Of a stretch of DNA of 64,000 nucleotides, positions 1 to 64,000 are shown piece after piece. This stretch comes from a virus: positions 60,290 to 124,289 of the IMG/VR virus record IMGVR_UViG_3300031578_000002. The stretch is one strand, 5' to 3'. The notes below the pieces were generated by a model. It was not told where the DNA came from, ran no database searches, and saw only the letters and a list, made by a program, of their open reading frames with translations. The position numbers and the translations under genes are program-made. Numbering within the stretch: position 1 is the first letter of the stretch; each line of letters starts with the position of its first letter.

Positions 1-966
1 AGCAGTTCTTTTTGCCGCATGTAGTATGTCAATGACTGAATATCCCCACATTTCGGTTGCAGTATATTTATCAGCAGTATTACCATATTTAACCGAAGTA
101 TTACCCCTTCGATATAATTTAATTTTCTCACTAAGCGTTGTAGGTACTTCATCTAAATTCATATTTAATATTTTTGCTCGGCCTAGAATAAATTCGAAGT
201 CAAACATTTCAGAGTTAAATCCAGATATAATTGCTGGTTGAATGTGATTAATCAAGTTAAAAAAATCTTGAATTAATCTAATTTCAGCATCATCATCATC
301 GAGCTTATCTACTTCCAAAATTAGTTCAAAATCACGATTATCCCTAACGCCAATTGCAAATACTCTGGCCATCTGATATCTTAAGCCAGTTGTTTCAATA
401 TCAAAGGTTAATTTATGCACATTTTTATATTCCTCAAATCCTTTATATAATCGTGATTGTGTTGAAATAAAAAATTGTTCCGTTGTCCTTACCGAATAAA
501 ATAAATCTCTATTTGGGTAAACAATTTTACCCTTATTATCCTTAACTACGTGACCATCACTATCATATAATCTATCGTATGGGTTAATACCACCATCCTT
601 GAGATAATTAAGAATATCATTAAATGATCTACTACTAGTTATTTTAAAACAATAGCCCTCAACAAGTCTTTTTTGATTACCGGTTTTTAATTTAGTTATT
701 GTAATTCCATATTTAATTCGCTTGCTATTAACATAATTTTCAGATACATCTTCGTATAATGTCTTACCTAATTTAGATAAGTCTTTCATATACATAAATG
801 GTTCGTATTTTACATCAATAATTTTTGACTTTTCATTTGGCTCATGTATAATACATTTAGCAATATTATTACGTAGATCGGTTTCCACATTAACGACATA
901 TTTTAAATCATTATTATAACCTTCAAGAAAACCCTTGATTTCACCTAAGACTAAATGTTTATCCAT
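1..966 (-). CDS. Family B DNA polymerase, N-terminal part with 3'-5' exonuclease domain (runs off window start)
   Basis: Absent from the ORF track; translated by hand from ATG at 966 (TAATG overlap with SNF2 stop): MDKHLVLGEIKGFLEG...KLTFDIETTGL...GFNSEMFDFEFI...DILHAAKRTA. ExoI (FDIET) and ExoII (GFN...FD) motifs are present. Confidence 0.8.
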   Translation of the reverse strand, partial: MDKHLVLGEIKGFLEGYNNDLKYVVNVETDLRNNIAKCIIHEPNEKSKIIDVKYEPFMYMKDLSKLGKTLYEDVSENYVNSKRIKYGITITKLKTGNQKRLVEGYCFKITSSRSFNDILNYLKDGGINPYDRLYDSDGHVVKDNKGKIVYPNRDLFYSVRTTEQFFISTQSRLYKGFEEYKNVHKLTFDIETTGLRYQMARVFAIGVRDNRDFELILEVDKLDDDDAEIRLIQDFFNLINHIQPAIISGFNSEMFDFEFILGRAKILNMNLDEVPTTLSEKIKLYRRGNTSVKYGNTADKYTATEMWGYSVIDILHAAKRTA

Positions 967-3900
967 TATTTTTTATGTTTATTTTTTATTATTTGAATTA
1001 AGTCATTAATGATACTTTGATTAATATCTGATTCATATTTTTCACCATCAATAACTTGTGAAATTTCTGCACGTTTTGATTCAATCAAATTAAAAATATA
1101 TTCGTCAATTGTGTCTTTATATATGAAAATGTACGCATTAACTGCATTCTTCTGTCCTATCCGGGCAAGCCTATCCGTGCACTGATCTAATGTACCGGGT
1201 GTCCAAGGTATTGTTAACATTCCGACTTTACTAGCAGCAGTTAATGTCAATCCTTCTTTTGTTGTCGATTCCGATCCTAAAAATATTTTAATTTTACCAT
1301 TCTCATCCTGAAAATCTTTAAGTACATTATTCCTTTCATCATCAGATTCATCACCAGTATGTAATGCAGAAATATTTGGGTATAGTTTATGCAATTCATA
1401 TAAACTATTTTTATAAAAATCGATTGCAACAAATTTTTCACCACTTTCTAATATTGAATCAATCAATTCACTGACATTATTAACTTTCAAATATGAAGTA
1501 TATTCTCTTAATTTACCCATTATTGCTAATGGATTATGTAGTTCTTTATTAACAAATTCATTAGCAACCCCTTCTTCAAGATCATAATATACCTCATATT
1601 CTCTAGGTGTCATTTCCAATACAATTCGCTGATATGTTTTTTCTGGCAAGTCCTTTAATACTTCACTTTTTTTCTTTCGATAAATATATGGTGCAATCTT
1701 ATTAAATAATTCATCAAATTTTGTCATAGTAAAATCAGTTTCCCAACCAAATCCATCTAAATTATAATTCATTCCACAATAATATTCGTAAAAATATTTT
1801 TGTGTGGAAAAATCAATTGGTGATATTTGATTTAAAACACTATATAATTCAGCAGCTTTTGAAGGTGCTGGTGTTCCTGACATAAATACTTTTGACATAT
1901 TCTTGTTCCTGAAGATGTCCTCCTTAAATAGTTTTTTAAAATTTTTGTAGGTATTTGATTTAGTAGATTTTAATCGATGACAATTACTAACTAATATATT
2001 ATTGGCAAAATAATTATGATTATCGGCAATTTCTAAATCATATACTTTTTTATTCGATTGACCACATCTTCCAAATTCTCGTCTATTTCCTGATTCCAAA
2101 ATCTCAATACTCTCCAACCAAACATATTCAATATCTCTGTTTTTCTTTTGTCTAAAAATTTCCATAATTTTCTTTTGTGTGAATTTCCATCCACTTCTAT
2201 AGCAATTTTTAATTGAGGTATTGCAATATCTACCGAATAATGAGTTGGTGGTGAAGGTACTATTATTCCCATTTCTTTTAATGGTTTCATTATTGGTGTT
2301 GAGAATTCCATTTCCATATATGTTATTCCAGATATTGCCGAAAAGAGTTTTAATTGCTGTTTTGTTAATTGACCATTCCCACCTCTCGATAGGAAAGTAC
2401 GACCCCTTGAAGAATTTTTCATTTTCAATAAAGTTTCTTCTGAATACATTGGATTTTTTAATTTCATTCTCATTGAAAGTGCATTTGCTAATTCTGGTCT
2501 TTCCTTGTATACAATTTTTAATGAATTCGATATTTTTACATATGTTTCTTTTGAATGTACCTTTTCTTTTATTTCCACTTGATTCATTCTCCATATTGCA
2601 GAACAACTTTTTGAACAAAATTTTCGTGATAATCTTTTTTTTGCTTGAAATTCTTTCCCACAAATTGGGCATGTTATATTCAATAGGGGTGATATGTTTC
2701 CATTCAATTCTTTCGTTATTGCTATTTTCTTCGCATTTTCTTTGGCGGTATATTTTGTCGAACAAGCTTTTGAACATAAAACATGCTCTTTTCTTTTTTT
2801 CTGAAATTCCTTCTGACAGTGTAAACATTTTACTATTGGCAATGATGGAATTTTTTTCAATTCCCATCTTTTTCTCATTGAGCATGTCGTTGAGCAAAAC
2901 ATTTTTTTTGTATTTTCTTTTGTTTGAAATTCTATTCCACAACATTGACATAATCTTACGATAATTTGTGGTTTTATTCTTCCCCCTTTTGATAAAATTT
3001 TCCCCATATTTAAAATCTTTAATTGGTATATATTCATTTTTTTCGATAGAAAAAAATTTATGTTCAGGTGTACATTCAATAATTTCACCATTTGATAATT
3101 TTACTCTAATTATAGTTTTATATCCATTATATAAATACCTATTAATTGATTTTGCTTCAATTTTTTTTAGACTATGATTATAGCTCAAAATTTTAACATT
3201 TAATTTATTTTCAACAATATCCCCGATTTTAATTTTACCAACATTAGTATCTATTAATGTATCATATGTAAAACATTCGTCACTGATAAGACAATCTATT
3301 TTACCTATATTTAATTTTTCGAATTTACTTTTTACTTTATTAAAATCGGATGAATTAAAATACTCATAATTGGTAATAATATATTTAGCGTCTTCGATAC
3401 TACATGTATTTTTCTTACCAATAATATGTGCTTTAGAATATGTGAATTTCTCGACTTCATTATAATAATTAAATTTTAATGAATTGGGGGTTATAACAAA
3501 AACCTTATTAAATGGATTCATTTCACAATATGCAATGGAGATTACAGTTTTACCAGTCCCCATATCGAGTGCCAATAACGCATTTCTAACCACATTTAAG
3601 AACATAACACTTACAATCTGATGTGGATAAAGTTTTATGTTTGGTTTTAAAAATTTATGTACTTGTTCCGAATATTCCTCATATGTTTCTTCAAGTTCTT
3701 GTTTATATTTAACCCAATGTTCTTTTTTTACATTTAATTCAGCAATAAATTTACGTTTTGCCTCTTCAGCAATTTCAAGTTTTTTTATTTGTTCAATAAA
3801 TATCTTACGGCTATCTTCATTACCAAAATCGAAATGAATTTTATTTGATCCTTTATATCTTTTTATTAATAAAAATAATGAAAGCGTTGAAATTTCCCAA

Positions 3901-4049
3901 ACCATCATGCCTGCATTCCATTTACGTGTGTCTTCAGGGAGTTCTTTTATTCTTTGAGTGATTTGATCATTTATTGGAAACCTAAGATAATACCAATGTC
4001 TTTTTGATATTCTTTCACAATGTACTACGAAAATATTATTGACTTGCAT
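966..4049 (-). CDS. SNF2/SWI2-family helicase containing an intein
   Basis: LYPHQ, ALDMGTGKT (Walker A), SDE|CH after intein removal, MSGTP, KEGLTL and QCTDRLARIGQ motifs. Confidence 0.92.
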   Translation of the reverse strand: MQVNNIFVVHCERISKRHWYYLRFPINDQITQRIKELPEDTRKWNAGMMVWEISTLSLFLLIKRYKGSNKIHFDFGNEDSRKIFIEQIKKLEIAEEAKRKFIAELNVKKEHWVKYKQELEETYEEYSEQVHKFLKPNIKLYPHQIVSVMFLNVVRNALLALDMGTGKTVISIAYCEMNPFNKVFVITPNSLKFNYYNEVEKFTYSKAHIIGKKNTCSIEDAKYIITNYEYFNSSDFNKVKSKFEKLNIGKIDCLISDECFTYDTLIDTNVGKIKIGDIVENKLNVKILSYNHSLKKIEAKSINRYLYNGYKTIIRVKLSNGEIIECTPEHKFFSIEKNEYIPIKDFKYGENFIKRGKNKTTNYRKIMSMLWNRISNKRKYKKNVLLNDMLNEKKMGIEKNSIIANSKMFTLSEGISEKKKRACFMFKSLFDKIYRQRKCEENSNNERIEWKHITPIEYNMPNLWERISSKKKIITKILFKKLFCNMENESSGNKRKGTFKRNICKNIEFIKNCIQGKTRISKCTFNENEIKKSNVFRRNFIENEKFFKGSYFPIERWEWSINKTAIKTLFGNIWNNIYGNGILNTNNETIKRNGNNSTFTTNSLFGRYCNTSIKNCYRSGWKFTQKKIMEIFRQKKNRDIEYVWLESIEILESGNRREFGRCGQSNKKVYDLEIADNHNYFANNILVSNCHRLKSTKSNTYKNFKKLFKEDIFRNKNMSKVFMSGTPAPSKAAELYSVLNQISPIDFSTQKYFYEYYCGMNYNLDGFGWETDFTMTKFDELFNKIAPYIYRKKKSEVLKDLPEKTYQRIVLEMTPREYEVYYDLEEGVANEFVNKELHNPLAIMGKLREYTSYLKVNNVSELIDSILESGEKFVAIDFYKNSLYELHKLYPNISALHTGDESDDERNNVLKDFQDENGKIKIFLGSESTTKEGLTLTAASKVGMLTIPWTPGTLDQCTDRLARIGQKNAVNAYIFIYKDTIDEYIFNLIESKRAEISQVIDGEKYESDINQSIINDLIQIIKNKHKK
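1983..3275 (-). mobile_element. Intein (431 aa) in the DExH motif of the SNF2 helicase
   Basis: Starts CFTYDTLIDT, block B ECTPEHKFF, block F VYDLEIADNHNYFAN, ends ILVSN followed by Cys+1. Removal restores SDECHRLK. Confidence 0.92.
2033..3007 (-). CDS. Zn-finger repeat / NUMOD3-like / DUF559 (Vsr-like) homing endonuclease nested in the +1 frame of the intein
   Basis: Three CxxC..EF..CSxxC repeats, SEETLLKM, and YSVDIAIPQLKIAIEVDGNSH...GWRVLRFWN (PD-(D/E)XK Vsr-like). Likely start MGKILSK at 3007; the ORF is open from 3091. Confidence 0.85.
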   Translation of the reverse strand: MGKILSKGGRIKPQIIVRLCQCCGIEFQTKENTKKMFCSTTCSMRKRWELKKIPSLPIVKCLHCQKEFQKKRKEHVLCSKACSTKYTAKENAKKIAITKELNGNISPLLNITCPICGKEFQAKKRLSRKFCSKSCSAIWRMNQVEIKEKVHSKETYVKISNSLKIVYKERPELANALSMRMKLKNPMYSEETLLKMKNSSRGRTFLSRGGNGQLTKQQLKLFSAISGITYMEMEFSTPIMKPLKEMGIIVPSPPTHYSVDIAIPQLKIAIEVDGNSHKRKLWKFLDKRKTEILNMFGWRVLRFWNQEIDENLEDVVNRIKKYMI

Positions 4050-4066
4050 ATTTACATGATATTATG

Positions 4067-4096
4067 CAAATATAATCAGAATAATTAGAATGTCAA
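4067..4096 (-). promoter_or_regulatory. Bacteroidota-type sigma70 promoter for the SNF2/polymerase operon
   Basis: Minus strand reads TTGACA...TATATTTG (TTG, 19 nt, TAnnTTTG), ending 17 nt before the ATG at 4049. Confidence 0.7.
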
Positions 4097-4106
4097 CGAA
4101 AATATT

Positions 4107-4520
4107 TTAAATAACTGTTGTTTTTGTTATTGTGTCGGTAATAACGATATTAATTTGACCATCAACAGGCAATTTTATTTGACCGCATTCATCACCTAAA
4201 AAGTCAATTGCAAACTCGCCTGAGTATCGACCTGATTTAGCTGTTTGTGTTGATTTAAATTTATATGTTAACGTATATTTTTCCTCATCAGGAAATAATT
4301 CTCTGTTGGTATTAATGACTAAACTTGCAGGTACGTTAGCAATACGATATCGCCCAGTTTCCGTATTTATCATTGAGAATGTAATTGCAACATTATCAAG
4401 CATATCATCGGTAATGTCATATTGCTGTCGAACTTGTTGAAGCAATGGATATTTTAATTCGGGTAAAGTACTGTCTTTTTTTATAAAGAAATTTTTTATA
4501 TTAAATGTTGAGTAATTCAT
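4107..4520 (-). CDS. Hypothetical virion protein, BppU-like Ig-fold adaptor
   Basis: ITFSMIN...LTYKF...SGRYSGEFAIDF pattern typical of BppU-N-like domains. Confidence 0.45.
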   Translation of the reverse strand: MNYSTFNIKNFFIKKDSTLPELKYPLLQQVRQQYDITDDMLDNVAITFSMINTETGRYRIANVPASLVINTNRELFPDEEKYTLTYKFKSTQTAKSGRYSGEFAIDFLGDECGQIKLPVDGQINIVITDTITKTTVI

Positions 4521-4545
4521 TTATTTGTTGTTAATTATTCTACTG

Positions 4546-4923
4546 TTATTGCCTGTCAATTTCTGACATTAATTTTTCTCTATTGCCGCCAATTAAATTG
4601 TTCCTTTTCTTTAGTGTTGCAGCAATTCCATCGCCAATTAAACCCAATTCTAGTGAATCTATTTCCTCAAAAGAATGTCCGGTAAAACCAGTGTAAAATT
4701 TAAATAATACATATGAACATAATATTGTCGTTAAATATCTGCGCCAATTATCATGAAACCAAAAGTGCCAACTCCATTTTTTTGGCGTGTTTGTACTATT
4801 CATATCACGACCACTTGTTTCTGTTAGTCCATATATTATATATCCAATAATAAAATACCACGCATATCCAAATAATTGATTTCCAGTGTAATCTCCAAAT
4901 ATTGTTTTTATTATTTCGTTCAT
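4546..4923 (-). CDS. Small membrane protein (holin-like)
   Basis: Two to three hydrophobic segments, charged C-terminus, GTATTTAT motif 16 nt upstream. Confidence 0.45.
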   Translation of the reverse strand: MNEIIKTIFGDYTGNQLFGYAWYFIIGYIIYGLTETSGRDMNSTNTPKKWSWHFWFHDNWRRYLTTILCSYVLFKFYTGFTGHSFEEIDSLELGLIGDGIAATLKKRNNLIGGNREKLMSEIDRQ

Positions 4924-4961
4924 ATTATTACTTTTTCTATAAATACAATTTAATTTTAATT

Positions 4962-5102
4962 CTAAGTATAAAATGGAAAATTCTTATCTTTTGTTCCCAT
5001 AACGCCATTTGATTGATAATGAATATCTACTAAAATGATAAATGGCTCATTAGTACTACCAGCTGGAGCACCACTTAATAAATCAATTGTGAATGTTGCC
5101 AT
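4962..5102 (-). CDS. Small hypothetical protein (46 aa, MATFTIDLLSG...)
   Basis: Hand-translated ORF below the track cut-off, preceded by the GTATTTAT late-type motif at 5120-5127. Confidence 0.4.
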   Translation of the reverse strand: MATFTIDLLSGAPAGSTNEPFIILVDIHYQSNGVMGTKDKNFPFYT

Positions 5103-5267
5103 CGGTCATCTCTTTAATAATAAATACTGAATATTTTTGAAATCAACTAAAGTTATTTTAAATTAAAAATGAAGCAAATTTACTTTATTTTTCAATACTT
5201 TTTACAACCATCTGTTAAATATATATGTAATTATGAATTAAACAGTAATTAATAATATGTAATTATA

Positions 5268-6545
5268 TTACCAATTTATAGTCGAAACTATTGGCGATAC
5301 TGCAATCACCTCTATTCCATTATTAACAATCATTTTGCCAATATTTGGAACTGCTTTTCTTAATATGTTTAATGAACCATTTAAATCTGCATTAATTAAC
5401 CCACCAGATTTTGATTTAAATAGTCCCCGTTTCACCCTACTACCACAATATATCTCATGCTTACATATTTCTTCATTATCAATAAAACTACATTTTGATG
5501 TGTAACTCTCTTCATTAACCATTACTGTAATTCCTTCTAATTTAGCTTTATACAATAGCATTTCAATAAACCTACTATGTGGTATATTAACGAAATTTTG
5601 ATTATTCCTTTTTCCAATATTTATATCTTGCTTCCACTCCCTATTATTACCAATTATTATGGTATTAATATTGTTGAATACTAAATGATTTATAATATAT
5701 CGGCTTGATTTGTGCAAATAATCATTTATCTTATTATTTCTTTTATTGGTTAAATTATTTATTCTTTTGCTTGTCTTTAATTGTATTTTTTCTCCCCTTT
5801 TATTAGTATAATGATTTAAATCGGATTTAAATTTACCCATTTTTTTATTGTAATACTGATTAATTGATTTCAACGGTTTACCGTTTATTATGATTGGTTT
5901 TATTACATTACTTCCGATACAAGCTAGATTATTTAATCCCAAATCTATTGAGCAATATCTATTATTGTTCTCTTTTAATTTATTTTCTTGTTTCTCATAA
6001 ACAACTTCAACCACATAATGATTACCTTTAGGTATTATTCTACATTGTTTTAACGTATTAATATTTACGTTAGTTTTAATTTTTATGTTTGTTTTAGATA
6101 GTTTAATTATATTATTTTTTATTTCTGTTTTAGATATGCTACCTAATTCATATATTACTGGATATCTGCCATTTTTATCTTTATATGATGGCAAACTAGG
6201 TTTACCCCTATATTTAGACTTATTTCTTGAGTAATCCTTAATTGTAGCAAAAAATGATTTCCAATTTTTATCTAATGACATTAGTGTTTGATTCGATACT
6301 TTTCTTGGTAATCGAACATAATCACAATCATTTGTATTAATCATTAATTTATTAATATCATAATAATTAAAATAATTAGCATGTTCAATTAAACCCAATT
6401 GTTTATCTCCGCTTGATTTAATAAATTCTTGTCTTACAATATAATTAGCCCTATTATATAAATTTTTTGATAAAAAACATAATTTATCCATTTCACAATA
6501 AAATGGATTTGATTTTTTAATAATATGTTTTTCAGTTAAAATCAT
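5268..6545 (-). CDS. tnpB: IS607-type TnpB RNA-guided nuclease (rearranged RuvC-II)
   Basis: SIDLGLNNLA (RuvC-I), IIIGNNREWKQ with Gly at the canonical Glu position, NEESYTSK, INADLNGSLNI (RuvC-III). Confidence 0.9.
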   Translation of the reverse strand: MILTEKHIIKKSNPFYCEMDKLCFLSKNLYNRANYIVRQEFIKSSGDKQLGLIEHANYFNYYDINKLMINTNDCDYVRLPRKVSNQTLMSLDKNWKSFFATIKDYSRNKSKYRGKPSLPSYKDKNGRYPVIYELGSISKTEIKNNIIKLSKTNIKIKTNVNINTLKQCRIIPKGNHYVVEVVYEKQENKLKENNNRYCSIDLGLNNLACIGSNVIKPIIINGKPLKSINQYYNKKMGKFKSDLNHYTNKRGEKIQLKTSKRINNLTNKRNNKINDYLHKSSRYIINHLVFNNINTIIIGNNREWKQDINIGKRNNQNFVNIPHSRFIEMLLYKAKLEGITVMVNEESYTSKCSFIDNEEICKHEIYCGSRVKRGLFKSKSGGLINADLNGSLNILRKAVPNIGKMIVNNGIEVIAVSPIVSTINW

Positions 6546-6547
6546 GG

Positions 6548-7126
6548 TTATGATTCAATAAATTTAATAATTTCTTCTTTATTTTTCTTTTTTCTTAAGC
6601 CATACATTCTAGCAGAAAATGAATAGAATATTGAAATCATATCGTTTAATAAATCTTGTTTATCAACATCAACATGATTTATAATAACAATTTTTTTACC
6701 TTTTAGACTTAAAAATAATGATATATAATTAAAACCAAATCTAGTTAATCTATCTTTATTTTCAATAATTATAATATCCCAATCATTTCTAATTAACAAT
6801 TTATTTAATTTAGGTCTATTATCATTCATACCCGAAGCAATTTCTTTAATTTCATCAATAACCACATAGCCATTATTGATTGCAAAATTTCTAATTCTGT
6901 TAAGTTGATAATCTAATTCTTTTTTTCTATCATTATTAGATACTCTTGCATAGAGTATAGCATTAGTTTGATTATTAACTTCAGGAAATAATGGAATTTT
7001 AACATGATTAGTTTCATCTAAAAAAGCGTTTTTTATTTTACCTGCATTGAATCTATTCCATGCCGTTTTATACGTAACTGAATTTTCTTTAGCATATTCA
7101 GATAATTTTTTATAAATTTGTTGCAT
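6548..7126 (-). CDS. tnpA: IS607 TnpA serine recombinase (MerR-like HTH + resolvase)
   Basis: KLSEYAKENSVTYKTAWNRF HTH; ILYARVSNN, EIASGMNDNRPKL, IENKDRLTRFGF. Confidence 0.93.
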   Translation of the reverse strand: MQQIYKKLSEYAKENSVTYKTAWNRFNAGKIKNAFLDETNHVKIPLFPEVNNQTNAILYARVSNNDRKKELDYQLNRIRNFAINNGYVVIDEIKEIASGMNDNRPKLNKLLIRNDWDIIIIENKDRLTRFGFNYISLFLSLKGKKIVIINHVDVDKQDLLNDMISIFYSFSARMYGLRKKKNKEEIIKFIES

Positions 7127-7325
7127 ATGACAATTACAATTAAAGTAATAAATACTATCAATATGGAAAAAGTTTCAATATAATGGAATAAATTTACATA
7201 ATATTTATAACTTGTAATTAACACCTTATTCAACATTTGTAATTAATTATAATTAATAGTGTTTTCCAACCATACTTCCAGCCATTTTTACGATTCCAGA
7301 TGATAATCTTATTATTGACATAATT

Positions 7326-8660
7326 TTAAGGAATTGGAAATTGTTTTATCGTTCCATCAAACTGCCCCCGCATTGGTGGTTCAAATACTTTGTTACCTAC
7401 TGCGTAGCCTGTGGGGTCGATTATTGAATCGCCTACTGCTAACAATGGTTCATCAAATAATCCTGCGAAGGTTCCTCCTATAATAGCCATTAAAGGAGTT
7501 GAATAATCGATGCTTTCAACTTTTATGGCTTGTGTTTGACCGTTAATTAGTAAAAATAGTGTCCCAGAAATTCTAATAAAGCAATAATATTTATATCCAG
7601 TAAGCGTCTGAGAGGCATACGTTTTGATTAAATTTGTTTCAAAATAGTCGTTTGTAGAATCCTTACCTATTTTTATATCCGTTCCAAATCGCAAAATAAC
7701 TGCATCAGCTGTTGGATTAGCCCAAAATCCTATAAAAAAATCAGATATTCCAAATGAGTAAGTATTTGTACTTTGCAATACCTGACCACCAGCAAATAGT
7801 AGCCCTGTTTTAGTCCATTTGGGTTTATTTGTTGAATATGTAAAAACATCAGTGCCTATACTACACTTAATACTTGTAATATTATCGTTCACATCAATAA
7901 TCACTCCGTCCAAAAATTTACTGCTTAAAAAGAACTCTTTTAAACCGTCTGCTTTGTAACGTTTAAAGTGTGTGAATTTTTCTTTATATAACTTTGGAAT
8001 GTCATTTTTTAAAATTCTGAAACTACTATCAATTGAATGAATTTGGAAGTTATCCATTATTGCCTCGCCGTAGCTGTTGAAGCCATCCCACCCAAAAATC
8101 TGTAAGTTATTTGTGATTCTTATTTTATTAGAATCAGTTGAAAAAATATAATACTGCACCACTCCATCTATGGCGGCAAAATAATTTGCACTATAAATAA
8201 TACCATCAACAGACGTATAAGGTAATTTTCCGAGCATGACTTTAATTGGCACATCAAGTCTATCAATAACTCCTGAACTAAATGAGAATATATGTGAAAA
8301 TGTACCCAAATTAAATTCAAGTGTGGTTCCATACCGTAACCCAAGATAACCATAAACCGTATCTCGAAAAAACATAAGATACCTGTTGCCGTAATCGATT
8401 GATTTAAACTCAATTTGGAATTGCAATATAAAAAACTCCAGCTGTTGATCGTATGCTCCGCTTGCCCAAACTAAAGGTTTTTCTCCGTCAAATCGGACCC
8501 CCTTACCATATTCAAACGTAGGCTGCTTATTAACGTCAGTCTGAACAAAAGCAATATTCTGAGCTTTGTCAGTTATTTGACTGACCTTATTTGTCGAATC
8601 TTTAAAGATTCTATTAGGTAGTTGCATGTCAATATCTATATGAAGTAGTATCTTGCTCAT
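7326..8660 (-). CDS. Putative receptor-binding/tail appendage protein with LamG-like beta-sandwich domains
   Basis: Two beta-rich repeats (FFIGFWANP, FLLINGQ, FAGLFDEP) ending in VFEPP, similar to the end of the upstream gene (VFTPP). Confidence 0.5.
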   Translation of the reverse strand: MSKILLHIDIDMQLPNRIFKDSTNKVSQITDKAQNIAFVQTDVNKQPTFEYGKGVRFDGEKPLVWASGAYDQQLEFFILQFQIEFKSIDYGNRYLMFFRDTVYGYLGLRYGTTLEFNLGTFSHIFSFSSGVIDRLDVPIKVMLGKLPYTSVDGIIYSANYFAAIDGVVQYYIFSTDSNKIRITNNLQIFGWDGFNSYGEAIMDNFQIHSIDSSFRILKNDIPKLYKEKFTHFKRYKADGLKEFFLSSKFLDGVIIDVNDNITSIKCSIGTDVFTYSTNKPKWTKTGLLFAGGQVLQSTNTYSFGISDFFIGFWANPTADAVILRFGTDIKIGKDSTNDYFETNLIKTYASQTLTGYKYYCFIRISGTLFLLINGQTQAIKVESIDYSTPLMAIIGGTFAGLFDEPLLAVGDSIIDPTGYAVGNKVFEPPMRGQFDGTIKQFPIP

Positions 8661-9418
8661 AATAATGTATTTGGATAAGTTGGAGGTGTGAAGACTTGTT
8701 CATTTAAACTCCATTTTAATGCACTTCCATCCCATCCTATTAATGTTGAGTTTTCATACCTAACTTTTAATTCATCAAAATTTCCAACTAAGCAGTCAGA
8801 AGTAAACCCTATAAGCATTCCAATATGACTTTTAAATGTTTGAGGATTAAATCCGATAACAGAAATTTCACTTTTAACGTAACAAATACGCCCATCAACA
8901 AAAGTAGTACAAACACCATTTTGAAAAGTTATTAAGTTATGTACCCATGTATTTGAGGGGGTTGGATAAAGTGTTGTACCTCTATCTACCCCTAATTGGG
9001 CTGACAGTAAAAATGTTGGTAAAATAGAATACCCATAAGCCCCATTTGCAGTTAAGACAAGAGTAAACGCATTACTACTGTCAGTTGGGTAGTTAGATAT
9101 ATCAAAAAGTCTTTGCGAAGAGGTAGCTGCGTCAAACTTTACCCAAAACTCCATTATAAAATTCTGAGAATAGTTAAATGGTACACCCTCTAATTGTTCT
9201 CCCCCAACATCGAAGCGCAAACCGTCACCGTTTTCACTTGGAGTACCTATTTTTTGCCTAAACACGTTTGAATTGTAACGGTTCTTAACCTTAGAAACAA
9301 GATTGCTCCCATCCTTAGTAACACCATAAGAACTGGATATATCAATAATAGGAGGTGTCTTTATTATCTCTCCAGATATATTTCTTATTATCTTATTATC
9401 TTGAAGGATTAGACTCAT
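8657..9418 (-). CDS. Concanavalin A-like lectin/glucanase (LamG) domain tail protein
   Basis: NFIMEFWVK...NTWVHNLITF...TFVDG...GNFDELKV pattern. Confidence 0.65.
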   Translation of the reverse strand: MSLILQDNKIIRNISGEIIKTPPIIDISSSYGVTKDGSNLVSKVKNRYNSNVFRQKIGTPSENGDGLRFDVGGEQLEGVPFNYSQNFIMEFWVKFDAATSSQRLFDISNYPTDSSNAFTLVLTANGAYGYSILPTFLLSAQLGVDRGTTLYPTPSNTWVHNLITFQNGVCTTFVDGRICYVKSEISVIGFNPQTFKSHIGMLIGFTSDCLVGNFDELKVRYENSTLIGWDGSALKWSLNEQVFTPPTYPNTLL

Positions 9419-9765
9419 ATTGACGGTGTTGTAGTAATTATCAACTTATCGGGGTCAAAACTAGGAAAACATTGTATAATATATTCTTTGATTCTTTGGT
9501 CAAAGAAATAAAATACATTTGAATCATTAGTTGGGTAATTGAATTTGAATTCATATTTATCTCCCTCAAACCCCTCAATTTTCAATGCATTAGTTGGAGA
9601 ATCGAGCATCTTTTCTGCGCTCATAAAGAACCCAATCTGTGCTCGAATCCTCACACTATCAACTTTATCGTTTGATATTTCAACGGTATGTGCTGAAATA
9701 ATGGTTTGTTCCAAAGGAACTCCTGCATTGGAGATTATTACTTGATTTTGATTAATTATTGCCAT
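9415..9765 (-). CDS. Small hypothetical protein downstream of tail fibre (possible fibre chaperone)
   Basis: Likely start MAIINQNQ at 9765; the longer ORF overlaps the fibre stop. Function inferred from position only. Confidence 0.4.
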   Translation of the reverse strand: MAIINQNQVIISNAGVPLEQTIISAHTVEISNDKVDSVRIRAQIGFFMSAEKMLDSPTNALKIEGFEGDKYEFKFNYPTNDSNVFYFFDQRIKEYIIQCFPSFDPDKLIITTTPSI

Positions 9766-9785
9766 TATAATATTTTTATAAATAT

Positions 9786-12700
9786 CTATATTATTTTTTC
9801 CATTGTAAAATATATTGAAACCACACCAGAACCCCATGAACTCGAACTCACGTACATATCAGTATCATTAACTGAACTAAAATAAACTCCATTCGTATTA
9901 ACTAGTACTGCTTTTACATCAGCACTTGCACCAACAGTTTGAGCATTTACAATATCAGTTCCACCGCTTGTACTGCTAATCGTAATATCACCAGCAGCAT
10001 TCCCTGATGTTTCAATGATTATGATCGTATCTATTTGGTATCCTGCTGGTAGATAAGTGCTTAATATTTTATCTGTGCTTATATTTGCTTCAACGCTTCG
10101 TAAAATATCTGTATATGGTACTGTTGGCTGTGGAACTGTTTTGCTGCCTGCTACATCATAACTCCATACATCGCCATCTGCAATTCCTGTTGGATCAACA
10201 TCTACTAATGAATTCAATCTTGGCGATATATCCGTAGATGTTGCTCCGGCATTATCAGCAGCAATTTCAGTACCAATTCCATTTGTTTTAAATGTAAGAT
10301 ATGTTTCTGGACTCAATGCAGTACCTGCGTTATTCTTTATTGTATGGCCACCACCAGTTGAGTTAATTGTAATTTTAGTGCTACCAGTTGTTATCGTAAT
10401 ATTTGTTCCTGCACTTAATGATTTGAATCTTAAATCAACACCGGACTTGCTTGCATATATTCCAACACCACTGCCTAAATTACTTGCAGTATTTATTTCA
10501 GCCTGTGTAATTGTGCTACAAAACGTTATGTCCGTTGTAGTACATGACATGGCAATGCCCGTTCCAGCCTTTAGTGATTTAAAAGGAAAATTAACCCCTG
10601 ATTTTGATGTGAATATACAATATCCTGTACCTAAGTTACTTGCGGTATTTGCTTCACCAGTACCACAAATCGTTATATCATTAGCAGTGTTTGTTATAAT
10701 AGTGCCAGTTCCAGCTAATAATGATTTAAATCTCAAATCAACCCCTGATTTGCTTGCATATACACCAGTACCACTTCCTAAATTACTTGCAGTATTTGCT
10801 TCAGCAGTACTATTAATTGTTATATCAGTTGTTGTACAAGTTATATTAATTGCTGTTCCTGCAAGTAATGATTTAAATGGTAAATTAATACCGGACTTAG
10901 AAGTAAATATTTGATAGCCACTACCTAAATTACTTGCTGTGTTCGCTTCACCAGTACTGCAAATTGTTATATCATTTGCTGTACATGACATGGCAATGCC
11001 CGTTCCTGCAAGTAATGATTTAAATGGGAAATTAACCCCAGATTTTGTAGTAAATATACAATAACCACTACCTAAATTACTTGCCGTATTTACTTCGCCC
11101 TGTGCTGCTGAATTACATATTGTTATGTCATTTGCAGTACAAGACATGGCAATACCTGTTCCAGCACATAGTGACTTAAATGGAAAATTAACTCCTGATT
11201 TTGTAGTAAATATACAATAACCACTACCTAAATTACTTGCCGTATTTACTTCGCCAGTTATCGGTGCAGTACCATAACTTAATTCTTTAGTACTTGTATC
11301 ATAAAAAACAATGTTGCTCTTACTAGCATTTGTTAAACCCGATATGTATGTTTTACCTCTTACGCATAATTTTTCATTATCAAATTCACCATATATTAAT
11401 GACTTTGCAGCTGAATTTGCTATATATAACCTGTTCGAGCCCGTCTCATTTAAACCAGCATTATATCCGATTGCAACATTACTATGTCCTAATTCATTAC
11501 TAGCTAATGCATTATGCCCAATACCAACATTATTATTACCTGTATACATATTACTTAATGTATCAGCACCGATTGCAACATTATAACAACCAATGTTATT
11601 ATTTAAAGCAAAACTTCCAAATGCAATATTATGATTACCTGAGCTATTAAACGCAAGCGATTGATCTCCAATTGAAATGTTATTTGTACCAGTAGTATTA
11701 CTATGTTGTGAATTACATCCAATACTAATATTATTACTACCACTGGTATTATTACTAAGTGTTGACATGCCGATGCCGATATTGTTACTACCAATTGCAC
11801 CTGATGCTGTTAATATATTGCAACCAATAGCAACGTTTCCTTGACTACTAATTGCATTATTCATAATTTTCGATCCAATTGCAACGGTACCATCAATAAT
11901 TGATGTTGCCAGAGATAAAACATCTTGTCCAATTGCTATTACATCATTTGCACACGTATTAGAACATAATGCGTTATTACCCATTGCAACAATTCCACAA
12001 CCATGTATTATACTAAGACCATCAACGAATGATGTAACGTTCGCTCCTGCATTTACACCATAAAAAGTATTTCCACTTAATGCTGTTGAGCTACCGGGTG
12101 TACCACACCCAATGACTGTCGATTGTTTGGTTAAATCCGACCAGCCAATATCACTTCCAGTAGTGCCACTAGGTGTTGTTCCATAACTTAACTCATTTGT
12201 TGATGAATCATAATATATAACATCAGTTTTTGTTGAGTTTGTTAAACCCGATATGTATGTTTTTCCTCTTACACAAAGCTTTTCATTGTCAAATTCACCA
12301 TAAATTAAAGATTTATTAGCTGAATTTGCTATATATAACTTGTTTGAGGTTGTTTCATTATAACCCGAACAACTACCGAGAATAACATTACTACTACCAG
12401 TTACATTTGAATATGCAGCATTTGTTCCAATAATAGTATTATTACTACCAGTTGTTATACCTTTTCCAGCACATACTCCATAAATTGTGTTTCCACTATA
12501 TGTGCTACCACTAATAATCGTTCCACATCCAACAACTGTTGAGGTATTACCAGTACTTGACCAACCAACACTTGTTGAGGTAGTTACACCAACTCTTTTT
12601 GTTGTTGAGTTCCAACATAAATAATTACCACCACCAGCTGGCGTACATAATATCGCCAAGTTCGGTATTGCAACATAGTTAGCAAATGTCGAACTTGCTA

Positions 12701-13163
12701 ATGTAATACTTGTACCACCAATAAGCGTTGTGTTAGTATTTCCACTACAAATTGTGTTATTATTTCCGCCGAATATACTAGCATTTACTGCGCATGAAAC
12801 GTTGTTATATCCAATCGTTGTAGCACAATCACAAATTGATTTACTACCATTACCTATTACAATGCTCTTATTTCCCATTGAGCATGAACTACTGCCAATT
12901 GCAATCGACGTTGACCCATTAGCATTTACTGATGTACCAATAGCTAATGAAGCATTTCCTGCGACATTATTACATCCAAGTAATAATGTATTTAATTGTA
13001 CCCCAGTTTTTAGTATAGTTGCACCAGATATTTGATAGCCAGAATTTGAGCTAATTGTTCCACCAGTGCCACAAACACAGTTATGTCCAGCCAAATATAA
13101 ATAGTCAGTACCGTTTTGATCGAATTGTTTACAATTTAGATTTGGTCTATTATCGTATCCCAT
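9786..13163 (-). CDS. Long tail fibre / beta-helical appendage protein
   Basis: Many N(V/I)AIG YadA-head-like repeats, two SLIYGEFDNEKLCVRG modules, six 49-52 aa tandem repeats; G/S/T/N rich. Confidence 0.75.
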   Translation of the reverse strand: MGYDNRPNLNCKQFDQNGTDYLYLAGHNCVCGTGGTISSNSGYQISGATILKTGVQLNTLLLGCNNVAGNASLAIGTSVNANGSTSIAIGSSSCSMGNKSIVIGNGSKSICDCATTIGYNNVSCAVNASIFGGNNNTICSGNTNTTLIGGTSITLASSTFANYVAIPNLAILCTPAGGGNYLCWNSTTKRVGVTTSTSVGWSSTGNTSTVVGCGTIISGSTYSGNTIYGVCAGKGITTGSNNTIIGTNAAYSNVTGSSNVILGSCSGYNETTSNKLYIANSANKSLIYGEFDNEKLCVRGKTYISGLTNSTKTDVIYYDSSTNELSYGTTPSGTTGSDIGWSDLTKQSTVIGCGTPGSSTALSGNTFYGVNAGANVTSFVDGLSIIHGCGIVAMGNNALCSNTCANDVIAIGQDVLSLATSIIDGTVAIGSKIMNNAISSQGNVAIGCNILTASGAIGSNNIGIGMSTLSNNTSGSNNISIGCNSQHSNTTGTNNISIGDQSLAFNSSGNHNIAFGSFALNNNIGCYNVAIGADTLSNMYTGNNNVGIGHNALASNELGHSNVAIGYNAGLNETGSNRLYIANSAAKSLIYGEFDNEKLCVRGKTYISGLTNASKSNIVFYDTSTKELSYGTAPITGEVNTASNLGSGYCIFTTKSGVNFPFKSLCAGTGIAMSCTANDITICNSAAQGEVNTASNLGSGYCIFTTKSGVNFPFKSLLAGTGIAMSCTANDITICSTGEANTASNLGSGYQIFTSKSGINLPFKSLLAGTAINITCTTTDITINSTAEANTASNLGSGTGVYASKSGVDLRFKSLLAGTGTIITNTANDITICGTGEANTASNLGTGYCIFTSKSGVNFPFKSLKAGTGIAMSCTTTDITFCSTITQAEINTASNLGSGVGIYASKSGVDLRFKSLSAGTNITITTGSTKITINSTGGGHTIKNNAGTALSPETYLTFKTNGIGTEIAADNAGATSTDISPRLNSLVDVDPTGIADGDVWSYDVAGSKTVPQPTVPYTDILRSVEANISTDKILSTYLPAGYQIDTIIIIETSGNAAGDITISSTSGGTDIVNAQTVGASADVKAVLVNTNGVYFSSVNDTDMYVSSSSWGSGVVSIYFTMEKII
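10360..11255 (-). repeat. Six tandem 49-52 aa repeats (xExNTASNLGSG...KSGV.x.FKSL.AGT) inside the fibre gene
   Basis: Visible in the translation. 59 bp are identical at 11041-11099 and 11197-11255. Confidence 0.9.
11320..11435. repeat. 116-bp perfect repeat, copy 1 (copy 2 at 15854-15969)
   Basis: Base-by-base identity with 15854-15969. A diverged third copy lies at about 12241-12365. Confidence 0.9.
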
Positions 13164-13216
13164 AATTTATTATTAATTAAATATAAATACTAAATTTATA
13201 GTAATGTTCAATAAAA

Positions 13217-13238
13217 AATCCATCGAATTCGATGGATT
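13217..13238 (-). terminator. Intrinsic terminator hairpin
   Basis: AATCCATCG-AATT-CGATGGATT followed by a T-run on the minus strand. Confidence 0.7.
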
Positions 13239-13287
13239 TAAATTAATGTGAATGAATATTGTTCAGGTATTAACTTTTAATTACCTT

Positions 13288-14193
13288 CTATTTCTGCTTA
13301 TTTACTGCATTAATAATTTCGTTAATATCAAATAAATTAACGGTATCATATGGGAATTGTTGTATTTGGCCTGAAATATCATCAACCAAATATGTGTACT
13401 TGTCAAAGTTATTAATAATATTAGCTTGTGGTGTAATATTAATATTATTATCATATCCGAAAACTTTCGGGGAATTCCCAATATAAAGAACAGTTGATTG
13501 TAATCCCAATGCTGCTGCAATATGAACCCCACTGGAATCAATTAATATCCTTTTTGTTGTTAATGGAAAAACTGCCATCAATTCACGCATCGGTAAATTA
13601 ACCATTTCAACACCCTGTAATGCTGGTTGTTCCGGTAATCTCATATGTAATATTCTATATGATTTACTATAATAGTTAACCAACTTCCCCGCAATCTCTA
13701 ACGGTATATCCCTATACCACGATTTTTTCGAATATTGACCTTGTGGGGAACCACCATGTGTTTGTAATAGCATTATTGGTCTACCATCCGGCTTTATCTT
13801 ATCCCTAGCAATCTCCAACTCTCTTGGGTTTAAATAAAGTTCTGGATTTATCCCATCATGTTTAATACTGAACATTCTACACCATGTTTCTGTTAAATGT
13901 TCTTTTCTTAAAATGTGATTAGTTTCGTTATATGGGTCATGTTTCATTATAATTGTATCATCTTTAATGAACTCCCTAAAATATTTGGTTTCACCATGTA
14001 GATAAAATCTAAAAATATTTGGGTTATTAAAATAAAATGCATCCCATGACCCAACAACTATTAATTTACGGTCTGGATATTGTTTTTTTATTGCACGTAT
14101 TACGGCTGTCGCCATTCCATTCTTACCTAACCCTCCTTCTATATGAAATATTATGTACTTGTCATTCTCATTAACTCTTGTATCTACTAACAT
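13288..14193 (-). CDS. GT-B glycosyltransferase, family 9 (heptosyltransferase)-like
   Basis: IEGGLGK at the N-terminus; ILIDSSGVHIAAALGLQSTVLY matches the GT9 DSGxxHxAAALG motif. Confidence 0.75.
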   Translation of the reverse strand: MLVDTRVNENDKYIIFHIEGGLGKNGMATAVIRAIKKQYPDRKLIVVGSWDAFYFNNPNIFRFYLHGETKYFREFIKDDTIIMKHDPYNETNHILRKEHLTETWCRMFSIKHDGINPELYLNPRELEIARDKIKPDGRPIMLLQTHGGSPQGQYSKKSWYRDIPLEIAGKLVNYYSKSYRILHMRLPEQPALQGVEMVNLPMRELMAVFPLTTKRILIDSSGVHIAAALGLQSTVLYIGNSPKVFGYDNNINITPQANIINNFDKYTYLVDDISGQIQQFPYDTVNLFDINEIINAVNKQK

Positions 14194-14206
14194 AAGTTTT
14201 TATTAA

Positions 14207-15358
14207 TTATATATTATTATTTTTATATTTCCAAATAAAACCACCACAGTTATTTGTACTTTCTACTATATGATATTTTATCTTATCACAAGATATATTA
14301 TTTTGTCGTGAAGCATCAATAATTGACTCATATTCAAAAATATACTCATTCTGAATACTGTATTTAATAACTGGAGTTTTTCGTTTATTAATTTTCTTCA
14401 CATACGGAACAATCAAATCAGGTAAATTATCTGAATAATAAAAAATAAATTTACCATATGGTATTGATTTTTGTATGCACGTAACAATGTGACCAGAATT
14501 AAGATTTAATTTTCGTGAAGCATCACTAATTGATTTAAATTCATTAATTAATTTTCCATCTAAATCAAATTGTTTAATTGCCTTAACCATACTCGAATAT
14601 TTATCATGTTTACCAATATTAGTAGGTATATTGTCTTTATAATACCAATAAAAATTATTAAATTGTTTACATCTACCTCTTAAACAACAATTAATTCCAG
14701 ATTGTAAAATATTAGTTTTTCTATAAGCATCCGCTTGACTTTCATATTCAGAAATAAATTTACCATCTAATGAATATTGAATTATTGGCGTTTTATGTTT
14801 TAATAATTTTTTAAATTCAAATATCTCAGCATTTTCTTTCGATGAAAATAAATATGTACCACGATATGCACTACCTCCCTTTTGGTCAATAATTCTAAAT
14901 ATTCCCTGTGGATTAATATTATAGCATTCTGAAAACGCTAAAACGGATTTATATTCTTTTAAGAATTCCCCATCTTCTGTGTATTGAAAAACTTTTCTTT
15001 TAAATGAAGAACCACCCTCTCCGCCATCAGTTAAATTAGTTAATCTAATTCCATCATCTCTATATTTCTTGATGTAATAAATCTCTAAAATTTCATGTTC
15101 ATATTTATTTATTATTTCATTGAATTTAATTTCACACTCATCAAGAACTTTCATTTCAATTTTTAAACCAAGTTTAAGTATTTTATTAATAACATTATCC
15201 TTAAATGTATTTTTCTCTCTTTTTTTACCACATATATTCAAATGCGAATTATATCTTCTTTTTAGATTTGAAGTAAAACCAATGTAAAATACACTATTAT
15301 TTCTTGGGTCAATCAATCCATAAATATATACTTTATTATCAATTTTTTTATATACCAT
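14207..15358 (-). CDS. Free-standing GIY-YIG homing endonuclease with four NUMOD1-like repeats
   Basis: YIYGLIDP...FYIGFT, LTNLTDGGEG, and repeated xxQYxLDGxFIxEYxSxxxA units. Confidence 0.88.
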   Translation of the reverse strand: MVYKKIDNKVYIYGLIDPRNNSVFYIGFTSNLKRRYNSHLNICGKKREKNTFKDNVINKILKLGLKIEMKVLDECEIKFNEIINKYEHEILEIYYIKKYRDDGIRLTNLTDGGEGGSSFKRKVFQYTEDGEFLKEYKSVLAFSECYNINPQGIFRIIDQKGGSAYRGTYLFSSKENAEIFEFKKLLKHKTPIIQYSLDGKFISEYESQADAYRKTNILQSGINCCLRGRCKQFNNFYWYYKDNIPTNIGKHDKYSSMVKAIKQFDLDGKLINEFKSISDASRKLNLNSGHIVTCIQKSIPYGKFIFYYSDNLPDLIVPYVKKINKRKTPVIKYSIQNEYIFEYESIIDASRQNNISCDKIKYHIVESTNNCGGFIWKYKNNNI

Positions 15359-15431
15359 ACACTCACTCTAAATTTAAAACAATAATACATTTTTATTTAT
15401 AATTTTTTATATTTTTTTATAAATACAAATA

Positions 15432-15461
15432 AAAACGGAAAAGATGTATTTTTTCCGTTTT
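15432..15461. terminator. Intrinsic terminator hairpin (bidirectional type)
   Basis: AAAACGGAAAA-N8-TTTTCCGTTTT. Confidence 0.65.
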
Positions 15462-15480
15462 AAATTAAATATTTTTACGA

Positions 15481-16623
15481 TTAGCTTATAAATGCTAAAC
15501 TAAACCATTGATCAAGTGCTTGATCATACATTAATTCCAGTGCACCATAATTTGTATTAATAACACCATTTCCAATCCCATCAATGCCGCTACTACCCCC
15601 AGTAATTGTTATATTGTTAGTTAATGCCAATCCAGATACGTCTTTAATCTTAAATGTTTGTCCATCTATTGGTGGTGACGGTAATGTAATTGTTGTACCA
15701 CTAACGGTATTATTAACTAATATTACATACGAACTACCTGTTGTTAATAATGTTGAACCAGTAATGATTGTTTTTGAATAAATATTGTTATTCGATGGTG
15801 CTATTGAATAGGTTAACTCATTGGTGTTATCGTCATAATATATGATATTGACTTTACTAGCATTTGTTAAACCCGATATGTATGTTTTACCTCTTACGCA
15901 TAATTTTTCATTATCAAATTCACCATATATTAATGACTTTGCAGCTGAATTTGCTATATATAACCTGTTTGAACTCGTCTCATTATAACCCGAACATGTA
16001 CCTAAAAATATATTCGATGAACCCGTTACATTATGAAAACCCGAATTAATACCTTGGGCAATATTACCTGAACCTGTAGTATTAAACATTAATGCAGCAC
16101 TACCATTAGCAACATTGTTTGAACCAGTCGTATTGCAATGCAATGCACATAAACCAATTCCAACATTATTAACTCCAATATTATTAATATTATTTCCCAC
16201 TTCTTGACCAATATATATTGAAGTCAGAGTTGTTCTAAGAATTGTTGTTCCACTAATCTGATAACCATTATCAGTACTTAAATAACCACTAGAAATTGTT
16301 AATGTATTTGTATTGGCATTAATTTCGGTATTACCTGTTAATGTACCACCTAAAACAACAGTAGAACCAGATATTGACAATCCATTTGCCGCAAATGCGG
16401 TGTTAACAAATTTTAATCTCAAATCTGTATCAGTAATACCATTATAATACCAATATTCATCATTACCAACATTTACTGTAAGTCCACTATATCTTAATGC
16501 TAATGGAATTACTGTATTAACATCTGATGTCGAAGAATATGGTTGATTTGAACTATTTAAATATTTTGTATCAACAGGTTTACCTGCATTAATTTTTATG
16601 TTATCATTTAGTATTATTGCCAT
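15481..16623 (-). CDS. Tail fibre-like structural protein
   Basis: Shares the AIG repeats and the SLIYGEFDNEKLC module with 9786-13163, and N- and C-terminal domains with 17670-20276. Confidence 0.65.
   Translation of the reverse strand: MAIILNDNIKINAGKPVDTKYLNSSNQPYSSTSDVNTVIPLALRYSGLTVNVGNDEYWYYNGITDTDLRLKFVNTAFAANGLSISGSTVVLGGTLTGNTEINANTNTLTISSGYLSTDNGYQISGTTILRTTLTSIYIGQEVGNNINNIGVNNVGIGLCALHCNTTGSNNVANGSAALMFNTTGSGNIAQGINSGFHNVTGSSNIFLGTCSGYNETSSNRLYIANSAAKSLIYGEFDNEKLCVRGKTYISGLTNASKVNIIYYDDNTNELTYSIAPSNNNIYSKTIITGSTLLTTGSSYVILVNNTVSGTTITLPSPPIDGQTFKIKDVSGLALTNNITITGGSSGIDGIGNGVINTNYGALELMYDQALDQWFSLAFIS
15854..15969. repeat. 116-bp perfect repeat, copy 2
   Basis: Identical to 11320-11435. 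Confidence 0.9.
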
Positions 16624-16653
16624 TATATACTTATTTTATTTTTCATTTTAATA

Positions 16654-17637
16654 TTAAGTCAACGACATTGATGATGTTAATGATGTTTGATAATTACTAA
16701 TATATACATTATAGCTTTGATTACTCCAACACGCTGAATCAGCTAATACAAGATCAGCTACTGGAAATAGATTACATGCCGGACTTACACCACCACCAAT
16801 TGATCCGTTATTTAATGCTGTTATGTACCAACAAGTTTTTGCCGATACACTAGCTGGTACTGCAAACCATAAATAATCATCATCTGTCGTATTAAAATTA
16901 ATACTGATTGAGCCTGAACTAGTTGCCAAAACTTTTGTTCCACCAGTTACCATTACGCCACTTGCGACTGGACGATTTTCACCAGCAGCACCCGGACATG
17001 TACATTTTCCCCAATAATATGGTAAATATGCTGTTACTGTATAATTACTTGAATTGAATTGTGTTGTGCAGCTATTTTTAGCACTACCCCTCCATGATTG
17101 TGTTTGTCCACATGAAATAAATGTTTTTGTTGTAATTGTTGCCGATTGTGGCGAACTGGTAGAACCACTTGAGCTTAATGTAAGTGCTGCGGTTATATCC
17201 AAAATACACATCGTATTTGCTTGAACATTAGCTCCATTAGTGAATGTCCAACTAAATGGCTTAGAGCCACTTATCTGACAACCAACTTCAACAGGTGTGC
17301 TAATATTAGTGCTAAAACTACTAAATGAAGGTAATTGATATGGTACTAAAATATCTTTTAATAAACAATTAGTTGTTTTACCGGTTAATACACTTCCAGC
17401 AATCAGTCCACCAACAGTTGTTGTAGAAGGACTTGATAGATTATATAATGCACTGCCACCCAATTCATCAACATATTGTTTATCAACGATCTGTGTATTC
17501 CCAGTAAATGTAGGATGTATGCAATAATATAAATTACCTGTTGTTGCAATAAATGTATCACCAGATAACGTTAATGCATCATTACCGCACTGATAAACAT
17601 GTTTATTTCCAATATTAATTTTATTTGTTAATGCCAT
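16654..17637 (-). CDS. Virion structural protein (paralogue of 20279-21391)
   Basis: S/T/G/C rich; shares CxLxxIL.P and PY(Y/F)WG...Y(L/I)W(F/L)A(V/I)PA motifs with 20279-21391. Confidence 0.55.
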   Translation of the reverse strand: MALTNKINIGNKHVYQCGNDALTLSGDTFIATTGNLYYCIHPTFTGNTQIVDKQYVDELGGSALYNLSSPSTTTVGGLIAGSVLTGKTTNCLLKDILVPYQLPSFSSFSTNISTPVEVGCQISGSKPFSWTFTNGANVQANTMCILDITAALTLSSSGSTSSPQSATITTKTFISCGQTQSWRGSAKNSCTTQFNSSNYTVTAYLPYYWGKCTCPGAAGENRPVASGVMVTGGTKVLATSSGSISINFNTTDDDYLWFAVPASVSAKTCWYITALNNGSIGGGVSPACNLFPVADLVLADSACWSNQSYNVYISNYQTSLTSSMSLT

Positions 17638-17669
17638 CTTATTTCATTAAACATTCTATTTTAAAATTA

Positions 17670-20276
17670 TTAGTTAACAAATGCAGTTGCACTCCAAAAA
17701 AGTCCGTTATATATAAATGTAATTGAACCATAATCGGTATTAATAAATGCACATCCATTAGATAAACCATTAATACAATTACCATTGCCATCAACAGTTA
17801 CTGGATACGTTAACGATCCACCTTGAATATCAGAAATTATTACCTTCTGTCCGGTTTGGACATTTGGCGATGGTAATAAATATATACATGCACAATCAAA
17901 TGCAGTATACCCAGTCACACCAATATATTCATCACTACATGTAAGATAAAAGGGATTTGAATCTGTAAATCTTACGCTAACATTATTTAGCCTTCTATCA
18001 ACATATTCTTTATCAACAATACTACGATTAGTATAGTATGCACTATTATCAGTAGAATATGTCATGCCTGAAACAGTAATAACACATATTTTACCACCAG
18101 AACCCGATAATGCTGAACTTCCAAATATAATATCTCCACCTTTCGTACATGTTGTTATGGTACTACTTGTTTTATTAAAGTTTAAATACGCACAACTTAA
18201 AGAATTTGTTGAGACAATACAAGTATTTGTATTAGTTAATGCTCCACCGAGACAAACTTGATGACCAGAGCAGCTAATACCATTTGTGCCACCAGTTACG
18301 TAAATCGTTTCAATGTTACCAATTCTAGTGTTGGTATTTCCGGTATATGTACTATATGTTGTTGTGTTTACTTTACTATTTAATGCCGTACTTAATGTAC
18401 CCGTATATGGATTAACATTAAAAGTATCTCCAGACCATGTAATTGAGTTACCTGCAAGCGATGATCCATCAACAGAAATTGTATTTAAACTAATATCAAT
18501 GCCCGTTCCTGAAAGATATGCATTAGGTAAATTAAATAATGTAAATGTAAGTGTATCACCGCTAACAATTGGATTTGGCGTTGTTACAGCCCATAGTGAA
18601 TTATACTGTGTTGCGCCACTTGTTACCGGAATTAAGTCACCGTTACTAATTTCGCCAGAAGGAATAAAATTATAGTCATCAGTACGACCCCAAGTACCAG
18701 TACTTGCACTATATATACCATTATAAACAGAATTAGTTTGATTCTTAACCAGAACTCTCATTCCCGCAGTTGTTTGAATACTATCAACAATCGTTAAACC
18801 GCTTAACGTAGTATTACCAGTTGTTGCAACAGCAACCGAATCACGTAATTTCAGCCCAACAGCAATACTATCTACATAATATTTTGTTGGTATCCAACAT
18901 GTATTGGTTGAATAATAATTTCCACCATAAAATAACCCCTCACTTAATGTTGTAGATAAATTAACAGTACCGCCTGTTGTTGATAACATAACACCCGTAC
19001 TATTTGCGCAAACAACGTTATTATTATTCGCAATGCTTGCACTTGTACTTGTTAATTTAGCATAACTATTACTAAATTGTGTTTGAGTACAATTAGTAGT
19101 ATAATAAATACGACTATTATTAAAGCTATCACAGGCGTTAAAATTATTAATATTTGCTAATGTAAGTCCATATAAACCCACACCATTTATTGTTGTTCCA
19201 GAAGTTAAATTACCACCAAGTGCAATTGTTGCACCATCACTAAGTATACGCACACCATTTATTGCAGCAGTAATTGTCCCTGTTCCACCACCACTTGTAC
19301 TTGAAAATATTGTAATGGAATCAGAATTTTGCACAATTGTTGTACCCCCACTACCGACAAGCGTTCTAAATTGTAATGTACTACCACTTTTTTGAGAGTA
19401 TACCTGATAACCACCACCAACATTTTGTCCATTTACAACAGCAGTTGTACCAGATAAGTAAATAAATGCTTCATCATATGATATATTAATATAATCTGGT
19501 GTTTTTGATTTAATCGTTCTATCATATATTAAATTGTTCAATGTTTTTGCATAAACTGGTCCACCAATTGCTAATGTCGATCCTGTTGATAAGCTTCCAT
19601 TAACTGAACTAACAGTTAATTTACCTTTTGACAATGGTGCAGACCATGAAGTATTCATGAATACCTCAGATGAATTAGTATAATATGTACAACCAATTTC
19701 AAATTGTCCTATTTGACTTTGAATGCAACCATCAATTAATATCCACCCAAGTAAATTTGAACTACCCACATATTCATTCCAAATAAACGATTTTGCTGGT
19801 GTTTCATTTTTCACATAACCTCTTTTTGCAATGCCATCGGTTGATGTACCTACATGAACTTTTCCATCAGTACCCCTATAGTAATTATTATAAATTGAAC
19901 AATAATTACCTTGATAATCTAAATAATTAGCACCTAAAGTACTAAAGGGTATGACACATAATTGTTGAACACCACTAACACCACTAAAAGCACCAATATT
20001 TGTACCGCCAGTTACATAATTGCCTTGTGGAATCAATGTATCATATTTTTTCTCAACTAAACACGTATCCAATACACCCGTCTTATACCAATGTTCTTTA
20101 CCGCCAATATTAACCGTTAATCCAGTATATCTTTCACTTGAGATGATTGTCGTATTAACCTCAGTACATGCAGAATATGGTAAATGACTACCGCAATAAA
20201 CTCTATTACTTAAATAACGTTTGTCAATTGGATTAGGTGCTGCAATTTTTATATTTTCATTATATTGTATTGTCAT
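17670..20276 (-). CDS. Tail fibre-like structural protein
   Basis: Fibre motifs (TKYYVD, RVLVKNQT...NGIY...W.R, KEYVD) and one unit related to the 49-aa repeat (NVGGGYQVYSQKSG..LQFRTL). Confidence 0.7.
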   Translation of the reverse strand: MTIQYNENIKIAAPNPIDKRYLSNRVYCGSHLPYSACTEVNTTIISSERYTGLTVNIGGKEHWYKTGVLDTCLVEKKYDTLIPQGNYVTGGTNIGAFSGVSGVQQLCVIPFSTLGANYLDYQGNYCSIYNNYYRGTDGKVHVGTSTDGIAKRGYVKNETPAKSFIWNEYVGSSNLLGWILIDGCIQSQIGQFEIGCTYYTNSSEVFMNTSWSAPLSKGKLTVSSVNGSLSTGSTLAIGGPVYAKTLNNLIYDRTIKSKTPDYINISYDEAFIYLSGTTAVVNGQNVGGGYQVYSQKSGSTLQFRTLVGSGGTTIVQNSDSITIFSSTSGGGTGTITAAINGVRILSDGATIALGGNLTSGTTINGVGLYGLTLANINNFNACDSFNNSRIYYTTNCTQTQFSNSYAKLTSTSASIANNNNVVCANSTGVMLSTTGGTVNLSTTLSEGLFYGGNYYSTNTCWIPTKYYVDSIAVGLKLRDSVAVATTGNTTLSGLTIVDSIQTTAGMRVLVKNQTNSVYNGIYSASTGTWGRTDDYNFIPSGEISNGDLIPVTSGATQYNSLWAVTTPNPIVSGDTLTFTLFNLPNAYLSGTGIDISLNTISVDGSSLAGNSITWSGDTFNVNPYTGTLSTALNSKVNTTTYSTYTGNTNTRIGNIETIYVTGGTNGISCSGHQVCLGGALTNTNTCIVSTNSLSCAYLNFNKTSSTITTCTKGGDIIFGSSALSGSGGKICVITVSGMTYSTDNSAYYTNRSIVDKEYVDRRLNNVSVRFTDSNPFYLTCSDEYIGVTGYTAFDCACIYLLPSPNVQTGQKVIISDIQGGSLTYPVTVDGNGNCINGLSNGCAFINTDYGSITFIYNGLFWSATAFVN

Positions 20277-20278
20277 AA

Positions 20279-21391
20279 TTAACTATTTTTAAACGTCATA
20301 CTATAATTTATACTTGTTGGGTAATTGCTAACATAAAAACAATAATTAACACTTGACCAACAACTACTTGGTGAATCAATTGCTGCCGTCGTTGCCGCAG
20401 AAAATAAGTCACCTGAAATTGTTCCAGTATTCGATGAAAAATTACCAGCAATCCATTTAGTTTTTGCAGTAGATGTTGCGGGAATTGCAAGCCAAATATA
20501 GTTTCCAGTTGTATTATAATTTGTAACAATTGTATCGCCAGTACTATGTCCAATACAAACATTACCAGCAGTACAAGCATTATTTATTAGTGCTTGACCG
20601 ATTGTTGGCGTGGTTCCAGTACTTCCCCAAAAATATGGATATACGCCTGTAATTGTAATTTGTTTTGAAGGTGATGTGGTTCCAGCAGCACAACATGTCA
20701 TTCCAATAATTGTTCCATCGCTTTTCTTCGGATAGTCACCTGTTAAATATGATACATTTCCATAAACAACATTATTTCCAATTTGAACTGCTCTTGATGC
20801 GAGAGCCACACTATTAGTTAAGCTAGATGATGATACATTACAAATAACACCACCAATATCGGTATAATTATATGTTGAAGGCAATCCTGTTCTCACCGAA
20901 GGTCCACCACAATAAGCGGGTACGACACTACCTTGACTATATGTTCCACATGCAGTAAATGCAATTTGACAACCCGCTTCAAATAATGTTCCTGATGGCG
21001 TTAATGATAACGTATTTGAATTTGCAACACATGTAGGCGCTAGTGTTGGTGCTAATATTAACTCAAGAACTCTTGATAAATCACAACCAGTAATTGATGT
21101 TAATGAGTTTAATCCACCAACAGTACATGTTGTTGGAGATGTACAATTATAAATTGTTGAGCTGCCTGATGCTGAAGATTGAGCTAATTCAATTTGATTT
21201 TTTGTTGAGGAATATGTTAATACATATCCATTAGTTTCACCTGTCACTATAATAGGTATGCTACCGCCATCACCAGTAAGTGATAATCCACTAACACTTG
21301 TAATTATGGTTTGTCCATCTAATGTCAATGTTGTTCCACTTAATTGTTGAAACTGAAGAGAATCTAAATTCGGACGTGCAAAAAATGTCAT
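20279..21391 (-). CDS. Virion structural protein (paralogue of 16654-17637)
   Basis: N-terminus RPNLDSLQFQQ resembles RPNLNCKQFDQ of the long fibre; C-terminus is shared with 16654-17637. Confidence 0.55.
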   Translation of the reverse strand: MTFFARPNLDSLQFQQLSGTTLTLDGQTIITSVSGLSLTGDGGSIPIIVTGETNGYVLTYSSTKNQIELAQSSASGSSTIYNCTSPTTCTVGGLNSLTSITGCDLSRVLELILAPTLAPTCVANSNTLSLTPSGTLFEAGCQIAFTACGTYSQGSVVPAYCGGPSVRTGLPSTYNYTDIGGVICNVSSSSLTNSVALASRAVQIGNNVVYGNVSYLTGDYPKKSDGTIIGMTCCAAGTTSPSKQITITGVYPYFWGSTGTTPTIGQALINNACTAGNVCIGHSTGDTIVTNYNTTGNYIWLAIPATSTAKTKWIAGNFSSNTGTISGDLFSAATTAAIDSPSSCWSSVNYCFYVSNYPTSINYSMTFKNS

Positions 21392-21491
21392 TTTATCATG
21401 TTTTTATATAATTATTAATTCTAAACTTTTGAAGTTTAGCTTTATCTATAATAAATACAAAAAATTCTAATTAAAAACGACATAACATAAA

Positions 21492-21521
21492 AAACCTCAT
21501 AAGAATTTTCTTATGAGGTTT
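21492..21521. terminator. Strong intrinsic terminator ending the non-coding RNA region
   Basis: AAACCTCATAAGA-ATTT-TCTTATGAGGTTT, a 13-bp perfect stem. Confidence 0.8.
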
Positions 21522-21551
21522 CTATTTAAAAAGTTATTATTAATTTAGTTC

Positions 21552-22060
21552 TTTTACTGCAATCACATTTTTTAAAAATCCTGTAATTGACTATTAATTT
21601 TCTATTTATCTTTGACCCAATTTCTTCCCTTATTATATAATTTCAACCATAAATACTATAAACATTTAAAAATAAAATTGAGCAAAGTTTGATATGTTCA
21701 ATGTCAAATCTTTGCCCAATCCATTTTGGAATTATATCTTCTTATATAAGAGAAGAAGTTCTTCCATAATTTCAGCTGTTCAATAACTTTTATCAGGAAT
21801 CTTGCTAACCATAACAATGTTATGCGCTTCACACACCATAAAAGAGCTGAGTATTTCTACTTATCCTAAGTGTGTACCTTTGAGTAACTACTCTTTTAGC
21901 CAAGTTATTTACTCTTTTTTCACAGCCAAAAATCTTTTTTGAAAAAGACTGTACTTCTACAGCCAAAACCATTCTTAATCATCAAATGTTAGACAGCACG
22001 CCTCATTTTTATGAAAAAACTGGTACTGACAGCTAAAAATAATAATGTGGGAATATTTTA
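21552..22060 (-). ncRNA. Putative structured non-coding RNA(s), unassigned family
   Basis: No ORF of 60 aa or more. Several hairpins pair better on the minus strand through G-U pairs (21678-21719 TTGGGCAAAG/CTTTGCTCAA; GCTGTA-GAAG-TACAGT; AGCTG/CAGTT). TTTT(G/A)GCTGT occurs three times. Confidence 0.5.
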
Positions 22061-22174
22061 AAAGTATTTTTTGTTTTTTATGCAAGTTCTACGGACTTGT
22101 GACTTAACCGCTTGTCTAATCATCCTCTAAGAGATAATTGTGGATTCGAACCACTGATTTACTGTAAACACTTT
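22061..22174 (-). tRNA. Circularly permuted tRNA-Tyr(GUA)-like gene
   Basis: Order on the minus strand: T arm GTGG-TTCGAAT-CCAC, acceptor 3' strand ATTATCT, linker CTTAGA, acceptor 5' strand GGATGAT, TA, D arm GAC-AAGCGGTTAA-GTC, anticodon arm CAAGT-CCGTAGA-ACTTG. The outer ends AAAGTGTT/AATACTTT pair. C33 is non-canonical. Confidence 0.6.
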
Positions 22175-22328
22175 ACGTTTTCCCTTTGTATTTTAAAGAA
22201 CTCTACCAAAAGACCAACCATTTGGTATATTATCGCTCTTTTTTATTTTTTTAACACATTTGAATTTGCCATATTATACTAAATTTTAATTTTAATATAA
22301 ATACCAAACAAATTCAAAAAAGCCCAAG

Positions 22329-22465
22329 TAGGGAGAACAGGACTCGAACCTGTAACTCATTGTTTTCAACACAATTGCTTTACCTTTTACTGAAAACACC
22401 ATTAGTTCTCCTTGTGTAAGGAGCATTGAGATAGTATTCTTTGTTTTTTATTTTGCTATCTCCCC
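22329..22465 (-). tRNA. tRNA-like gene (anticodon UGA, short variable loop) with a 60-70 nt insertion in the D arm
   Basis: GGGGAGA/TCTCCCT acceptor stem, TAGC...[insert]...GGTAAAGC, ATTGT-GTTGAAA-ACAAT anticodon arm, ACAGG-TTCGAGT-CCTGT T arm, A73, no encoded CCA. Confidence 0.65.
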
Positions 22466-22538
22466 ATATTAAATATGATAAAGAACTTTAGAAGAAATTT
22501 GTCAGTGTAGTTTTGTTTTTGAAAAACCATCAATTTAC

Positions 22539-23846
22539 TTGGGTAAGTGTAAAACCCATTCATCACGTAGTATGGGTGAGATGTAAGCGGCCACTATAAT
22601 AAAATGTAAATAAAATTTATACTTTCTTTAAACTTTTTGATTTTTCTTGGTATTTATATATGATGTTGAAAGCTTTTAAATATAGACTTAACCCGAATAA
22701 AGAACAAATTGTTCTTCTTAATAAGCATATTGGCGCAAGTAGGTTTCTATATAATTTAGCTTTGGAAACTAAACAAATTGCTTATGCCGGTAATAAACAT
22801 AACCTTTCTTGTTTTGAATTACATTCACAACTAAAAGAATTAAAAGAAGAATGTCCTTGGTTAAAAGAACTTAATTCACAATCTCTACAACAAGCTATAA
22901 CTAATCTAGATAAAGCATATACAACTTTTTTTAAAGGTCAAAATTCATTCCCAAAATTTAAAAAGAAATCTAATGGTGGTAGTTTTAATATACCACAAAG
23001 AGTTATAGTAGAAAATAATAAATTAATTATACCTAAATTTACAAAGAAAAATGGAATAGATATAATCTTACATAGACCAATTAAAGGTGAAATAAGACAA
23101 GCAACAATATCTAAAATACCTACCGGTAAATATTTTGTAAGTATTTTATGTGAAACTGGTGAACAAAATAAACCAAAACCTAAGATTAAAGAAGAAACAA
23201 CAATAGGAATTGATTTAGGGATTAAAGATTTTGTAATTACCTCTAATAGTGAAGTGTTTGACAATCCAAAATATTTAAGAAAGGCACAAGATAAATTAAA
23301 ATATATACAGAGTAAATATTCAAAAAATAAAGGAAAAAAAATAAAACAAAAATTAGCTAAGTTACATGAAAAAGTAACAAATAAAAGAAAAGATTATTTG
23401 CATAAAGTATCAACTAAATTAATTCGTGAGAACCAAACGATTTGTTTAGAAGATTTGAATGTATCAGGTATGATTAAAAATCATAAGTTAGCACAAAGCA
23501 TTAGTGATGTTGGTTGGTCTACATTTGTGACTATGTCAGAATACAAAGCTGAATGGTATGGAACAAATATACTTCGTATTGGTAGATTTGAACCTAGTAG
23601 TAAGACATGTTCATGTTGTGGTAACATTAACGAAGAACTAACATTAAAAGATCGTGAATGGACTTGTGTTAGGTGTAACACTAAACACGACAGAGATATA
23701 AATGCTGCTGTAAATATTAAAAATTTTAGTTTAAGAAATATCTTGTCAGGGACTGACAGGAAAAATCATGACGAACTGCCTACGTTAGTAGGAGTACTGA
23801 CTCATGAAGCCCAACCCATCAGCACTGCTGTGGGTGGGTAGTTCAC
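22539..23846 (+). mobile_element. IS200/IS605-family (IS1341-like) TnpB-only element 1
   Basis: Left-end hairpin ACCCA...TGGGT-GAGATGTAAGCG after TTTAC; right end GAAGCCCAACCCATC...GTGGGTGGGTAGTTCAC. Both ends align with element 2 (54743-56166). Confidence 0.85.
22660..23841 (+). CDS. tnpB: TnpB RNA-guided nuclease
   Basis: HTH KAFKYRL, GIDLGIKD, ICLEDLNV, CSCCG...CVRC zinc finger, HDRDINAA; the catalytic D-E-D triad is intact. Confidence 0.95.
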   Translation: MMLKAFKYRLNPNKEQIVLLNKHIGASRFLYNLALETKQIAYAGNKHNLSCFELHSQLKELKEECPWLKELNSQSLQQAITNLDKAYTTFFKGQNSFPKFKKKSNGGSFNIPQRVIVENNKLIIPKFTKKNGIDIILHRPIKGEIRQATISKIPTGKYFVSILCETGEQNKPKPKIKEETTIGIDLGIKDFVITSNSEVFDNPKYLRKAQDKLKYIQSKYSKNKGKKIKQKLAKLHEKVTNKRKDYLHKVSTKLIRENQTICLEDLNVSGMIKNHKLAQSISDVGWSTFVTMSEYKAEWYGTNILRIGRFEPSSKTCSCCGNINEELTLKDREWTCVRCNTKHDRDINAAVNIKNFSLRNILSGTDRKNHDELPTLVGVLTHEAQPISTAVGG

Positions 23847-23886
23847 TGAAATAACGAACAGTTTCCTTTTTATTTTTTCATTAATT

Positions 23887-23894
23887 TAAAGAAC
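23887..23894 (-). promoter_or_regulatory. boxA-like antitermination motif GTTCTTTA (further copies at 22479-22486 and 22194-22201)
   Basis: An identical octamer precedes each tRNA-like unit and resembles the rrn boxA (G(C/T)TCTTT). Confidence 0.5.
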
Positions 23895-23911
23895 GTTGTC
23901 CTAAGACGATA

Positions 23912-23942
23912 CAAACATAAAATTAATTATTTTAATTTGCAA
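23912..23942 (-). promoter_or_regulatory. Bacteroidota-type sigma70 promoter facing the tRNA-like/ncRNA array
   Basis: TTG, 20 nt, TATGTTTG on the minus strand; no minus-strand CDS follows it. Confidence 0.65.
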
Positions 23943-24024
23943 GCTTTTTATAAAAAAAATATAATTGTCTTGGGTATATAAATACGTAATGTTTTTACAA
24001 AATGTTATATTTTTAATAAAATAT

Positions 24025-27000
24025 TTATTCTTTTTTTATAACAGCTTGACCTTTACGTAGTTTCGTTAATATTTCTTGAACGTTTTTGTTTTTATTATCA
24101 ATTTCATCGGGATCAATTAGGTTTTGCTCAATAACTGATAATGGCAAATCCTCAATTATTTTAGGTTTTGGTATTATCAGTTTTTCTTCCTTAGCTTCTG
24201 AAATTATCTTAACATCATCTAGCTCGATTTCTACTGACTCGGCAATATTTTCAGTTTCTGTATTACCTGTCCATTCAAAAAGCGATGTATCAATATTTGA
24301 TGCTTCGATTTCATCGGTGTCATTAAATAGTTTTCCAGTTTCTAAGTCATCATTATCCTCACAAATTTCTATTAATTTGTTATCTTTAACCTCATTAATA
24401 ATTATTTCAGGTGATTGTTGTATGTTTGATTCAACATTCATATTTATTCTTAATAATTCATTGATCTTTTGTGGATTATTCATAACACCATCACCCACAT
24501 CATTATTATTTAATTCATCAATTAATATTCTTTCTCGATTAATAATTGCCTCATGAATATTTATTGTTGTGGACTTTTCAGCTAATTTATCAGCATTTTT
24601 TTCAAGATTTTCAATGTCCTTTTCATCATAATGTTTTAAATTTTTATATGTTTTAGTATATATGTATCTAGAGTCATTGATAATAATTTCCATAGTATCA
24701 TTATTAAAAATGCAGTCTTCAAATGTTTGACCATCCTTTGCAAATCTAGCTTTTAATATTCTAATGTTTGCAAAGTTTGCCTCTTGTTGTGCTGGTGTTT
24801 TAGCAACGCTCATGAAAAAGTGTGCTTTTTGTATTCTCTTAATACTACCACCTGACTGATGTGCTTCAACAAATTCAGCACCAAAGCCTGAACGGTTTGA
24901 TTGTATAGCCGACCAAGCTGGTATATTAAAATCTGATGATAATGCTTCAAATCCTTTAATTATTGCCAACTCAGCTTCATTTCTATCCGGGGACTTTTTA
25001 TGTGATTCTACACAATCAAGATAATCCAAAACAAGTAGATCGAACTTAAATCCATACTTTTTTTGATAATTGGTCATCCAATTTCGGATATCCATCATCG
25101 TAGTATTTTCTTGACTAAATCTTTTTATTATTAATCTACCTTTACCTTCAAGGGTTTTAACCTTTTCATGCACTACTTTAGTAACTCGCTCATTTTCATC
25201 TTCATCATTAAGCTTACTTAATGCTGACTTAGCCCATATTGTATAATGTTTACGTTTTATTTGGTCTTTAGTATCTTCAAAAATTATTTGTGCAACATTT
25301 TTTTCATCTTCATATGCAGTATTTGCGATAATTGTTAATGCCGTGGTATTATGTGTTAATACATAATCATCAATAACATATAAATGATCATCATTTTCAA
25401 CATATATACAAGTAGCCTCTTCTTCATGAGAATATTCAATATTTTTTATAAATTTATTGTATTCATATTTATTTCGAAATACAATTCTATCGAGTTTGGC
25501 AGGTAATGTACAGGGAATAATATCGTTATTTGGGAAACTTATTGTTAAACGATAATTATTTTTACCGGGAATTTTGATACCAATTTTATTAGTATAAAAT
25601 TTAATTTTTTCGGTTGTTCTACAGGTACCTCCTAATGATAAGACTAACTCTTTAACATTTTTTGATAGTTCTTTTGATACTGTTGTATATATAATTGCCC
25701 CATTTTTTCCAACACCACCATTCGAATCAATTAATCCTTGTAACAATTTTTCTCTATATTCAATAGAATTATATAAATAATTTTGTGGGATAAATTTTGT
25801 ACTCGAATTGGTTCCATATAACCCAAGCTCATTTTCTAATACGCTTCTTGAATTTAGTAAGGATAACCTATACAATTTTTTATAATTCTCTTTTCTGCCT
25901 TCATATTCATGGACAACAATTGATTGATCAATATTTTTTATTTTATCTACTATGAATCTGTCTGATGTTGTTATATACGGTTGATTTTTTCTCGTAATAC
26001 ATCCATCTCCCAATAAAACACCCATAATATATGGGTCAATTTTAACATCAACTTTATTAAATTGAATTGGCATTACGTTTGGTAATCTATAATTCAAACT
26101 GCCATTTAGATTGAAGTCTTTCATCATTTCTGATGTCGTTAATACTTGAAAAGTATGATCTGGAATGCTTAGCGTTTTACCATTTATTTTTGTTTTTCGA
26201 TTTCTTTGTTTAAATGAATTAACCGACCATAAATGTTCTGAATCACAAAACGATGTTGTTTGATCTGAAAAAATGATTTTATATATTTTTCTTATACCTT
26301 GTGGATATACCGCTAGTATTTTTTGTGGATTACCATCACTACCAAATATTGTGTCATTTACTTTTAACGTACCGTTTTCTACCCAACCATTTAATGTCAA
26401 TACTTTATGACTGTTAGGCAATGCTTTTCCTACACCACTTGGCGTTAATATTAATCCAATCTCTCCTTTACCTAAGCCACCACCAGTAAGTGAATCAATC
26501 ACGCCAATACCTGTTGGTATTGTTTCTCTGAATTCTTTTCTTAAAGCACGATCAATACCCTCAGTAACGTCCTCACAGTCATCCTCATCATCGCCAATAT
26601 GTGTTATTTTTTGAAATCTATCCTCGATTGCAACTACAGCGTATTTATTTTTAATTTCACCGGTTTTAACTTTATCAATAATACCCTCAGCTAATTTACG
26701 ATATTCTTGTTGTTTAATAAATCCTGTTGTTGATTTTTGAATTACATCGCCATCATAAAGCATTTGCTTATTTATTATTCTAGTATTCCATAACTCAATA
26801 CGCTTTAAAATACCAAATAACGATTCTTCTTCAACAACATTATTAGGTTTTTTATATCTATTTATTGCATGGTGAATACTTTGATTTTGAAGGTTAGGTA
26901 CTTTTTGAAATTCTTTATAATACTCTAAAATTATTAAAAATAATCGTTTTAAATTTGGATCATCGAAATATTCAATTGCTAGATCGGGTATGACCTTTTC

Positions 27001-27096
27001 AGCAAATTCTGGCTCAACCAATAATTGCCACATTAAATGTTCTTGAAATTCAATGCCTAAATATGCGGATAATGTATTCTCGGATGTGTTTACCAT
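24025..27096 (-). CDS. dnaB: Replicative DnaB/gp41-like helicase with intein and acidic C-terminal tail
   Basis: IPTGIGVIDSLTGGGLGKGE, PSGVGK|TT after splicing, LVLDYLD, WSAIQSNR, LKARFAKDG. Confidence 0.92.
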   Translation of the reverse strand: MVNTSENTLSAYLGIEFQEHLMWQLLVEPEFAEKVIPDLAIEYFDDPNLKRLFLIILEYYKEFQKVPNLQNQSIHHAINRYKKPNNVVEEESLFGILKRIELWNTRIINKQMLYDGDVIQKSTTGFIKQQEYRKLAEGIIDKVKTGEIKNKYAVVAIEDRFQKITHIGDDEDDCEDVTEGIDRALRKEFRETIPTGIGVIDSLTGGGLGKGEIGLILTPSGVGKALPNSHKVLTLNGWVENGTLKVNDTIFGSDGNPQKILAVYPQGIRKIYKIIFSDQTTSFCDSEHLWSVNSFKQRNRKTKINGKTLSIPDHTFQVLTTSEMMKDFNLNGSLNYRLPNVMPIQFNKVDVKIDPYIMGVLLGDGCITRKNQPYITTSDRFIVDKIKNIDQSIVVHEYEGRKENYKKLYRLSLLNSRSVLENELGLYGTNSSTKFIPQNYLYNSIEYREKLLQGLIDSNGGVGKNGAIIYTTVSKELSKNVKELVLSLGGTCRTTEKIKFYTNKIGIKIPGKNNYRLTISFPNNDIIPCTLPAKLDRIVFRNKYEYNKFIKNIEYSHEEEATCIYVENDDHLYVIDDYVLTHNTTALTIIANTAYEDEKNVAQIIFEDTKDQIKRKHYTIWAKSALSKLNDEDENERVTKVVHEKVKTLEGKGRLIIKRFSQENTTMMDIRNWMTNYQKKYGFKFDLLVLDYLDCVESHKKSPDRNEAELAIIKGFEALSSDFNIPAWSAIQSNRSGFGAEFVEAHQSGGSIKRIQKAHFFMSVAKTPAQQEANFANIRILKARFAKDGQTFEDCIFNNDTMEIIINDSRYIYTKTYKNLKHYDEKDIENLEKNADKLAEKSTTINIHEAIINRERILIDELNNNDVGDGVMNNPQKINELLRINMNVESNIQQSPEIIINEVKDNKLIEICEDNDDLETGKLFNDTDEIEASNIDTSLFEWTGNTETENIAESVEIELDDVKIISEAKEEKLIIPKPKIIEDLPLSVIEQNLIDPDEIDNKNKNVQEILTKLRKGQAVIKKE
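25348..26424 (-). mobile_element. Class 3 (Ala1, WCT) intein with LAGLIDADG endonuclease in the DnaB P-loop (359 aa)
   Basis: Starts ALPNSHKV; block B HLWSV (W), block F ATCIYV (C), block G VLTHN (T), Thr+1; LAGLIDADG motifs MGVLLGDG and LQGLIDSNG. Confidence 0.9.
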
Positions 27097-27117
27097 TAAA
27101 CTTTTTTGTATATGAAA

Positions 27118-27145
27118 GTCGCTGTAATTATTAATTTACAGCGAC
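27118..27145. terminator. Hairpin between the hypothetical gene and dnaB (terminator or processing site)
   Basis: GTCGCTGTAA-N8-TTACAGCGAC, a 10-bp perfect stem. Confidence 0.55.
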
Positions 27146-27160
27146 GTTTTTTGTATGTAG

Positions 27161-27799
27161 CTAATTAACTCTAATTCTTCTTAACATTTCTTCCCTTTTT
27201 GAGATGGAAAGTTCTCTTATTTGATTAATTGATAATCCTTTATAGTTTATGAGGTTATAATCATCCCACATATTTTTAATATCGCTTTTTTTGATTTTTT
27301 CGAAAATATTATCTGCTATATCAACAACAGCATCTGTTAATTCAATTGACCATCTTGCCACAGGATTAAATCCTTCAACATAAAACAATCGTTCAACAAT
27401 TGGGTTATTGTTAATGTAAAAACCAATTTTACATTCAACGCCACGTATTGTTTTATCATCAATTTGATTTGTGATTGGCTGTGGGCTATATTTCATACCT
27501 TGTCTAAGGTTAGATGGATATGAATTAATTATATTTAATTGATATTTATATAATTCATATTCAGTATTTAGTGAATTAGGTTTTGATGTATCTATTCTAC
27601 CAGTTTCAATATCTACGATATATTCCCGTTTTGACAACATCTTTTGCAATTTAGTTATCGCCCTTGGGAGAATATCCCGAATATCAATTGAATATCTCGT
27701 GAATGGATTAAATTGATTTGCATCAAAAATTTTTTCACATAATAATACGTTTTCTTGATGTAAAGAAAACTTAAATACATTATTGTCCTTTTCGTTCAT
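27161..27799 (-). CDS. Hypothetical protein in the replication operon
   Basis: 212-aa ORF with normal composition; a TATATTTG promoter element lies at 27829-27836. Confidence 0.75.
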   Translation of the reverse strand: MNEKDNNVFKFSLHQENVLLCEKIFDANQFNPFTRYSIDIRDILPRAITKLQKMLSKREYIVDIETGRIDTSKPNSLNTEYELYKYQLNIINSYPSNLRQGMKYSPQPITNQIDDKTIRGVECKIGFYINNNPIVERLFYVEGFNPVARWSIELTDAVVDIADNIFEKIKKSDIKNMWDDYNLINYKGLSINQIRELSISKREEMLRRIRVN

Positions 27800-27865
27800 T
27801 TTATTTATTATTAATAAATTATTTATTACAAATATAATTAGATTTAATCAAATTTGAAAGCATTT

Positions 27866-28918
27866 TTATACAATACCTTTATTATTTTTATAATATTCTG
27901 TAAGTAATTGCTTTTCATTCATAATTACAGTATAAAAAGGTTCGACATAGCTTGAGAAAGTACTGTTATATACAGATAAAAATTCATCTTCTATCATCAT
28001 TTTATATAAATTTTTACTTCCCCTATCTTCAGGTGATAATGGTATTTCTAATTGTTTTAATTCTTCAATTGCTTGTTCATTAAGTATTGGCTCTCTTAAA
28101 TTTACCAATTTAAAATTTGTTCTTAATCTATCGATATTATTTAAAAGATTTGTTAATGATTTTAATGGTTTCTTTTTTTCTAAAATTCTTTGTCTATTAA
28201 TTTCATCAGCTTTTATACATATCTCTTTAACAGTTAAATGCTTGAACTTTAATTCGGGAAAATATTTCAATAGTGTATCTTCCTTAATACCATCAATCCC
28301 TTTTACGTTGTCTGACACATCACCAGAAATAATTTTAATTGCTAATGCATTACTATAATGATGATTAAAATGCATGATATAATTTGTTTTATTTACTGGT
28401 TGATTAATGTTGGGGAATAAAATTGTTATATTTAAATCTAATAATTGAGCAAAATCACGGTCATTGGAATATAAGAAAATCTCTTCTTTGTTATTATGTT
28501 CAAGACAATATGCAGCGATTAAATCATCAGCTTCAATATCGTCAACCTCAATTTGTCTTAAAAATAATTCTTCAGCGTATGCCTGAATACGTTTCCTTTG
28601 TTTTAAAATTGATTCGTCCTTTTCTTTTTCCCTACGAATTTCAGCTGCGGTCATTTCAATTTTCTTGTGCCACTCTTTGCTTTTTCGATTTGCTTTATAT
28701 GCTAGATCAATTCGATGCCGATATATACCCGCACCTTCACCGTCCCAAACAAGAACTACTTTATTAATCATGTGTTGCTTAACCAACATGCGTGTTGTTG
28801 TTAAAAATTGATACAAACCACCAATATGACCGAATTTGGTGGTTTGTACCTCTTTTGCCCCATGAAATGAACGTTTTAATAAATTTGATCCATCAATTAA
28901 AAGTGTTCGTATTTTCAT
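27866..28918 (-). CDS. 5'-3' exonuclease (PolI N-terminal / T4 RNase H-like)
   Basis: LLIDGSN, VWDG, YKANR, EADDLIA, SNDRDFAQL, GDVSDNVKGIDGI. Confidence 0.92.
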   Translation of the reverse strand: MKIRTLLIDGSNLLKRSFHGAKEVQTTKFGHIGGLYQFLTTTRMLVKQHMINKVVLVWDGEGAGIYRHRIDLAYKANRKSKEWHKKIEMTAAEIRREKEKDESILKQRKRIQAYAEELFLRQIEVDDIEADDLIAAYCLEHNNKEEIFLYSNDRDFAQLLDLNITILFPNINQPVNKTNYIMHFNHHYSNALAIKIISGDVSDNVKGIDGIKEDTLLKYFPELKFKHLTVKEICIKADEINRQRILEKKKPLKSLTNLLNNIDRLRTNFKLVNLREPILNEQAIEELKQLEIPLSPEDRGSKNLYKMMIEDEFLSVYNSTFSSYVEPFYTVIMNEKQLLTEYYKNNKGIV

Positions 28919-29688
28919 TATTCAATTAATTTTAAATGTTGACGCAATTCAGTTATCCAATTATTATTACATGCGATTCTATATGCACAAGTGAAATTTT
29001 TTTTAAACTCATTAATACTAGTAAAATCATTTACATATTTAATTAAATTCTCTTTTGACCAAAATGATGATGGATACCTCTTTTTATAATTCAACATTGG
29101 ATATATTATGTCTTTCCAACCATTATCTCTAATTTTCAAATACAACGCATTGTTTCTTTTCATTAAATCCCCAACAGATTTGTATTCTAACACTATTAAT
29201 TTAACATATTCAAGATCATCATATCGATGTTTTTTTCCTGTCCATCCAATTGATCCGGTTTTTGCCCTATTTAATATTTTCCAACCATTATTTTTATATC
29301 TTACAACATATTCTTCCTCTAAGTTAATTGCTTGATCAACTTCCACATAATCAGTCAATTGCTTATATACAGGAATAATACCGGTATTATTAATAAACAT
29401 CGTTACCGTATCTCCTGATTTATTCATTCTTTTAATTTGTCTTTGCTCCATTGAATATGTTAAGCCAATATATACTGAATTGACTTCAGAAAATTCAAGT
29501 GCATAAATACATCGATGATGTGCATTATTTAATGGTTTCATATGAGAACAAATATTTTGCAGATATTTATGTCGCTTACTGGCTGAATATGCAGGATTAT
29601 CATATAATCTAAAATCACGTTTATTATTATATTTTAATGCAACTTCTTTACACGCATCAAATGTCCAATATCCTCTAGGTTTTCTCAT
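28918..29688 (-). CDS. Free-standing GIY-YIG homing endonuclease with W(T/S)xx repeats
   Basis: CIYALEF...VYIGLT, LNRAKTGSIG, repeats RGYWTFDAC and SFWSKEN; likely start MRKPRG at 29688. Confidence 0.8.
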   Translation of the reverse strand: MRKPRGYWTFDACKEVALKYNNKRDFRLYDNPAYSASKRHKYLQNICSHMKPLNNAHHRCIYALEFSEVNSVYIGLTYSMEQRQIKRMNKSGDTVTMFINNTGIIPVYKQLTDYVEVDQAINLEEEYVVRYKNNGWKILNRAKTGSIGWTGKKHRYDDLEYVKLIVLEYKSVGDLMKRNNALYLKIRDNGWKDIIYPMLNYKKRYPSSFWSKENLIKYVNDFTSINEFKKNFTCAYRIACNNNWITELRQHLKLIE

Positions 29689-29736
29689 AAAAAAATAAAA
29701 ATCTCCGACCATGTTAATAATCAGAGATTTTTTTTA

Positions 29737-30849
29737 TTATTCCGATTTATCAATTAAATCATAAAGTAATTTTCCATCATTTCCTTCAATTCTTTCACCT
29801 GTATCAATATCAGATACGTCCAAATTATCATTTCCAAATAAATTACGAAAATATAAGATGTTCTTCTTTTTATATTCCTCAATACCTTCTGATGTTATAA
29901 ATCCATGTGGTACAGAAATTATTGATCCTTCCATCGAAATTCCACCAAGTGGTCCATCTATCTGATTTTTTAGTACGTTAATCTTCACAGATACCCCATA
30001 AGAAATTTCACGTTTTTTCGATACTGCTGTAATTCTTTTAACCCCTTTAGTTAAAATTCCGCCAAAATAATATTGTAATCTTGGCACATATTCCCATGTG
30101 CGACCACCTTTCATTGTAATCGCATTGTTCATTGCATCACGTCCAATTTTTTGGACTGCAATTACAGTATTTGTATAAGGCTTATCAAGTTTTCTGCTAT
30201 TTGGGATTACATCGTTAAATAAATACATGAATTCTTTTTCATATGCCCCTGCATTCCAAAAATTACTATCATTTTCATTTTTTTCCGCAGCATTAATTGT
30301 TTTATTACAATTTAATGTACCAATTGAATCAATTGCAAATAATAAATCATATGGTAAGTTTCCATCATTTTGCTCACGTAAAAAATAACGAATACAATTT
30401 GCTAAATCTTCAATTGAGGCATAACTTCTGCTTTTATCTAAAGGCCTACCAAAATGTTCAAGTAAATATTCATTATCAATAAAAATATAATCACTTGTAA
30501 AATCAAAGCCCATTAGCCCCAATCTATATTTTCCTAAATTATTTTCTAAATCAATTATTATTGGAAGTAATCCCATTTTTTGTCCAGCAACAATACCTAA
30601 CGATACCGCAGTTGATTTCCCACTATTAGAGTAGCCACAACATGTTGAAACATACCCTTTAGGAAATCCGGGTAACCCCGTAACATTTTCCATTGCTTCA
30701 TCGATTTTTATCCATTCAAGTGGTTTGTCTGGTATATCAACCGATCCTGTTTTTTTCTTAAAATCTTCTAAAGAAAAATTCTTTTTAGGTGTAGGTTTTC
30801 TTGTATTTACTTGAATATTATCACTATTCAATATTTCTTTTTTTGCCAT
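29737..30849 (-). CDS. RecA/UvsX-like recombinase
   Basis: GYSNSGKST Walker A, IIDLEN, AIDSIG Walker B, KINVLKNQI; sits next to the SSB gene. Confidence 0.82.
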   Translation of the reverse strand: MAKKEILNSDNIQVNTRKPTPKKNFSLEDFKKKTGSVDIPDKPLEWIKIDEAMENVTGLPGFPKGYVSTCCGYSNSGKSTAVSLGIVAGQKMGLLPIIIDLENNLGKYRLGLMGFDFTSDYIFIDNEYLLEHFGRPLDKSRSYASIEDLANCIRYFLREQNDGNLPYDLLFAIDSIGTLNCNKTINAAEKNENDSNFWNAGAYEKEFMYLFNDVIPNSRKLDKPYTNTVIAVQKIGRDAMNNAITMKGGRTWEYVPRLQYYFGGILTKGVKRITAVSKKREISYGVSVKINVLKNQIDGPLGGISMEGSIISVPHGFITSEGIEEYKKKNILYFRNLFGNDNLDVSDIDTGERIEGNDGKLLYDLIDKSE

Positions 30850-30872
30850 AATTAAACTTATATAAAGTTAAT

Positions 30873-30898
30873 ATTAGGGGAATGTTTCATCCCCTAAT
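30873..30898. terminator. Intrinsic terminator hairpin after the SSB gene
   Basis: ATTAGGGGA-N8-TCCCCTAAT. Confidence 0.7.
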
Positions 30899-30922
30899 TA
30901 ATAATTAAATTTTCATGATTGT

Positions 30923-32134
30923 TTAAAAGGGAAGATCATCGTATTGATTGCTATCTTCGATACTTTGATTACTTTCTTCAGCACTAGCACTTGCCGTAAT
31001 TTCCTTACCAACATCTACTGCATCATCAGTGTATGTACCAACATTAGCCTCAGTAATATTACTGATCGTTACTCTTGGGTATTCTTCTTCATCTAAATCC
31101 GTTGCGTATTCAAAATTATCATCGTCAGAATCTAGATTGCGTGTACGAGTATTTGCTGCTTCTTCAAGATCAGGACGACCCGGAAATACCCAATGTTTAT
31201 TATTGGCATCAGTATCTTCCCAATATGGATTGGTACCGTTCACAACTGCTTTGAGAAATTCAAAAGGTGGCATTCCCGGAGCTTGTTTTGGCTTAAATAC
31301 ATCTCTCCAAATAACATCATCTTCAAGCCACTGCGTCATAACTTGGTCATCAGCACTTAATCGTGACTTTCCTCTAGCAGTAATTGCAGATATTGATTTA
31401 TATGTACGACCATTAAGCTCACTATCGGTCATAATAATGCTTAAATCAGTACCTGTTATTGGATCAGAAAAGTCCGCTTGTTGTGTTGACATATAATCTT
31501 CTAGAATTGGAAGTAATTTGTCAAGAGTTCCTTGGTTTTTATAGCTATGTTTAAATCTCCAGAACTTAACACCATCCTTTTCAAGACCTTTATCAATACC
31601 ACGAACAATGTAAAATTTCTTAGCTTCCCATTTAATTGCCTCTTTGTAAATTTCATCATTTTTTGCTTTAACCCGTAGTTGCATGTCATTCATATTTTCC
31701 TTTTTAATACCCTTTAATGATGGGTCTTGTTCAGAAATTTTTGATTTATACTTTGCACATAAAGGGCATGGTGCAGGAACCAAAATTGGATTATTATTTG
31801 AGTCAAACATTACTTTTCCTTCAGAATCAAGTTTAGGAACTTTAGGATCATTATGTGCGGGACAATAGATTATTGTTCCGTGCTTTTTCTTTCCACCTGC
31901 AGCATTTGTTGTTACAACATGGAAGAACGCTTCTTCAATATGTTTTTTACCGGCTTTGGGGGAGAGAATTCTAAAAATTTCTTTTGATTTTCTTGGAACA
32001 AAATACTTTGACAATAAGTCTTCTCGTTTGTTTCCTTTTGATTGTGATTGTTTTTTCTGATAGTCAGAAAACATTTTTTTTAATTCTAACAAATTACCGC
32101 CTTGGGCATTTGTTGTTGTGTTTTGATTTTCCAT
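30923..32134 (-). CDS. Single-stranded DNA-binding protein, T4 gp32-like
   Basis: FRILSP, CP...PCPLC, KFYIVRGIDKG...GVKFWRF, GTDL, acidic tail ending DDLPF. Confidence 0.85.
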   Translation of the reverse strand: MENQNTTTNAQGGNLLELKKMFSDYQKKQSQSKGNKREDLLSKYFVPRKSKEIFRILSPKAGKKHIEEAFFHVVTTNAAGGKKKHGTIIYCPAHNDPKVPKLDSEGKVMFDSNNNPILVPAPCPLCAKYKSKISEQDPSLKGIKKENMNDMQLRVKAKNDEIYKEAIKWEAKKFYIVRGIDKGLEKDGVKFWRFKHSYKNQGTLDKLLPILEDYMSTQQADFSDPITGTDLSIIMTDSELNGRTYKSISAITARGKSRLSADDQVMTQWLEDDVIWRDVFKPKQAPGMPPFEFLKAVVNGTNPYWEDTDANNKHWVFPGRPDLEEAANTRTRNLDSDDDNFEYATDLDEEEYPRVTISNITEANVGTYTDDAVDVGKEITASASAEESNQSIEDSNQYDDLPF

Positions 32135-32185
32135 TTCAATTTAATTTTTCAGTTACTATTATTTTTCAATTATTAAGTTACAGTA

Positions 32186-32216
32186 CAAATATATCTTCAA
32201 TTTAATATAAATACAA
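32186..32216 (-). promoter_or_regulatory. Bacteroidota-type promoter overlapping a GTATTTAT motif upstream of the SSB gene
   Basis: TTG, 20 nt, TATATTTG; GTATTTAT at 32207-32214. Confidence 0.65.
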
Positions 32217-32239
32217 GGATTTTTAAAAATAATTAGTTA

Positions 32240-33646
32240 TTATTTAACAATTTTGCTTGAAACTATCGTAAATGATAATGTTTGTTTATTTTCATAATAA
32301 TCACCATTTTTCATTCTAATTTGTAAATAATAATCTTGGGGTATTAGCCATGATGTATCGAGATTAAATTCATATCCGGTATTTGTTCTATTTATATTGG
32401 TGAACGGTATTACGTCAATCTCATATTTATTCCCAATTGTTGTAAATAATCTATATTCAATATCTAATGGTAAAAAATTATTTTGGTTTGGATATAATTC
32501 TTTTATAGTTAATTGAATTTTCCTCATATTTCCCGCAACAATTTTCTCTCTTTCATTTATTCCCCAAAAATAAAAACTGTAATTATCAAAATTTATAAGA
32601 TTTGACCTATCGAACGTATAATAATTTTTTTCTGATATTAAATAAAACTCACTTGAATAAGTAGTGTTCTTATTATTTATTGTTAAATTCCATTCATCTC
32701 TAAATAAAACTGCATCAGGATATGTTTGAGAATCAATGTTTAATATTATTTTATAAACACCTTTACTTACATTAATTATTGAGTCACCCGTTAATGCGCT
32801 AACTAATTTATCCTCATAATCAAATATCATGACATTATTAACTACAATATTTTGTGAAAACCCACCAATATTTACATAAAGATATAGCTCATTGTCTTTA
32901 TCAAGATAAAAATAATTTCTATCGTCAGTAATTGTATCATCAATTATTGTTTCAATGTATGGTTCATACCAAGTATTAGTATTTTTTGCATAAAATGCTA
33001 CGGCTTGTCTAAATTCAGTTAATAATGACTCATATTCATCAGAAAATTTAATACCCAGACCATACGAGGTTCCACTATAAACAGAAGTACCTGTATATCC
33101 AGTGTTAAATAATCTTTGATTGACATAATCAGTAATGTCAATACTAATGTCCTCATTACCTTTATCAAATCTTTGTGTTCCAATTATTTCAGTTGTTCCT
33201 GAATTATAAATGCCATCATCATGCCAACTAGTTATTGTTGTTGCAGAATACCAATTAGATGCCTGTTCTCTTATATTTGGATTTAATGTATAATCATATA
33301 TGAAATCATATCCACTCCCTTCATCCCAATCTTGATTAATATTAAATAAATCCAAATTAAAACTACTTGCTCTTTCAATTATTGACGAATACGAATTTTT
33401 TGTTAATGATTGTCGTGAAATGGTATTAGTTAAATGTAATACATGACTTACAATTCTATTTGAATTAATTATGTTATTTGATATTTTATTTTGTAAATTA
33501 GTTAAGTCAACATCAAAGATAAACCTACTTACTTGGGCATTAATTGTACCAAATGAAATTTCAGCCACGGGATTCTGCGAATTATTTGTAAGATTATTGG
33601 CTATAATCGAATTATTTTTACTGAAGTATGACCTAAATATTGACAT
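32240..33646 (-). CDS. Conserved hypothetical, probable virion structural protein
   Basis: Likely start MSIFRSYF at 33646, 14 nt after GTATTTAT; beta-rich with Ig-like C-terminal segments. Confidence 0.6.
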   Translation of the reverse strand: MSIFRSYFSKNNSIIANNLTNNSQNPVAEISFGTINAQVSRFIFDVDLTNLQNKISNNIINSNRIVSHVLHLTNTISRQSLTKNSYSSIIERASSFNLDLFNINQDWDEGSGYDFIYDYTLNPNIREQASNWYSATTITSWHDDGIYNSGTTEIIGTQRFDKGNEDISIDITDYVNQRLFNTGYTGTSVYSGTSYGLGIKFSDEYESLLTEFRQAVAFYAKNTNTWYEPYIETIIDDTITDDRNYFYLDKDNELYLYVNIGGFSQNIVVNNVMIFDYEDKLVSALTGDSIINVSKGVYKIILNIDSQTYPDAVLFRDEWNLTINNKNTTYSSEFYLISEKNYYTFDRSNLINFDNYSFYFWGINEREKIVAGNMRKIQLTIKELYPNQNNFLPLDIEYRLFTTIGNKYEIDVIPFTNINRTNTGYEFNLDTSWLIPQDYYLQIRMKNGDYYENKQTLSFTIVSSKIVK

Positions 33647-33721
33647 TTTTCTTTTTACTATAAATACAATATAAAAAAAAAGACTACACTTAGTAGTCCT
33701 TATTTTCAAATAAAATTTAAA

Positions 33722-35890
33722 TTATTTATTATCCCGATATTTTTTCCATAATCCAAAGAATTCATCTTTTTGATCTTCAGGTAAGTTATCAAAATCTTTA
33801 TTTTTATATTCCTGATATTTTTTATAATCTTGAGAATTTTCAGTATTTGGCGTGTTATTGGTGTCGCCGCCAACGGCAGATGTTGCACCCGCAGCACCCA
33901 CAATTGTCTCATCCAAATCATTATTTTCATCATCCAAATCTTCTTTATCCCAATAATCTCTTTCATCCGCAGCATAATCAAATTCTTCTCCGACATTTTT
34001 CGGTTGATAACCTAATAATATGTCTTCTAAATTTTTATCGCTTTCAGCATCTTTTGCAGCTTCTTCCTGTGCCGAGTCTTCCGGTGTATCCATAGCTGTA
34101 TAATATTCGGGATTTTCAGATAAATGATCTAACACGATTTCTATTGCGATTAACGGGTCAGTAGTATGCTCTCTCTCAACATCTAATCCCATTATTATTT
34201 GTTTTGGGTCAAAATTTAGTGGGGATTTTCCATCACCCTTTCCACCATGAAGAATTTCACCTTGTTCTTCTTTATCTTGTGCTAATTGTTTAATATCATC
34301 AGGTTCTGGCTCTAATGACATACCAACTTCTTCCTCATTTAATTTTGATAGATCATATTGTAATTCAATATAGTCAAGTCTTGGGTTCCATGACATGATG
34401 TATCCATCCTTTTCATATACCTTATCTTCTCTACCATGACCTAAAGTATTAGTTCCGTCATGTTCACCGGGATAATGCCATTGTTTTAAATATTCCAATG
34501 CAGCATCCGGTCCTTCTCTATCTAATCGCTCAAGTGGTTCATATGCCTCATCACCCTGCAAAAAAACAACGTTCTCATATTTATCATGGTCAGTTGATTC
34601 ACCAACGCTAATTTTAGTTTTTTTTGTTCTATGTTTTTTTGGTTTTGGGTATTTACTTCCTGTCGAAAACTCCTTACCAATTTCCATTTCCTTTGGGTAA
34701 TCGGTTTCGTTCATCATCTCTAAATCTTTATGATAAAGATCAATTGCACGTATTTTAACTAATTCAATTAATTTATTTTTAGGTATTTGATATAAATTAA
34801 TTCCTAATTCATTCATTAGTTCTTTTTGTGCTTTTATTATTAATTCTTTTTTGAATTCTGGTGATATTGTATTATAATAATTTTTTACAGTGTCTTTAGC
34901 ATTTACCGTAGAAATATCATTTTCAAGAAATGGTTCCGCTATCGATGGATAAACCCTTTTTCTTCCCATTGCCATGTGATTACCACTATTATTTATTTCA
35001 GTTGGGCTAGTGTTAACACCATTTAATCTTTTTATTTCATTTGAAATCTCATTATGTGTTGGTGAATAATTCGGATTTCTACTTGTTTTATTTCTAGCAA
35101 CTAAGTTATCATATGCTTGGCTAACTTGAGCTTCTTCTTCAGGAGTTAAATCATCAACAGGCTCATCAATATCGTTGTTATTATCATCAGCGTCGAAATC
35201 GATCTTTTCACCAGTATAATCGTGAGGTAAACTTAAAAAATCATCTTCTTCGGCATCGTCATCAATTTCTTCACTAACAAATTTATTTAATTCAGGTGAA
35301 CTTACTCTAAGCTTAGAATTTGTTGGCTTTTCATCTGCATATGCCTTATTTGTTTGCATATTTTCAGTACCTTTTCTATATGGTATTTTATCAATAAATT
35401 CAACAGCTTTTGCATATTTTTCATCAAGTTCACTACTGTTTTGATCAATATCTGCATAATTACTGATTGCATCTATTATTTCATTACCATGTTTTTCATT
35501 GAACTCTTTAACACTATTACCATTTTCAGGTAAGTCCATTCCACGACTATTTGTTGAATTAGTGTACTTAAATCTAATTAAACTTGCACTATCTACTGAA
35601 AGTATTCCTTCTTGATCACCCTCAGTAACATTAATTCTGAATACAAAAGTAATTTGATTGTTATTATTATCAACACCACTTATTTCAACAAGTGTCTCAT
35701 CATTTTTTGTTTGAGTATTACTACGATCAATTTTAAATGTCCCGTTAACTAATTCACTGAATGAATTTTCAATAACATTTAATGGCGTTGGGTTGTTACC
35801 TAAAATATCTTCATTTAAATGCATTTTATTGACACCCTGAAACATTTCAAGAAATCTTTCTTTACTACCAACTGGATTATATATTTTCAT
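33722..35890 (-). CDS. Large acidic protein, probable internal head protein, with a DUF5661-like motif
   Basis: Very D/E rich; FDPKQIIMGLDVEREHT...IAIEIVLDHL.E.PEYY; N-terminal GSKER motif. Confidence 0.55.
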   Translation of the reverse strand: MKIYNPVGSKERFLEMFQGVNKMHLNEDILGNNPTPLNVIENSFSELVNGTFKIDRSNTQTKNDETLVEISGVDNNNNQITFVFRINVTEGDQEGILSVDSASLIRFKYTNSTNSRGMDLPENGNSVKEFNEKHGNEIIDAISNYADIDQNSSELDEKYAKAVEFIDKIPYRKGTENMQTNKAYADEKPTNSKLRVSSPELNKFVSEEIDDDAEEDDFLSLPHDYTGEKIDFDADDNNNDIDEPVDDLTPEEEAQVSQAYDNLVARNKTSRNPNYSPTHNEISNEIKRLNGVNTSPTEINNSGNHMAMGRKRVYPSIAEPFLENDISTVNAKDTVKNYYNTISPEFKKELIIKAQKELMNELGINLYQIPKNKLIELVKIRAIDLYHKDLEMMNETDYPKEMEIGKEFSTGSKYPKPKKHRTKKTKISVGESTDHDKYENVVFLQGDEAYEPLERLDREGPDAALEYLKQWHYPGEHDGTNTLGHGREDKVYEKDGYIMSWNPRLDYIELQYDLSKLNEEEVGMSLEPEPDDIKQLAQDKEEQGEILHGGKGDGKSPLNFDPKQIIMGLDVEREHTTDPLIAIEIVLDHLSENPEYYTAMDTPEDSAQEEAAKDAESDKNLEDILLGYQPKNVGEEFDYAADERDYWDKEDLDDENNDLDETIVGAAGATSAVGGDTNNTPNTENSQDYKKYQEYKNKDFDNLPEDQKDEFFGLWKKYRDNK

Positions 35891-35902
35891 TTTTTATAAG
35901 TT

Positions 35903-36376
35903 TTATTCGAATATTATTGGATACTTTTTGCCAAATTCTCTCATAACAACACCAGCAAACGCATTTGCCTCATTTTCAATATCAGTGCCATCATTACCTG
36001 AATTTTGAGTTATTTGTCCTTTTATTGATTGATCCGTATGTTTTAACTCATGTGCTAATGTTCTTAATGTATCAGCCAGATTTCTATTTTTATCAACAAC
36101 TTTAATTTTTTTTGCTGTGGGGGCATTTACACCAAACGATTTCATGTTTTTAGCTTCATTTTCACCATAAGAAATTGTAATTTCTGGCATATTTTTATTT
36201 AATTTAAGTTTGTTGTCAACAAATTTTATAAATAACTTAATTATTTTTATTCTTTCACTTCTAGGAATGATGTTTTCATTTAACATATGTTTAGTCTCAC
36301 TTAACACGATATTATTAACTTTTTGAGTCATCTCAAATAAACGTTCTTTTGATCCATATGAATGAAATACTTTCAT
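35903..36376 (-). CDS. HExxH metallopeptidase-like protein
   Basis: RTLAHELKHTDQ...ENEANAFAG; likely start MKVFHSYGSKER at 36376. Confidence 0.65.
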   Translation of the reverse strand: MKVFHSYGSKERLFEMTQKVNNIVLSETKHMLNENIIPRSERIKIIKLFIKFVDNKLKLNKNMPEITISYGENEAKNMKSFGVNAPTAKKIKVVDKNRNLADTLRTLAHELKHTDQSIKGQITQNSGNDGTDIENEANAFAGVVMREFGKKYPIIFE

Positions 36377-36380
36377 AATC

Positions 36381-37094
36381 TTAGCTAATATCATTAAAAC
36401 TGTCCTGAATATCTATTTTTGATTTTTGTGGCAGTTCATCAAAATCAGCAACAAATGTACCGTCAGGAAGTTTTTTTATTCCCTTTTCCATTTCTTGATT
36501 ACGTTTTTCATTAAACCAATTTCCCGACCAAAAATCGTTCAAATTAAAATAATATGGATATGAGACATTTGTTTTATTCATTAGTTTTTCAGTATCTGTT
36601 GGTTCACGAACTTCTTCTACATCAGTATTAAGTGTACTTATTTTATTATTTAAGCCCTGAACAACAGTATTTAAACTTTCCAATTGATCATGAATACTTT
36701 TCATTGCCTCAATATTGTGTTTAATAATTTCATTTTGAATGTCATTTACTTGATTTTCAGGTTCTTGCTGTATGGATGAAGAATCTGCATCAACAGACAT
36801 TTCGGGTGCAGGTGGAACTTGTGTACTATCTTGATCATCACCTTGATCAAATTCAGGTGTTGGTGTTTCAGCCGGAATTGGTATATCATTTGATGGCGCA
36901 GGTGGAACACTTCCCTCTGGTTTTGGTGCGTCTTCTTGTTCTCCAGCTTCATTTGTTAGCTTAGGGAACTCATCAAATTCTTCATTTGCACCCACTAATG
37001 GACGATATTTAGCAGTTTCATTGATTTTATAATCAACACGATATTTAATCTTTCGAATTTCTTCAGAGAGACTAATTAAATTTTCTTTCTTCAT
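36381..37094 (-). CDS. Hypothetical acidic/proline-rich coiled-coil protein (possible head core/scaffold)
   Basis: P/E/D-rich linker followed by a heptad coiled coil. Confidence 0.5.
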   Translation of the reverse strand: MKKENLISLSEEIRKIKYRVDYKINETAKYRPLVGANEEFDEFPKLTNEAGEQEDAPKPEGSVPPAPSNDIPIPAETPTPEFDQGDDQDSTQVPPAPEMSVDADSSSIQQEPENQVNDIQNEIIKHNIEAMKSIHDQLESLNTVVQGLNNKISTLNTDVEEVREPTDTEKLMNKTNVSYPYYFNLNDFWSGNWFNEKRNQEMEKGIKKLPDGTFVADFDELPQKSKIDIQDSFNDIS

Positions 37095-37106
37095 TAAATT
37101 AATATA

Positions 37107-37292
37107 TTAATATTGTTCTCTAAGTAACATGCGTCCTTGATTATCAATGAACTTACGATCTATTCTTTCGATAAGACCCTGACGATCATTAATAATAACT
37201 GTCTTAAAATTTTTATCTTTCAATTCATTATCTTCCTGAACTTCAGACTTGTTAATAAAATTATTAAGTACTTTTTCTATTTTATCTTCCAT
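37107..37292 (-). CDS. Small hypothetical protein
   Basis: 61-aa ORF with GTATTTAT at 37313-37320 upstream. Confidence 0.6.
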   Translation of the reverse strand: MEDKIEKVLNNFINKSEVQEDNELKDKNFKTVIINDRQGLIERIDRKFIDNQGRMLLREQY

Positions 37293-37339
37293 AGTAAATA
37301 TATTTATTAAATATAAATACTACGTTATCTTCATTTTGA

Positions 37340-37966
37340 CTAAATAGAAACCAGATATCTTTTAAGATTTGTGAAATTTGGAAAGAGTTTATAATAAGAT
37401 TGATAATAACTTCCATCAATATCAGAAATTAAGGTTTTGGTTCGTTCTGCAATCTTTATTATAATATCGTCAATATCAAATTGGAAATATTGAAATAATG
37501 TTAAGCTTATCCCCCATATTTTATTATCATTTGAAATATAAATCATTTCATTTTTGAAATTATATGTGGATTTAATTTCTTTGGGGATTATATCTAAAAG
37601 GTCTTGAATGTCTTTTATTTGAAAAAATACTGGGTCTAGATTTATATACGTATATTTTGGTGCAAAATAAAAATCAGGTACGTGATTTATAAAACTATCA
37701 ACACCTTTAATGTGTGAAGGCTTGCTTTCCTCAAAGCTACACTCCCAATATAACTCATTTGTTATTATCTTCTTTTTTAATATGTCAGCATTTTGTATTA
37801 TTAAATTATTTGGATTACATTTTTTCATAAACGACCATCCCACATATAATGTCGGTAATGTCTTATCTAAATTATCATATTCAATAGGTTCACAAATATA
37901 ATTAACATAGTCAACACCATTGTGATTAACAAGTTCCTTTTCATAGATAACATTTGCAATTTTCAT
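37340..37966 (-). CDS. Hypothetical protein
   Basis: 208-aa ORF at the end of the glycosylation operon; no motif recognised. Confidence 0.7.
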   Translation of the reverse strand: MKIANVIYEKELVNHNGVDYVNYICEPIEYDNLDKTLPTLYVGWSFMKKCNPNNLIIQNADILKKKIITNELYWECSFEESKPSHIKGVDSFINHVPDFYFAPKYTYINLDPVFFQIKDIQDLLDIIPKEIKSTYNFKNEMIYISNDNKIWGISLTLFQYFQFDIDDIIIKIAERTKTLISDIDGSYYQSYYKLFPNFTNLKRYLVSI

Positions 37967-37976
37967 AATTTATTTT

Positions 37977-38990
37977 TTATAAATCTTTTAATATTTCATA
38001 TATATACTCAGCAGAATGTCCATCACCAAAAGGACAATCATAATTAATTTGATAATTATTCAAATGATTATTAAATGCAATTCTTAAATCTTTTGGTTTT
38101 TCAATCATCCACGTACTTTGATATTGTGCTTCGGGCCTTTCAGTAATTTTTCGGCAAGTTAAACATATTTTATTAAAAAAACTACATTCTTCTTGTAAAC
38201 CTCCGCTATCAGTAATTACTAACTTAGTTTTAATTAATAATTTTAATAATTCATCATGTGACATTGGTTCAACGACATTGACATTTGTTAATACATGCCT
38301 ATGTTTCTGTACATTTGGATTTGGGTGTAAGGGAATGATGAATTCTAGTTCAGGATGCTCAATTGCTAAGTTATTTATTTCGATAAACCACTCATTTATC
38401 CAATGATGGTTTTCACGTCTATGTATTGTTACTAAAACTTTATTGGTGTATTCACATTCGTCCTTATACATTAATAAGTTATCTAAAACAGTATTACCAA
38501 CAACAAACTTATCACCTAAAATTCTCTCATTCTCAAGATTTTGCTGATTTAATAATGTTGGACATAAGTGAATGTCAGTTATTTGTGAAACTAATCGTCT
38601 ATTTTGCTCTTCAGGATAAGGATTAGCATTATCATATGTTCGTAGTCCAGCCTCTAAATGAATTACCTTAATTCCGTGATGAAATGCGGATAATGCAACT
38701 GCCAATACAGATGTTGTATCACCTTGGACTAATACGTGTGAGGGCTGTACATCATGAGTAAGAATCCAAGAAAATGTTTCAGTCATTGTTGATTTAATTA
38801 TATCATTTAATCTATTATTATTGGTGTTTGGAATTTTTAATTTAAAATCAACTTTCACTTCATTTAACAAATCCTGATGTTGCCCAGTAAATAATAATTT
38901 ATATTCAAAATTATTATTATTAAACACATTTATTAATGGTAATATTTTAATAAATTCCGGTCTAGTACCAAACGCTATAAGTAAATTCAT
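37977..38990 (-). CDS. wecB: UDP-N-acetylglucosamine 2-epimerase (non-hydrolysing)
   Basis: FGTRPEFIK, VQGDTTS, HLEAGLRT, PEEQNR, HRREN, TDSGGLQEE, PFGDGHSA. Confidence 0.95.
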   Translation of the reverse strand: MNLLIAFGTRPEFIKILPLINVFNNNNFEYKLLFTGQHQDLLNEVKVDFKLKIPNTNNNRLNDIIKSTMTETFSWILTHDVQPSHVLVQGDTTSVLAVALSAFHHGIKVIHLEAGLRTYDNANPYPEEQNRRLVSQITDIHLCPTLLNQQNLENERILGDKFVVGNTVLDNLLMYKDECEYTNKVLVTIHRRENHHWINEWFIEINNLAIEHPELEFIIPLHPNPNVQKHRHVLTNVNVVEPMSHDELLKLLIKTKLVITDSGGLQEECSFFNKICLTCRKITERPEAQYQSTWMIEKPKDLRIAFNNHLNNYQINYDCPFGDGHSAEYIYEILKDL

Positions 38991-39742
38991 ATTATCCTCA
39001 TTTTAAATTCATTTGGTGCTTTTATTGCTTTAAACCAATCGGATGGGACTATTGGGTGTAAATTAGTTGTATTTTCATTCCAATTTAACCATTTAGTTTT
39101 ATACCAATTTTCTTTATTGAATTGATGTGCATGTCCCCATGTATTAATTTTAGACCAACATTCTTCATCTGTTAAAACATATGATGCATGACCACATATT
39201 GATGTTAATTGTTTGATTTTTGTACCTGATGGTCGCCTACACCTAACAAATCTATTATTATAATTTAAATTAATGCAAACTTCAGGATATCCACAAACAA
39301 TATTGCCGTCAGTCTTAATAATAATGTGTTCAAAATCTTTCCAATATGTTACCCAAGGAGTCGTATAATATTCAAAATTAGGATTTAATTCAATATCATT
39401 AATTAATTTTTTTAATTCATTAATATTATAAAATTCATCAGCATCAATAATTAATAAATAGTCCATTCCATCACGCTTGGCTGCATCAAGACACGCATTT
39501 CTTTGGTCTTCATCTAATTTCCAATCGCCGATAATCAATTCAATTTTATTATAATACTGTGATTGTTTTAATATATCTGGATTTGATTTATTTTTAAATA
39601 AATCTCTTGCTTGTGGATTATACGACCAAGGATACTCACTCCATGCCACATATATCTTATCAACGAACGGAGCAATCATATCAATGTTTTTTAAAATCCA
39701 TCTATCCTGATTAAAAAATAATAAATGTGTAGCTATTTTCAT
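38987..39742 (-). CDS. GT-A fold glycosyltransferase (GT2-like)
   Basis: QRNACL...DYLLIIDADEFY (DxD motif). Confidence 0.8.
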   Translation of the reverse strand: MKIATHLLFFNQDRWILKNIDMIAPFVDKIYVAWSEYPWSYNPQARDLFKNKSNPDILKQSQYYNKIELIIGDWKLDEDQRNACLDAAKRDGMDYLLIIDADEFYNINELKKLINDIELNPNFEYYTTPWVTYWKDFEHIIIKTDGNIVCGYPEVCINLNYNNRFVRCRRPSGTKIKQLTSICGHASYVLTDEECWSKINTWGHAHQFNKENWYKTKWLNWNENTTNLHPIVPSDWFKAIKAPNEFKMRII

Positions 39743-40680
39743 GTTAAAAAAACTTGTTTAAATTTGTTCATTACATTTTCAGGACTATAATTACGGTATG
39801 AATTCCAATCCTTACTATTATCGGGTCTAAAATAATTTAATATTTCTAACAAATCATCTTTATTAAAATATGTTATTGCTTTATTCCCTAACATTTGAAG
39901 ATGCGCTGATTCTCGCTGAGTACCACCAAATGTAATAACCGGTTTATTTCTTATTGAAAACTCAGCAACAGATAAACCAAATGTCTCACCCACTGTTCTA
40001 GCATGCAGCATTGCATTACATGTATTAATAAATTTTGTTTTATATATTAAATCTTGACTTCCATCTAAATAAATTACCCTTGGAGAATCAACAAATTTAT
40101 TAGTGTACATAAAAAGAAAATAAATATCTTTTCGAGAAGTAACTATTTCTTTAACAGCATTCTGAGCAAATAATATGTCAAATGTTTCCGCACCACCATG
40201 CCGCCCAAATACCATAACATCTTTTGGTATGTTAAGCTCTGTTCTTAAGTCATCATCAATATCTGGTAAGTTGACCATGTGAGGCACAAATGGTTGATTA
40301 TATTTTCTTCCTAGCCATTCTGAAACATAAGCATATACATTACCATGTGGTTGATAATTCTGAAACACTACGTGGTTGACAGATTTTCTATTTTTTGAAA
40401 TAATACCATCATTCATTCCAGCCTTAATTGCATAAAACACATCTACCTTATTTTCATCAAGTATTCTTTCAACATCATTAAAGTCTTTATAAAAAAAAAC
40501 TGGAAATCTTTTTTTAAAATTTTCAATGGCTGATGGATGTGAGTAATTCCATATTTCAGGGTGTTTTGTAATAATAATACTTTCATTACCCAACAATCCC
40601 TCATTATACCTAGCATAATCATATAGTGCTACTTCTGTTCCTCTTAACGATAATTGATTACTATGAAATGCTATTTTCAT
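39739..40680 (-). CDS. GT-B fold glycosyltransferase (GT4-like)
   Basis: RGTEVALYDYA, FGRHGG, MLHARTVGETFGLSVAEF (E-x7-E), KPVIT. Confidence 0.82.
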   Translation of the reverse strand: MKIAFHSNQLSLRGTEVALYDYARYNEGLLGNESIIITKHPEIWNYSHPSAIENFKKRFPVFFYKDFNDVERILDENKVDVFYAIKAGMNDGIISKNRKSVNHVVFQNYQPHGNVYAYVSEWLGRKYNQPFVPHMVNLPDIDDDLRTELNIPKDVMVFGRHGGAETFDILFAQNAVKEIVTSRKDIYFLFMYTNKFVDSPRVIYLDGSQDLIYKTKFINTCNAMLHARTVGETFGLSVAEFSIRNKPVITFGGTQRESAHLQMLGNKAITYFNKDDLLEILNYFRPDNSKDWNSYRNYSPENVMNKFKQVFLT

Positions 40681-40704
40681 TTAAGTATTTTATTTGTCAT
40701 AATA

Positions 40705-41328
40705 TTACAATTGTTTTGCAATTGAGCAACCACAATTACTATTAGAATCTTTAAAAGATTGAAAATTATTAAATTTATTCTTCATCTCATCCCATGCAAG
40801 CCAAACGCCACAATCAGGATGTGTTCTCATGTAATAATCATGTGCCCAAATAAAATAATTATTTATTACATTATTTTTTAATATTAATTCTATTTCTTTT
40901 TTTACATGTTCACGAGTATGATTGCCATCTTGAACATATAAATCAAAATCTAATGAAGATAATAGATAATGTAATGAATCATCAAGAACCCTTTCGAAAT
41001 TATTTGAATGTAATTTGTTATATTCTAATCTCTCAACTATATCAAGTAAAACTACTTCACCAAAACCATTTTTATCTATTGCCTGTAAAATATGGTTTGA
41101 GCTACGGCCTAAATAATTACCAATTTCTAAAATTCTCTTAGGTTTTATTATACGAATTAGAACATATATTGATTTACCTTCACTTTCCCAAACGCTTCCA
41201 CCGGGTTCTTCAGGATATCCCCCATATATTGCTTCATCATAATAATTCATAAACGTTTCTAAATCAACACCAGTTAATTTATTAAAACCATCGTAATACG
41301 ATTTTTGAAAGTCATCTCTTTTGTTCAT
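40705..41328 (-). CDS. Class I SAM-dependent methyltransferase (Methyltransf_24-like)
   Basis: KPKRILEIGNYLGRSS, YVQDGNHT, WAHDY; likely start MNKRDDF at 41328. Confidence 0.8.
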   Translation of the reverse strand: MNKRDDFQKSYYDGFNKLTGVDLETFMNYYDEAIYGGYPEEPGGSVWESEGKSIYVLIRIIKPKRILEIGNYLGRSSNHILQAIDKNGFGEVVLLDIVERLEYNKLHSNNFERVLDDSLHYLLSSLDFDLYVQDGNHTREHVKKEIELILKNNVINNYFIWAHDYYMRTHPDCGVWLAWDEMKNKFNNFQSFKDSNSNCGCSIAKQL

Positions 41329-41341
41329 ATATTTAAAAAAT

Positions 41342-41989
41342 TTAATCACTCCAACCTCTAATACCAGCATTTTTATGTAAAAACCCTAGATTTTCGGCAA
41401 GTATTTTATTATAGTTATTATTCGAATGTTCATAGATAATTTGTTTTATTTTAACATCATATTTATTTATTGTGTTATATAACCAAACTTCTGGTGATGG
41501 GGAGAATCTCATATCAACAGGTAATTCATTTTCGTTTGAAAATGTTCTTTGTGCTTCAAATAATTTCTTAGCAGCTATTTTGTTTATATAAAAACTTTCC
41601 ATCATGTAATAATTTTTACCGTAACAATGTGGTTGCCTACAAATAACATCAACATCATTATTAACTATTTGTTGAATATTATTTTTAACAACATCAATAT
41701 ATTTGGGGTTTATTTTAACGTCATCGTGAGAAAATATAACCACATTACTATCATCATTTAACGTTTCTTTTATAGATGTAATACATCCATTAACACATCC
41801 TACTTTATGCCCATTACCAACATATCTGATAAATTTTATTTTTAAATCATTAAAATAATTTAAATTAAATTTATCGTCATTATATGCTACAAATATATTA
41901 CTATCAGGAAAATAATTTAATTCACTTTCAATTGTTTCCCTTAATGTTATATGTCTATTCTGGACGTTATGTGCAAAAGATATCTTCAT
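41342..41989 (-). CDS. Putative GT-A glycosyltransferase
   Basis: GHKVGCVNG...VIFSHDDV pattern; lies within the sugar-modification cluster. Confidence 0.5.
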   Translation of the reverse strand: MKISFAHNVQNRHITLRETIESELNYFPDSNIFVAYNDDKFNLNYFNDLKIKFIRYVGNGHKVGCVNGCITSIKETLNDDSNVVIFSHDDVKINPKYIDVVKNNIQQIVNNDVDVICRQPHCYGKNYYMMESFYINKIAAKKLFEAQRTFSNENELPVDMRFSPSPEVWLYNTINKYDVKIKQIIYEHSNNNYNKILAENLGFLHKNAGIRGWSD

Positions 41990-42630
41990 TATTTAATTTT
42001 ATATATTTTATAATTTCCACCTAAATTCCATTGATTTAGACTTCCAGTATTTGATTCATACATTAATTCTACTTCGGGAAATAACATTTGAAATCTTTCA
42101 ACAAAATCATAATGATTATAATCATCAATGACAACATATGAACCAGAAACTAATCTATTCTTACCATGTAAAAACGCAATGCTTCTACCATTACCATGTG
42201 GGCCATCAACAACCATTAAATTAATAACATCTGGTAATTGTTCATCTAAAATATCATAAAACGTATTTCTTTGTCTTGTATGAACAGCTGTTATTTTATT
42301 AAAAAACATACTGTTATTATATTTTTTATACTGAAATTGAATGTCAAAATCACTATCATTACATTCAACTAATTTAGTTATATTTAACTTTAAATTAGGA
42401 TGTTGTATTTTACAAGCATATTCTATATTATCATCAAATGAGGTTATATTTAAATTATGTCCATTAATAACTAAGTCAACGAAGAATTCGGTGGAGATAC
42501 CAGAACCAAATTCAACAACATTTATTGGATTAATTTTCATTGATTCTATAATAGTTTTAATATTACTAAAACATTCTTTTGACAAACCCCAACCATCATT
42601 TTTATACTTATCTAAATCTACCATATACAA
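41989..42630 (-). CDS. Class I SAM-dependent methyltransferase
   Basis: VVEFGSGIST, LMVVDGP, GSYVVIDDY. Confidence 0.8.
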   Translation of the reverse strand: MYMVDLDKYKNDGWGLSKECFSNIKTIIESMKINPINVVEFGSGISTEFFVDLVINGHNLNITSFDDNIEYACKIQHPNLKLNITKLVECNDSDFDIQFQYKKYNNSMFFNKITAVHTRQRNTFYDILDEQLPDVINLMVVDGPHGNGRSIAFLHGKNRLVSGSYVVIDDYNHYDFVERFQMLFPEVELMYESNTGSLNQWNLGGNYKIYKIK

Positions 42631-43343
42631 ATCTTATTTAATGTTGATGCACCTAATTGATATCCTCTTGTTATTTTTAATTGTAAAAATTGATCTAAAA
42701 TTGAGCCGATATCTATATATGTGTTATTTTTACTATAATTAAACCATAATTCATATGTTAATATATTAGATAAAGGACCCGCAGCAAATAAAAATAACTC
42801 ATTTTCGACCTTATTGTTATTTATATAATTTCCAATTTTACTAATTAAATAATAATCATCTTTCCATGCATCAGTACCAACATACCAAACACTTTTAGGT
42901 TTAAATGGTAAATCATTTAATTTTGAATTTTTATTAATTACTAAATTTATATAATGATTAGATAATTCTGGTATTAATTCATTAATTGTTCTTTTATAAT
43001 TAGCATTTACGAATATATTTGCCCACGTAAGGTGTTCTTCGTTTTGACCAGACTTATCTTTCATGTATTCATATTTTTCTTGTCCAACACAACAGGGACA
43101 AGCAACACCAATATAATAATTATTATCTTTACTTACATATGATGTAATTAATTTATTTCTAATATCAACGTATTGAGGCATATTTGAATCATATCTAAAT
43201 TCACCATTACCTTTACTGCGTATGTCAATTGATTTGCCCTCTAATATCATTAATTCGCCATCACCCCAACGAGAAAGAGAGAAATGCTCACCTAATTTAA
43301 TTTTATTTAGAAACATATCAAAATCACCACCAAATGTTTTCAT
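42618..43343 (-). CDS. GT-D fold / DUF1792-like glycosyltransferase
   Basis: FSLSRWGDGE, LFAAGPLSN, YIDIGSILD. Confidence 0.7.
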   Translation of the reverse strand: MKTFGGDFDMFLNKIKLGEHFSLSRWGDGELMILEGKSIDIRSKGNGEFRYDSNMPQYVDIRNKLITSYVSKDNNYYIGVACPCCVGQEKYEYMKDKSGQNEEHLTWANIFVNANYKRTINELIPELSNHYINLVINKNSKLNDLPFKPKSVWYVGTDAWKDDYYLISKIGNYINNNKVENELFLFAAGPLSNILTYELWFNYSKNNTYIDIGSILDQFLQLKITRGYQLGASTLNKICIW

Positions 43344-43344
43344 A

Positions 43345-44088
43345 CTATTTAATATTGTTTACTGTCTTCCACCCATTATTAATACAATCAATACAAACCT
43401 TATTTCTAGTTTCAATGTGTGATCCTTTTAACCATGAAGCATTTTCATCACTACCAACCCTGATTCCAGTAGCATAATCTGAACTCCATGAATCTTTATT
43501 GTTTTCAGGGTGTGGTGGAACAAAAGTGTTAATATTTCCATATTTTTGGGCTAAATATGAAAACATAATATCTTCACCATTATCCCAAGTAACAGGTTTT
43601 TCATACCAAATATATTTTGACCATTCTTGTCTAAAAAACCATGCATGTCCAACTAAATCTACTCTAGCTGTGGTGCTTAAATGCTGACCATTCCAACCAA
43701 CCTTTTCAAACGGTGTATAACCCTTTCCTTTTAATAACACACCGCTACCGCCTAAAATACCATTGGTTTCAGGATTTTCAATTGTTTTGAGACAATTTTT
43801 AAACCAATCTTTATTCGGAATTGTATCATCATCAAATATTGCAATATATTTTGTTCTAAGTAGTAACGGAATTGTGAACCTTCCAAAAAATTTAGTATTC
43901 CAATTACATTCATATGTGTTAATTTTTTCATCCATAGGTAAAAATTGTTCAACATCACTTAAATTATACCAAATATGAATATTTTCGCTTAAAATACCTA
44001 CTGATTGATTTTTAATTGCCAAAATTTGTTGCTCAAGTATATGTGGTCTTTTATATACGTTTAAAATTACACTAATTTCATTGTTCAT
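43345..44088 (-). CDS. GT2-like glycosyltransferase
   Basis: ISVILNVYKRP, YIAIFDDDTIP, GEDIMFS; likely start MNNEIS at 44088. Confidence 0.82.
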   Translation of the reverse strand: MNNEISVILNVYKRPHILEQQILAIKNQSVGILSENIHIWYNLSDVEQFLPMDEKINTYECNWNTKFFGRFTIPLLLRTKYIAIFDDDTIPNKDWFKNCLKTIENPETNGILGGSGVLLKGKGYTPFEKVGWNGQHLSTTARVDLVGHAWFFRQEWSKYIWYEKPVTWDNGEDIMFSYLAQKYGNINTFVPPHPENNKDSWSSDYATGIRVGSDENASWLKGSHIETRNKVCIDCINNGWKTVNNIK

Positions 44089-44965
44089 AATTAATTTCTT
44101 TATTAATAAAGTTTTTTGTATAAACCCTTTTTGTTTTTCTAACTGTTGGGTGAAGTTTAGAATCATCATTTCCATCATGCCACACCAACGAATTTTCAAA
44201 CCGATAAATTTTAATTCCAAACTCAATCATTCTTTCTTTTATTCTCACCCATGTATATGATGATGTCTTAGGTGTAACACGTTCTTTAATATTATCTAAT
44301 TCATAATTAAATAGCTTTAAAAACTGTGTGTCTAATAACATGCCGCCATCAATAAATATTTCTTTCTCATTAAACCAAAATGATTCAATTGGAGCGTTCT
44401 TGTTAAAATTATAAAGATGAAAACTAAACGCCATGTAATTATTAGAAATCTCCTTAACTTCAAAAAATTTACTCAATAAATGATCTAAAAATTCATCACA
44501 CAAAATGAAATCATCATCTAATTGAACTATACCACACGATTTAAAATTACTTGCCAGATTCCACATTGAATTTATTGTCAACCAATAATTTATTTTACCA
44601 CCATTAATATCATTTTTTAAGTATATTATATCTGGAAACATAAACTCTAATTCCGAATATCTAATATCATTAGAGCCATCATTCATTAGTATTATTTTAA
44701 ATGAATATTTTGTTTTTTGAGAAAAAAATTGTTCTAATAATCTAAGTATTTTCTCATATCTATCAAAAGATGAAATACATATAATAACATCATAATCCGT
44801 TATCTCAGGTTTAATATATTTACCATAATCAATTACGTTATTAATTTTATTATCAACGACATTAGAACTACCTGCAACAACATTACCCATTCTTAATAAA
44901 GTTCTTTCATTATTACTTAATTTAACGTCTATTGCCTCTGTCTGTCTTGCTAATTTATTTCCCAT
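44078..44965 (-). CDS. GT2-like glycosyltransferase
   Basis: ICISSFDR, LMNDGS, VQLDDDF. Confidence 0.8.
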   Translation of the reverse strand: MGNKLARQTEAIDVKLSNNERTLLRMGNVVAGSSNVVDNKINNVIDYGKYIKPEITDYDVIICISSFDRYEKILRLLEQFFSQKTKYSFKIILMNDGSNDIRYSELEFMFPDIIYLKNDINGGKINYWLTINSMWNLASNFKSCGIVQLDDDFILCDEFLDHLLSKFFEVKEISNNYMAFSFHLYNFNKNAPIESFWFNEKEIFIDGGMLLDTQFLKLFNYELDNIKERVTPKTSSYTWVRIKERMIEFGIKIYRFENSLVWHDGNDDSKLHPTVRKTKRVYTKNFINKEINYEQ

Positions 44966-45017
44966 AGCAATTTTTTTTTTATTGTTTTTTTAATACTAAA
45001 TGGTCTTCTTATCATAT

Positions 45018-46631
45018 TTAATTTTGTTTTAATACTTCTAAATACAAGTCATGTATTTTTTTCGCTGAAATATTACTATGATATTTTTCAATATCATCTG
45101 GAACCTGCTGTAGTTCTTTATTTAAAATTTCTCCTTTATTGTTCACAGTATAAATCCATCCGGGTTTACCACATAAAAATCCTTCAATTGTTGTCCGACC
45201 TTTAAATATTCCAGCGGTATAATCACATTTTTTTATAAAATCCTCTACATTTGACTTAACACCAAAATATTTTACATGATTATTCATATTAGTAATATCT
45301 ATATTAAGAATATTTTCACCAATAATCCATAATTCTTGATTGTTATTTTGAGTAGTCCAAACTAAATCGGAAATAATTCGTTGTCTTAAATGATCAATTG
45401 TTCCTATAAATAACACTACTTCTTTTTTGTTTTTTATTTGTTTATAATTGACATTAAATCTTTTTGTATCAAAAGGATTATCAATAATAGTAATGTTACT
45501 ATCACTTATATTAAATGTTTTAATGTAATCTGTAATTGTCTCTCTAATTGAGATGTATTTTTTTATATTAGAATTTATTATTGGTTCTTCAAATACTGGA
45601 ATAACTTCACTTCTTATATGCATTACCGCCGGTGTATTTGGGTACATTTGTAATATTTGTTCGCCAATCGGTTTATGATTAATATGAATGATATCAAAAT
45701 CAATTTCATTTTTATAAAAAACTAATTGATTTTCATTGTTAATTCTATAATTAGGTGCACTTGCAATATGATATACTTTTACACCATTTTTTTGTGCTTT
45801 ACTAAGTAATGGTTCACCAACAACTGATGAGATTATCGTTACATCACACCCTAATTTAACTAATTCTCTAGATAATTCATAATTACTAACTTCGGAACCA
45901 GTATAATTTTTAAAAAACTGACAGCAAATTAAAACTTTAAGTTTATCTTCTGATATGTGTTTAATAGATAACTCATTTTTATATTGTTTAATAAATTGTT
46001 TTCGATTATTATCCCATTGATTATTAACTTCTCCAACAGATTTATGTAAAATTCTTATTGAAGTAGTTACACCTATATTACAACCATCTAGATAATTGGG
46101 TATACAAAAACTTAGATCATAAAAATGAAAACCTTTATAATTTTCATCAAATTTGTGAATTATTGTGTCGGGATTAAATGACATAAATACACCATCAATT
46201 AACACAACATCTTTAACATTATAGATTTCATTTGAGTATTCACTTATCCATGTATTATTACCATCGGTATGTCCCACAATACCACACATTTTACTTCTGT
46301 CTTCCCACCACATACCTGATTCTGGTAAATAGGTGCTGCCCGCTAAACCAACAATATCAAAATTAGTACAATTATATTTAGTTAATAATGATTTACCCCA
46401 ATTTTTGGTTTTAATAATAATGTCATTATGACACATAACAAAAATACTGTTTTTTTCATAATATTCTTTAATTCCTCTATTATATATCTCAGATAAACTA
46501 TATTGATTAAAATTCGGATAACAAACTACTTTATGTTTTACACCAATAGTATCGTGTATATGGTTAATAAATTCATTATTAGCTTCCTCACTTAACTGCG
46601 AGGAAAATATAACAATAATATTTGTTTTCAT
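45018..46631 (-). CDS. Two-domain glycosyltransferase (GT-A N-terminal + GT-B/GT4-like C-terminal)
   Basis: N-terminal YNRGI...MCHNDI...HFYDLSFC; C-terminal TGSEV...IDNPFD...GRTTIEGFLCGKP. Confidence 0.8.
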   Translation of the reverse strand: MKTNIIVIFSSQLSEEANNEFINHIHDTIGVKHKVVCYPNFNQYSLSEIYNRGIKEYYEKNSIFVMCHNDIIIKTKNWGKSLLTKYNCTNFDIVGLAGSTYLPESGMWWEDRSKMCGIVGHTDGNNTWISEYSNEIYNVKDVVLIDGVFMSFNPDTIIHKFDENYKGFHFYDLSFCIPNYLDGCNIGVTTSIRILHKSVGEVNNQWDNNRKQFIKQYKNELSIKHISEDKLKVLICCQFFKNYTGSEVSNYELSRELVKLGCDVTIISSVVGEPLLSKAQKNGVKVYHIASAPNYRINNENQLVFYKNEIDFDIIHINHKPIGEQILQMYPNTPAVMHIRSEVIPVFEEPIINSNIKKYISIRETITDYIKTFNISDSNITIIDNPFDTKRFNVNYKQIKNKKEVVLFIGTIDHLRQRIISDLVWTTQNNNQELWIIGENILNIDITNMNNHVKYFGVKSNVEDFIKKCDYTAGIFKGRTTIEGFLCGKPGWIYTVNNKGEILNKELQQVPDDIEKYHSNISAKKIHDLYLEVLKQN

Positions 46632-46645
46632 CTAAATATTTTCAA

Positions 46646-46676
46646 CAAATATATTAATTATATATAAGATTGTCAA
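46646..46676 (-). promoter_or_regulatory. Bacteroidota-type promoter for the glycosylation operon
   Basis: TTGACA...TATATTTG (TTG, 20 nt, TAnnTTTG), 15 nt before the ATG at 46631. Confidence 0.7.
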
Positions 46677-46680
46677 GTAA

Positions 46681-46992
46681 TTATTTAATATATTCAGTTA
46701 AATACATTTCGTAATATGACTTTGCTCTATCTAATGGGTATGGAATTCTTATTAACGTGCCATCGGGAATATCAAATTCTGTTAAAAAGCCACCATTAGC
46801 ATATATAATTAAAAAATCATAAAATGGATTTCCATAATATTTCTGAGATAAAATATCTAATCTACTTGTTTCACCATTCCAATATTCATATTTATCACTG
46901 GTACTTACTGGAATGTTAATAAATGGCATTAATTCAGTCGTTCCATCTGACTTTTTTAATATTGAATATCTATTATAATCTCTATACGGCAT
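46681..46992 (-). CDS. Baseplate wedge / LysM-like tail protein (gp53 / tail X-like)
   Basis: SRLDILSQKYYGNP...IIYAN...IPDGTLIRIPYPL; likely start MPYRDY at 46992. Confidence 0.75.
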   Translation of the reverse strand: MPYRDYNRYSILKKSDGTTELMPFINIPVSTSDKYEYWNGETSRLDILSQKYYGNPFYDFLIIYANGGFLTEFDIPDGTLIRIPYPLDRAKSYYEMYLTEYIK

Positions 46993-46996
46993 AATT

Positions 46997-49900
46997 TTAT
47001 ATTGTATTTTTCTTATCTGTAATATTAATATTTTCACGATATGTTGCATTATCAGTTGCTGCCTTAGATGGCTTTGCATATAATCCTTGACCACTATACG
47101 TTGAATTTGCATAATAATTATATGCAATCGCATTTTGAAGAGCATCAATTGGTCCAATTAATGATTGACCGCCAATTAACTTCATTTGTAATGTAACTTT
47201 TGCAATCATTGGTTGTACACCAAACCCCTCTGGGTTCATATCCCAAGGTGCCTCATTATAATCAATTGTAACGTTTTCAATAATAATTTTAGTATAAAAG
47301 AAATCTCCTACACGAAGAATACAAATTGGTTGTTTACCAAACACTGAATTTTTTGCACGAATTTCATTTGTTATTGGATCAATAATTGGATGATCTTTTG
47401 ATGCACCTTGTCTTGTACACTGTTGTAAGAACGTTAACCTTCTATGAAAATCTTCGGGTGTTTGTGTTTGTAATATAGGGTAATAATTGTGATTAATTAC
47501 TGCTTCATGGCCTTCCAATATTGCTTTGTCTCTTGGGTTAAACAACACGTCATTAATACCATTATCGAAATTAATTATTTGTGACTCTAATTCAACGATT
47601 CTTGTTTCTAAATCACTTTTTGTGTTAATTTGATCAATTGTCAGTTTTTGTTCTTTTGATGGTATGACTTTACTATTTCTTGCAATTTTAATTGATACAT
47701 ATCTTTCTTGTTTAACTTTTATATTATTTACTTTTGTTGGATCACCACCATCAATGCTACCACCAACACTACCCAAATTTATTGGCTGATTAAATAATGT
47801 ATCAGTTTTCATATCAGGAAACATTGCTTTTAATCTTGATGTAATTAATGTTTCAACAGCATTAATTCTTCTTTGAGTAAGTTCTTTATTATAACTATCA
47901 CCATTTAATATTGTTGAATGACCTTCAAGGGTAATTTGATAATAATCACGATTTAATTCATTTGAAAATGCCTTGATTAAATTATCATTTAATTTACAAT
48001 TACTATTAAATTGACCAGAGGTTCCTGTTGCCTGATACTGTGATATTGTTGATCCCAATAAACTGTAGGTATTATCAGTGTTTTTTATTAATCCATTAAT
48101 AAAATAAGCATTCATATTTAAACCATCACTATCACCCGCATTATTACCATTTGGTAAACCTTTAATTATTTCATAAATATAATTATTATACATGGTATCG
48201 ATAATTGTGTTTACTGTGGCATCATTATGTGGTGTGTCATTAGGAAAATATACTGTGACTTCATCAAAACTTAAATTTGTATCAGGTTCTTGATTAGACT
48301 CAATAGGTCCTTCAATTGCAGCTAATTTAGCTTTTAAATCTTCAAGTTGTTTTTGAATATTATCAATTGTTGCTTTTGTTGTTAATGGATTTCCACCAAA
48401 AGCAAAAAAGTCAGCAACGTTCTTTTTTGAATTGTTTTTATCTTTATCATTGTAAATATTTATTAGATGTTGAGGATGATCCATTAATAACGTAAAGTTT
48501 AATGTTGCACTTCTTTCAGAATTCATATAATTATACATTGGTTCATTCCTACCCAACATAACTGTTGATTCATATTTTGCAACAGAAGTTTCATTAATTT
48601 GTATATCATATGGGGGAAACCACATCATACGTCCATTGAATGGACCAACTTCTGTTACAGGTATTGGAGAATCATCATCAATAAATGCATTATTACCACT
48701 TTTTCTTGCTGTAATAGCTAAATTTTCAATACTAAACATTAAGTTTCTATTGTCAATACCACTTCCAACATTATTTAATGTTGGGTGAATTCTTGGTATA
48801 ACAGTTCTATAATTAACAGAATTTGGATTTCCACCATATCCTTTATTACCGACATATCTTATAGATTTATCAAATCTATCGTATTTATCAATAATTGAAT
48901 GTTGGCGATTGCCAATTTTATTATTAGTTTGACTTGCAATTGCATAATCACTATTATTTCCTTTCCATAATGGTGAACCATTAAATCCAACAATACTATC
49001 GTCATTAATAAATGCTTTTCTTGTTATATCAACAAATGCACCAGAACTTGCATTTAACAAATTTCTTGTATATTCTAATAAACCCCGTTGTATTTTATAT
49101 TCATATACAATATCAACGGATTGTGAATTGTCCAATATAGTATTATCATCATCGCCACGTAAATTAGATAATTGGCCTTTAACATTATCAGTAATTCCAT
49201 CTCTACCCCAAATTAACTGATTATCAATATTATTTCTATCTTCATTACTAATATAATCTTCGGGAACTCTATCGTGTTTTATGGTTTTATCAACATTTCC
49301 AAAATTATTTTTTACATAAGTAATATCAGGAGCATATTCATTAATTCCATTAGTATTACTATTTGCTAAACTAATATTCATTTCAGTATTAGCAATACCA
49401 TCAGAATCCCAGCTTGTTGATTGAATTAATAAATATGGATGTTGAATACTATTATAATAATTAAAAAAAACCACATTTCTACTATATATTGTCGTAATTT
49501 GATTTTGTAATTTTACATCAGCAAATTTAGAACCACTATATTTTACAATTGCAGTACTTGTTTCATCGCCACCAGCATCAACATATGATTTATATATGTT
49601 TCTGTTAATGTTCAAATAAAACTGTCCTAATTGTGCATTACCAGTATTTGCAATATAATTAGCATTAGATGTTCCACCACTAAATGTATCTGGTACAGAT
49701 ACTTGATTGAAATATAGTGCATTTTCAATTTTATCTAAAAAACTTGCATTTCTATCTTTTGTAATACTCCAATTAATTGGTGATGAAAATAATTTACCTT
49801 TACCAGTAATTGCACCTACAATGTCAATTGATGGTAAATATTGTTTTGCAATATGTGATGCAGAATTATAAAACATTTGTTTTCCTAACATCACCGTACC

Positions 49901-50179
49901 AATGTCAGTTAATGGTGTTGAATTACCAATTCTTGAGATTAAACTATTTTGAAGATTAACTGCATTATATTGAGGAATTACACTAAGAACACTGCCAATT
50001 CCTTTTGCAATTTTTCCTTTATCTTTAAGTGAAAGTTTATCAATATTTTCATATTCATTATCAAGATTATAAGGATTACGTGAAATTAAAAAATTTCTAA
50101 ATTCTTCAGATGTTTGAAAATTATTATTAATACCACTAATAATTTTATCTGTTGTTAATCTTGAATCACCATCAGCCAT
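46997..50179 (-). CDS. Large baseplate hub / tube-initiator-like protein with an internal OmpA-like domain
   Basis: WFPPYDIQINE...GRNEPMYNYMNSERSATLNFTL and CILRVGDFFYTKIIIENVTIDY...W..NP flank an OmpA_C-like insert. Confidence 0.65.
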   Translation of the reverse strand: MADGDSRLTTDKIISGINNNFQTSEEFRNFLISRNPYNLDNEYENIDKLSLKDKGKIAKGIGSVLSVIPQYNAVNLQNSLISRIGNSTPLTDIGTVMLGKQMFYNSASHIAKQYLPSIDIVGAITGKGKLFSSPINWSITKDRNASFLDKIENALYFNQVSVPDTFSGGTSNANYIANTGNAQLGQFYLNINRNIYKSYVDAGGDETSTAIVKYSGSKFADVKLQNQITTIYSRNVVFFNYYNSIQHPYLLIQSTSWDSDGIANTEMNISLANSNTNGINEYAPDITYVKNNFGNVDKTIKHDRVPEDYISNEDRNNIDNQLIWGRDGITDNVKGQLSNLRGDDDNTILDNSQSVDIVYEYKIQRGLLEYTRNLLNASSGAFVDITRKAFINDDSIVGFNGSPLWKGNNSDYAIASQTNNKIGNRQHSIIDKYDRFDKSIRYVGNKGYGGNPNSVNYRTVIPRIHPTLNNVGSGIDNRNLMFSIENLAITARKSGNNAFIDDDSPIPVTEVGPFNGRMMWFPPYDIQINETSVAKYESTVMLGRNEPMYNYMNSERSATLNFTLLMDHPQHLINIYNDKDKNNSKKNVADFFAFGGNPLTTKATIDNIQKQLEDLKAKLAAIEGPIESNQEPDTNLSFDEVTVYFPNDTPHNDATVNTIIDTMYNNYIYEIIKGLPNGNNAGDSDGLNMNAYFINGLIKNTDNTYSLLGSTISQYQATGTSGQFNSNCKLNDNLIKAFSNELNRDYYQITLEGHSTILNGDSYNKELTQRRINAVETLITSRLKAMFPDMKTDTLFNQPINLGSVGGSIDGGDPTKVNNIKVKQERYVSIKIARNSKVIPSKEQKLTIDQINTKSDLETRIVELESQIINFDNGINDVLFNPRDKAILEGHEAVINHNYYPILQTQTPEDFHRRLTFLQQCTRQGASKDHPIIDPITNEIRAKNSVFGKQPICILRVGDFFYTKIIIENVTIDYNEAPWDMNPEGFGVQPMIAKVTLQMKLIGGQSLIGPIDALQNAIAYNYYANSTYSGQGLYAKPSKAATDNATYRENINITDKKNTI

Positions 50180-50592
50180 TATAATATTTATTTTTAATAA
50201 ATACTTGTAAAAGAATTTTATTGTTTATATTTTTACATTGCGAAATTCTTACCTAAGCGCAGGTTTTTAAAATAAATATTTGTTTCAAACATTACTTGGA
50301 ATAATGTATTATGATTACATTAATATTTTATATATTTTTGAATTAGAATTAAAATTTCTGTTAAGAGATGAATATAACATCCCCTTTATGTCAATTTTTA
50401 ATTAAATTCGAAGAAGTTAATAACAAACTTGTAAATTTGTTCTTTGTTTATAAAAACGAAGAAAAAGTTTTTTGAACGGGTTTGAAAGAAAATTTAAATT
50501 GTTTGCTTGTTTTGATTAGTAAAAAATCTTGTCAAAGTTACAAAAAATTATTTTAATATCCTAATATTTATATTGATTTTAGGAAAAAAAAA

Positions 50593-53058
50593 TTATTTAC
50601 TACTTTTTCCTCCCTTAGCAAATTCATTTTTTTCAATTGCGATAACAGTATTATAAACTTTATGCATAAATTTATCACCGTCAAGATTTAATGTAATATC
50701 ATTTGATAATAATACTTTACCATTATTTGCAAATTCAACTTTTAATGGAGATTTTAATAAGTTTGATAATTCAGCTAACATACCACCACCCTTAATATTC
50801 ATTCCAGAAATTGATTTTACTGCATTTTCAACGGCAATAAAATCATCTTTGCTTCCAGACATCATTGTATTAATTTGCTTAAATGCATCACCAACTTTTT
50901 CTAAATCAGGTGCATGTTTTGCAATTCTATTTAATAATAATGAAAATGCTGCAACACCAACAACACCAGTTGTCATCCCCATCATTGCCAATGAAATAGC
51001 ACCAATTCCACCAGCTAGTGTAAACATTGATGGGCCAGCATCTTTTCCAGCGATAACTAATTTAGATAAACCTTCTGACATATATCCAATTCCTGCAGCT
51101 GCAATACCAATACCTGCACCAATACCTAGCGCAACAACCCCTAATGCCGCTAATCCAGCAGCACCAACAGTTGCTGTGGTTCCTAAAATTGCTAATGGTA
51201 TAACAAAAGCAGCAATAGCACCAGCTAATGATAAAATAACTTTAGGTAGTGCATTTAATCCTGTTTTATCTAGTTTTGACATAGAATCAGCAAGTTTGCT
51301 AATGCCTGTAGCTGCTAAAGCAATACCACCACCAATACCTAATGCAGCAGCACCGATTCCACCACCAGTAGCTAAATTCTTTATACCTTTAGCTTTTGTT
51401 AATTCAGCAGCCCCTTTACGTATTCCACCTTTTGGTGTGAATAAACTTCCACCAGATGTTGTACTTTTATTGTTTGATAAAAATTTACCAACACTACCTC
51501 TACCTCCAAGTAATTTTCCACTTTCAGCCCATTTATTGGCACCAGTAATAATTAAATTTGAGGTAATTCGCCATGCACCTGCTGCGGCAAGTAATATACC
51601 AGCAGCAGCAGCAATTCCTCCACCGCCCTTTCCAGCAAGTTTACTAAATTGGTCTGCTAGTCCACTAAGTGGTTTTAGTATAATATTTATACCTCTTAAT
51701 AATGGTAATAATGCAGATTTTAATGTTTCAATTGTTGCTTTAAATGTTTCGTCAAAAGTCATTGCATTTTTTGCTCGATCTTGTAATAAAACTTGTTCTT
51801 TAGCAAATGATTTTGCTTGTTTTTCAGTTAAGGTACTAATATCTGTCATAGTACCAGCAAGTTCGACTTGAAATCTTCCGGATTGTTTGTTAAAAATTGC
51901 TGCACCTTGAATAAGTTCCTTTTCTCTTCCAGTTAAGCCCGTACCTGCTAATTGTCGATTTATTTTTTCCATATCAGCACGTCTTTCAGCAATTTCAGTA
52001 ATACTTTCTTTTGACATACCTAATGATTTAGCAACAGCAGCTAATCTATCCCTATCAGCTGGACTTATAAATTTTTCAAAACTACCATCAGACATTTTTC
52101 TAAATGTTACAATACCTTTAGTCATATCTGATATTTTTTCAGTAAATTTGGCTGGGTCATTACGTGATAAAAATAACATTTGAAATGGATCAGTTTTTGC
52201 AAATTCACCACCCATTACCTGTAATTGTGCGGTTAAATCAATTGCACCTTCAAGTGTTCTAGAAACATCTGCAGCATTTAATGCATCACTAATATTAATT
52301 TTAAATTTTTCTGCATACATTGCCATTTGAGCAAAGCCCTTAACTCCTTGTTGAAAGGTATATGTATTTAATTTTTTAAAATTATCACTAACATTTTTTA
52401 ATACTTTAGTTGTATTAACACCCATTCTTTCTGAAGTGTCAACAACACCTTGAACATAATTCATTGTGGATTTCGCATCAAATCCCATTATTTCAAATTG
52501 TGCACCTAATTTTGTTGCTTGTTCAATACCTAATCCAGTACCTTTACCAATTGAGGTAATATCCTCAACCATTTGTGCAGACATTACACGTGCTCTACCA
52601 GTTTCATCAGCATAACCTTGCATTATTGATTGAGTATCAGCAAGACTTCCACCCATTCTTGTTACAAATCCGGCACTTTTCTCAAATGATCCTCTCATCA
52701 TTTCAGCTTTAGCACCACTCATTCCAAGACTAAGAATAGTACTTCTAATTATTTTATCTTGTTGTTGTAAATATCCCCAACCAATTTTAAATAAATCATT
52801 AGTACCTTTAATAAGTTTAATTGTATTTTCTCTGGACTTATTAGATTCTTTTATGACATTATTATACTTTTGTTCTTGCTCAACTAATATTTTTTGACGT
52901 TTTAAAAGTTCATCATAGGCAATTTTAGCATCTTCATTGCCACCATTACTTTCTTTCTGTAATTCAGAAAGTCTTTTGTAATTATCATTAATTTCAGCAG
53001 TAATAAGTTTTTGTTGAATTAATAAATCTGTTGATGATTTTAAATCGTCTTTTGCCAT
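50593..53058 (-). CDS. Tape measure protein
   Basis: Long helical A/K/Q-rich N-terminal part and G/A-rich hydrophobic C-terminal repeats; between chaperone and hub genes. Confidence 0.85.
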   Translation of the reverse strand: MAKDDLKSSTDLLIQQKLITAEINDNYKRLSELQKESNGGNEDAKIAYDELLKRQKILVEQEQKYNNVIKESNKSRENTIKLIKGTNDLFKIGWGYLQQQDKIIRSTILSLGMSGAKAEMMRGSFEKSAGFVTRMGGSLADTQSIMQGYADETGRARVMSAQMVEDITSIGKGTGLGIEQATKLGAQFEIMGFDAKSTMNYVQGVVDTSERMGVNTTKVLKNVSDNFKKLNTYTFQQGVKGFAQMAMYAEKFKINISDALNAADVSRTLEGAIDLTAQLQVMGGEFAKTDPFQMLFLSRNDPAKFTEKISDMTKGIVTFRKMSDGSFEKFISPADRDRLAAVAKSLGMSKESITEIAERRADMEKINRQLAGTGLTGREKELIQGAAIFNKQSGRFQVELAGTMTDISTLTEKQAKSFAKEQVLLQDRAKNAMTFDETFKATIETLKSALLPLLRGINIILKPLSGLADQFSKLAGKGGGGIAAAAGILLAAAGAWRITSNLIITGANKWAESGKLLGGRGSVGKFLSNNKSTTSGGSLFTPKGGIRKGAAELTKAKGIKNLATGGGIGAAALGIGGGIALAATGISKLADSMSKLDKTGLNALPKVILSLAGAIAAFVIPLAILGTTATVGAAGLAALGVVALGIGAGIGIAAAGIGYMSEGLSKLVIAGKDAGPSMFTLAGGIGAISLAMMGMTTGVVGVAAFSLLLNRIAKHAPDLEKVGDAFKQINTMMSGSKDDFIAVENAVKSISGMNIKGGGMLAELSNLLKSPLKVEFANNGKVLLSNDITLNLDGDKFMHKVYNTVIAIEKNEFAKGGKSSK

Positions 53059-53088
53059 AAAAATATATTATACTAATATAAATACAAA

Positions 53089-53115
53089 AGATCAAGATTT
53101 TTATTTTCTTGATCT
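53089..53115. terminator. Hairpin overlapping the end of the small chaperone ORF
   Basis: AGATCAAGA-N9-TCTTGATCT. Confidence 0.55.
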
Positions 53116-53280
53116 CATGTTATTTTTATTTCTTTCTCGTTCTTGTATTTTTTCTATTTCTTCATTTTCCTTTTCTAATAAGAACAAAAAATGTCGTCTA
53201 CGATATATTGGTAAATTTTCAATATATTCGGCTTGAAATTTAGCATGTTTTGTTAAAATGTAAATTTCTTCATCAATCAT
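53101..53280 (-). CDS. Small tail-assembly ORF (59 aa from ATG; the -1 frame is open from the upstream slippery site)
   Basis: Hand translation MIDEEIYILTKHAKFQAEYIENLPIYRRRHFLFLL...; below the track cut-off. Confidence 0.75.
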   Translation of the reverse strand: MIDEEIYILTKHAKFQAEYIENLPIYRRRHFLFLLEKENEEIEKIQERERNKNNMRSRK

Positions 53281-53297
53281 TTTTTTATATTCCCCCG

Positions 53298-54218
53298 CTA
53301 GGTGTTTGGGAAAAAAAAATCTAATCCAACACTTAAATCAGCATTAAATGTATATCCATCTTTAGCTGTAAAGGTATATTCCATATCAACATCAGGACCA
53401 ACAGCTAATATTTTTTTACGAATAGTAAATGCATCTAATGCAGGCATTGCATCAACAAATTTATCAATATATGTTCTATCGGTATTATCATTAATTGAAA
53501 TAATACCGGCTTTTAATCTCATTGTTGAATATTGACTATATTCTTCACCATAAGCCTCTTTAATTGACTCGGCCTTTTTAAATATCATATTATCTTCACC
53601 TGATGTAAGTAATTTAAATTTAACCATTTTTTTACGCATTGGTAACTCAACAAAAAAATGTCCATTTTGATCGGGAAATTCAGTAATTTCTTTATATCTT
53701 AGTTTAAGTAAATCAACTGTTGTTTTAAATGGAATATTTGTTCGTGGATCAGTAACTTGTACTGTATAATCTGAACCATAACTTGAACTACGTAAAAATA
53801 AAATAATTGCATTTCTATCACCAGAAAGTAAATCATCAGGATTAACACCTTTAGTCTTTATTTTACGTTTTAATAAAATATTTAACACTGTACCACTTTC
53901 AATTAGCGATGGTGTTGTTAATAAATCTTCATCTTTAGATGTCATATATTCAACATTAACCTCAGATAACCCGTTCGAGTAAAACAAACCTTTTGATGGT
54001 AACTTAACAATTTCATATGTAGTTATTAAATCAGGATCGGTTTCTTTTGACATTGTTTTTTCAAAATCATCTTGGTTAAATGATGTTGATTTTGAAGTAA
54101 AATTGGAGTTTAATTCTACTGGTGTATTAACTGATTCAGAAGTATTGTGAACATCTTTATATTTTTTTAACATTTCAGAAACAGATTCTTTTTGTGGTAT
54201 ATTTTCTTGTAAATTCAT
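53298..54218 (-). CDS. T4 gp26-like baseplate hub assembly / tail assembly chaperone
   Basis: VKLPSKGLFY, MTSKDEDLL, LLSGDRNAI..LR..SYG..Y, C-terminal GLDFFFP; directly upstream of the TMP. Confidence 0.75.
   Translation of the reverse strand: MNLQENIPQKESVSEMLKKYKDVHNTSESVNTPVELNSNFTSKSTSFNQDDFEKTMSKETDPDLITTYEIVKLPSKGLFYSNGLSEVNVEYMTSKDEDLLTTPSLIESGTVLNILLKRKIKTKGVNPDDLLSGDRNAIILFLRSSSYGSDYTVQVTDPRTNIPFKTTVDLLKLRYKEITEFPDQNGHFFVELPMRKKMVKFKLLTSGEDNMIFKKAESIKEAYGEEYSQYSTMRLKAGIISINDNTDRTYIDKFVDAMPALDAFTIRKKILAVGPDVDMEYTFTAKDGYTFNADLSVGLDFFFPNT
53310..53316 (-). other. Candidate -1 ribosomal frameshift heptamer T TTT TTC
   Basis: A run of nine T in frame, three codons before the TAG; the -1 frame continues 69 codons through the small ORF. 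Confidence 0.6.
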
Positions 54219-54364
54219 TTTATAAAAATTTATATTTTATTATTATTTTTAAATAAATACTCTAAAAAAAATTTTAGATTATTCAAGATAATTAATTAAT
54301 GTTCGTATTAGTATATAATTAAATGAATATAAATTACTGCTGTTAATTAAAGTAAAACTTGAAT

Positions 54365-54742
54365 ATGACTAAAAATAAATTTAAAGATGAGGCTGAATAT
54401 AATAACATGTTATCAGTAAATAGTAATTCACAAATTTTAAAAGTAAAAGAAGAAATAAATAGACTAATACCGAAAGACATTAAAATAATTGCTAAAAATG
54501 AAAGTCAAATAAAATTAATAAATTCAATAAAAAATAATGAGATAACAATATGTTCTGGATTAGCTGGTTCAGGTAAAACTTTTGTTGCTGTTGCATTTGC
54601 TTTAAATTTATTGACCAAATTAAATAATCGATATAAAAAAATTTATTTAGTTAAGTCAGTAACTGCGTTGAAGGGAGAAGAACTTGGATATTTAAAAGGG
54701 GATTTAAATGAAAAAATTGGTCCATTTATGTGGTCATTTTAT
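54365..54742 (+). pseudogene. phoH: PhoH-family ATPase, N-terminal half only, truncated by TnpB element 2
   Basis: KNESQ, CSGLAGSGKTFVA, GEELGYLKGDLNEKIGPF; the RGR and DEAQN half is not found after the element. Confidence 0.85.
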
Positions 54743-54798
54743 AAAACGGAGCGTAAATCCCACCCATCGTTTTTACGTGGGTGGGATGTAAGCGGTCA

Positions 54799-54888
54799 CT
54801 AACCTTGTAATAATATGTATTGACGAATGGTATCTGGACTTGCTTCACCAATTGAGCAAACGAAATAACCATCACTCCAAAGACGGAA
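54799..54888 (-). pseudogene. tnpA: C-terminal remnant of Y1 transposase TnpA
   Basis: Hand translation FRLWSDGYFVCSIGEASPDTIRQYILLQG*, the IS200 TnpA C-terminal helix with the catalytic Tyr; no HUH part present. Confidence 0.85.
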
Positions 54889-54961
54889 CACTTACAAAAT
54901 AATTTGTGTTTTTGTAAAAAAATATTGTGCTTTTACAAAAGTTTAGACTATTTAATAATAG

Positions 54962-56161
54962 ATGAAAGTAATTAATAAGACATATAGATTTAGGATTTCA
55001 CCTAATAAAGAGCAGGAAGTGTTACTAAATAAGCACTTTGGTTGTTCTCGCTTTGTCTATAATTACTTTTTAAATGAACGTAAAGAGCAATATCAACAAG
55101 ATAAGAAATCAGACAATTATTATGCACAAGCAAAAACTCTAACTGATTTAAAAAAGCAAGAAGATACTATTTGGTTAAAAGAGGTAAATAGTCAAACCCT
55201 TCAATTTGCTTTACGTTCTTTAGATACTGCTTACGTAAATTTCTTTAGAGGTAATGCACAATTTCCAAAATTTAAATCAAGAAAACACAAAAATACTTTC
55301 ACAATTCCCCAATTCGGAGTGTTAACCGATGACAAAATATCAATACCTAAATTTAAAGAAGGAATTAAAGTAAAATTACATAGAAAGGTTAATGGCAAAA
55401 TTGGTAAAATGAGTATTACCCGAACACCTACTGGTAAATATTATGTATCAATATTCACGGAACAACATATTGAAGAATTACTTAAAACAAATAAACAAGT
55501 TGGAATTGACCTTGGAATTAAAGATTTTGTAATTACATCTGATAATAAGAAATTTAAAAATAATAAATATACAAAGAAATATGCAAGAGAATTAAAGAAA
55601 GCACAACAGCATCTTTCTCGTAAAACAAAAGGTAGCAATTCGTTTGAAAAACAAAAACTCAAAGTTGCCTTAATTCACGAGAAAATTGCAAGTTGTAGAT
55701 TAGACGCTTTACATAAAGTTTCACATCAACTGGTTAATCAATATGACTTATTATCAGTTGAGGACTTGAATGTAAAAGGTATGATTAAAAACCACAAATT
55801 ATCCAAACATATTGCTGATGCAAGTTGGGGTACTTTTGTTACATTACTACAATACAAATGTAATTGGTATGGAAAAGAACTTGTAAAAGTAAATCGTTTC
55901 TATCCTTCAAGCAAGACTTGTAATGTTTGTGGATGGATAAATCAAGACTTAAATCTTTTGATTAGAGAGTGGACTTGTAATAATTGTGGTGAACATCACG
56001 ACAGAGATGTTAATGCAAGTATCAATATTCTAAAAGAAGGATTAAAAATATATCGTCAGGAACTGGCGATTACAAAGGTGGAGAGTAAATCAGACGTTAG
56101 TAATAACGCACGCTCAATGAAACCTGAAGCCCAACCCATCGCCTTTGGCGTGGGTGGGTAG
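54962..56161 (+). CDS. tnpB: TnpB RNA-guided nuclease
   Basis: KTYRFRISP, GIDLGIKD, LSVEDLNV, CNVCG...CNNC, HDRDVNAS; triad intact. Confidence 0.95.
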   Translation: MKVINKTYRFRISPNKEQEVLLNKHFGCSRFVYNYFLNERKEQYQQDKKSDNYYAQAKTLTDLKKQEDTIWLKEVNSQTLQFALRSLDTAYVNFFRGNAQFPKFKSRKHKNTFTIPQFGVLTDDKISIPKFKEGIKVKLHRKVNGKIGKMSITRTPTGKYYVSIFTEQHIEELLKTNKQVGIDLGIKDFVITSDNKKFKNNKYTKKYARELKKAQQHLSRKTKGSNSFEKQKLKVALIHEKIASCRLDALHKVSHQLVNQYDLLSVEDLNVKGMIKNHKLSKHIADASWGTFVTLLQYKCNWYGKELVKVNRFYPSSKTCNVCGWINQDLNLLIREWTCNNCGEHHDRDVNASINILKEGLKIYRQELAITKVESKSDVSNNARSMKPEAQPIAFGVGG

Positions 56162-56181
56162 TTCACTAACGGAGGCAACAA

Positions 56182-56463
56182 ATGGAAATTAAAATATTGG
56201 TTATATATGTCGGTGTTATGGGTATTAGAAGTGAAGATATTGACACGTTTGTTAATAAAGTCAGTAAAAAAATAATACCCGAAACCTTTCAGGGTGAAAT
56301 TATCATAATTCCAGTACAATCATTAGATACAAAAATTGAATGTATTAATCCAAAATATATAACCGAAAGTGAATTAATTAGAGAAAATACAGAATTAATA
56401 AAAGAATTACAAAATAATCTTAAATATCAAGCAGAATTATTAAAACAAAAAAAATATGAGTAA
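56182..56463 (+). CDS. Hypothetical protein
   Basis: 93-aa ORF with GGAGG upstream; overlaps the next gene. Confidence 0.7.
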   Translation: MEIKILVIYVGVMGIRSEDIDTFVNKVSKKIIPETFQGEIIIIPVQSLDTKIECINPKYITESELIRENTELIKELQNNLKYQAELLKQKKYE

Positions 56464-57202
56464 ATTACAAATAGGTATTGACATTAATGAAATTTTACGT
56501 GCAAGATGGCTTCAATTTGATAGATTTTATGTACAAGAATTTGGCGAAGAAGGTGCACCAAAAGATGAGCCATATGTTTACGATTATTTTAATAACTATC
56601 AATTTAATGATGTTATTGAAACAAACAAAGAACTGCGAGAACCGGAAGAAACTCCAGACGCAATCAACCCAATTGATTATCAAGTAGATAATAAAACTGG
56701 AGAAGCACCTGCGGATTTTTTATTGTTTAAAAAACCCGAAAAAACAATAATTACAGCAAAAGAAGTTTATAATCGTTTTATGTATGAAGATTATTTATTT
56801 GAAATTCATGGTGCGGCACCTGTAATGTATAAAAATATGGATTTACATGTAAATAATTTTTATTTAAAATATTCAGAAACAGCAAATTTTACATTATTTT
56901 CTGTTGAAAATAGATTTAGTATACCTCCAACACTTTTTTTCTTAAGTAAAATCTCAAGTAGATTTAAAAATATTTCATTTGTTGACAAACCATTAGAAAT
57001 GTGGAATAATATCGACGTATTAATTACAACCGATCCTGAAATATTAAAAATGGGTGCACCTTGGGGTAAAAAACTAATTAAACTTATTAGACCATATAAT
57101 AAAAATATTTCTGTTGGTCAGCTAGAAGTGTTACAAATTGCAGATTTAATAGATAATAAGTCATTTGAAAAAATAATTAAATATAAAAATATAAAAAAAT
57201 GA
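56456..57202 (+). CDS. HAD-superfamily 5'(3')-nucleotidase-like protein
   Basis: IGIDINEILR (motif I with DxN), KLIRPYN near the C-terminus. Confidence 0.65.
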   Translation: MSKLQIGIDINEILRARWLQFDRFYVQEFGEEGAPKDEPYVYDYFNNYQFNDVIETNKELREPEETPDAINPIDYQVDNKTGEAPADFLLFKKPEKTIITAKEVYNRFMYEDYLFEIHGAAPVMYKNMDLHVNNFYLKYSETANFTLFSVENRFSIPPTLFFLSKISSRFKNISFVDKPLEMWNNIDVLITTDPEILKMGAPWGKKLIKLIRPYNKNISVGQLEVLQIADLIDNKSFEKIIKYKNIKK

Positions 57203-58335
57203 GTGAAGAATTAAAAACTTCAGTACAAGATGCTGAAACAGAAAAAATTGAAAAGGTAAGACAATCATTAAATAATATAGTTAATAAAAAATCAAAATTT
57301 CTATTTTGTATTCCAGATTCTCCATCACCAACGGCTAGTGTATATGAAATGTATTTTCATGCAACAGTTGTAAAAAATATGGGATACGAAGTTATTATAA
57401 TGGTTGAAAGAGGTGATTATGTCGTACCAACATGGATTGAAAGTGAATTAACTAGTTATAAACATATTTCAATGTCTGATCCAAAATTAACTGTTGGACC
57501 TGAAGATATTATGGTAATACCTGAAGTATACTCAAACATTATGGAACAAACAAAAAATTTGCCATGTGTAAGAATAGGATTATTACAATCTGTTGATTAT
57601 ATGATGAATGCATTAATTCCGGGAACTGATTGGACATCTTTTGGTATTCATGACATAATTACTACTTCTGAAACACTTAAAGAATGGGTTGATTTATTTT
57701 ATAATAAAAAATTTAAAATAAATGTGTATAACATTGGTATTCCCGATTATTTTGAAAAATCAACAATACCACAAAAACCAATTATTTCTGTTGTTGGTAG
57801 AAATCAAAATGAAATTTCAAAATTTGTTAAGTTATTCTTTAATAAATATCCTCAATATAATTGGGTAACATTTGATCCTATGGTAACTAAAAGTAAACCA
57901 CCACAACCAATGCGTAGAGTAGACTTTGCAAAAAGATTACAAGGTAATTTCGCTGCGGTATGGGTTGATAGAATTTCAAGTTTTGGTACATTTCCATTAG
58001 AATGTATGAAATCTGGGGTAATTCCAATCTGTTTAAAACCAGATATTATGCCAGAATATATGATAAATAGAGATGAAAATAATATTCCTATTAGTGCAAT
58101 TGATGGTGCTGGGGTATGGACAAATAACTACTATGATTTACCGATATTAACTGGTGAAGTATTAATTAAATTTCTGGATGATAGTATTAATGAGGAGATA
58201 TACACAGAAATGAATAATGTTGTTTCCAAATACACACAAGAAATCAGCGAAAAACAATTAGTCGATATATATACAGAATATATTAATCAAAGAATCAGTC
58301 TGTTTGAGTCAGCACTTCAACCAATTGTTGAATAA
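57199..58335 (+). CDS. GT-B (GT4-like) glycosyltransferase
   Basis: DIMVIPE, WVDRISSFGTFPLECMKSG. Confidence 0.75.
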   Translation: MSEELKTSVQDAETEKIEKVRQSLNNIVNKKSKFLFCIPDSPSPTASVYEMYFHATVVKNMGYEVIIMVERGDYVVPTWIESELTSYKHISMSDPKLTVGPEDIMVIPEVYSNIMEQTKNLPCVRIGLLQSVDYMMNALIPGTDWTSFGIHDIITTSETLKEWVDLFYNKKFKINVYNIGIPDYFEKSTIPQKPIISVVGRNQNEISKFVKLFFNKYPQYNWVTFDPMVTKSKPPQPMRRVDFAKRLQGNFAAVWVDRISSFGTFPLECMKSGVIPICLKPDIMPEYMINRDENNIPISAIDGAGVWTNNYYDLPILTGEVLIKFLDDSINEEIYTEMNNVVSKYTQEISEKQLVDIYTEYINQRISLFESALQPIVE

Positions 58336-58365
58336 AAAATAATTTAAACTTAAATAAATAAAAAT

Positions 58366-59166
58366 ATGAATAATATAACAATAATAATTCCTATCCACGA
58401 ATTTAGTGAAAATATAAGTACTTATTTGGATAAGGCAATTGAGTCAATTGAGAAACAAGAAGGTGTTAATGAAAAGCCTAAGTTGATTGTGATTTCAGCT
58501 GCAGAATGTGGTGATACTGTTTTAGAATATTTAAAAAGTAAAGAAAATCTAGTATATACTCATGTAAAAAATGAAGAAAAAACTGATTATCAATCACAAG
58601 TAAATCTTGCTGTAGAATCAGTAACAACTGATTATTTTTCAGTCCTTGAGTTTGACGATGAGTTCGGCACAACATTTATTAAACAAGCAGAAAAATATAT
58701 ATCTGCATATCCAAGTATTGATATTTTTTTAAATTTAATTATTGAGGTTAATGAAAAAAATGAGGGAATTAAATTAACAAACGAAACTGTTTGGGCACAA
58801 CAATTCGTTGGTGAAAACGGTGAAATGGGTTATTTAAATGTTAACGCATTAAAACAGTATACTGATTTCAAACTTTCAGGGGCAATAATTAAAAAATCTG
58901 AATTTAAAAACATTGGTGGATATAAATCAAATATAAAATTAGCATTTATGTATGAATTTCTACTGAGGGCAATAAATAATGCTTGTAAAGTCTTTACAAT
59001 ACCTAAGATTAATTATAAACATTTGGCTGTTCGTGAGAATAGTTTATTTGATAATTATCAAAAAACAATGCCAGTCGCTGAAAGAAAATTTTGGTTTGAA
59101 ATCGCAACCAAAGAGTCTAATTTTATGAATGATAGAATTATTGATATGTCAAGACTTCAAAAATAA
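58366..59166 (+). CDS. GT2-like glycosyltransferase
   Basis: ITIIIPIH, VNLAV, FSVLEFDD, YEFLLRA. Confidence 0.8.
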   Translation: MNNITIIIPIHEFSENISTYLDKAIESIEKQEGVNEKPKLIVISAAECGDTVLEYLKSKENLVYTHVKNEEKTDYQSQVNLAVESVTTDYFSVLEFDDEFGTTFIKQAEKYISAYPSIDIFLNLIIEVNEKNEGIKLTNETVWAQQFVGENGEMGYLNVNALKQYTDFKLSGAIIKKSEFKNIGGYKSNIKLAFMYEFLLRAINNACKVFTIPKINYKHLAVRENSLFDNYQKTMPVAERKFWFEIATKESNFMNDRIIDMSRLQK

Positions 59167-59190
59167 CCATAAAATATTATATTATGATAA

Positions 59191-59943
59191 ATGAAGAAAA
59201 CAAGTACGGGTGCATATTATTTTGCTGAAAAGGAAGAACAGGCTGTTATTGATTATATTAATTCTGACTCAATTGATGAAAAAAATAGAATATATAATGA
59301 AATATTAATCATCCCGTTCAGAAAAATGATTGAAACTATCATTAGGGTATACCCAATACACATAGGTAATTATGAAACAAGTGAGGTTGAGTCAAATGCA
59401 CTTACACATCTTATTGAGCATATGGTTAAGTATAACCCAAATAAAATTACAAAATCTGGCGAAAAAACAAAAGCGTTTAGTTATTGTCAGACAATAATAA
59501 GAAATTATTATAAAGATCACAGTCGAAAAAGTAATCTTGAAAAGAAAATTAATTTATCGTTTGATGACTATGTTGACGAGGTTAATGAAAATTCCGAATA
59601 TACATATGAACTTGAACTTGAAAATCAACAACATCTAGAAAAATTAATTAATGATGTCGTTATTAAAATTGAAGATAAAATTAATAATGACGTTTTAATG
59701 AAAAAAAATGAAATAATTGTTGGTGATGCAATAGTGAATGTATTAAGAAATTGGCATGTATTATTCATGGAAGATACACCTGATGGAAAATATGATAAAA
59801 AGGTAACAAATAAATTTGCAAAAAATAAAATACTTTTTTATTTAAAGGAACAAACGGGATTATCAACAAAAGAAATTCGTATTGGTATTAAGCCTTTTAA
59901 GGAAATATATTTCATTGAAAAAATGGATTATTTTGATGATTAA
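59191..59943 (+). CDS. Phage late-transcription sigma factor, gp55-like
   Basis: YYF..KEEQAV..Y, and KYNP...KAFSYCQTIIRNY resembling sigma region 2 of T4 gp55 homologues. Confidence 0.6.
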   Translation: MKKTSTGAYYFAEKEEQAVIDYINSDSIDEKNRIYNEILIIPFRKMIETIIRVYPIHIGNYETSEVESNALTHLIEHMVKYNPNKITKSGEKTKAFSYCQTIIRNYYKDHSRKSNLEKKINLSFDDYVDEVNENSEYTYELELENQQHLEKLINDVVIKIEDKINNDVLMKKNEIIVGDAIVNVLRNWHVLFMEDTPDGKYDKKVTNKFAKNKILFYLKEQTGLSTKEIRIGIKPFKEIYFIEKMDYFDD

Positions 59944-59991
59944 TATTAATAGTATTAATTTTAAAACTATTTATATACAAAACCATATAAA

Positions 59992-60393
59992 ATGAGGCCA
60001 CAACGAAAAGAATTAAAATTTGATGAAAAGAGTGTAAATAACCTTTTACAGGAAATTTATAATGAATCTCATAACATAAAAGCAAAAATTACCAGACTTT
60101 TTACAAAATGGGAATTGAAAATTAAAGAGACTGGTGAAATTGCCGCAATTGGTGATCAAATTGTAAAATTAATTGCTGCTGAGGCAAAAAACCAAGATCA
60201 AAAAATAATGCTGTTAAAATATCTAAAAGAAGTCGTTTTTGATATAAAAAATGGTAATACAAATAATGATTCTGGTGGTAATACTCAAAAAAAAGACGAA
60301 AAGGAATCTGTGATAACATCAGATAGAAGAAACGAATTACTTAATTTTGTTGCAGAAGAAATCGAGAGAAAAGAAAAGGAAAGGAATAAATAA
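59992..60393 (+). CDS. Hypothetical helical protein
   Basis: 133-aa ORF with CTATTTAT upstream at 59967-59974. Confidence 0.7.
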   Translation: MRPQRKELKFDEKSVNNLLQEIYNESHNIKAKITRLFTKWELKIKETGEIAAIGDQIVKLIAAEAKNQDQKIMLLKYLKEVVFDIKNGNTNNDSGGNTQKKDEKESVITSDRRNELLNFVAEEIERKEKERNK

Positions 60394-61730
60394 TGAGTTT
60401 GGCAGATAATAAAAAAAGTGTTTTTACAAAAATTAAAGCATATAATTCAATTGCTGCCACAGGTAAAATGCCAAAGCAGACAAATTCCTATTCTTCAATT
60501 AATAATAGTAAAGAAGTAATTCCATTTTTATTGGACACATTAAAATGTGTTGCTGGAACAGAAGCATTAAAAATTTTATTAGGTAAAATGCTTACAAACA
60601 TGTTAAAAAATGTTGAGCCAAACTTAAAAACAGGTATAAAAAAACAATTTACTCAATCAAATTCTGATGATGAGTTATCAAATGATTTCGTAACAAATGG
60701 TGTGTCAATGTCAGTAAAAACAATTGATACAGCAGGAAAACTAAAAATATCACCAACATCAACAGAAACCGGGGGAAATTTAATATATGCATCACCAAAT
60801 GATAATAACTTTGATTATAAGGCCCATGATGCAATCAGACTTGAAGGAACAAATATCAATTGTAATAACATGTCAATTAAATACGACTCAGTTAATGACG
60901 GATTTAATATTAAACCAAATATAAATAATAATAACTTAAAAGTTGGTACATATTTTAATAACTACATCGATAAAACACAAATTATAAATACACAAGAAAT
61001 TGTGAGTAAAACAATGGATAAAATATTTGGAACACTTTCCAAAGATCAAGATAAAACCGAAGATGAAATTTATGATGAATTACAAATAGAAAAAATGTTA
61101 GAGCAAGTGATCAATGGCGATGACTCATTTGAGATATCACCTGATGTATTAGGTCAATTAAGACAACAAGCAACAGAAATTGCTAATGGTGCAACTAGTT
61201 ATGATTTAGGTTGTGGTATCATGCCAGTAACATTATCAATAGACACTTTAAATAATATTATGACATCAATTTCTGGATCAACAAATGCATTTGCTGTTGG
61301 AAACGCTATTGAAAGTGCACTTAATGATAGCATTGATGATACCGATGAAAATAAACAAACAATTAAAGATAATTTTCTTCAAAAGTTTATTAACATTTTA
61401 GTTATAAAAATATTACATGCAGTAACTACTGCACCACAAATACGAGTTCTCATGGCGATAATGGGTTCACTACAAAATCAGGGGGATATACTACTTAGTG
61501 ATGCTAAAGCTGACATGAAAAAATGGAAAATTTACATTAAATGCATGGCAAAAGATATCTTAAAAATGGTTGCAGAATTCATTTTTAATTTAGCTATTGG
61601 ATATTTAATAAAACTTTTAACACCAATAATAAAAAAAGTAGGTAAAGAACAAATTACACAATTTTCAAACATAATTAAAAGTTTTTCTGGTAGATTTGGA
61701 AAGTTAGCGGAAAAAACTGCAACGGGATAA
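60393..61730 (+). CDS. Hypothetical, probable virion protein
   Basis: 445-aa ORF translationally coupled to the previous gene; no motif recognised. Confidence 0.7.
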   Translation: MSLADNKKSVFTKIKAYNSIAATGKMPKQTNSYSSINNSKEVIPFLLDTLKCVAGTEALKILLGKMLTNMLKNVEPNLKTGIKKQFTQSNSDDELSNDFVTNGVSMSVKTIDTAGKLKISPTSTETGGNLIYASPNDNNFDYKAHDAIRLEGTNINCNNMSIKYDSVNDGFNIKPNINNNNLKVGTYFNNYIDKTQIINTQEIVSKTMDKIFGTLSKDQDKTEDEIYDELQIEKMLEQVINGDDSFEISPDVLGQLRQQATEIANGATSYDLGCGIMPVTLSIDTLNNIMTSISGSTNAFAVGNAIESALNDSIDDTDENKQTIKDNFLQKFINILVIKILHAVTTAPQIRVLMAIMGSLQNQGDILLSDAKADMKKWKIYIKCMAKDILKMVAEFIFNLAIGYLIKLLTPIIKKVGKEQITQFSNIIKSFSGRFGKLAEKTATG

Positions 61731-61743
61731 AATAAACATAAAT

Positions 61744-61914
61744 ATGATTGTAGATCAAAAATCAAATAAACAAATTGTAGGTGTTTACCTTATTGATAAT
61801 AATATTGATGGTGCTCAGCTTGCAACAACAACCAAACCCGGTATAATTAGAATTTTTCTAATAAGATTACTTTTGGGATGGAAGTGGATAAGTATTAAAG
61901 AATTAAAAAAGTAA
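61744..61914 (+). CDS. Small hypothetical protein (56 aa)
   Basis: Hand translation MIVDQKSNKQIVGVYLID...LLLGWKWISIKELKK*; fills the gap exactly, stop 1 nt before the next ATG. Confidence 0.65.
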   Translation: MIVDQKSNKQIVGVYLIDNNIDGAQLATTTKPGIIRIFLIRLLLGWKWISIKELKK

Positions 61915-61915
61915 A

Positions 61916-62323
61916 ATGGCAATTGATTTTAGTAATACTGACTCTATAATTGGTGGATTTAATAAAGTTTTAAATCTTTCGTCTGTTGGAAGTCCTCCAC
62001 CAATACCAACAGCACTTATTTTGACAGGTGTTCCACAACGATCTGGGTTATCACCTATCAAAATAGCAACAAAAATTATTTCTAGAAAGAGTGAGGCTGG
62101 ACTACCAATTGGTCCTCTACCTAATGGTAATACAAATCCTGATGAAATTATGGAAAGAATTAGAATTGAAGAAATAATAAAGGCATTACAAGAAGATGCA
62201 ATAATCAGCGTAGGAATTCCACCGGGAATAACATTATCAGCAGCAGGTGTTTCACCAGCAGGTCCAGTTTCAGTATTTGGGGCAACAATTTATGTTGCAA
62301 AAGGTTATGGAGTAATACAATAA
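61916..62323 (+). CDS. Hypothetical, probable baseplate-associated protein
   Basis: P/G-rich 135-aa ORF in the operon with the spike gene. Confidence 0.65.
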   Translation: MAIDFSNTDSIIGGFNKVLNLSSVGSPPPIPTALILTGVPQRSGLSPIKIATKIISRKSEAGLPIGPLPNGNTNPDEIMERIRIEEIIKALQEDAIISVGIPPGITLSAAGVSPAGPVSVFGATIYVAKGYGVIQ

Positions 62324-62532
62324 TGGAAAATCTAAAAGAAAAAACACCGACGGAATTATTAAAGATTGGTAATGATGTTAAAGCAATGCACGATAAATTA
62401 AAACTTGAAATAATTAACGATACAATAATTGTTGATGAATTATCTAAAAAAATTAATGATAAACTAATACAATTAAATAAATTAGAGGAAAATTATGTTC
62501 TAGTTGTTGAAGAGATTAATAATAGAGAATAA
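62323..62532 (+). CDS. Small coiled-coil hypothetical protein
   Basis: 69-aa ORF coupled by TAATG overlaps on both sides. Confidence 0.7.
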   Translation: MENLKEKTPTELLKIGNDVKAMHDKLKLEIINDTIIVDELSKKINDKLIQLNKLEENYVLVVEEINNRE

Positions 62533-63428
62533 TGAGAAAAGAAGGTAATCAAATATTACATACAAGTAATCCATATAAACAAAGTTCGGCATCTATCGTT
62601 CCTAATAGAACAATTTACTATGGAACTGTTGTTAATATTGATGATGGCATGGATGGTGCAAACCTTCAAGTAAGAATACCTGATTTAGATAATAGAATTA
62701 GTGATGATAATTTGCCTTGGTGTTATCCGTTAATGCCAAAATATTTTCATGTCTATCCTCAAGTTGGCGAAATTGTTAGAATATTTCTTGAAGACATTAA
62801 GTTTTCTGAAAGAAGTAGATTTTGGTTAGGGAGTGTTATATCACAGCCACATAAAATCGGATTTGATTCTAAATTAACAGCACTTTCAACAACTAATTAT
62901 GCTTTAGTCCAGCCAGAAAAGGCACCATCAACATATCCTAATGCACAAGGGGTTTTTCCTGAAAAATCTGATGTCGCAATTGTTGGTAAAGTAAATACCG
63001 ATATTATTCTTAGGTTAAATGAGGTACATATAAGAGCAGGTAAGCATGAAAACGATAATATTTTAAATTTAAACACAAAAAACCCCGCTGAAATTAGTAT
63101 GGTCTTTGAACCACAACCTAATTTAAATGGTGTTTATTATAGTAATACCATTATTATGAGTGACAAAATTGCGTTAATATCACACAATGGAAATCCGCAA
63201 TTTAAAGCAGCACGACAAACACCTAATGATAGAATACGCATATTTGACGAAGCGCACCCAATTGCACGTGCAGATGTTCTAATTGAAGCACTTAATGTAA
63301 TTAGAGATGCACTAATAAATCATATACATGGATATTCAGGGATTAATGCTGAAAAAACTGAAGTAATTACAAAACTCGAAAATTTAAAATTTGAACCAAT
63401 TTCACAAAAAAATGTTGTAACTAATTAA
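62532..63428 (+). CDS. Baseplate central spike, gp5/VgrG-like OB fold
   Basis: YYGTVVNIDD...QVRIP...LPWCYPL...PQVGEIVRI; C-terminal NHIHGY metal-binding tip motif. Confidence 0.8.
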   Translation: MRKEGNQILHTSNPYKQSSASIVPNRTIYYGTVVNIDDGMDGANLQVRIPDLDNRISDDNLPWCYPLMPKYFHVYPQVGEIVRIFLEDIKFSERSRFWLGSVISQPHKIGFDSKLTALSTTNYALVQPEKAPSTYPNAQGVFPEKSDVAIVGKVNTDIILRLNEVHIRAGKHENDNILNLNTKNPAEISMVFEPQPNLNGVYYSNTIIMSDKIALISHNGNPQFKAARQTPNDRIRIFDEAHPIARADVLIEALNVIRDALINHIHGYSGINAEKTEVITKLENLKFEPISQKNVVTN

Positions 63429-63444
63429 ATTAATTGTAGATTTG
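63415..63444 (+). promoter_or_regulatory. Bacteroidota-type promoter for the nuclease gene
   Basis: TTG, 19 nt, TAGATTTG. Confidence 0.5.
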
Positions 63445-63450
63445 TAATCT

Positions 63451-64000
63451 ATGAACGTACCTGTTGAGCTATTTACATCTTTTAATGAAATATCCTTTAT
63501 TGATGACATACATAAGTATTATATCAATAATAAAGAATTAATATCAGTTACAACATTAATTCATAAATATCAAGAAGAGTTTGATGTTGAATATTGGTCT
63601 GAATATAAAGGAAATGAATTAGGAATAAAACCTGAAATAATTAAAAGGGCTTGGACATTCATTAATAATAAAGGAACTATTAAAGGTTCTGCAATACATG
63701 ACTATGCAGAAAATTTATTTCAAAATAAAATATATAAATATCCTAAAGATTTAGTTTTAAATAAATTTGGATTTGATCCGGTTTGGAATGAATATGTTAT
63801 AACAAAAAATCATGTTGATAAGTTTTATAATGACGTTCAGGGAAAATTAATTCCAATCCGAACCGAAATGGTCGTTTATGATAAACAATCATTAATTGGT
63901 GGAATGTTGGATATTTTATTTTTTAATGTTAGATGGAACTGTTTTCAAATATACGATTGGAAAACTAATAAAAAATTTACTAAAGAATGTAAAGATAGAC
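63451..64000 (+). CDS. PD-(D/E)XK (Cas4/RecB-like) exonuclease, runs off window end
   Basis: Absent from the track; hand translation HKYY...LISVTTLI...KGSAIHDYAE...TE...GMLDIL...IYDWKT. Confidence 0.85.
   Translation, partial: MNVPVELFTSFNEISFIDDIHKYYINNKELISVTTLIHKYQEEFDVEYWSEYKGNELGIKPEIIKRAWTFINNKGTIKGSAIHDYAENLFQNKIYKYPKDLVLNKFGFDPVWNEYVITKNHVDKFYNDVQGKLIPIRTEMVVYDKQSLIGGMLDILFFNVRWNCFQIYDWKTNKKFTKECKDR

What the first reader, a model, noticed from the sequence alone, without database searches (positions are those of the whole stretch)
22329..22465. tRNA-like gene with a 60-70 nt D-arm insertion, an anti-5'-end segment and mismatched identity elements
Seen: perfect T arm, anticodon stem and acceptor stem, but the D arm is interrupted after TAGC by the conserved module with an internal hairpin (CTCCTT-ACAC-AAGGAG). 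Removing 22454-22394 leaves TAGC-TCAGTAAAAGGTAAAGC, close to a canonical D arm. The insert also holds CTATCTC, exactly complementary to the gene's own 5' end (GAGATAG), giving a mutually exclusive fold. The anticodon reads UGA (Ser) with G32, a short variable loop and A73, which are not serine identity elements. Inference: a spliced non-canonical tRNA, a conformational switch, or a decoy for host anticodon nucleases.
Basis: partly seen in the sequence, partly recalled or inferred. Interest (0 to 1): 0.75.

Follow-up and report, generated by a model that had tools for sequence, protein, structure and literature searches.

The report
Phage tRNA look-alike with built-in handle
This is a real, conserved small RNA gene of giant soil phages: a tRNA-shaped RNA with an extra two-helix arm built into its D loop. 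Related phages always follow this RNA cluster with a Ro60-like RNA-binding protein gene, so it is most likely a Y-RNA-style tRNA mimic, not a broken or spliced tRNA.

Summary
Window 22465-22329 (minus strand) encodes a 137-nt RNA with a 7-bp acceptor stem, an anticodon arm (loop GUUGAAA) and a canonical T arm. A 61-nt insert sits just after G10-C11.

It is not a decayed pseudogene. I collected 65 distinct homologues from jumbo-phage contigs, and 25 of 30 modelled base pairs show compensatory changes. Every homologue carries the insert; none lacks it.

The insert is a two-helix "handle" (H2, internal loop, H1, then CAGUAA). The same handle appears in other wirings around neighbouring RNAs. A short D stem covaries across the insert, so the handle lies inside the D loop. 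The anti-5'-end pairing is also conserved.

Complete relatives carry 55-58 ordinary tRNAs elsewhere, including a normal tRNA-Ser(UGA). In all 28 informative copies a 545-aa protein gene follows the RNA operon. Fold search and protein-language-model features both place that protein with Ro60/TROVE.

My best reading is a Y-RNA-like tRNA mimic whose insert docks a Ro60-like protein. Splicing is not supported. The decoy idea is untested.

In this window's record the Ro60-like gene is absent. This scan has noted similar handle-plus-Ro60-like systems in other phage genomes.

The parts
22329..22465 (-). Whole 137-nt tRNA-shaped RNA gene (the 'cis-handle' type)
   Evidence: Model R1 scores it at 146.5 bits, E 3e-38. 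The RNAfold MFE is -33.7 kcal/mol with z -2.8, giving acceptor stem, handle hairpin, anticodon arm and T arm. RNAalifold gives the same consensus.
22459..22465 (-). Acceptor stem, 5' strand GGGGAGA (nt 1-7)
   Evidence: Pairs with 22330-22336. Across 65 distinct homologues the stem is 99.3% paired, and 6 of 7 pairs show changes on both sides.
22329..22336 (-). Acceptor stem, 3' strand UCUCCCU plus discriminator A; no encoded CCA in this copy
   Evidence: This is the only copy with a G1-U72 wobble. CCA follows the discriminator in about 8 relatives.
22455..22456 (-). D-stem 5' strand G10-C11, pairing across the insert with G88-C89 (22377-22378)
   Evidence: In other subfamilies the short D stem covaries across the insert: TGC/GCA, GCA/TGC, GATT/AATC, GTG/CAC, GTA/TAC, GTTT/AAAC and GCT/AGC.
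22394..22454 (-).
   Evidence: It is present in every true homologue found by a search that did not use the insert sequence.
22441..22454 (-). A-rich single-stranded linker (nt 12-25), the 5' tail of the handle
   Evidence: The motif AAAACAAA is conserved in all wirings of the handle.
22393..22440 (-). Handle core. H2 pairs nt 26-34 AGAAUACUA with nt 65-73 UGGUGUUUU. Then comes an internal loop and the H1 hairpin (nt 43-58).
   Evidence: H2 is 89.7% paired, with 6 of 9 pairs changed on both sides. H1 is 99.2% paired, with 4 of 4 pairs changed on both sides. RNAfold and RNAalifold predict both helices independently.
22428..22434 (-). Anti-5'-end segment CUAUCUC (nt 32-38). It is complementary to nt 4-10 (22456-22462) and overlaps the H2 5' strand by 3 nt.
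   Evidence: The duplex is -9.8 kcal/mol. It is compensated in L075 (GAAGUAG/CUACUUC) and in L002-B (GAGUUAG/CUAACUC). The cognate duplex beats the non-cognate one in 17 of 20 5'-end classes, Wilcoxon p 7e-5.
22387..22392 (-). CAGUAA, the conserved 3' tail of the handle; in this wiring it doubles as the 5' part of the D loop
   Evidence: It is invariant or nearly so in A1. It is also present where no D loop follows, in the permuted and hairpin-cargo units.
22380..22386 (-). Rest of the D loop, AAGGUAA, carrying the G18-G19 equivalent
   Evidence: GGU is nearly invariant in the alignments.
22359..22375 (-). Anticodon arm: 5-bp stem and 7-nt loop GUUGAAA (anticodon UGA, G32, U33, A37)
   Evidence: The stem is 100% paired, with 4 of 5 pairs compensated. 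The loop GUUGAAA occurs in 16 of 38 copies on four different stems, and 17 of 38 copies lack U33.
22337..22353 (-). T arm ACAGG-UUCGAGU-CCUGU
   Evidence: 100% paired, with 5 of 5 pairs compensated.
22049..22184 (-). Neighbouring unit with the same handle opened the other way: a circularly permuted tRNA-like RNA (context, not part of the finding)
   Evidence: This unit has its own earlier follow-up.
22491..22538 (-). 3' part of the upstream handle unit (an anticodon-arm-like hairpin plus the downstream handle half ending UUUCUUC). Its 5' part is at 23847-23866.
   Evidence: The unit is split at UUUCA|GUAA by the tnpB element.
22539..23846 (+). IS605-type element with tnpB (ORF 22660-23841), inserted in the upstream handle unit
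   Evidence: Pfam domains OrfB_IS605, Cas12f1-like TNB and HTH_OrfB. The junction was read.

Best explanation
The gene encodes a stable, non-decoding tRNA mimic. It belongs to a family of 'handle RNAs' found in jumbo phages of about 330-360 kb.

The RNA folds as a cloverleaf with genuine acceptor, anticodon and T arms. Its D stem is only 2-4 bp. That stem closes a very large D loop, and a conserved two-helix arm (the handle: A-rich tail, H2, internal loop, H1, CAGUAA) is built into this loop. The handle is the constant module of the family. The same module closes or flanks neighbouring RNAs in other wirings.

In relatives the operon is always followed by a gene for a divergent Ro60/TROVE-like ring protein. 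I therefore infer that the handle is the docking site for that protein, as the conserved stem of a Y RNA is for Ro60. The tRNA-shaped body would then be the effector module that engages tRNA-recognising enzymes. Candidates are RNase P, the phage CCA-adding and repair protein, modification enzymes, or host tRNA nucleases.

The conserved pairing of the 5' end with the insert gives a second fold that sequesters the acceptor 5' strand. It is most likely a co-transcriptional intermediate or a switch.

Shown here: the fold, its conservation, the universality of the insert, the shared module, the gene linkage, and the fold similarity of the protein. Inferred: protein binding, processing, and the biological role.
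For: (1) Real structured RNA.
- 74 full-length matches (65 distinct) were found in related phage loci.
- 96.7% of cells are paired, against 83% in shuffles (0 of 500 shuffles reach the observed value) and at most 55% when partners are slid.
- 25 of 30 pairs show changes on both sides.

(2) The insert is integral.
- Every true homologue found with a D-loop/anticodon pattern that ignores the insert still carries it.
- Complete relatives have 1-2 copies each.

(3) The D stem covaries across the insert in seven sequence types, which places the handle inside the D loop.

(4) The same module occurs in other wirings: permuted tRNA-like units, units flanking a whole tRNA, and units flanking small hairpins. 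The handle pattern matched 98 viral loci (152 hits).

(5) It is not needed for decoding.
- Complete relatives carry 55 and 58 ordinary tRNAs for all 20 amino acids. These include a class II tRNA-Ser(UGA) with loop CUUGAAA and a tRNA-Tyr.
- 17 of 38 copies lack U33, and loops vary between phages while the stems covary.

(6) Gene linkage.
- A 545-aa protein gene lies 0.4-2.7 kb downstream on the same strand in all 28 copies with enough flanking DNA. It is present in all four complete genomes.
- In the reciprocal test, 47 of 54 loci chosen by the protein have a full-scoring copy upstream on the same strand.

(7) The protein is Ro60-like.
- The 8 top Foldseek PDB hits are all Ro60, full length, E 5.7e-6 to 2.2e-4.
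- VIA-align gives Z 10.3-7.7 for TROVE/Ro60 structures, including the Ro60 of Thermus phage phiLo.
- 68 of 100 named ESM Atlas hits are TROVE clusters, score 0.94.
- A DxSxS...T...D MIDAS-like motif lies in the C-terminal alpha/beta domain.

(8) Precedent.
- Y-like RNAs are encoded just upstream of phage Ro60 genes and bind the protein (PMC12135203).
- YrlA Y RNAs mimic tRNA and can be cut by RNase P and receive CCA (PMC4201824).

(9) All five phage records encode a CCA-adding domain. In this genome it sits in a 1776-aa polyvalent protein, together with an ADP-ribosyltransferase domain and a 2H phosphoesterase domain.
Against: - No homologue of the Ro60-like protein is present in this window's own 140.8-kb record. 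At the syntenic place the operon runs straight into the 370-aa gene. The record is estimated at only 46% complete, so the gene may lie elsewhere or may be lost.
- Binding of the protein to the handle is inferred from gene linkage only.
- The protein model has low confidence (pLDDT 61, pTM 0.43), TM-scores are 0.23-0.28, and Pfam sees no TROVE domain.
- Unlike known Y RNAs, this RNA keeps free ends on a perfect 7-bp acceptor stem with discriminator A. Some relatives even encode CCA. That looks like a chargeable tRNA.
- The loop GUUGAAA is kept on four different stems, which could reflect decoding.
- Removing the insert leaves a sequence that ARAGORN calls a tRNA in 32 of 38 homologues.
- No Rfam YrlA match was found, and the YrlA/Yrl CGAA motif is absent from this copy.
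- No expression data could be obtained.
Confidence: 0.55

Rival explanations
1. Intron-containing pre-tRNA. The handle is a cut-and-rejoin signal. An unknown endonuclease and a ligase excise it, giving a 76-nt class I tRNA with anticodon UGA. The same signal would process the permuted and flanked units, much as archaea use bulge-helix-bulge motifs.
For: - Removing the insert lets ARAGORN call a tRNA in 32 of 38 copies.
- The module occurs in exactly the three contexts where archaeal bulge-helix-bulge motifs occur: inside a tRNA, around a permuted tRNA, and in a leader-trailer stem.
- The linker of the permuted neighbour encodes G-CCA in L002 and L006.
- The insert pairs with the end of the 5' exon, like an internal guide.
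Against: - No insert-less allele is found among dozens of homologues.
- In-silico removal works at many junctions, so no splice site is defined.
- The helices do not form a 3-4-3 bulge-helix-bulge, and 61 nt is too small for a group I intron. No Rfam intron or ribozyme match was found.
- No EndA or RtcB is found in four complete phage genomes, and RNA-ligase domains occur in only one of them.
- CAGUAA belongs to the module in every wiring. If it were removed, only a stunted D arm would remain.
- Full tRNA sets already exist.
- The linkage to a Ro60-like gene has a simpler reading.
Confidence: 0.12
2. Processing stem. The handle is a double-strand-specific cleavage site, for RNase III or a phage nuclease, that releases units from the polycistronic transcript. 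In this wiring cleavage would yield a two-piece tRNA-like RNA held together by its acceptor stem.
For: - In most wirings the handle is a leader-trailer helix around the unit.
- Two-piece tmRNA, and M. smegmatis YrlA cleaved by RNase P (PMC4201824), are precedents for split tRNA-like RNAs.
Against: - The unpaired parts of the handle are strongly conserved in sequence (AAC, GUKUUUNCAGUAA, AAAACAAA). This exceeds what a structure-specific nuclease needs.
- The helices are short (4-6 and 8-9 bp) and interrupted.
- A 7-bp acceptor stem alone would hold the two pieces only weakly.
- This reading does not explain the strict linkage to the Ro60-like gene.
Confidence: 0.1
3. Working tRNA with an extra arm. 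The 137-nt RNA is charged and decodes UCA (or serves a special decoding task), and the handle is tolerated as an elbow extension. It might make the tRNA resistant to host tRNA nucleases.
For: - It has a perfect acceptor stem, a T loop, the GG of the D loop, a 5-bp/7-nt anticodon arm with U33 and A37 in this copy, and discriminator A.
- CCA is encoded in some relatives.
- The loop GUUGAAA is conserved on covarying stems.
- The same phages make many tRNAs with unusual long variable arms.
- Phage tRNAs with altered anticodon loops that evade host nucleases are proposed in PMC10264068.
Against: - The UGA anticodon sits on a class I body with A73, which does not fit bacterial Ser identity. Established knowledge is that SerRS needs the long variable arm.
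- G32 is unusual.
- 17 of 38 homologues lack U33, and some have degenerate T loops such as CUCGAAA.
- A normal tRNA-Ser(UGA) is present in relatives.
- The same handle is carried by cargos that cannot decode.
Confidence: 0.08
4. Free-standing decoy or sponge for a host anticodon nuclease or other tRNA-binding defence protein, acting without any Ro60-like partner.
For: - Anticodon loops resemble those of tRNA-Ser(UGA) or tRNA-Tyr(GUA) but are altered at position 32 or 33, and they vary quickly between phages.
- tRNA-Ser isoacceptors cleaved at a GA site within the anticodon are cited in PMC10264068.
- This window's record lacks the Ro60-like gene yet keeps an intact, top-scoring RNA.
- The phage invests in tRNA-end repair.
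Against: - No nuclease target is identified.
- The reading does not explain why a conserved handle is needed.
- It does not explain the near-universal linkage to the Ro60-like gene.
- It is compatible with the best explanation as the downstream role, so it is not a sharp alternative.
Confidence: 0.1
5. Decayed tRNA pseudogene with a chance insertion.
For: ARAGORN and Rfam at its gathering threshold do not call it. It lies beside a tnpB element.
Against: There are 65 distinct homologues with compensatory changes in every helix, including the insert's own helices. The window copy scores among the best of them.
Confidence: 0.02

Closest known systems
YrlA-type bacterial and phage Y RNAs with Ro60/Rsr (Rfam RF02553; Chen et al. 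2014, PMC4201824; bioRxiv 10.1101/312249)
   Same: - A small RNA that combines a conserved protein-docking helix with a tRNA-like module (T arm, D-loop features, acceptor-like stem).
- In relatives it is encoded in an operon directly upstream of a Ro60-type ring protein gene.
- Several RNAs occur per locus.
- M. smegmatis YrlA has a 7-bp acceptor-like stem, is cut by RNase P and receives CCA.
   Different: - There is no Rfam YrlA match.
- The handle has a different sequence (AAC ... GUKUUUNCAGUAA / AAAACAAA ... AAUACU) and lacks the GNCGAAN0-1G motif.
- Here the handle is an internal hairpin in the D loop, not the stem formed by the 5' and 3' ends.
- The acceptor stem is open, with free ends.
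- A complete anticodon arm is kept.
- The partner protein is too divergent for Pfam TROVE.
- In this window's record the protein gene is missing.
Thermus phage phiLo Ro60 with Yrl1/Yrl2 (PMC12135203; PDB 9KOP, 9L5Y)
   Same: A phage-encoded Ro60 homologue with Y-like RNA genes immediately upstream. The phiLo structures are among the best structural matches of the 545-aa protein: Z 10.3 and 9.4.
   Different: The phiLo Yrl RNAs are classical stem-bulge-stem Y RNAs with a CGAA motif and no tRNA body. Here there are 3-7 RNAs per operon, with tRNA or anticodon-arm cargos in several wirings.
Archaeal tRNA introns at non-canonical positions and permuted or split tRNA genes (bulge-helix-bulge system; e.g. 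PMC3241643)
   Same: A tRNA gene is interrupted in the D-arm region by a short structured insert that pairs with exon sequence. The same motif is also used around a permuted tRNA-like gene next door.
   Different: - This is a bacterial-type phage, with a Bacteroidota-like promoter and a bacterial-type DnaB.
- The insert has no 3-4-3 bulge-helix-bulge geometry.
- No EndA or RtcB gene is found in the phage genomes.
- No intron-less alleles are found.
Two-piece (circularly permuted) tmRNA and other tRNA mimics
   Same: tRNA-like domains are used for a non-decoding purpose, gene wirings are rearranged, and the RNAs are recognised by tRNA-processing enzymes.
   Different: There is no mRNA-like reading frame and only a negligible Rfam tmRNA match (5.8 bits). 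The extra arm is at the D loop.

Membership tests
Canonical tRNA (Rfam RF00005) | Score at or above the family gathering threshold, or detection by ARAGORN | tested here: not met
   28.4 bits against a threshold of 29, and only for model positions 9-63. ARAGORN finds nothing, with or without its intron option.
Canonical tRNA (Rfam RF00005) | 7-bp acceptor stem, 5-bp anticodon stem with a 7-nt loop, and a 5-bp T stem with a UUCRANY loop | tested here: met
   All three helices are 99-100% paired across 65 homologues, with compensatory changes.
Canonical tRNA (Rfam RF00005) | D arm with a 3-4-bp stem closing a 7-11-nt loop | tested here: not met
   In this copy a 2-bp stem (G10-C11 with G88-C89) closes a 76-nt loop (nt 12-87) that holds the handle hairpin.
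Bacterial tRNA-Ser | Long variable arm and G73 (established SerRS identity elements) | tested here: not met
   The variable loop is 5 nt (GAGUU) and the discriminator is A. The genuine phage tRNA-Ser(UGA) in relatives is 88 nt with a long arm and a G discriminator.
Group I intron in a tRNA gene | Intron of about 200 nt or more with a P1-P9 core, usually in the anticodon loop | tested here: not met
   The insert is 61 nt and sits in the D loop. No Rfam intron match was found, even at E up to 10.
Archaeal-type bulge-helix-bulge intron | Two 3-nt bulges separated by a 4-bp helix at the exon-intron junctions | tested here: not met
   The predicted and covarying helices are H2 (9 bp) and H1 (4-6 bp), separated by a 6 x 8-nt internal loop. 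The junctions are long single strands.
Archaeal-type bulge-helix-bulge intron | Splicing endonuclease (EndA) and an RtcB-type ligase available | tested here: not met
   PF01974 and PF01139 are absent from this record and from four complete relatives. Host enzymes could not be tested.
Any intron | Spliced product exists | not testable with these tools
   No RNA runs were listed for this sequence.
YrlA / Y RNA (RF02553) | Match to the Rfam model | tested here: not met
   RF02553 does not appear among matches up to E 10 in 21300-22700.
YrlA / Y RNA (RF02553) | Encoded next to a Ro60/TROVE gene | tested here: inconclusive
   Relatives meet this with a divergent Ro60-like gene: 28 of 28 informative copies, and 47 of 54 in the reciprocal test. 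This window's record does not, and it is only 46% complete.
YrlA / Y RNA (RF02553) | Ro-binding stem formed by the RNA's 5' and 3' ends, carrying the GNCGAAN0-1G (CGAA) motif | tested here: not met
   In this RNA the conserved helix is an internal hairpin and the ends form the acceptor stem. No CGAA is present in the insert (motif as defined in PMC4201824 and PMC12135203).
YrlA / Y RNA (RF02553) | tRNA-like effector module with T-arm and D-loop features | tested here: met
   It has the T loop UUCGAGU, the GG in the D loop, and U8-A9.
YrlA / Y RNA (RF02553) | Physical binding to Ro60 | not testable with these tools
   This needs EMSA or co-immunoprecipitation.
Jumbo-phage 'handle RNA' family (defined in this scan, not published as far as I found) | Shared module: A-rich tail, H2, internal loop, H1 with AAC, then GUKUUUNCAG(U/A)AA | tested here: met
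   The pattern matched 98 viral loci, and the window copy has every element.
Ro60/TROVE (the 545-aa protein of relatives) | Helical-repeat ring plus a C-terminal vWA/MIDAS domain; recognised by Pfam TROVE | tested here: inconclusive
   Pfam does not recognise it. Fold and feature searches do: Foldseek top 8 hits are Ro60, E down to 5.7e-6; VIA-align Z up to 10.3; ESM Atlas TROVE clusters at 0.94. The model is of low confidence (pLDDT 61).

The most novel reading that the evidence does not exclude
The handle is a universal cut-and-rejoin signal of a bacterial-virus RNA processing system, functionally parallel to the archaeal bulge-helix-bulge system. It would be excised from the D loop here (true splicing of a phage tRNA at a non-anticodon position). 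It would also drive circularisation and re-opening of the permuted neighbour. The Ro60-like ring would act as the platform that holds the ends for a host ligase such as RtcB.
Probability: 0.07. Interest if true: 0.9.

Novelty: new variant of a known kind. Interest (0 to 1): 0.6.

Why it matters
Ro60 with Y RNA is an ancient ribonucleoprotein whose bacterial and phage roles are still poorly understood. This family shows a widespread multi-RNA version in soil and freshwater jumbo phages. Its protein escapes Pfam, and its RNAs escape Rfam and tRNA finders.

The RNA studied here is the most tRNA-like member. It has a complete cloverleaf with open acceptor ends, and the docking arm is grafted into the D loop. 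That makes a clean test possible. Does a Ro60-type ring get tethered to tRNA-processing, tRNA-repair or tRNA-cleaving enzymes through a tRNA body? Does the conserved 5'-end alternative pairing gate that?

The finding also matters for annotation. Genes like this one are currently missed, or would be miscalled as intron-containing tRNAs or pseudogenes. The phages also carry CCA-adding and repair fusion proteins and full tRNA sets, so the system probably belongs to the contest between phages and hosts over tRNA integrity.

Tried and rejected
- **Expression data.** Two run searches listed only two soil-metagenome DNA holders and no RNA holder (the first attempt failed because the machine was busy). 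Splicing or expression could therefore not be examined, and read laying was not used.
- **Exact search in viral contigs** with the window's anticodon/T-arm sequence found nothing. A BLAST search of GenBank phages found nothing either.
- **Handle pattern in bacterial and archaeal genomes.** The scan gave about the number of hits expected by chance. A few hits on short contigs binned to Bacteroidota are probably phage DNA. This gave no host assignment.
- **Gene searches.** Pfam TROVE, RtcB, EndA and RNA-ligase searches of this record and of four complete relatives found no conserved splicing or ligation gene. They also missed the divergent Ro60-like gene.
- **Automatic detection of acceptor and T arms** was too permissive in AT-rich DNA and was redone with positional limits.
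The nucleotide before CAG does not track position 23.
- **Known small ribozymes** (hammerhead, hairpin, twister and others), box C/D elements and a kink-turn were considered for the handle. There is no Rfam match, and the candidate CUGA is not conserved.
- **Neighbouring genes** give no clue. The 370-aa protein downstream has no Pfam or PHROG match.
- **Profile search of the 545-aa protein** against PDB sequences found nothing.
- **A class I 'tRNA-Ser(tga)' in a relative's tRNA array** was checked as a possible insert-less paralogue and is unrelated.
Full report
**1. What is in the sequence**

The window is part of a 140,815-bp IMG/VR virus record with about 28% G+C, estimated 46% complete.
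- Acceptor 5' strand GGGGAGA, then U8-A9, then G10-C11.
- A 61-nt insert (22454-22394).
- UCAGUAAAAGGUAAAGC-A.
- Anticodon arm AUUGU/GUUGAAA/ACAAU.
- Variable loop GAGUU.
- T arm ACAGG/UUCGAGU/CCUGU.
- Acceptor 3' strand UCUCCCU and discriminator A.

The insert holds the hairpin CUCCUU-ACAC-AAGGAG. It also holds CUAUCUC, the exact complement of nt 4-10.

ARAGORN finds no tRNA in the window or in the whole record, with or without its intron option. Rfam at gathering thresholds finds nothing. In E-value mode the tRNA model matches only the stretch from the D loop to the T arm, at 28.4 bits against a threshold of 29.

**2. It is a conserved gene, and the insert is part of it**

The flanking 370-aa protein led to related phage loci. 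They contain homologues of the RNA with the insert. A degenerate pattern for the 3' half of the insert matched 98 viral loci, with 152 hits.

I aligned 38 distinct full-length copies (alignment A1) and built covariance model R1. With loci chosen independently through a protein (see section 5), R1 returned 74 full-length matches, 65 of them distinct (alignment A3). On A3:
- 96.7% of cells are paired. Shuffles give 83% (0 of 500 reach the observed value), and slid partners give at most 55%.
- 25 of 30 pairs have changes on both sides.
- By helix, pairs with changes on both sides are: acceptor 6 of 7, T stem 5 of 5, anticodon stem 4 of 5, insert helix H1 4 of 4, insert helix H2 6 of 9.

RNAfold on the window copy (-33.7 kcal/mol, z -2.8) and RNAalifold on A1 both give the same fold on their own. 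That fold is the acceptor stem, a long hairpin made of H2 and H1, the anticodon arm and the T arm.

I also ran a search keyed on the D loop and anticodon arm that ignores the insert. Every true homologue it found still carried the insert. The only insert-less hits were chance matches inside coding sequence. This is not a decayed pseudogene.

**3. Anatomy of the insert**

The insert has these elements, 5' to 3':
- An A-rich tail (nt 12-25).
- The H2 5' strand AGAAUACUA (nt 26-34).
- An 8-nt loop strand.
- The H1 hairpin (nt 43-58).
- AACUAA (nt 59-64).
- The H2 3' strand UGGUGUUUU (nt 65-73).
- The invariant CAGUAA (nt 74-79).

A short D stem pairs the nucleotides just before the insert with those just before the anticodon stem. 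In the main subfamily, including the window, it is only GC/GC. In other subfamilies it is TGC/GCA, GCA/TGC, GATT/AATC, GTG/CAC, GTA/TAC, GTTT/AAAC or GCT/AGC. This is covariation across the insert. The whole arm therefore sits inside a giant D loop, followed by the conserved GG.

**4. The anti-5'-end pairing**

GAGAUAG/CUAUCUC gives -9.8 kcal/mol. It is fully compensated in L075 (GAAGUAG/CUACUUC) and in L002-B (GAGUUAG/CUAACUC). The second large subfamily uses a different pair of sequences, AGUAU-GCGA with UCGU-A-AUACU.

Over the 20 distinct 5'-end classes in A3, the cognate duplex is more stable than non-cognate ones in 17 (Wilcoxon p 7e-5).

This pairing excludes the acceptor stem. In the window's subfamily it also excludes three pairs of H2. 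An alternative fold is therefore under selection. Because the 3' acceptor strand is transcribed last, the simplest reading is a co-transcriptional intermediate or a switch. That part is inference.

**5. The same module elsewhere, and the linked protein**

The module ('handle') recurs in the same operons in other wirings:
- Opened the other way round a circularly permuted tRNA-like RNA (window 22184-22049).
- Around a whole tRNA with a 5-bp acceptor stem.
- Around an anticodon-arm-like hairpin. In the window this unit is split by a tnpB element at UUUCA|GUAA, leaving 23866-23847 and 22538-22491.
- Around other hairpins.

Earlier notes of this scan on other phage genomes said that such handles lie beside a Ro60-like protein gene. 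I tested that here.

*Linkage.*
- In relatives a 545-aa ORF follows the operon 0.4-2.7 kb downstream on the same strand. This holds in all 28 copies with enough flanking DNA. The 9 copies without a match all have less than 1.3 kb of downstream DNA held.
- The ORF is present next to the RNA in all four complete genomes.
- In the reciprocal test, 47 of 54 loci chosen by the protein (down to 48% identity) have a full-scoring copy of this RNA upstream on the same strand.

*Nature of the protein.*
- It has no Pfam match.
- Its AlphaFold model (pLDDT 61) shows about 360 helical residues followed by an alpha/beta domain with a DxSxS...T...D motif.
- The 8 best Foldseek PDB hits are all Ro60, aligned over the full length (E 5.7e-6 to 2.2e-4). 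Deinococcus Rsr and the Ro60 of Thermus phage phiLo follow.
- VIA-align gives Z 10.3-7.7 for the same structures, then vWA/MIDAS domains alone.
- In the ESM Atlas, 68 of 100 named neighbours are TROVE clusters, score 0.94.
- I read it as a divergent Ro60 homologue, at moderate confidence.

**6. Is the RNA a decoder?**

Complete relatives carry 55 tRNAs (G001) and 58 tRNAs (G007) about 100 kb away. These cover all 20 amino acids. They include an 88-nt class II tRNA-Ser(UGA) with loop CUUGAAA and tRNA-Tyr(GUA). No handle motif occurs in those arrays.

In the handle RNAs the anticodon loop is GUUGAAA in 16 of 38 copies, on four different stems. Elsewhere it is CAGUAAA, CGUUCAA, CCGUAAA, CUAUGAA and others. 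In all, 17 of 38 copies lack U33. Some copies have degenerate T loops.

A UGA anticodon on a class I body with A73 does not fit bacterial Ser identity (established knowledge). A decoding role is therefore unnecessary and, for much of the family, unlikely. I cannot exclude it for the window's subfamily.

**7. Is it spliced?**

Removing the insert in silico makes ARAGORN call a tRNA in 32 of 38 copies, against 2 of 38 unspliced. But this works over many junctions, so no splice site is defined.

Further points against splicing:
- No insert-less alleles exist among the homologues found.
- The insert is neither a group I intron nor a bulge-helix-bulge motif.
- EndA and RtcB are absent from four complete phage genomes, and RNA-ligase domains occur in only one of them.
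- CAGUAA belongs to the module in every wiring.

The one observation that favours processing is in the permuted neighbour. Its linker encodes G-CCA in L002 and L006. About 8 cis copies also encode CCA after the discriminator. That fits RNase P cleavage and CCA maturation of a tRNA mimic, as shown for M. smegmatis YrlA (PMC4201824), as well as it fits splicing.

All five phage records encode a CCA-adding domain. In this genome it lies in a 1776-aa polyvalent protein, together with an ADP-ribosyltransferase domain and a 2H phosphoesterase domain.

**8. Best explanation and comparison with known systems**

The RNA works like a Y RNA of the YrlA kind: a constant protein-docking helix plus a tRNA-shaped effector module, encoded upstream of a Ro60-type gene. 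Phage Ro60 genes with upstream Y-like RNAs that bind the protein are published (PMC12135203; also PMC4201824, and a mention for jumbo phages in PMC7824862).

It is not a member of Rfam YrlA, for these reasons:
- There is no model match.
- The handle sequence is different and has no CGAA motif.
- The handle is internal to the D loop rather than formed by the RNA's ends.
- The acceptor stem is open.
- A full anticodon arm is retained.

I found no paper describing this handle or this wiring. This scan has noted similar systems on other phage DNA.

**9. A caveat specific to this window**

The Ro60-like gene is absent from this 140.8-kb record. The operon is followed, after about 940 nt of non-coding sequence, by the 370-aa gene. 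In relatives that gene comes only after the Ro60-like gene and an ARPP-1-domain gene.

The operon here is also reduced. It has no tRNA-Met and no tRNA-flanking unit, and one unit is broken by the tnpB element.

The RNA itself is intact and scores among the best copies, with only a G1-U72 wobble. Three explanations remain open. The protein gene may lie in the unsequenced half. A host Ro60 may serve; B. thetaiotaomicron, used as a control genome, has TROVE. Or the RNA may act without the protein.

**10. Verdict**

- Observation: confirmed.
- Interpretation: partly supported. The alternative fold is real, splicing is not supported, and the decoy idea is open.
- Best explanation: a handle-bearing, Y-RNA-like tRNA mimic, confidence 0.55.
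- Novelty: a new variant of a known kind.

Noticed in passing
window 22539-23846 (+), tnpB ORF 22660-23841; second tnpB 54962-56161 (+): An IS605-type tnpB element is inserted exactly inside the conserved handle sequence of the first RNA unit (UUUCA|GUAA on the minus strand). A second tnpB copy about 32 kb away shares about 70-82% identical stretches, including the 3' end.
   Followed up: partly
G000:C1:48812-54142 (-), = L241:113-5443:-, about 6 kb upstream of the window start: A 1776-aa polyvalent protein combines three modules: an ART-PolyVal ADP-ribosyltransferase domain, a CCA-adding enzyme (PolyA_pol, its RNA-binding domain and tRNA_NucTran2_2), and a 2H phosphoesterase (LigT/Acb1-like). 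This looks like a tRNA 3'-end repair or counter-defence fusion. A CCA-adding domain is present in all five related records searched.
   Followed up: partly
L242-L246 (G001:C1:195000-240000; G007:C1:248000-284000): Complete relatives carry 55-58 tRNA genes. Many normally class I tRNAs occur as pairs, one of normal length and one with a long variable arm: Pro 96 nt, Val 89, Thr 88, Met 88, Glu 84, Trp 84, Lys 85, Asn 86. Class II-shaped versions of class I tRNAs are unusual and unexplained.
   Followed up: partly
L244:2314-2386 and L246:14908-14982: Both complete relatives encode a tRNA with a CUA anticodon (an amber-suppressor type, labelled Pyl by ARAGORN). The handle-flanked tRNA of the operon carries UUA, UCA, CAA or GUC-type loops in different phages. 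I did not check for stop-codon recoding.
   Followed up: no
window 21391-22049 (-) compared with L006:2700-6000: Relative to all informative relatives, this genome lacks a cassette of about 3.1 kb (the Ro60-like gene plus an ARPP-1-domain gene) between the RNA operon and the 370-aa gene. About 650 nt of non-coding sequence remains, part of it conserved (window about 21935-22040). A degenerate handle-like motif, GUGAUUGCAGUAA, lies at about 21554-21566.
   Followed up: partly
window 966-4049 (-) and 24025-27096 (-): The SNF2-family helicase and the DnaB-like helicase are both interrupted by inteins. The first shows Intein_splicing/HINT domains, the second LAGLIDADG/Hom_end domains.
   Followed up: no
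window 23912-23942 and 23886-23895, 22479-22486, about 22192-22199 (-): A Bacteroidota-type promoter (TTG ... TAnnTTTG) is followed by boxA-like (C)GUUCUUUA elements before each RNA unit. The same motif precedes the units in relatives. This suggests an antiterminated stable-RNA operon and a Bacteroidota host.
   Followed up: partly
L007:700-1460: In one relative a Cys-rich ORF of about 250 aa (possibly a homing-endonuclease-like gene) is inserted between RNA units of the operon.
   Followed up: no
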